Positions 1 to 19,605 of a DNA stretch of 19,605 nucleotides are shown here, one piece after another. The position numbers and the translations under genes were made by a program. This DNA comes from Candidatus Eiseniibacteriota bacterium (GTDB taxonomy: Bacteria > Eisenbacteria > RBG-16-71-46). The notes below the pieces were generated by a model. That model worked only from the letters and a program-made list of their open reading frames with translations. It searched no databases and was not told the DNA's origin. Within the stretch, counting starts at the first letter, position 1; each line of letters starts with the position of its first letter. The stretch lies in assembly GCA_031364845.1 (NCBI GenBank), contig JANLWX010000012.1, positions 1-19,605 on the forward strand, written 5' to 3'.

Positions 1-179
1 CCCGCGCCGCGCAGCACGATGACGTGCACGTTCTCGTCGAACCGCGCCTGGAGGATCGCGTCGTCCAGGTCGCGCATCATTTCGTAGGTATAGGTGTTCG
101 CCGGCGGGTCGGTCAGCTCGAGCCACGCGACGCCGTTCTTCACCGAGTAGTGGACGAGCTTGGTCTTGGTCGCTTCCAT
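1..179 (-). CDS. Enoyl-CoA hydratase/isomerase (crotonase) family protein, N-terminal part; runs off the window's left edge
   Basis: Not in the ORF track. Manual translation from ATG at 179 gives MEATKTKLVHYSVKNGVAWLELTDPPANTYTYEMMRDLDDAILQARFDENVHVIVLRGA, a typical crotonase N-terminus. SD AGGAG lies at 186-190 on the minus strand. Confidence 0.85.
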   Translation of the reverse strand, partial: MEATKTKLVHYSVKNGVAWLELTDPPANTYTYEMMRDLDDAILQARFDENVHVIVLRGA

Positions 180-287
180 CGAATTCTCCTGTTCGGTCGT
201 TGCGTGTGGTCGTGGCGGGGCCAGAGCGCCGGCCGCGACGATCCCGACTCGTGAAGTGCGGCGGATTATAGGAGGGCCAAGGATCGA

Positions 288-1733
288 CTACCAGCGCCCG
301 CGGCCTCTCCGATCGGTCGGCTGTGAACGGCGCGGTCCGCGTCCATGGACCGGTGCGGCCGGCTCGGACGGTGCGTGTCCCGGTCGCGACGTCGCGGCCG
401 GGCGATCGTCCGAACGGCCGGTCGAAGTGCTCGTGTGTCCGCTGTTGCGCGCGCGCGATTCGCCCGCGGGTGCATGTCCGCCGGATGCCGGCGCGCCGCT
501 GCGGCCGCGCGGTTCGGGACGCCCGTGCGGGGCGCGACCGCGAGGTTCGCGGTGGCGCTCCGGCGCTTCACCGCGCATCGACTGGCCCATCTCGGCGGGG
601 CGCATCTTGTAGTCGAAATCCGGCAGCACCACGCGCGGCAGCGTGCGGCCGAGCGCGCGCTCGATCGCGGCGAGGTCGTCGCGCTCTTCGGGCGACATGA
701 GCGTGAAGGCGTCACCGACCGCATCGACACGGCCGGTGCGGCCGATGCGATGGATGTAATCGTCGGGCGTGTGCGGCACGTCGTAGTTGATGACGTGCGA
801 AATGCCGCGCACGTCGATGCCGCGTGAGGCGATGTCGGTCGCCACCAGAATGCGCACACGGCCGCGCTTGAGATCGAGCAGTGCGCGCTCGCGCTGACCC
901 TGCGTGCGGTCACCGTGAAGTGCGGCGGTCGGATGGCCGCGCTTGACGAGCAGCCGCGCGAGGCGGTCGGCGCCGCGCTTGGTGCGCGTGAAGACGATCA
1001 CACTGTGCAACTCGATGCGGCTCAGCAGTTCGTCGAGCAGATCGACTTTGAGATTGCGCGACACCGGATAGATCGCCTGCGTGATGCCGGCGGCCGGTCG
1101 CGACTGCGGCGCAAGGTCGATGCGGACCGGATCGATCATCGATTCCTTGGCGACCGCGTTGAGCTCCTTGGGCATCGTCGCCGAGAACAGCAGCGTCTGG
1201 CGGTCGCGCGGCGGCGGCAGCAGCTTGAGGATGCGGCGGAGATCCGGAGCGAATCCCATGTCGACCATGCGATCGGCTTCGTCGAGCACCAGCACCTCGA
1301 CGTCGTCGAGGCTCACGGACTGGCGCGTGTTGAGGTCGAGCAGGCGGCCCGGGGTCGCGACCAGAAGATCGACACCTTCATGGCGCAGCATGCGCTCCTG
1401 CGGTCCGATCGGAACGCCTCCGTACACGGCACCGATGTTGAGGCGCGCGTATTTCGCGTAGGTCTTGCCGTTCGCGGTGATCTGCGCGGCGAGCTCGCGC
1501 GTCGGCGTCAGCACGAGCGCGCGCAGGCGGTGCGGTCCGTCGATCATCTGCGACAGGATCGGCAGAACGAATGCGGCCGTCTTGCCGGTGCCGGTCTGAG
1601 CGGCGCCGATCAGATCGTTGCCCTCGAGGATCACGGGGATCGCGCGGCGCTGAATGGGTGTGGGCTCGGTATAACCCGCGGAACGGACAGCTTTGAGAAT
1701 GAGGGGGTGGAGCCCCAGTTGCGCAAACGGCAT
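288..1733 (-). CDS. DEAD-box ATP-dependent RNA helicase (RhlE-like) with a basic low-complexity C-terminal tail
   Basis: Q motif PTPIQ, AQTGTGKT, PTRELA, TPGRL, DEAD, SAT, ASRGID and HRIGRTGR. Start chosen at MPFAQLGL (ATG 1733), which has GGGGAG upstream. Confidence 0.95.
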   Translation of the reverse strand: MPFAQLGLHPLILKAVRSAGYTEPTPIQRRAIPVILEGNDLIGAAQTGTGKTAAFVLPILSQMIDGPHRLRALVLTPTRELAAQITANGKTYAKYARLNIGAVYGGVPIGPQERMLRHEGVDLLVATPGRLLDLNTRQSVSLDDVEVLVLDEADRMVDMGFAPDLRRILKLLPPPRDRQTLLFSATMPKELNAVAKESMIDPVRIDLAPQSRPAAGITQAIYPVSRNLKVDLLDELLSRIELHSVIVFTRTKRGADRLARLLVKRGHPTAALHGDRTQGQRERALLDLKRGRVRILVATDIASRGIDVRGISHVINYDVPHTPDDYIHRIGRTGRVDAVGDAFTLMSPEERDDLAAIERALGRTLPRVVLPDFDYKMRPAEMGQSMRGEAPERHREPRGRAPHGRPEPRGRSGAPASGGHAPAGESRARNSGHTSTSTGRSDDRPAATSRPGHAPSEPAAPVHGRGPRRSQPTDRRGRGRW

Positions 1734-1985
1734 GACGTACTCCCCGGATGGAGGATGGACCGGGCGGAGCGGGCGTCGTGCCCGCGGGCAGGGTCTCAAG
1801 TAGTTGATAGCTCCGGCAGTATCGCTTACCACGGGACCGAAACCAATGACGGCGTGTCAGGTCGGCCGCAACTCGGTGACGGGGCGGGGGCGCCGGCCCG
1901 CGAACGAAGGGCCGCAACACTCTTCGCCCCACCCGCTCGAAAACCCGCAATCATTGAGAGATTCGAGACCGCGGAAAAAAATAGA

Positions 1986-2025
1986 TCGACACGGCTCACG
2001 AGTTCATCGTATATTGACGATGGAC
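1986..2025 (+). promoter_or_regulatory. Putative arsR promoter with an overlapping palindromic operator
   Basis: TCGACA (1986-1991) and TATATT (2010-2015) as -35/-10. The inverted repeat CATCGT-N6-ACGATG (2005-2022) overlaps the -10, as expected for ArsR/SmtB autorepression. Confidence 0.6.
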
Positions 2026-2040
2026 GATTTGGAGGAGCCA

Positions 2041-2358
2041 ATGAGCACATTGAAAACGCACACGATCGAGACCACCCCGAAGCCACTTTCGGAGATCCAC
2101 CACGAAATCGCGGGCTATGCCAAGGCACTCGGCCATCCCGCGCGCGTCGCCATCCTCCGGCTATTGATCGAGTGCGGCGACTGCATGTGCGGCAACATCG
2201 TCAGCCGAATTCCCCTCGCCCAGGCCACGGTCTCTCAGCACCTCAAGGTGCTGAAGGACGCGGGCCTGATTCGCGGCGAGATCGATCCTCCGCGCGTCTG
2301 CTACTGCGTCAATCCGGAAGCCGTGAAGCAGTTGAAGAAGCTGATTTCGAGTCTGTAA
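2041..2358 (+). CDS. arsR: ArsR/SmtB-family metalloregulator
   Basis: KALGHPARVAIL...CMCGNIV...LAQATVSQHLKVLKDAGLI winged HTH, with Cys clusters CGDCMC and CYC. SD GGAGGAG precedes ATG 2041, and the gene sits directly upstream of arsM. Confidence 0.92.
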   Translation: MSTLKTHTIETTPKPLSEIHHEIAGYAKALGHPARVAILRLLIECGDCMCGNIVSRIPLAQATVSQHLKVLKDAGLIRGEIDPPRVCYCVNPEAVKQLKKLISSL

Positions 2359-2408
2359 TGCACATTGATGCATATCATCAACCGACCCATCCTCAAGGAG
2401 CGACCATC

Positions 2409-3200
2409 ATGATCGATTCGAGCGAAACCAAAGACATCCGCGTGACCGTGCGCGAGAAGTACGGCGCCATCGCCGAGGGCAAAGAGTCCGGATGCTGCGG
2501 ATCCGGGTGCTGCGGCGGCGAGACCGGCGTGCTCGACCAGATCGGCTACAGCGCGGACCAGGCCGAAGCGGTTCCCGAGGGCTCGAACCTCGGACTCGGT
2601 TGCGGCAACCCGCTCGCCTTCGCCGATGCGAAGGCGGGCGAGACCGTCCTCGATCTCGGTTCGGGCGCCGGCATCGACTGCTTCCTCGCGTCCAAGGAAG
2701 TCGGGCCCCAGGGCAAAGTGATCGGCGTCGACATGACCCCGGCGATGCTCGAGCGCGCGCGCGCGAATGCGGCGAAGCACGCGTACACGAACGTCGAGTT
2801 CCGGCTCGGGGAGATCGAGCATCTTCCGGTCGCCGACGCCACCGTGGACCTCGTGATCTCGAACTGCGTCGTCAACCTGTCGCCCAACAAGCCGCAGGCG
2901 TTCCGGGAGGCGTTCCGCGCGCTCAAGCCGGGCGGGCGGCTGCTGGTGAGCGACCTCGTGCTCACCCGCGAGCTCGATCCCGAATTGCAGAAGAACGTCG
3001 ATCTCTACGTGGGCTGTGTCGCCGGCGCCTCGCTCAAGGACGAGTATCTGCGCCACATCCGCGAGGCGGGATTTTCTTCGGTCGAGATCGTGAACGAGAG
3101 CGGCTACGCCGTCGGGATCGAGAACCTGGCCGAAGGCAGCCGCGAGCGCGCGGCGTTCGACGCGGTGGTTTCAGTGAAGGTGCGGGCGTTCAAGCGCTGA
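2409..3200 (+). CDS. arsM: Arsenite S-adenosylmethionine methyltransferase
   Basis: LGLGCGNP, VLDLGSGAGID SAM-binding motif, GVDMT, ISNCVVNL, GCVAGA and N-terminal CC pairs. SD AAGGAG at 2395-2400. Confidence 0.93.
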   Translation: MIDSSETKDIRVTVREKYGAIAEGKESGCCGSGCCGGETGVLDQIGYSADQAEAVPEGSNLGLGCGNPLAFADAKAGETVLDLGSGAGIDCFLASKEVGPQGKVIGVDMTPAMLERARANAAKHAYTNVEFRLGEIEHLPVADATVDLVISNCVVNLSPNKPQAFREAFRALKPGGRLLVSDLVLTRELDPELQKNVDLYVGCVAGASLKDEYLRHIREAGFSSVEIVNESGYAVGIENLAEGSRERAAFDAVVSVKVRAFKR

Positions 3201-4063
3201 AACATGCACCGCAATGCAAACGAGATCGGCCCGCGTGGCCCCCGCGGGCTCGAGACACCGCGGTGGCCCGCGGCATGGTCTGCGATCGACCGCGCGGGGT
3301 GCTGGATGCGGGCATCACCGATCCCAGGCGACTGCATTCCGGTCGGACGCTCGGCTCGACGTTTGATCGCGGCCAGCCATTGACCCCGCAGCATCGCGCT
3401 TCCCGGATAAACCACACGCCAGTACGCGTCGAACTTCCTGCGCGCATGCAGGTCCGTGCATAGGACGCGGGTTTCCGTGATCACCTTGCACCAGCCGTTG
3501 CCCTCGTCCCTCACCCGGACGTTCATGGCGACCTTGGCGTAGCGGGGATCCTTGAAGGTGCGGAACTGCGCGGATGTGCGGAGCGGAACCGTCCGGTTCG
3601 CCCAGTACTGGCCGATCGTGCCGACCACGAGCTCGCGGCCGGGCTGCTCCGCCAGCACGACGAAATGCTGGCCCTTCATCAATTCGAGGATCGGACGGCG
3701 CATCAAGGCGTCGCTCGGGCGCCGCATTCCGGGCGAGTGGGCCCACAGCAAAGGGACGAATCCGCGCACTTCGTTCGGCCGCACGGCATGGATCGCGGCG
3801 AAGATCTCGCGCGGTGTGGCGCGGATCCTCTCCCAGTGCGTCTCGTGAAAGTGGTCGGTCGGAACGAACGCATCGATCAACTGGCGCGTGTTCGCGGTGC
3901 GCGCTTCGGCTCCGGGGAGCGCGAACCCGAGCGCCACGCACGCGATACCGGTGAAGGCCAGCGCCAGGGCGCGCCGCCGGCTGAACACGCGCAGCGTGAA
4001 CAGCACCCCGAGTACTCCGGTCACAACGAGCGCTGCTCCCGCCCAGATCAGGAACGACATCAT
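3104..4063 (-). CDS. Membrane-anchored DUF2867-like/SRPBCC-like protein
   Basis: Two N-terminal hydrophobic helices, then DHFHETH...ELVVGTIGQYW...TETRV..TD..ARRKF..YWRVVYPGS...WLAAIKRRAE. SD GGAGGAG at 4074-4080; start is GTG 4069 or ATG 4063. Confidence 0.7.
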   Translation of the reverse strand: MMSFLIWAGAALVVTGVLGVLFTLRVFSRRRALALAFTGIACVALGFALPGAEARTANTRQLIDAFVPTDHFHETHWERIRATPREIFAAIHAVRPNEVRGFVPLLWAHSPGMRRPSDALMRRPILELMKGQHFVVLAEQPGRELVVGTIGQYWANRTVPLRTSAQFRTFKDPRYAKVAMNVRVRDEGNGWCKVITETRVLCTDLHARRKFDAYWRVVYPGSAMLRGQWLAAIKRRAERPTGMQSPGIGDARIQHPARSIADHAAGHRGVSSPRGPRGPISFALRCMFQRLNARTFTETTASNAARSRLPSARFSIPTA

Positions 4064-4228
4064 TGCCACGTTTCTCCTCCGCGTCCGTGCGGAATTCGGC
4101 GTCTTGGGGAACTCAGCGGCACCAGCATGCGCCGTCGCCGCCCGCAGCACAATCGGGGTTCGTGGCACCCGAAGGGTGCACTCCGGCGGCGTTCGTCGCT
4201 CGCGGCCCGCGCCGCAGCGGACCGCAGC

Positions 4229-5056
4229 TCACTCGAAGCGCTGCGCTGCTGAACTCGCCGCATGCGCCCGCGCGCCGAACACCGCCGGCCGCTTCTCGAC
4301 GAACGCCCTCAGTCCCTCGGCAGCGTCCGGCGAGTCCCAGCACTGCTGCTGGGCTTCGGTTTCGGCCTCGAGACATTCGCTGAGCGTCCGCCCTCCGGCC
4401 GCACGCAACGTTCGCTTCGCCAGGCGCACGCTCGTCTCCGGTGCCGCCGCGAGACGGCGCGCGATCCGATCGACTTCCGCGGCGAACTGTTCTTGCGCGA
4501 TGACACGATTGACGAGCCCGATCGATTGCGCCTCCAGCGCATCGATGACGTCTGCGAGCCAGCACAGCTCCATCGCCTTCGCCGGTCCCACCAGCCGCGT
4601 CAGGAAATACGAGCCACCCCAGTCGACGTGCAGCCCGATGCGCGCGAACGATTCACCGAACGTCGCCTGATCCGATGCGATCCGCAGATCACAGGCGAGC
4701 GCCAGATTCATTCCGGCACCCGCCGCGGGACCGTTGACGGCCGCGAGCGTGGGAAACGGCAGCGCATCGAGACGCGTGACGACCGCGCGGCCGGCGTCGA
4801 GCAGTGGCCGCAATTCTTCGAAGCCTGCGTCGCGCTGTTTGAGCTCGACCATGTGCTTCACGTCGCCCCCCGCGCAGAATGCCCGCCCGGCGCCGGTGAT
4901 CACGAGCACGCGCACTGAAGGGTCCGCGGCGATGCGATCGAGCGCCGCGACCATCTGTTCGCGCATGTCGCCGGCGAACGCGTTGAGCTTGGCGGGATTG
5001 TTGAGCGTGAGGGTTGCGATGCCATCAAGAACGGAGCTGAGCACGAGTTCGGACAT
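4229..5056 (-). CDS. Enoyl-CoA hydratase/isomerase, PaaG-like
   Basis: AFCAGGD, AVNGPAAGAGMNLALACD and FARIGLHVDWGGSYFL (Asp at the PaaG-type catalytic position), ending EGLRAFVEKR. Start MSELVL at ATG 5056. Confidence 0.9.
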   Translation of the reverse strand: MSELVLSSVLDGIATLTLNNPAKLNAFAGDMREQMVAALDRIAADPSVRVLVITGAGRAFCAGGDVKHMVELKQRDAGFEELRPLLDAGRAVVTRLDALPFPTLAAVNGPAAGAGMNLALACDLRIASDQATFGESFARIGLHVDWGGSYFLTRLVGPAKAMELCWLADVIDALEAQSIGLVNRVIAQEQFAAEVDRIARRLAAAPETSVRLAKRTLRAAGGRTLSECLEAETEAQQQCWDSPDAAEGLRAFVEKRPAVFGARAHAASSAAQRFE

Positions 5057-5242
5057 GGAGAATATTTCCTGGGTGATGCACCGTACGTCGAGGGCAATGG
5101 GTTTGGCGCGCACGAATCGAGGTACGGCCACACATCCCGTAGCATGTCCAGGGCGGCAGGCGAGTGCTCTGCGCAGGCCGCAGCATACCAGCGTCGATCG
5201 CCCAACTCTTGCAGGGGCTTGACCACTAGGCGCACGCGGCCC

Positions 5243-5271
5243 TTGACTCCTGCCCGGCACGCGCCGATGCT
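5243..5271 (+). promoter_or_regulatory. Putative sigma70 promoter for the leader peptide/metal-uptake operon
   Basis: TTGACT (5243-5248), 17-nt spacer, GATGCT (5266-5271). The predicted TSS falls at about the GTG 5277 start. Confidence 0.5.
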
Positions 5272-5276
5272 TCCCC

Positions 5277-5591
5277 GTGATGCGTCCCGTTTCCCGATCT
5301 TTGACCGGCTTCGACGCCACTCTGCGAAGCCTGCGCGCGCTCATCGTGCTGTTCACGGTGGTCGTGCTCTCGGGCGCGCTGTGGGTGGTGGGAACGCATC
5401 ACCACGCTCCGTCCGGTGCCCACACGTGCGCCGTATGCACGGTCGCGCATGCACCCTCGATCGTCGATGCCTCCGCCACGGGCGTTGCGGCACCGCGCCC
5501 CGTCGCTACCCGCATCATCGAGAACTCCTTCCCCGCTCCCGTGCCGGTTGCATTCGGAATCGCGTCGAGCCGGGCACCACCACAGAGCTAG
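5277..5591 (+). CDS. Small DUF2946/CruR-like leader protein (TM helix, HHH, CxxC, C-terminal RAPP); putative ribosome-arrest peptide
   Basis: Hydrophobic LIVLFTVVVLSGALWVVG, then THHHAPSGAHTCAVCTVAH, a Pro/Ala-rich linker and SRAPPQS-stop. Lies directly upstream of metal-transport genes. Confidence 0.8.
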   Translation: MMRPVSRSLTGFDATLRSLRALIVLFTVVVLSGALWVVGTHHHAPSGAHTCAVCTVAHAPSIVDASATGVAAPRPVATRIIENSFPAPVPVAFGIASSRAPPQS

Positions 5592-5706
5592 CTCCTACGG
5601 ATCCGTGCGCGGAATCGATCCGCGCGCCTTCACGGACCTGAGTTCATGCCCCGCGTGAAATTTTCCCGCGGGGTCGTGGACATTGCAGGAGTGGGCATCC
5701 ATGAAC
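5592..5706 (+). promoter_or_regulatory. Structured intercistronic leader with an anti-SD sequence
   Basis: CTCCT (5592-5596) is complementary to SD AGGAG (5687-5691). Two internal hairpins (5602-5636 and 5649-5673) bring them together, and GTTCAT (5642-5647) can pair with ATGAAC (5701-5706). Confidence 0.6.
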
Positions 5707-6888
5707 ACTTTCTTCTGGTGTCGGGGCGCATCACGCGCCGTCTTCGCAACGGCGGCTCTCGCATGCGCGATCGCATGGGGCGCCGAATGCGCCGGCGCCC
5801 AGCCGGCTTCCGATACCACGGGCACCGCGGAGCCGTTGGCGGTTGCTCCATCGGCATCTTCTGGCGCTGATGCCACGCAGTTTCCGAGCGGAGCGCCGCC
5901 GGCAGGGTCCTCGATCACCAACCCGGCAATCAGCGTGATCGGATGGTTCCAGGCCACGGCCGGTAACGATCCGGGTGCGGCGGAACACGCATTCGAACTG
6001 CACGAGGCCGAACTCGCGTTCCAGGCTGCGGTCGATCCGTTCACACGGGCGGACTTCTTCATGGCTGCGACTCCCGCCGGGCTCGAAGTCGAGGAGGGCT
6101 ATATCACGTGGCTCGCCCTCCCTTTCAACGCGCAGGCAAAGGTCGGAAAGTTTCGCGCGGACCTCGGCAAGTTCAACCGCACGCACGTCCCCGAAACCCC
6201 GTTCGCAGACCGGCCGCTCTCGGCGGCAGCATTCCTCGGCGACGAGGGCCTCGTGACCAGCGGGGTCGCGTTGTCGACGCTCATCTCCAACCCGTTGGGA
6301 CTCTACTGGGATGCCACCGCGAACATCGGCAACCTTCCGGACGCCGATGAGCAACCCGTATTCGAGCGCGCGACACGATCGGACGTACTCGCACTCGGCC
6401 GTACGAGCGTGTTCGTGCCGGCGGGCGCCGCGGCCGACTTCAACTTTGGCGTCTCCTACGCAAATGGTTCGAACCGCGAGGTCGCGCGCGAAAGCGAAGG
6501 CAATCGCGCTCAACTCGCCACGGCCGACGTCACGTTCCGCTGGAAGAACCCGAGGCGCAGCATCTATCGCTCGCTCGTGACTCAGGCAGAGTTCACAGGA
6601 CTTCAGGGCTCACGCGAGGGCGCCGAGCGCTACACCGGAGCGTTCGCGTACGCGCTCTACCAGTTCGCGCGTCAATGGAAGTGCGGCGGCCGCTACGACT
6701 GGACCGAGACTCCGGGCGTGCACGAGAACTCGACCGGAGCACTCGCGTTGCTGCAATACCAGCCGAGCGAATTCAGCACGATGAGCGTGCAGTTGCGCCG
6801 CGTGTGGGAACCCGGCGATCGCTCGCGTGACGCTGCGTTCTTCAAATGGACGTTCAATATCGGACCGCATGGCGCGCATCCCTACTGA
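5701..6888 (+). CDS. Putative outer-membrane beta-barrel associated with metal uptake, His-containing C-terminus
   Basis: Signal peptide, low-complexity linker, NPAISVIG, EAELAFQAAVDPF, VEEGY, GKFRADLGKFN.TH, amphipathic beta-strand pattern and C-terminal FNIGPHGAHPY. SD AGGAG before ATG 5701. Confidence 0.75.
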   Translation: MNTFFWCRGASRAVFATAALACAIAWGAECAGAQPASDTTGTAEPLAVAPSASSGADATQFPSGAPPAGSSITNPAISVIGWFQATAGNDPGAAEHAFELHEAELAFQAAVDPFTRADFFMAATPAGLEVEEGYITWLALPFNAQAKVGKFRADLGKFNRTHVPETPFADRPLSAAAFLGDEGLVTSGVALSTLISNPLGLYWDATANIGNLPDADEQPVFERATRSDVLALGRTSVFVPAGAAADFNFGVSYANGSNREVARESEGNRAQLATADVTFRWKNPRRSIYRSLVTQAEFTGLQGSREGAERYTGAFAYALYQFARQWKCGGRYDWTETPGVHENSTGALALLQYQPSEFSTMSVQLRRVWEPGDRSRDAAFFKWTFNIGPHGAHPY

Positions 6889-6939
6889 TGATCACGCGCG
6901 ATGCAATCGCGCGTTTCTCTTTGGAATAGGAGCCACACG

Positions 6940-7935
6940 ATGATCCCACTCTTCTCTTCAATCTGGTGCGCGTCGCAACTCACGCGGCGCAACGCGACCG
7001 CGGTGCTCCTCGGTTTCACGCTGTCCCTCGGCGCGCTGCCCGCCGGGCACGGCATGCTCGTCAGCCAGGCGCTCGCCGCGGCGAAACCGCTATCGGTCAT
7101 CACCACGACCGAGGATCTCGCGGCCATCGCGCGCGAAGTCGGCGGCGACCGCGTCAAGGTCACGTCGCTCGCGCGCGGATTTCAGGATCCGCACTTCGTT
7201 GACGCCAAGCCTTCGTACATGGTCGCGCTCAAGAACGCGGATCTGTTCGTCGAGGTCGGCCGCGAACTGGAAGTCGGATGGGCGCCCGGGCTGCTGAGTG
7301 GCGCGCGCAATCCGAAGATCCTCCCCGGCGCAACGGGATTCATCGATGCCTCGGCGCAGGTTCAGGTGATCGAAGTCCCGTCATCGGTGAGCCGTTCGCA
7401 GGGGGACGTCCATCCGTACGGCAACCCGCACTACTGGCTCGATCCCGCAAACGGCGCAGGGATTGCTCGCGCGATCCGTGACGGACTGAAGCGCGCATCG
7501 CCCGCCGATGCCGCGGGGTTCGATGCGCGCTGCGTCGACTTCGAGAAGCGCCTGGCCATCGCGGTCGTGCGCTGGAAACAGACAGCGAAATCGATCGGAC
7601 TCGAGGGCATGAAGGTCGTGACCTACCATCGCTCGTGGTCCTACTTCGCGCGCGCGTTCGGGCTCGACGTCGTCGACTTCGTCGAGCCGCGGCCGGGCAT
7701 CTCGCCGTCCCCGAACCATCTGCGCGAACTGGTCGGCCTGATGAAGGCGCAGAACGTGAAGCTGCTGGTGATGGAACCGTTCTTCGACCCGCGCCTGCCG
7801 CAGAAGATCGCAAAGGACACCGGTGCACCGCTGGTGATCGTTCCGACCTCGGTAGGCGCCGAAGAAGGCATCAAGACCTACTTCGACCTGTTCGACCATC
7901 AGCTCGAGCGGATCCGCCGGAGCCTGACGCGGTGA
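6940..7935 (+). CDS. Zn/Mn-type ABC substrate-binding protein (ZnuA/TroA, cluster A-I)
   Basis: QDPHF, GDVHPYGNPHYWLDP, TYHRSWSYF and EPRPGISPS motifs, plus an N-terminal signal region. SD AGGAG at 6928-6932. Confidence 0.92.
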   Translation: MIPLFSSIWCASQLTRRNATAVLLGFTLSLGALPAGHGMLVSQALAAAKPLSVITTTEDLAAIAREVGGDRVKVTSLARGFQDPHFVDAKPSYMVALKNADLFVEVGRELEVGWAPGLLSGARNPKILPGATGFIDASAQVQVIEVPSSVSRSQGDVHPYGNPHYWLDPANGAGIARAIRDGLKRASPADAAGFDARCVDFEKRLAIAVVRWKQTAKSIGLEGMKVVTYHRSWSYFARAFGLDVVDFVEPRPGISPSPNHLRELVGLMKAQNVKLLVMEPFFDPRLPQKIAKDTGAPLVIVPTSVGAEEGIKTYFDLFDHQLERIRRSLTR

Positions 7936-7987
7936 CGCGCGGATCGTCCACACACACGCGCCGCCACCGTCACCGCGGAGGCCGGCC

Positions 7988-8824
7988 ATGATCGAGCAGC
8001 TTCCGTTTCTCATCTGGCCGCTGCTCGGGCTCTTGTGCATAGCCGCGATTCACGTCTACCTCGGACTTCACGTGGTCGAGCGTGGCGTGATCTTCGTGGA
8101 CCTGTCGCTCGCGCAGATGGCGGTGCTGGGTGCCGCGATCGCGTCACTGTGGGGATTCGAGCCGCACGATCCCGCGACGTTCGGCTTCTCGCTGGCGTTC
8201 ACGGTGATCGGGGCGACCGTGTTTTCGATGACGCGCACCGAAAAGTCGCGCGTGCCGCAGGAGGCGATCATCGGCATCGTGTACGCGGTGGCGGCGGCGG
8301 CGACCGTGCTGATCCTCAACAACGCCCCGCATGGGGCCGAGCACATCCGCGACGTGCTGGTCGGCCAGTTGCTCGCGGTCGAAGCGAAGGATGTGCTGCG
8401 GCTTGCGGTGATCTACGCGGTGCTCGGCGCGCTCCACCTGTGGTGGGCGAAGCGCCTGCTGCTGGTCTCGCGCGATCCGGTAGCCGCGAAGGCGCAGGGC
8501 CTGCGCGTCAAGCTGTGGGATTTTCTGTTCTACCTGACGTTCGGATTGACCGTGGCCGTGTCGGTCGAGCTGGGCGGCGTGCTGGTCGTGTTCAGCTACC
8601 TGATCGTTCCGAGCGTGTGCGCGATGCTGCTCGCCGACAGCGTTCGCGCGCGGCTCGTGATCGGCTGGACCATCGCGGCGATCGGGAGTGCCCTCGGAAT
8701 GCTGGTGTCGGTGTGGCTGAGCGCGCCTCCGGGTGCGAGCGTGGTGTGTGCATTCGGTGCGCTGCTGATCGTTACGGCGCTGGTGCGTCCGCGCGTGAGC
8801 GCGGCAACGGCCGGGCCCGCCTGA
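7988..8824 (+). CDS. Metal ABC transporter permease (ABC-3, ZnuB/MntB-like)
   Basis: Multi-TM protein with LGLHVVERGVIFVDLSLAQ, EAIIGIVY, SRDPVAAKAQG and GGVLVVFSYLIVPS. SD GGAGG at 7977-7981. Confidence 0.92.
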   Translation: MIEQLPFLIWPLLGLLCIAAIHVYLGLHVVERGVIFVDLSLAQMAVLGAAIASLWGFEPHDPATFGFSLAFTVIGATVFSMTRTEKSRVPQEAIIGIVYAVAAAATVLILNNAPHGAEHIRDVLVGQLLAVEAKDVLRLAVIYAVLGALHLWWAKRLLLVSRDPVAAKAQGLRVKLWDFLFYLTFGLTVAVSVELGGVLVVFSYLIVPSVCAMLLADSVRARLVIGWTIAAIGSALGMLVSVWLSAPPGASVVCAFGALLIVTALVRPRVSAATAGPA

Positions 8825-8893
8825 TCGCCGGCGGTGGAGACTGTCTCGGGTTCGGCGATCGCGGCGGCGATCCTGTAGGATCGCGGTCGCCGC
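8823..8893. other. Two adjacent GC-rich stem-loops after the permease
   Basis: GATCGCCG (8823-8830)/CGGCGATC (8853-8860) and GCGATCCT (8867-8874)/AGGATCGC (8877-8884), the latter flanked by GCGGCG/CGCCGC. No U-tract. Confidence 0.4.
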
Positions 8894-8939
8894 ATGACCT
8901 CATGGATGAAGTCTCCCTTCGCACGAAGGCAGGGTTGCC

Positions 8940-9725
8940 GTGCGTCGTCTCGACCGCGTTTCGATTGCGAGCCTGGCCGCTCTGGTGATGATGTCGGGTA
9001 CGGCGTCAGGCGCGCCTGTACCTGGCTCGGAGAGCACCAGCTCTCCCGACTCCGCGTCCTACGCCGATCGCATCGCCGAAAACGCGTTCCCGGTCACGCT
9101 CGCCAGTTTCTCGACGACGCTGGCCGGCAGCGTGCCCGGCCGCACGCACAACATCCGTCTTGCATGCCGCGAACTCGACGGAGTCGTGATGGCGCCGGGC
9201 GACGTGCTGTCGTTCAACCGCCGCGTCGGACCGCGCACCGCGGAGCGCGGCTACTGCGATGCGCCGGTGATCCTGCGCGAGAGCCGGCAGCTGCAGCTGG
9301 GTGGGGGCATCTGCCAGGTGGCCTCGACGCTGTTCGTCGCCGGACTGGTGTCCGGGCTCTCGGTCGTCAAGCGCCACCGACACTCGAATCCGGTCGACTA
9401 CATTCCGCTCGGACAGGATGCGACGATCTCGTGGGGCGTGAAAGATCTCCAACTTCGCAACGATCTCGATCAGCCGGTGCGCGTGCACCTCGAAGTGCTG
9501 GGCGCCACACTGACGGCCCGCATCGAGGCGCAGGCGCCGCTGCGAGAGAGCTACGAGTTGTACTCCGACGTGCGCGAATCCGACGATGCGCTTGCGGGCA
9601 CACCGGGCCGCGAGATCGAGCTCTATCGCATCCGCCGCGTCGACGGCGAAGAGCGCGACCGCGAGTTGGTGCATCGCGACGTGTTCCCGATCGCGCGAGT
9701 GCGCGAGCTCGAGGCCGGGCGATGA
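8940..9725 (+). CDS. VanW-domain exported protein
   Basis: Signal peptide, RTHNIRLA, PGDVLSFNRRVGPRTAERGY, GGGICQVASTLF, RHRHS and GQDATIS; short G5-like tail. Confidence 0.9.
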   Translation: MRRLDRVSIASLAALVMMSGTASGAPVPGSESTSSPDSASYADRIAENAFPVTLASFSTTLAGSVPGRTHNIRLACRELDGVVMAPGDVLSFNRRVGPRTAERGYCDAPVILRESRQLQLGGGICQVASTLFVAGLVSGLSVVKRHRHSNPVDYIPLGQDATISWGVKDLQLRNDLDQPVRVHLEVLGATLTARIEAQAPLRESYELYSDVRESDDALAGTPGREIELYRIRRVDGEERDRELVHRDVFPIARVRELEAGR

Positions 9726-10408
9726 GGCAGGCGTTCGTTGCCGGCGTCGCGGCCGTGTTCCTCGCGTGCATGACGTCCGCGCGCGTGCCGGCCGCGATCG
9801 ACGATCCGCTCGAAGCGTTCCGCGCGTTCGCGCGCACGCCCGCGGCGCAGGAGCTGATCGCCGAGGCGCGCGCGGCGATGACCGCGCACTTCGAGGGCGG
9901 CGACGATGGCACGATGGCGGGCGGGCAGACGAGCGACGAATCGATCCCGTGGCCCGCCGCACCCGCTGCCGTCTACGTGAGCCTCGCGAACGGCCGTGCC
10001 ACGCGCGCCTGCGTCGGCAGCGCCGCACCCGGTGGAACGCTGCGGGCCACGGTGCGCGATCTCGCCGTGCAGGTGCTCCATTCGGATCGTCGCCGCCTGC
10101 CGGTGCGCCGCGAGGAACTCGACGGCCTGCGTGTGGTGGTGTCGCTCGCCGGCCCGGGAACGCCGGTCGCCGATCCGATGTCGGTCGCACTCGCGCGCGA
10201 AGGCCTGCTGGTGCGCAGCCCGCTCGGCAGCGTGGCGTTCCTGCCGGGCGAAGCACGCACGGTGACGTATGCGCTGCGCGAGGCGCGCCGCATCGGCGTG
10301 CTCGCGGATGCGCGCGATGCGACGTTCGAGCGATTCGACGTGATCGCGATTTCCGAGCCCTCACCGCGCCGCGAGCGTGCGATGCCGCGCGCGCATGACG
10401 AACCCTGA
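9722..10408 (+). CDS. AMMECR1-domain protein with an N-terminal signal peptide
   Basis: AVYVSL...TRACVGS (compare canonical FVTL...LRGCIG), DRRRLPVRREEL..LRVVVS and EGLLV...FLPGE. ATGA overlap with the vanW stop. Confidence 0.72.
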   Translation: MRQAFVAGVAAVFLACMTSARVPAAIDDPLEAFRAFARTPAAQELIAEARAAMTAHFEGGDDGTMAGGQTSDESIPWPAAPAAVYVSLANGRATRACVGSAAPGGTLRATVRDLAVQVLHSDRRRLPVRREELDGLRVVVSLAGPGTPVADPMSVALAREGLLVRSPLGSVAFLPGEARTVTYALREARRIGVLADARDATFERFDVIAISEPSPRRERAMPRAHDEP

Positions 10409-10454
10409 TTCCCTTGCGAACGTCCGCATGAACCCCTGAGCCCTGGAGCCCCCG

Positions 10455-13400
10455 ATGCCGCAGTCCCGAATCGAGCGATGCCGGTCCCCACATTTCACCG
10501 CCTTCGCGCGCACGCTGCTCCTCGCGTGGGCCGTGCTGGTGGTTCCGTTCGCGTGGTCCGCCCACGCCGAGACCAGCCGCATGAGCGGCCGGGTGATCGA
10601 CTCCGATTCGCAGAAGCCGGTCGCCAACGCCGACGTCGAACTGGCGAATACGTCGGGCGGCCAGGGATTCCATCGTGCGCGCACCAATGCGCGCGGTGAA
10701 TTCGCGATCGAAGGCATCTCATCCGACCGCTACTACACGCTCACCGTCGGTGCGGTGGGCTTCGCCGACTTCGTAATCGGAGGCTGGCAGATTCCGGCCG
10801 CACAGCGCGCGGCGGAGCTCGTGGTCCCGCTCGATCGCGCAGGCGTGCTGGTGGTGCGCGCGCTGCGCACCGACGGCAAGACGCCGGTCGCCAACGCGCG
10901 GGTTCAGTTGCAGAGCGAGCGCGGCTCGACGTGGTGGGAAGGCTACCGCCCGCCGCCCGCGCCGCGCTACACCGACAACGGCGGCTCGGTGCGCTTCGAA
11001 GGTCTGACGGCCGGATTCTGGACCGCGGTCGTCGAAGGCGACGGCCTGCGCACCGCCGAAGCGCGCCGCATCGCGGTGCGCCGCGGCGAGACGACACAGG
11101 CGCCGGTCAAACTCGGAAAGCCGGGATCATTGTCGGGGCTCGTGCGGCTCGCCGACGGCACCGGCGTGCCGGGCGTGACGATCACCGCGCGCGGACCTTC
11201 GGAGCAGGTCGCCACCAGCGGCACCGACGGCACGTTCGCGCTGAGCGATCTCGCGGCCGGAAAGATCCGCATCGAAACGAGTCACGAAGGCTTCGAGCCG
11301 TTCACCGTGCGCGAGCCGGTCGTCGTGCGCGAAGGCGAAGCGCGAGAGATCGCGGCGATCACGCTCAAGCCCAAGCCCGCGGAGTTCGCGTTCGTGCTCG
11401 AGCGCGAGGCGTTCCTGCCGGATGTGGTGCCGAAGCTCGGCCTGCGTTCGTTCCGCACCGGGCCGATCGATCTTGCGCTGTACGTGATTCCGACGTCCGT
11501 GATTCTCAATCCCGCCGGCGACTTCCGCCGCTACGCGTTCACGAACGACTCTACCGGGCTCGTATCGCCCGAGCGCTGGCAGCACGCGCCCGCGGCGGGG
11601 CCGGAGTGGTCGTGGCGCGAAGAGGAGTTGTCGCTGCCGCACGCGCTGCCGCCGGGTGCTTATCTCCTCAAGGGCCGCGCGGGCGCGATCGAGCGGCGCG
11701 TGATCTTCTTCGTCACCGACATGGGATTGCTGGTCAAGCGCTCGGCAACGCAGGTGTGGGTTTCCGCGGCGGCGCTCAAAGGCGGCAAGCCGGTTCCCGG
11801 TGCGAGCGTGTACGTGATCCAAAAGCCGGTGCCGCCCGCGGGCGAAGGCCAGGGCTGGAGCACCGCGATCGCGGAGCCGCGCCGCGATGCCGTGCGCACC
11901 GATGCCGACGGCATCGCGAGCATCACGGATACCGGCAAGGGCGCGCGCCTGCGGATCGTCGCGGTGAGTGAGACGCAGGGACTCGCGGTGGTCGACGCGC
12001 CGATCGCGCCCGCGGCCGAACGGGGCGGAGATCAGAGCTACCTCTACACCGATCGGCCGATCTATCGACCGGGACACGCGCTCCACTGGAAGCTGTTCGC
12101 GCGCAAGGCGACCGCTGCGGGCGGCTGGGCGCTGCCCGATGCCACGGCCGCGACCGTGGTGCTCGAAGCACCCGACGGCACGACGCTCGGCGGTGACGCC
12201 ACACCGCTGTCCGCGCGCGGCTCGTCCGATGGAACGATCACACTGCCCGCCGAGGCGGCGCTCGGCGACTGGACGCTGCGCGCCAGCATCGGCGGTTCGA
12301 CGACGACCGCGACCGTCGCCGTGCAGGACTATCGCAAGCCCGAATTCCAGGTCGAGGTCACCCCGGATCGCGCGGTGTACGTGAACGGCGACGAGGTGCG
12401 CTTCCGGATCGCGGCATCGTATTTCTTCGGCGCTCCGGTGTTCGGGGCCACCGTGCGCTACAACCTGTTCGAAGCGCGCATCGACGCCGCCGGCGACGAT
12501 CCGGACTCTGAGTTCTCGGAAGGCGGCGCGCGCGGATACGGCCGCGTGCTCAAGACCGGGGAGACCCGCACCGATCTCGACGGCCGCGCCGAAGTCTCGC
12601 TGGTGCCGGAACGTGTGCCTTACGACCGCCGCCTCACGCTCGAAGTCGAAGTCGTCGATCCCTCGCAGCGCGTGGTGAACGCGCGCGGTGAAGCGATCAT
12701 GGGCCGCGGACTGTTCACGCTCGCGGTGCATCCGGTCACTGCGGTGGTGGCGATCGGAAGGCCGATGTCGATCGAAGTGACCGCGCGCGATCACGCCGAT
12801 CGCCCGGTGGTGGCCGCGGTGACGGTCGAGATCGATCAGGAGGCGTGGAACCCGCTCGAGCGCCGCTACACGCGCTCGACCCGTCCGCTCGCCTCGCAGG
12901 TCGTCACCACCGACTCGCTCGGCCGCGGCCGCGTGACGCTGACGCCGTCACCGGCGCGTGGCGGGCGGTTGATCCTGCGCGCGCGCGCCGAAGACGCCAA
13001 GGGCAACCGCATCACCGCCGAGTCGTCGGCGTGGGCGCACGATCCGTCGGTGACTTCGTATGCCTATCGCTATCCCGCGCTCGAAGCGTTCGCCGACAAG
13101 GCGCGCTACCGCACCGGCGACACGGCGCGCGTGCTGGTGAACACCGACGTCCGCAACGCGACGGTGCTCGTCACCGTCGAAGGGCGCGATTTGTTCGACC
13201 GGCGCGTGGTGCGCCTGATCGGCAACAGCGCACTGGTCCCTATTCCGATCCGTGCCGAGTGGGCGCCCAATGTGTTCGTGGCGATCCACGTGCGCCGCGG
13301 CATGGAAGTGCACTCACGCACGATCGAGCTTCCGGTCGATGCGATGCGCCACGATCTCAAGATCGAACTCACGCCCGATCGCGAACGCGCGCGGCCCGGC

Positions 13401-15758
13401 GATTCGACGACCGTGCGCGTGCGCACCACCGACGGAAACGGACGGCCGGTCGCGGCCGAAGTGTCGCTCGGGGTGGTCGACGAAGCGATCTACTCCATCC
13501 GCGCCGACGACACGCCCGATCCGCATTCGGTGTTCTACGGCCGCCGCCCGAACTGGGTGACGACGGTGGTCTCGTTTCCGGTGCTCTACTACGGCGGCGT
13601 GAGCAAGGGCGATCGCGATGAAGTGCGCCGCAACTTCCGCGACGTCGCGCACTGGGAACCCGCGATTCTCACGAGTGCCGCGGGGACCGCGAGTGTGGGA
13701 TTTCGCTATCCCGATAACCTCACGACGTGGCGCATGACGAGCCGCGGCGCGACGCTCGACACGCGCGTCGGCAAGGCGGTCGTGAAGACGCTGGTGACCA
13801 AGGACGTCGTCTCGCGCCTCGCGGGCCCGCGGTTCTTCGTCGCAGGCGATCGCGCGAGCCTCGTGTCGGTGGTGACCAACCGCAGCGAAGGGCCGCTCAC
13901 CGGTGTCGAGGAGTCGATCGAAGTCACGGGTGCAGTACTCGAAGGTCCGACGACCGCGAAGACGCAGATCGCAAAACAGGGCGAGTCGCGCAACGAGTGG
14001 CAGGTGCGGATTCCCGAGCCGGCGCGCGATGCGGAGTCGAAGGACGCGGTGTTCACGTTCCGAGCGCGCGCCAAAGCGGATTCGGACGCGCTCGAAGTGC
14101 GCGTGCCGGTGCGGGCGCGTGCCGTGCCGTTGCTCTCGCACGGAGCCGGCGTCGCGCCCGGAGCCAGCTCGACGCTCAACGTTTCGCTTCCTGGCGATCT
14201 CGTGCGCGCCGGCAGCCGGGTGACGATCGACATCGCGCCCTCACCCGCCGCGGTCGCGCTCACGGCCGTGCAGGAGCTGCTCGATTATCCCTACGGCTGC
14301 ACGGAGCAGACGGCGAACGCAATCCTTCCGGCCGCCGCCATGGCTTCGGCGCTGCGGAAGGCTTCGGTCACAGCGCCCGGCTTCGAGAACCCGTCCGCCA
14401 GAATCGCGGCGCATCTTCAGCGGCTCGCCGCCCTGCACAAACCCGACGGCGGATGGGGCTGGTGGCCGGAAGGCGACATGGACCCGTATCTCACCGTGCT
14501 CGCGATCGACGCGATCGCGCGCGCGACGCTCGCCGGCATCGCTCCCGAAGGCACCGACGGTGCGATCGACCCGGCGGTCTACGTGCTGCCGCGCGTGTTC
14601 GCCGAGGTGCGCACGCTCGACGGCGAGGCGTACGTGATCGCGCACCTCGCTTCGATGACGAAGCTCAAGAACGCGAAGGATCGTTTTCCCGGTGTGCGCG
14701 AGCGGCTCGACGAGATGGCGCTCGCGGTGCGCTCGGCGCCCGACCAACTCGGCAACGCCGGGCTGGCACTCGCGACGCGCGCGCATGCCGAACTCGGCAT
14801 GACGGCCGAAGCCGCGATCCTCGCCGACAAGCTGATCGCGCGCGGCGTGAAGAGCGGCGGACTCCATTGGGAAGCCGATCGCGAAGCGTACGATTGGTGG
14901 GGCGACGACATTTCGAACACCGGCCTGGCGCTGGACGCGCTGCTCGCCGTGCGCCCCGACGACCGGCGCGCAACCGAGATCGTGCAGTGGCTGGTGCGCC
15001 ACCGCACCGGTCCCTGGTGGCGCTCGACGCGCGTGTCGGCGCCGGTCGCGGCGGCACTCGCGAACTTCGCGGGTGCGCACGCGTCCGAGATGAAGGCGCA
15101 GGGCCAGGTGCGCGCGGAGTGGAACGGCGCGCGCGTGATCGACGCGACGATCGGCGCCGCCGAGATCTTCGGCCGACCGCTGCGCGCGACCGTCGACGGC
15201 GCGCGACTGCGCGCGGGCGACAACCGGCTCGTGATCACGACCGACGGCGGCATCACCGCCTACTGGTCATGGAACGCGCGCGCGCTGGTGCCGAGCCCGG
15301 GGCCGGTTCAGAAGCCGGGAGTGCTGGCGGTGACGCGCGAGTATCTGCGCGCCGAACGCACGACCGACCGCCGCGGTCGCCCGCGCTGGCTCACGACGCC
15401 GCTCACGCCGACCGACGCGGTGCGCGTCGGTGAAGCGGTGCTGGTGCGGCTCACGCTGCGCGCGACGCGCACCCTGCGGCACCTGATGCTCGAGGATCCG
15501 CGGCTTGCGGGCTTCGAGATCGATCAACTGCTGCCGGACGGCGCTGAGTGGCCCTACGGCACGCACGCCGAAGGCCGCGACGATCGCGCGGTGTTCTTCC
15601 TCGAGAATCTCGCGGAAGGCGAGACGACGGTCGAGTATCTGATCCGCCCCGAGATCGGCGGCCGCTTCATAGCACTTCCCGCGACCGCGAGCGGCATGTA
15701 CGACCCGGACCTGCTCACGCGCAGCGGCGAAGAGCAGCTCACAGTCAAAGGCAGATAG
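10455..15758 (+). CDS. Bacterial alpha-2-macroglobulin with N-terminal carboxypeptidase-regulatory-like repeats
   Basis: YTDRPIYRPG (MG2), YRKPEF, VDEAIY, RRNFRDVAHW, PDNLTTW, thioester YPYGCTEQ (Cys codon 14298-14300), DGGWGWW and C-terminal PATASGMYDP. Confidence 0.95.
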   Translation: MPQSRIERCRSPHFTAFARTLLLAWAVLVVPFAWSAHAETSRMSGRVIDSDSQKPVANADVELANTSGGQGFHRARTNARGEFAIEGISSDRYYTLTVGAVGFADFVIGGWQIPAAQRAAELVVPLDRAGVLVVRALRTDGKTPVANARVQLQSERGSTWWEGYRPPPAPRYTDNGGSVRFEGLTAGFWTAVVEGDGLRTAEARRIAVRRGETTQAPVKLGKPGSLSGLVRLADGTGVPGVTITARGPSEQVATSGTDGTFALSDLAAGKIRIETSHEGFEPFTVREPVVVREGEAREIAAITLKPKPAEFAFVLEREAFLPDVVPKLGLRSFRTGPIDLALYVIPTSVILNPAGDFRRYAFTNDSTGLVSPERWQHAPAAGPEWSWREEELSLPHALPPGAYLLKGRAGAIERRVIFFVTDMGLLVKRSATQVWVSAAALKGGKPVPGASVYVIQKPVPPAGEGQGWSTAIAEPRRDAVRTDADGIASITDTGKGARLRIVAVSETQGLAVVDAPIAPAAERGGDQSYLYTDRPIYRPGHALHWKLFARKATAAGGWALPDATAATVVLEAPDGTTLGGDATPLSARGSSDGTITLPAEAALGDWTLRASIGGSTTTATVAVQDYRKPEFQVEVTPDRAVYVNGDEVRFRIAASYFFGAPVFGATVRYNLFEARIDAAGDDPDSEFSEGGARGYGRVLKTGETRTDLDGRAEVSLVPERVPYDRRLTLEVEVVDPSQRVVNARGEAIMGRGLFTLAVHPVTAVVAIGRPMSIEVTARDHADRPVVAAVTVEIDQEAWNPLERRYTRSTRPLASQVVTTDSLGRGRVTLTPSPARGGRLILRARAEDAKGNRITAESSAWAHDPSVTSYAYRYPALEAFADKARYRTGDTARVLVNTDVRNATVLVTVEGRDLFDRRVVRLIGNSALVPIPIRAEWAPNVFVAIHVRRGMEVHSRTIELPVDAMRHDLKIELTPDRERARPGDSTTVRVRTTDGNGRPVAAEVSLGVVDEAIYSIRADDTPDPHSVFYGRRPNWVTTVVSFPVLYYGGVSKGDRDEVRRNFRDVAHWEPAILTSAAGTASVGFRYPDNLTTWRMTSRGATLDTRVGKAVVKTLVTKDVVSRLAGPRFFVAGDRASLVSVVTNRSEGPLTGVEESIEVTGAVLEGPTTAKTQIAKQGESRNEWQVRIPEPARDAESKDAVFTFRARAKADSDALEVRVPVRARAVPLLSHGAGVAPGASSTLNVSLPGDLVRAGSRVTIDIAPSPAAVALTAVQELLDYPYGCTEQTANAILPAAAMASALRKASVTAPGFENPSARIAAHLQRLAALHKPDGGWGWWPEGDMDPYLTVLAIDAIARATLAGIAPEGTDGAIDPAVYVLPRVFAEVRTLDGEAYVIAHLASMTKLKNAKDRFPGVRERLDEMALAVRSAPDQLGNAGLALATRAHAELGMTAEAAILADKLIARGVKSGGLHWEADREAYDWWGDDISNTGLALDALLAVRPDDRRATEIVQWLVRHRTGPWWRSTRVSAPVAAALANFAGAHASEMKAQGQVRAEWNGARVIDATIGAAEIFGRPLRATVDGARLRAGDNRLVITTDGGITAYWSWNARALVPSPGPVQKPGVLAVTREYLRAERTTDRRGRPRWLTTPLTPTDAVRVGEAVLVRLTLRATRTLRHLMLEDPRLAGFEIDQLLPDGAEWPYGTHAEGRDDRAVFFLENLAEGETTVEYLIRPEIGGRFIALPATASGMYDPDLLTRSGEEQLTVKGR

Positions 15759-15880
15759 CAGGCTGCGGAGAAGCCCGAGTGCAAGGCGCGAGGAAGCGAG
15801 GAGCGAGACGTGATTACAGAATTCTTCGCGTCGACGAGCGCCCGAGCAACGCAGCAATCGGGCTTCTCCGCAGCCTGCTA
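15756..15880. mobile_element. MITE-like 125-bp element with 23-bp perfect terminal inverted repeats
   Basis: TAGCAGGCTGCGGAGAAGCCCGA (15756-15778) is the exact reverse complement of 15858-15880. TA at both ends, non-coding interior. Confidence 0.7.
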
Positions 15881-16498
15881 CGCCGCCTTGATCCGCTCCT
15901 GCGCCGGCATGTTGGCGCGGCGCCACGTCATCCACATGGTGTAGCGGTTCTCGAAGTCGTTGGCCGCGGTCTCCGCGGTCGCCGGCATGAACACGCCCAT
16001 CGGGCGCTCCGTGCAGGCGCGCACGTAGAGATCGAGCAGTCCGCATCCGGTAGACCGCGTGACCGTGTGTCCGGGCGATCCATCGAAACCCGATCCGTTG
16101 AGCGTCGTGAACGTGGTGCGATTGCCTCCGGGATAGCTGCACGTGAACTCGAACCACGATCCGGCGAGCGTGTGATTCCAGATTGCGCAGTGCATCGACT
16201 GCGCGCGGTTCGCGAGCAGCCGTACTTTGGCGTCCGGCATGCCGTCGATCACGAATGTGCCTGCGTCTTCGAATCCTTCGCGGCACAACTGGGCGGCCAT
16301 GTTCGACATGGCTTCGGGAACGAACGAGACGGTTTCGTCGATGCGCATCAGACGCACACGATCGGGCATGCGCGAGACATCCTGATCGTCGAGGTCGAAG
16401 TGGCCTTCGGCCGGTGTTGCGGACGAACGGGTGCGCAGGAACACGTACAGCAGCGCCGAGAACACGGAAGTCGAAGCGAGAATGAGCAGCAGGTTCAT
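15878..16498 (-). CDS. Hypothetical protein with an N-terminal membrane anchor
   Basis: SD GAGGAG, then MNLLLILASTSVFSALLYVFL, then a globular-looking domain with normal codon bias. Confidence 0.7.
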   Translation of the reverse strand: MNLLLILASTSVFSALLYVFLRTRSSATPAEGHFDLDDQDVSRMPDRVRLMRIDETVSFVPEAMSNMAAQLCREGFEDAGTFVIDGMPDAKVRLLANRAQSMHCAIWNHTLAGSWFEFTCSYPGGNRTTFTTLNGSGFDGSPGHTVTRSTGCGLLDLYVRACTERPMGVFMPATAETAANDFENRYTMWMTWRRANMPAQERIKAA

Positions 16499-16641
16499 GG
16501 GCTGGATCTCCTCGACAGGGAGTTGGGCGCCGCGGAATCCTCGAAAGCCGGCCGGAGACCGCGAGCGGGTGATCCTCGGAGTCATCGGCACTCGCGCGCG
16601 GGAGCATGAGGCCGATTCGAAGGCCCCTGACGGTGCCGTGA

Positions 16642-16679
16642 CCGGCGGACCTTCAGCGATGCGGCGTCAGATCCGCCGG
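16642..16679 (-). terminator. Stem-loop immediately after the stop of the 16681-17790 gene
   Basis: CCGGCGGA (16642-16649)/TCCGCCGG (16672-16679). No U-tract, so termination is uncertain. Confidence 0.3.
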
Positions 16680-16680
16680 G

Positions 16681-17790
16681 TTACGCAGCGCGGCGCAGGT
16701 TGCGCCAGCGCGCCGGGCGGCCCTGCTCGCTCCACACTGCGCGCGAATGCGGCAGGAACTCGATGCAGCGCTGGGATTCGGTTGCCGCGTCGTTCGCCTC
16801 ACTGCACACGGGCTCCGCCGAAGCTCCGGGGTCGCGTGCAGGGTCGATTTCCCCACCCGCCCCGGGATCCTCTTGCGCGCGCTCGAGGGTCAGCGCCCAG
16901 CCGGTGTTGGTATCGCGTTCCAGCCGGCGCGCCAGATGGAGCGCGCGCGCATACGTCATCACGACCCCGCCCAGCACGACAACCTGGAGGATGACCAGCG
17001 GCCAGCGCGTGCGCAGGTACACCGAGACATCCTGCGGGCTGAAGACGAACGCGACCGCCCATACACTGAGCCACACCGCCCACAACGCGATCACCATACC
17101 CGGACGGCGCAAGTGCCGGATGTGCGCGCCGATCTCGGCGCACTCGTGATGGTTGAGCGCGCGACGCATGAAGCGCGCGCGCGGTTCGCCGTCGAGCCAC
17201 GCCATTGCCGGCGGCATCTCGACGCGCAAGGCGTACGACGGGCCGGCGGCGACTTCGGCGATGGTCACCGGCACGAACGCCGGCACGGGGCCCGCTCCGC
17301 GCAGCATGACGCAGCTCGATGCCGGCAGAACTTCGATCCACTGCGGCGCGCCGGCCACCGGAGACAGCACGCGCGCGTCGAGCAATTGCTTCTGCTCCTC
17401 GTCGAGCACGTCGCCGGCTTCGATCGCGCCCTCGAAGCACTCGACCTCTCCGGTTTCGAGATCCGCGAGATGGCCGCTGCGTTCGCGCCACGCGCGGCGC
17501 GCGCGCGTGACGAGGACCACCGGAATCGCGACGGCAATCAGCACGAGCGCGATCACCACGGTCACGTCGAGCCAACGGACACCGAGCGACTCCGGCAGCA
17601 GAAACATCGTGAGGAACGGGACGATCAGTGCGACCGGCGTGCACGCGATCGCGATCCACATCCGGAGCCCGAGCGCGCGTGCCTGTCCTTCGAGCCCCGC
17701 GCGTTCATCTGCTTGCATCGGGCGTGCTGCGGTGAACCGAAGTCCTGCACACCAACGTTCGGTTCGAAGTTCGTCCAGGATGTCGGGCAT
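16681..17790 (-). CDS. Hypothetical 4-TM membrane protein with an internal duplication
   Basis: Two pairs of hydrophobic helices, each followed by D..TG and IE(V/F)LPxS motifs. Start is uncertain (ATG 17790 chosen). Confidence 0.7.
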   Translation of the reverse strand: MPDILDELRTERWCAGLRFTAARPMQADERAGLEGQARALGLRMWIAIACTPVALIVPFLTMFLLPESLGVRWLDVTVVIALVLIAVAIPVVLVTRARRAWRERSGHLADLETGEVECFEGAIEAGDVLDEEQKQLLDARVLSPVAGAPQWIEVLPASSCVMLRGAGPVPAFVPVTIAEVAAGPSYALRVEMPPAMAWLDGEPRARFMRRALNHHECAEIGAHIRHLRRPGMVIALWAVWLSVWAVAFVFSPQDVSVYLRTRWPLVILQVVVLGGVVMTYARALHLARRLERDTNTGWALTLERAQEDPGAGGEIDPARDPGASAEPVCSEANDAATESQRCIEFLPHSRAVWSEQGRPARWRNLRRAA

Positions 17791-17937
17791 GCTCCGGGTA
17801 TCGGCGATACCGGCGAAGCCGCGAGCGGTATCTTGCACGCGCAGGACGTGCAGAGTGCGCGGAACCGACGCGGGGGGCAGGGGTATTTATTGTGTCATCA
17901 CGACTGAATGACGGCATCCCGCTCCGTGGAGCAGACT

Positions 17938-18615
17938 ATGAAGGACTTCGCGTACTGCTTGGTGGTCGTTGCAATCGCCCTGACCTCGGCGACGGGCCAT
18001 GCAAAGCCTCCGTCAGCCGTGGACAGCTCCATCCCGTGCGGAATCCTGTTCGTGGGTAAGGTCGGCACGATCGGAGATCGGATCGGGACATTTGAGATCG
18101 TGGTTCGTGATCTGGCGCAAAATCCGATGCCAGCGGTCCCCCTTCGTATCGTCTTCGATGACTGTCTGCGCGCCGGTGATGTGCGCATCGCGAGCGCACA
18201 ACCTGACGCATCCGTCTCTGTGGTATGCGGCCCTGAGTCGGTCGAGATTCGCGCCACGACGGAATCGTCCGGTGCGTTCATCTCCCGTTTTGTCGGTGGC
18301 GGATCGGGAAACGTTGTGGGTGGTTTCAACGCCCCGCCGTCTTGCTCGGCGGTGAGCCAGGGAGGGTGCGCGATCCTGTACGCTGATGGGGTCTTTCTGA
18401 GTCGAATCGCCGTTGCGCGCTTCGATGCCGACGGCGCGAATGGGATCGGCCCGCCCGACATCGCCTGCTGGCTCGCAGACTCATTCGCCCCCGATTATCT
18501 CGCGCGCTCGGATTTCGATTTCAGCGGGACGACGAATGTGTCCGACCTGTCGATCCTATTGCGGGCGTCGCTCGCAGGAGGTTCTCAGAGCAGTGCCGCC
18601 GCTTATTGTCAGTAG
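17938..18615 (+). CDS. Secreted Cys-rich protein with C-terminal dockerin/EF-hand-like loops
   Basis: SD GGAG, signal peptide ending GHA, Ig-like VRDLAQNPMP segment, and loops DADGANGIGPPD and DFDFSGTTNVSD. Confidence 0.7.
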   Translation: MKDFAYCLVVVAIALTSATGHAKPPSAVDSSIPCGILFVGKVGTIGDRIGTFEIVVRDLAQNPMPAVPLRIVFDDCLRAGDVRIASAQPDASVSVVCGPESVEIRATTESSGAFISRFVGGGSGNVVGGFNAPPSCSAVSQGGCAILYADGVFLSRIAVARFDADGANGIGPPDIACWLADSFAPDYLARSDFDFSGTTNVSDLSILLRASLAGGSQSSAAAYCQ

Positions 18616-18841
18616 CAGGCGATGAACCCTACCGAGCATCGAGTCCGCGGGGCTCGAAGTTCGCCAACTCCCCCTGGATGCGACGCACGCAGTCCGCGAT
18701 GCTCAGGGTGGGTCCAAGATACGAGCGACCTCGGGGCCCACCACCAACCCCGGGCCGGGAGCCGTCCGTCGAAGGTCGATTCAATCAACGTTGTCCTCCG
18801 GATTCGTCGCAGCGTCGACGGGGCGCGCCCTCACCTCGTGA

Positions 18842-19605
18842 CTAAACCCTTTCCACCAGCAACGCCATCCCCTGCCCCCCGCTCACGCACAGTGTGGCGA
18901 GGCCATAGCGTCCTTTCACCCGATCCAGTTCCGACAAGAGGGCGACAATGATCCGCGTGCCGCTGCATCCGGTCGGATGCCCGAGCGCGATACCGCCGCC
19001 ATTCGGGTTCAGGCGATCGCGATCGAAGCGCAGCTCGCGGTCGCACGCGAGCACCTGCGAGGCGAACGCTTCGTTGAGTTCGATGACGTCCATCTGATCG
19101 AGCGAAAATCCGTGGCGGTCGAGCAGCCGTCGCACGGCGGGAACCGGCCCGAGTCCCATGCGCGCCGGATTGACGCCGACCGATGTCCATCCGATGATCG
19201 CCGCCTGCGGCTCGACGTCGTGCCGCTTCGCCGCGGATTCCGACAGCACGACGACCGCTGCCGCGCCGTCGGTGATCGCCGACGCGTTGCCGGCGGTGAT
19301 GGTGCCGTCCTTGCGGAACACCGGCCGCAGTTTCGCCATCTCCTCGATCGACGCGTCGCCGCGGAAGTGCTCGTCGCGTTCGATCCGCACCGCGCGCTTG
19401 CCCTCGCCCACCGTCACGGGTACGACTTCGCGCGCGAAGCGGCCTTCGTTCCACGCGCGCGCCGCGCGACGGTTGCTCTCGAGCGCGTAGAGATCCTGCT
19501 CCTCGCGGGAGATCTTGAACTCGGTCGCGAGCGTCTCGCTGGTTTCGCCCATCAACTGGTTGCACAGCGGGCACAAATAGCCGTCGCGGTACATGGCGTC
19601 GAGCA
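18842..19605 (-). CDS. Thiolase (acetyl-CoA C-acyltransferase), C-terminal part; start lies outside the window
   Basis: GTITAGNASAITDGAAA, MGLGPVPA, ELNEAFA, GGIALGHPTGCSG and LCVSGGQG. Confidence 0.95.
   Translation of the reverse strand, partial: LDAMYRDGYLCPLCNQLMGETSETLATEFKISREEQDLYALESNRRAARAWNEGRFAREVVPVTVGEGKRAVRIERDEHFRGDASIEEMAKLRPVFRKDGTITAGNASAITDGAAAVVVLSESAAKRHDVEPQAAIIGWTSVGVNPARMGLGPVPAVRRLLDRHGFSLDQMDVIELNEAFASQVLACDRELRFDRDRLNPNGGGIALGHPTGCSGTRIIVALLSELDRVKGRYGLATLCVSGGQGMALLVERV

Follow-up and report, generated by a model that had tools for sequence, protein, structure and literature searches.

Within the window, the 19,605-nucleotide stretch of Candidatus Eiseniibacteriota DNA analyzed here, a short leader open reading frame (ORF) (5277..5591, plus strand) is flanked by a divergent enoyl-CoA hydratase gene on one side and by a three-gene operon on the other. 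The operon lies on the same strand as the leader. Its first gene (5701..6888) encodes an outer membrane porin, which AlphaFold2 modeled as a 16-strand barrel without a TonB plug (pLDDT 82.9) and for which the best Foldseek matches were porins. Family models gave weak matches to BBP2/Porin_O_P and none to OprB, protein searches returned no informative name, and the nearest named homologues come from Candidatus Eisenbacteria. The second gene (6901..7935) encodes a cluster A-I (ZnuA-family) solute-binding protein (Pfam ZnuA, E = 2e-55; best NCBIfam match AztC, under the cut-off of that model). The third (7988..8824) was assigned by Pfam and NCBIfam as an ABC-3 (ZnuB/AztB-like) permease. These results agree with the initial annotation, in which the target was a porin with a cluster A-I binding protein and a permease. 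Conserved histidines of the porin are His162, His390, and His393, two of which are in the C-terminal tail. This tail, G-x-H-x-x-H-x-[YF], follows the last strand and, together with His162, may bind metal within the pore, although the tail was modeled with low confidence. Conserved segments of the permease include PQEAxIG and WDFLFY. After the permease, VanW-like, AMMECR1-like, and 1767-aa alpha-2-macroglobulin genes follow on the same strand (8940-15758), outside the conserved operon as far as seen. At 1993-3200, the window also carries an ArsR-family regulator and then a methyltransferase resembling arsenite methyltransferase (named by eye).

The leader has 104 codons when read from the GTG at 5277 or 103 from the ATG at 5280. 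Translation gave a basic N terminus, a hydrophobic helix (5337..5390, about residues 21-38; signal anchor or signal peptide), His41-43, His49, Cys51/Cys54, His58, an Ala/Pro-rich linker, RAPP at residues 99-102 (5571..5582), and Gln-Ser before the stop. Thus, the 104-residue ORF with a membrane segment, HHH, CxxC, and a RAPP two residues from its end was read correctly at the outset, and 44 residues separate Cys54 from Arg99. The basic N-flank of the helix predicts an N-in/C-out orientation by the positive-inside rule. The HHH (41-43) and the H-x-C-x-x-C-x-x-x-H (49-58) make up a putative metal site (5397..5450), as judged by conservation of its Cys and His columns. The AlphaFold2 model of the leader consists of a helix at 9-39 (ATG numbering), a short helix, and an unstructured 45-residue tail; at a pTM of 0.45, it does not give the ligand geometry. 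By analogy with the CruR toeprint (PMC12992588), the predicted stall has the P site occupied by Pro101 (5577-5579) and the A site by Pro102 (5580-5582).

Across the whole genome, an R[AG]PP terminus occurs in 103 of 39,322 stop-to-stop frames of at least 60 aa, and six frames ending in this way carry a CxxC 38-56 residues upstream. By eye, only the leader at 5277 is plausible; the other five look spurious and are mostly Arg-rich. The motif combination of the leader is not due to chance, and a leader profile found a single copy in the genome. The best Pfam match of the leader is PF11162 (DUF2946), at 18.9 bits (E = 0.0027, profile positions 53-117), without reaching the gathering cut-off of 23.7. 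CruR (Bp2923) of Bordetella pertussis is the prototype of this family (PMC9426467). Like a CruR-type upstream ORF (uORF), the leader has a CxxC, a RAPP plus two residues before the stop, and 44 residues between the two motifs, where 45 (plus or minus 1 to 2) are required. It also has an N-terminal export signal or N-in/C-out helix, for which cleavage was not predicted. It is the first gene of a metal homeostasis operon with a long gap, having a divergent gene upstream and 109 nt between itself and the porin-ZnuA-permease genes. CruR-type uORFs precede copper-linked genes; in contrast, the operon here holds ZnuA and ABC-3 families and no copper family. Judged by these sequence features, the 104-aa product (103 aa from the ATG) is a CruR/CutF (DUF2946)-like predicted arrest peptide, though one under the Pfam cut-off. 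A DUF2946/CruR-like RAPP leader had been proposed for this ORF, and that proposal is upheld by the Pfam match and by PF11162 matches at E of 0.1 or less in 41 of 98 leader homologues, the best at 3.3e-5.

These homologues were collected with the porin gene as bait, so that detection was independent of leader sequence. Of 61 relatives, 49 gave a porin match; a profile search of the 153-genome phylum sample gave matches in 127, a few of which were weak. Leaders upstream of the porins were found by motif search with no HMM, allowing a Cys-to-Arg window of 36-55. A leader was present at 98 of 104 assessable distinct homologous porin loci, and six had none within 650 nt; the genomes are kin, so these loci do not count as independent events. 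Left out of the counts were two duplicate leader records (100 reduced to 98) and locus L123, which has no porin match, and nine porin loci were not assessable (six at contig edges and three partial porins). Conservation of the uORF upstream of homologues of the 5701 gene, as initially proposed, is thus borne out. The leader-bearing records are titled Eisenbacteria, Elusimicrobiota, Acidobacteriota, Zixibacteria, Ignavibacteria, Planctomycetota, and Fibrobacteria. One of the six leaderless loci has a leader one gene further upstream; the other five are from Elusimicrobiota and have another gene ending just upstream. These five (L069, L087, L093, L097, and L115) are natural controls for what replaces the leader.

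Some loci vary in layout. A gene for a His-rich predicted beta-propeller lipoprotein lies ahead of the porin in L049:1106-2323, L161:2491-3717, L173, and L174:1393-2625, and in three of these it is between leader and porin. We take this inserted gene to be reminiscent of AztD, but it gave no family match and could not be assigned to AztD. Among L044:6851-7267, L045 (two operon copies), L051, and L132, we saw divergent second leader-like frames, an operon duplication split by foreign DNA, and truncated copies of the porin lying between the leader and the porin itself.

The terminal motif of the 98 leaders is RAPP in 74, RGPP in 13, RSPP in 9, HGPP in 1, and RPPP in 1, and it is followed by a two-residue tail in 76. 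Its second position is therefore mostly A, G, or S, the residues that support arrest in mutagenesis (PMC12992588). The distance from the last Cys to the Arg is 44 residues in 65 of 98 leaders and 43-45 in 86 (standard deviation [SD_res], 1.2), while that from the helix end to the Arg ranges from 56 to 92 (SD_res, 7.8). This implies that the spacing ruler is set from the metal site and not from the membrane helix. An exact CxxC is found in 90 of 98 leaders, and 91 have at least two His before it. In the 98-row alignment, both Cys columns are invariant, in part by selection of rows, and two His columns are at least 90% conserved. Mean column identity is as low as 16%, so selection maintains the position, motifs, and spacing of the leader rather than its sequence at large. 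A hydrophobic window of at least 1.8 was present in 97 of 100 leader records, and the N-flank was more positive than the C-flank in all 100. Over ten homologue pairs (960 codons), changes at codon positions 1, 2, and 3 numbered 185, 140, and 270, a coding-type pattern. Searching a 50%-identity library with a 27-row leader profile returned 2,149 clusters at E of 0.001 or less.

It is hardly credible that the ORF is non-functional or encodes a small free metal-binding protein with no regulatory role. The terminal RxPP, the spacing, and the first-gene position are kept at such low identity, the predicted fold ends in a long unstructured tail, and RAPP is avoided in ordinary proteins (PMC12992588). 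It is very doubtful, if less so, that the leader monitors secretion or periplasmic disulfide formation, with the CxxC as a redox switch rather than a metal site. RAPP leaders do monitor Sec/YidC and precede DsbA/thioredoxin genes (PMC12992588), and CutF has been modeled with disulfides. However, His residues are conserved beside the leader Cys, the spacing is fixed from the CxxC and not from the helix, and every real leader target inspected is a metal-type uptake gene or a TonB receptor. We hold with high confidence that this is a functional arrest leader and, with somewhat less, that it responds to metal.

Upstream of the leader is a sigma-70-like promoter (5243..5271, plus strand), with a -35 of TTGACT (5243-5248), a 17-nt spacer, and a -10 of GATGCT (5266-5271). 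The gap from the -10 to the start codon is 5 nt for the GTG or 8 nt for the ATG, and the leader has no Shine-Dalgarno (SD) sequence. Because the promoter adjoins the start and there is no SD, the leader mRNA is probably leaderless or nearly so. A similar promoter pattern was found upstream of 54 of 97 leaders, compared to a mean of 6.6 in shuffles, and often within 14 nt of the start; a good SD was seen at only 12 of 97. With a stricter promoter scanner, the leader promoter fell under threshold (0 sites). No shared operator was found in the 97 upstream regions, seven of which have an AT-rich palindrome, and there was no common motif.

The RNA around the leader end is rich in C. A C>G-skewed stretch (5440..5667, plus strand) is a candidate Rho utilization (rut) region by composition, and the genome has a rho gene. 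The excess of C over G extends from about 90 nt upstream to about 60 nt downstream of the leader Arg codon, and this bubble spanning the end of the leader agrees in composition with the rut signature of CruR. In the 35 noncoding nt after the leader stop, C exceeds G at 94 of 98 loci (mean skew, 0.29), compared to 50% of 167 control genes (0.015), and in the window these 35 nt are weakly skewed (0.08). Synonymous third-position C skew is 0.21 in the leader and 0.05 in the porin. The 109-nt intergenic region (5592..5700) contains two GC-rich hairpins (about 5605-5627 and 5642-5681, with no U-tail) and the porin SD, AGGAG (5687-5691). No intrinsic terminator was called in this gap, and Rfam gave no riboswitch or RNA family in the window. 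The C-rich stretch around the leader stop favors a CruR-style Rho termination, as far as composition can indicate.

The same C-richness could equally serve anti-SD pairing. The output would then be translational, as in SecM or CutF, with the stalled ribosome freeing the porin SD from a C-rich anti-SD at the Pro-Pro codons and stop. Several comparisons among the homologues point this way. The first Pro codon is CCT, making CCUCC, in 45 of 98 leaders, compared to 158 of 2152 porin Pro codons. Blocking the stall footprint lowered the energy of opening the ribosome-binding site (RBS) by at least 2 kcal/mol at 42 of 98 loci, compared to 10 of 98 for an upstream block. Cognate stall-site/RBS duplexes had a mean of -18.3 kcal/mol, compared to -16.5 kcal/mol when permuted (n = 96), and some homologues form long stall-site/RBS helices. 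The window has a CTCCT after the leader stop. Against this, cognate pairs were also slightly favored in a control region (P = 0.03), meaning that part of the duplex signal stems from base composition, and synonymous recoding of the stall site showed no excess (53/96). In the window, SD occlusion is not supported: the stalled footprint raised the porin RBS opening energy from 10.1 to 14.5 kcal/mol, no footprint position opened the porin SD, and the cognate duplex had a z of -0.1. We consider a translational output rather improbable. Since the window forms no long stall-site/RBS helix and the recoding control is flat, we prefer Rho termination, which on balance is the likelier main output here.

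We observed directly the anatomy of the leader, its conservation, and its constant distance from Cys to RAPP, as well as the C-rich RNA and the type of operon; the steps that follow are modeled on CruR. A constitutive promoter would give a leaderless mRNA. The ribosome would stall with Pro101 in the P site, placing the His/CxxC segment 47-60 residues from the peptidyl-transferase center, just outside the tunnel and at or beyond SecY. The stalled ribosome would mask the C-rich rut region, Rho could not load, and the operon would be transcribed. When metal is plentiful, its binding would fold the His/CxxC segment, pull the chain, and free the stall. The ribosome would then terminate two codons on, and Rho would end transcription in the 109-nt spacer. 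We think it likely, to a moderate degree, that the leader is a cis-acting arrest peptide of this kind, with the operon on while the ribosome is stalled at RAPP and off when metal, probably zinc, is bound. CruR and CutF respond in opposite directions; therefore, the sign of the response is taken from the importer nature of the operon. The initial annotation placed sensing at the outer side of the translocon; in our judgment, periplasmic sensing is about as probable as cytoplasmic. CruR, which has the same spacing, does not need its signal peptide, and in the model of its authors sensing is cytoplasmic (PMC9426467), whereas CutF needs export (bioRxiv 10.1101/2022.11.11.516240; 10.1101/2025.02.05.636593).

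CruR is the closest system to which we can compare the leader. It requires its CxxC, its RAPP, and their spacing (45), and a 5-residue insertion strongly cuts the copper response (PMC9426467). In vitro, the ribosome arrested on CruR has the P and A sites filled by the two Pro codons; RAPP/RGPP arrest is seen in many contexts, and that of ApdA/ApdP resists EF-P (PMC12992588). Shared with CruR are the place as first gene of a metal import operon, an export signal, a CxxC about 45 residues before a C-terminal RAPP, a long GC-rich intergenic region, and the C>G bubble. The leader differs in being 103 aa rather than 145, in being His-rich around the CxxC and under the Pfam cut-off, in coming from a different phylum, and in probably sensing zinc. 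It precedes genes for a plug-less porin, a ZnuA-type protein, and an ABC-3 permease, whereas the target of CruR is a TonB receptor with PepSY. CutF of Rhodobacter capsulatus is likewise an exported nascent-chain metal sensor that acts in cis, with a Cys motif and a C-terminal proline motif (bioRxiv 10.1101/2022.11.11.516240; 10.1101/2025.02.05.636593). As described in the same preprints, however, CutF has CxxxC and an EF-P-dependent PPP rather than RAPP, and its copper-induced stall opens a hairpin that hides the SD of a detoxifying oxidase gene; the leader described here precedes an importer, and the window gave no support for SD opening. ApdA, ApdP, and SecM also have a RAPP-type core near the C terminus after a localization signal, but they monitor Sec/YidC and have no metal site (PMC12992588).

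With regard to the metal, the binding protein has His98, His177, and His243 at the canonical ligand positions and no Mn-type Glu/Asp pair. Mn-type PsaA/MntC use Glu and Asp at these positions (PMC3851752). The three His are kept in 101, 101, and 100 of 101 binding protein homologues. All 101 also have His171 (GDVHP), located six residues N-terminal to the second canonical ligand and possibly an extra or entry ligand. The binding protein has no His-rich loop, which is typical of Gram-negative zinc-binding proteins (PMC9820375). The same leader type precedes TonB receptors instead of a porin at seven further loci. Five of these receptors scored 118-241 bits to ZnuD, compared to 67-94 to a copper receptor model, with all ZnuD scores far under the model cut-off of 950 and a heme receptor model scoring higher for two of the five; the other two of the seven gave no ZnuD match. 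The occurrence of this leader type before ZnuD-like receptors makes zinc the likeliest signal. Taken together, the binding protein ligands and the ZnuD-like alternative targets favor zinc over Mn, Fe, and Cu as far as sequence can tell, and we regard zinc as the probable, though not assured, main metal sensed by the leader. Mn uptake seems to be covered separately: the genome has four DtxR-domain matches, one of them adjoining an MntH-like gene.

Copper, nickel, or cobalt as the sensed and imported metal is unlikely, if somewhat more credible than a translational output. For copper, CxxC is the proven copper site of CruR, where zinc had only a moderate effect (PMC9426467). HupE/UreJ Ni/Co genes are preceded by His-only CutF-like leaders (bioRxiv 2022.11.11.516240), and a binding protein with no His-rich loop and a fourth invariant His, His171, makes Ni/Co conceivable. 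Against these metals, cluster A-I binding proteins carry Zn, Mn, or Fe (PMC9820375), for five of the seven leader-linked receptors the ZnuD score exceeds that of the copper receptor model, and no copper chaperone or oxidase gene is in the operon of the window.

The operon also lacks an ATPase gene, and none was seen at 20 wide loci. Five ATPase-like frames were found in 96 loci, all outside the operon, and some loci end at the permease. The best match in the genome to a ZnuC-type ATPase reached 99.8 bits (cut-off, 306), so a canonical ZnuABC system was not recovered.

The initial annotation suggested that the leader could replace a Zur/Fur repressor. Locally, this stands, as no Fur-family gene was found in the 97%-complete genome. 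Generally, it does not: in relatives positive for the Fur family as a whole, 12 of 14 assessable porin loci have a leader, these loci having been chosen mostly because an HMM had missed the leader. "Replaces Zur" is thus only partly supported, a strict anti-correlation of leader and Fur is rejected, and the leader is a general feature of the operon rather than a compensation for the loss of Zur. In two samples of same-family genomes, a Fur-family gene turned up in only 4 of 36 and 23 of 60. Fur-family protein went undetected in 67 of 153 genomes of the phylum. We also rejected locus L013 as a case of a Fur gene instead of a leader; a leader ending in HGPP is present, and the divergent Fur-family gene is PerR-like, with L172 being similar. 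The PerR-like genes divergent from the leader are at L013:3381-3863 and L172:2639-3022; after the latter come frames that, by eye, resemble peroxiredoxin and Dps.

Leaders with this class of mechanism have been published, and the existence of non-copper members, for Ni/Co, had been foreseen. RAPP uORFs have been tabulated before "carbohydrate porin" genes (54 RAPP versus 5 AAPP) and DUF2796 genes (137 versus 2), and many of the porin-linked ones have the same signal-His-CxxC-RAPP layout at about 100 aa (PMC12992588). However, the text and files of that source that were searched contain no zinc, ZnuA, or Eisenbacteria, and its "carbohydrate porin" genes are candidate homologues of the 5701 gene. 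The DUF2796 protein of the table is presumably the zinc protein ZrgA. In the literature covered, including parts of the supplements of PMC12992588 and PMC9973294, neither a zinc-type RAPP leader nor this porin-ZnuA-permease operon was described. We tentatively propose that ribosome arrest, not a Zur repressor, is the only zinc import control in a lineage often without the Fur family. As part of the same tentative proposal, the operon would be an undescribed importer made of a His-lined porin, a four-His ZnuA-type protein, and a permease with no dedicated ATPase.

In the literature reviewed, metal sensing by an arresting nascent chain has been shown experimentally for copper only (CruR and CutF), and according to the CruR paper, no zinc riboswitch has been described (PMC9426467). 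The 98 natural variants, with a fixed 44-residue ruler and variable His, are a test series for release force and for zinc versus copper selectivity. If true, a zinc-responsive leader would extend posttranscriptional metal sensing to zinc and would explain how zinc uptake is controlled in genomes without Fur/Zur.

Follow-up and report, generated by a model that had tools for sequence, protein, structure and literature searches.

Bacterial alpha-2-macroglobulins (A2Ms) have been described in two operon types (PMC5764988). Type I A2Ms, represented by E. coli yfhM/ECAM-pbpC and Salmonella Sa-A2M, are known from the literature to trap proteases through a thioester and are encoded together with PBP1c. 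The 'defence and repair' function assigned to this pairing is itself a hypothesis, unproven even for E. coli yfhM-pbpC (PMC5764988). Type II A2Ms are found in longer operons such as magABCDEF of Pseudomonas aeruginosa and yfaA-yfaT-yfaS-yfaQ-yfaP of E. coli, and in P. aeruginosa the A2M and its accessory proteins are joined in a complex (PMC5764988). Here we describe a third conserved partner set for bacterial A2Ms, which occurs across deeply divergent lineages.

The analysed stretch of DNA (the window) comprises 19,605 nucleotides from Candidatus Eiseniibacteriota (GCA_031364845.1 JANLWX010000012.1:1-19605), and the genome to which it belongs is 97.08% complete in 233 contigs. Three genes lie on the plus strand at 8940-15758. 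The first encodes a VanW-domain protein (PF04294; 8940-9725, GTG start, 261 aa), the second an AMMECR1-like protein (PF01871; 9722-10408, ATG start, 228 aa) and the third a thioester A2M (10455-15758, ATG start, 1767 aa). At the first junction, cgATGAgg, the AMMECR1 ATG (9722-9724) overlaps the VanW TGA (9723-9725); at the second, the AMMECR1-like and A2M genes are separated by a 46-nt spacer (10409-10454, plus strand), a junction that in relatives can be anything between a 4-nt overlap and a gap of about 60 nt. Read by eye, all three N-termini resemble signal peptides, with a positive stretch, a hydrophobic stretch and a cleavage-like site of small residues, and orthologues of all three proteins begin in the same way. 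The co-directional genes, the ATGA overlap and the 46-nt gap reported in the first-pass annotation are all present, as are three signal-peptide-like N-termini. A 504-aa open frame at 8894-10408 is not a gene; it is a high-GC open frame that spans two real ones.

On balance, we slightly favor the view that this conserved, predicted three-gene operon for exported proteins encodes a periplasmic 'trap and repair' unit. It is best read as a Type I 'trap and repair' system in modified form, in which a VanW cross-linker takes the place of PBP1c and an exported thiol protein has been added, and which likely guards and repairs the cell envelope. VanW would introduce 3-3 (L,D) bonds and so cross-link damaged peptidoglycan anew, the step that would fall to PBP1c in Type I operons, and the exported AMMECR1-like protein may be a cysteine-dependent accessory acting on or with the macroglobulin. 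L,D-transpeptidases (LDTs) have been linked to envelope stress (PMC12729407). That the three proteins work together, that VanW acts on peptidoglycan and that the AMMECR1-like protein has any role, we infer. The first-pass annotation had proposed a different A2M system with VanW as the wall partner: the distinct, conserved system stands, and the partner role of VanW, functionally replacing PBP1c, is one that we infer from genomics. A literature search found no published description of the VanW, AMMECR1 and A2M combination.

The trio is conserved well beyond its own genome, the outcome of a neighborhood analysis that the first-pass annotation had suggested. Among 41 relatives, all six close matches share the order over whatever part of it their contigs cover. 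Of 26 Candidatus Eisenbacteria genome loci, 20 have VanW upstream, the other six starting at a contig edge, and 25 have A2M downstream, the remaining one ending at a contig edge. Twenty metagenome loci with a strong AMMECR1 match have VanW upstream in 17 cases and A2M downstream in 19; three of the four missing neighbors fall at contig edges, and the fourth is the VanW gene of locus L101. Some trio loci have a GC content of 31-58% and only 27-37% protein identity, and the order is still kept. A start codon overlapping the VanW stop is present in 19 of the 20 genome loci holding both genes, but such a start was chosen whenever one existed and three of the four bases that can precede TGA create one by chance, so these counts carry weight only where a signal peptide follows directly. 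In four aligned relatives the 4-nt overlapping start leads straight into the signal peptide, and the ATGA overlap is also found in L081, a locus of 46% GC.

Two divergent loci extend the picture of gene order. L081 reads VanW, AMMECR1, A2M, SpoIID, PBP transpeptidase, and L101 reads PBP transpeptidase, SpoIID, AMMECR1, A2M; in both orders it is the AMMECR1 gene, not VanW, that stays directly beside A2M. An apparent AMMECR1-A2M fusion in L034 is ruled out by a stop codon separating the genes. A VanW-AMMECR1 candidate (P0124), retrieved in a search over proteins of 458-2000 aa, has an Arg/Pro-rich stretch in place of the VanW C-terminus and an internal AMMECR1 signal peptide, and was read as frameshift read-through and not counted.

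The A2M contains, according to Pfam, three N-terminal CarboxypepD_reg stretches and bMG3, MG2, A2M_BRD, A2M, TED_complement and bMG10 domains. Of the proteins with solved structures, it is closest in sequence to E. coli YfhM/ECAM (5a42, E 6.7e-34) and Salmonella A2M (4u48, E 2.4e-29). The thioester motif, GCTEQ, is intact at 14295-14309 on the plus strand (Cys1282/Gln1285), and C[TS]EQ is found in 18 of 18 full-length trio A2Ms, seven other rows being truncated or frameshifted before the motif. Type I A2Ms share the CXEQ thioester, the MG, bait-region, TED and bMG10 domains, and the pairing of an exported A2M with a co-encoded peptidoglycan cross-linking enzyme, which is predicted here. Unlike in Type I, the partner is VanW, a predicted L,D-transpeptidase, and not the class A PBP1c; an exported AMMECR1 is added, the partners are placed upstream of A2M, and the A2M lacks a lipobox and carries the three CarboxypepD_reg domains. 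Type II operons are similar in that the A2M belongs to a multi-gene operon with periplasmic accessories, but their A2Ms lack the CXEQ seen in the window's protein, they comprise six genes with MagA, B, C, E and F-type partners as opposed to three, and the neighboring genes here matched no Pfam family besides VanW and AMMECR1. The window's A2M shares 23-30% identity with pbpC-linked A2Ms from its phylum, and a single branch (FastTree, SH-like support 100) has all 19 trio A2Ms on the same side. By sequence, then, the trio A2M is a lineage separate from the pbpC-linked A2Ms of the phylum.

The VanW protein has signal-like residues at 1-24 and matches PF04294 from profile position 2 to 129 of 130 (E 8.1e-45; 151.9 bits, cut-off 27), and its orthologues are 50-73% identical to it. 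The first-pass annotation regarded VanW as a domain of unknown function, which is outdated: L,D-transpeptidase activity of VanW domains was demonstrated in 2024, and a Cys-His-Asp triad described (PMC11348318). The 'cell-wall partner' reading is therefore more concrete. The active-site region (9300-9446, plus strand) includes GGGICQ with Cys125 (9312-9314), followed by His148 (9381-9383), Asp160 (9417-9419) and Asp169 (9444-9446). None of the four residues varies among 20 trio VanW proteins, and the same Cys, His and two Asp are invariant in a 10-row alignment with PG4/G5-type VanW from other sources; the triad was matched by sequence only, with Asp160 and Asp169 both candidates for its Asp. 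Of seven foreign VanW proteins assayed in the published work, four showed no LDT activity (PMC11348318), and activity of the window's VanW therefore cannot be assumed. C. difficile Ldt4 and Ldt5 likewise have a full-length VanW domain with these invariant residues. In contrast to them, Pfam and sequence inspection of the window's VanW revealed no PG_binding_4 domain and no membrane anchor, only a sub-threshold G5-like tail, and the protein sits in a presumably diderm organism, dedicated to an A2M operon. VanW is reported to be mostly Gram-positive and scarce elsewhere (PMC11348318). The operon places a VanW-type predicted L,D-transpeptidase in a presumably diderm organism and in a defined functional context.

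The AMMECR1-like protein matches PF01871 (E 3.2e-15; 56.5 bits, cut-off 25), and a PDB profile search retrieved 1zq7 (E 1.9e-10) and 1vaj (E 3.7e-9). With its AF2 model (pLDDT 86.5) as query, the only Foldseek matches at E<=0.001 were the AMMECR1 structures 1zq7, 1vaj and 1wsc (probability 1.00), with a TM-score to 1vaj of 0.56/0.62. Balaji and Aravind defined the RGChG and DxRa motifs of the family, where a is aromatic, and predicted a catalytic exposed cysteine (PMC2034487). The corresponding R-A-C-V-G motif (10004-10018, plus strand) aligns with RGCIG in the PDB alignments and contains Cys97, the predicted reactive thiol; R95, A96, C97 and G99 are the same in all 20 orthologues. The DxRa region (DRRR, 10085-10096, plus strand) reads D122-R-R124-R, with D and R invariant and the aromatic position occupied by Arg or His in trio proteins, and LPGEART follows at 10241-10261 on the same strand. 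The two-lobed fold, the RxChG cysteine and the D-x-R are shared with PH0010 (1VAJ), MM0484 (1ZQ7), ST0229 (1WSC) and human AMMECR1, whereas Ala in place of Gly at motif position two, Arg or His at the DxRa aromatic position, the signal peptide and the VanW and A2M neighbors are not. Prokaryotic AMMECR1 proteins are described as cytoplasmic and linked to a Memo-like dioxygenase and a radical SAM enzyme (PMC2034487); that context was not seen in the loci examined, where the neighbors are VanW and A2M and the AMMECR1 protein carries a signal peptide.

The AMMECR1 family, whose structures were solved in 2005, here lies beside two proteins with well-defined thiol and thioester chemistry. An alternative to wall repair is that all three, as thiol or thioester proteins, act in one protein-chemistry pathway. 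The AMMECR1-like protein, perhaps with VanW, would act on the A2M itself: it would form, protect or re-form the Cys-Gln thioester under the oxidising conditions of the periplasm, or else transfer the acyl group. We consider this unlikely, although several observations speak for it: every locus examined has AMMECR1 directly upstream of A2M, even L101, which has no VanW upstream, and the cysteine for which catalysis was predicted is invariant in all 28 rows of an alignment of divergent exported AMMECR1 homologues. However, ECAM and Sa-A2M form their thioester without an AMMECR1 partner (PMC5764988), VanW has demonstrated peptidoglycan activity in other bacteria, and divergent versions of the locus include genes for SpoIID and a PBP transpeptidase, which point to the wall. 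The narrower proposal, that exported AMMECR1 is a thiol enzyme with the macroglobulin thioester as its substrate, which it makes, guards or passes on in the periplasm, is similarly speculative and in our judgment improbable. If true, the AMMECR1 family, to which a human disease gene belongs, would have its first biochemical function, and bacterial A2M systems would gain a third class that is widespread. AMMECR1 function in any case becomes testable with three recombinant proteins.

A further alternative, which we regard as quite improbable, is that the VanW transpeptidase covalently attaches the A2M, or its protease complexes, to peptidoglycan, replacing the lipid anchor of Type I. The N-termini are compatible with this. 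Inspection by eye showed Sec-type signals and no lipobox cysteine either at the cleavage site of the window's A2M (...FAWSAHA/ETS) or in 24 other trio N-termini, whereas at least four of eight pbpC-linked A2Ms of the phylum have a lipobox-like motif and ECAM is recorded as a lipoprotein. There is also a precedent, in that YkuD-type LDTs attach Braun's lipoprotein and outer-membrane proteins to peptidoglycan (PMC12729407), but such protein attachment has been shown for YkuD enzymes only and not for VanW. The trio A2Ms, moreover, have no conserved acceptor residue: their C-termini vary, ending in R, P or K, so a conserved C-terminal Lys as peptidoglycan acceptor was rejected, and the mature N-terminus passes directly into the first domain.

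The 'trap and repair' reading, with VanW in the position of PBP1c, is consistent with the distribution of pbpC. The first-pass annotation described the operon as lacking pbpC, and the whole genome in fact has no BiPBP_C (PF06832) match in a search that was positive in E. coli, Caulobacter and Bacteroides controls. Among 151 genomes sampled from the phylum, 29 encode VanW, 26 the AMMECR1-like protein and 25 both. A pbpC match above the cut-off was found in 19, none of which is among the 25 genomes with VanW and AMMECR1, and 16 of these 19 have a bMG10 match, belonging to a different A2M lineage, no more than about 3 kb away. The trio is almost confined to two families (f1 and f10), and pbpC to others. 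Since the complementary pattern follows family lines, it represents a few evolutionary events and not 44 independent ones, and with only about 40% of f1 genomes carrying the trio, the operon is accessory. For the unproven 'trap and repair' hypothesis, the switch between pbpC and VanW plus AMMECR1 from one family of the phylum to another provides a natural experiment.

Synteny without shared function, with three unrelated envelope genes simply travelling together, is highly improbable: high-GC genomes do yield many apparent overlapping starts, but the genes hold their order at protein identities of 27-37% and at 46% as well as 70% GC, VanW and AMMECR1 occur together in 25 of the 30 genomes holding either, each of the three is found once in its own genome and only here, and the flanking genes are not conserved. 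The single copies were established by profile searches, which returned one VanW, one AMMECR1 and one bMG10 match, all in this operon; three YkuD-type LDTs are encoded elsewhere in the genome.

In subsets of 6-10 loci, an inositol monophosphatase gene lies upstream of the trio and a PLD-like gene downstream. Both are absent from the window, and we rejected them as further members of the unit because they represent local synteny limited to these subsets. Upstream of the window's trio, the ORFs conserved in a relative are ZnuA/ABC-3, an arrangement common only to the same-genus genome. A scan of positions 7900-16800 gave no promoter-like sites and four terminator-like sites, with 3.4 expected. 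Downstream of A2M, two ORFs at 15878-16591 and 16681-17838 are conserved in the same-genus relative and have no Pfam match; because they are on the minus strand, the operon ends with A2M.

Three forward-strand genes encode a VanW protein (8940-9725; Pfam PF04294, E 8.1e-45), an AMMECR1-like protein (9722-10408; PF01871, E 3.2e-15) and a 1767-aa alpha-2-macroglobulin (A2M; 10455-15758), in a window of ~68% GC whose ORF list contains many spurious frames. Pfam domains in the A2M are three CarboxypepD_reg stretches, bMG3, MG2, a bait-region domain, an A2M domain, TED and bMG10. A GCTEQ motif, read from the sequence at 14295-14309 (+), places it among the thioester A2Ms. The first-pass annotation had described an ATGA overlap between the VanW and AMMECR1-like genes, a 46-nt gap before A2M, and signal peptides on all three products. 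The junctions are as described, and each product has a charged-to-hydrophobic N-terminus with a small-residue, cleavage-like site. The trio orthologues have N-termini of the same charged-hydrophobic kind, also with a cleavage-like site.

The operon that the annotation had proposed is conserved beyond its own genome. When the AMMECR1-like protein was searched against 41 relatives, 13 genomes matched, six of them closely (E 1.9e-21 or better). All six close relatives have the same gene order as far as their contigs reach: VanW-AMMECR1-A2M is complete in three and cut by a contig end in three. Weak matches among the 41 relatives comprise seven loci, all without VanW and A2M neighbours, and these are probably ordinary AMMECR1 genes. 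Scanning of genome contigs recovered 26 loci, which carry the labels Eisenbacteria, 'uncultured bacterium' or 'bacterium', with one Omnitrophota; several are the same contigs as in the set of 41 relatives. VanW lies directly upstream in 20 of these loci and the remaining six start at most 94 nt from a contig edge, while A2M lies directly downstream in 25 and the remaining contig stops 64 nt past the AMMECR1 gene. Identity to the trio proteins of the window drops to 44-54% among these loci. One Eisenbacteria MAG has two different copies of the trio (contigs L039 and L048), each nearest a different subgroup and each with a frame change in its A2M gene; the two copies could be paralogues, derive from a bin of mixed strains, or reflect an error of assembly.

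More divergent versions occur in metagenomes. A profile of 20 AMMECR1-like proteins, searched against 1.84 billion cluster representatives, matched 4772 proteins at E<=1e-3, of which 515 reached E<=1e-10 and 29 reached E<=1e-30. The 27 second-tier matches examined begin with a hydrophobic stretch and have lengths of 205-227 aa. Common to them are the Asp of D-x-R, a P-x-E..T motif (LPGEAxT) and, within R-x-C-x-G, an invariant Cys. Metagenome contigs scanned with four low-GC second-tier proteins yielded 24 loci. Twenty have a strong AMMECR1 match, with VanW upstream in 17 (two others start at a contig edge and one is the locus L101, described below) and A2M downstream in 19 (the last stops at a contig edge). 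The other four have a weaker match and neither VanW nor A2M as neighbours. A protein atlas includes similar AMMECR1 clusters in which Spirochaetota or Thermodesulfobacteriota is the commonest phylum, which we treat as a lead only.

Two of these loci carry additional genes for a SpoIID-domain protein and a small PBP transpeptidase-domain protein, which are absent from the trio version in the window. In L081 (46% GC) they follow A2M (8347-10610), giving the order VanW, AMMECR1, A2M, SpoIID, PBP transpeptidase on one strand. The first junction of this locus has the ATGA overlap, its A2M contains GCMEQ, and its VanW, AMMECR1 and A2M share 37%, 27% and 31% identity with their window counterparts. 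In L101 (31% GC) the pair precedes AMMECR1 (232-2106), the order being PBP transpeptidase, SpoIID, AMMECR1, A2M on one strand; no VanW was seen on this partial contig. Two further metagenome loci, L095 and L096 (57-58% GC), have the trio with the A2M motif GCVEQ. A database protein annotated with both VanW and AMMECR1 (P0124) was rejected as a fusion, as it looks like frameshift read-through across the 4-nt overlap, with the AMMECR1 signal peptide internal.

The annotation's statement that the operon occurs without pbpC extends to the whole carrier genome (4.6-Mb assembly, 233 contigs, 97% complete), in which no match to PF06832, the PBP1c C-terminal domain, was found. VanW, AMMECR1 and bMG10 each have a single match there, all inside the trio operon, and three YkuD-type L,D-transpeptidases are encoded outside it. 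Four queries against a single 151-genome sample of the phylum found the PBP1c C-terminal domain over cut-off in 19 genomes, trio-type AMMECR1 (E<=1e-15) in 26, bMG10 in 57 and VanW in 29. VanW and the AMMECR1-like protein occur together in 25 genomes (23 of family f1, two of f10), none with pbpC over cut-off and two with sub-threshold matches. One genome has a weak AMMECR1 match only, without VanW, and four have VanW only (one cut by a contig end, three with divergent VanWs). A pbpC match lies within ~3 kb of a bMG10 match in 16 of 19 cases. The pbpC-linked A2Ms have a GC[LI]EQ motif, 23-30% identity to the window A2M and, in at least four of eight, a lipobox-like signal; a single branch separates them from 19 trio A2Ms (SH-like support 100) in a quick FastTree phylogeny with long branches flagged. 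The phylum thus holds two thioester A2M systems that are mutually exclusive in the genomes searched. Because the split between them follows family lines, it amounts to a handful of events rather than numerous independent ones. A third kind of A2M in the phylum (~2030-2090 aa, motif [ED]CSEQ) was observed at L074 (G002:C4), L075 (G102:C12) and L076 (G120:C21), with no VanW, AMMECR1 or pbpC match nearby within the stretches fetched; genome G002 has both this A2M and the trio.

Type I A2Ms use the thioester to trap proteases and are co-encoded with PBP1c; that the two jointly serve 'defence and repair' is a hypothesis (PMC5764988). VanW domains were given a function in 2024: the C. difficile enzymes Ldt4 and Ldt5 form 3-3 cross-links, depend on a conserved cysteine and lose activity to the inhibitor meropenem, and of seven foreign VanW proteins three showed activity in the authors' assay (PMC11348318). 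Cys125, His148, Asp160 and Asp169 of the window VanW are invariant among 20 trio VanW proteins and remain so in an alignment that includes seven VanW proteins of the PG4/G5 type. Compared with the characterised VanW L,D-transpeptidases, the window VanW has neither a PG_binding_4 domain nor a membrane anchor; no solved structure was matched by its sequence. On balance, we favour the trio as a trap-and-repair unit, in which A2M would act as the trap for invading proteases, VanW would re-form cross-links where peptidoglycan is damaged, and the AMMECR1-like protein would be a cysteine-dependent accessory acting alongside A2M. Support comes from the additional wall enzymes that the divergent versions encode, the exclusion with pbpC, and the involvement of L,D-transpeptidases in envelope stress (PMC12729407). 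The AMMECR1-like protein is placed with A2M because in both gene orders its gene always lies directly next to that of A2M.

The predicted model of the AMMECR1-like protein (mean pLDDT 86.5) matches only three archaeal AMMECR1 structures, none with an assigned function. The RGChG and DxRa motifs were defined by Balaji and Aravind, who predicted a catalytic exposed cysteine and grouped prokaryotic AMMECR1 with two enzymes, a ring-opening dioxygenase and a radical SAM protein (PMC2034487). Compared with the motifs given there, the trio protein has RACVG with an invariant cysteine and keeps DxR, whereas the aromatic residue is replaced; unlike the prokaryotic proteins in that account, it is apparently exported, with a signal-like N-terminus, and has different neighbours. 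The invariant cysteine and the adjacency to A2M could also be read as a maturation pathway acting on the A2M thioester, which we consider doubtful. That VanW attaches the lipobox-less A2M to peptidoglycan seems improbable. Flanking genes are conserved only in subsets of loci and the trio itself is the conserved unit; synteny without shared function is very unlikely.

We found no paper on AMMECR1 and macroglobulin in a bacterial context in a literature searched without most subscription journals; co-mentions were human or mouse gene-expression and proteomics studies, judging by titles and the start of abstracts. Nothing on the trio was found for AMMECR1 with peptidoglycan, and neither 'macroglobulin' nor 'AMMECR1' appears in the text of the VanW discovery paper or a 2025 LDT review. 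The bacterial A2M literature searched contained only two known operon types.

ZnuA and an ABC-3 permease (6901-8824) are encoded on the same strand 115 nt upstream of the trio, an arrangement otherwise seen only in the same-genus genome. The unit ends with A2M, since the two downstream ORFs that are conserved in that genome are encoded on the minus strand. These ORFs (15878-16591 and 16681-17838) have no Pfam match, as is also true of 5683-6888 (+), and are probably real genes of unknown family because they share 48-53% identity with same-genus ORFs. In a 761-aa open frame (915-3200, +), the methyltransferase domain covers only residues 573-719, and the opposite strand carries an overlapping DEAD-box helicase gene (288-1832, -); given this overlap, the true methyltransferase gene is probably far shorter than the frame.
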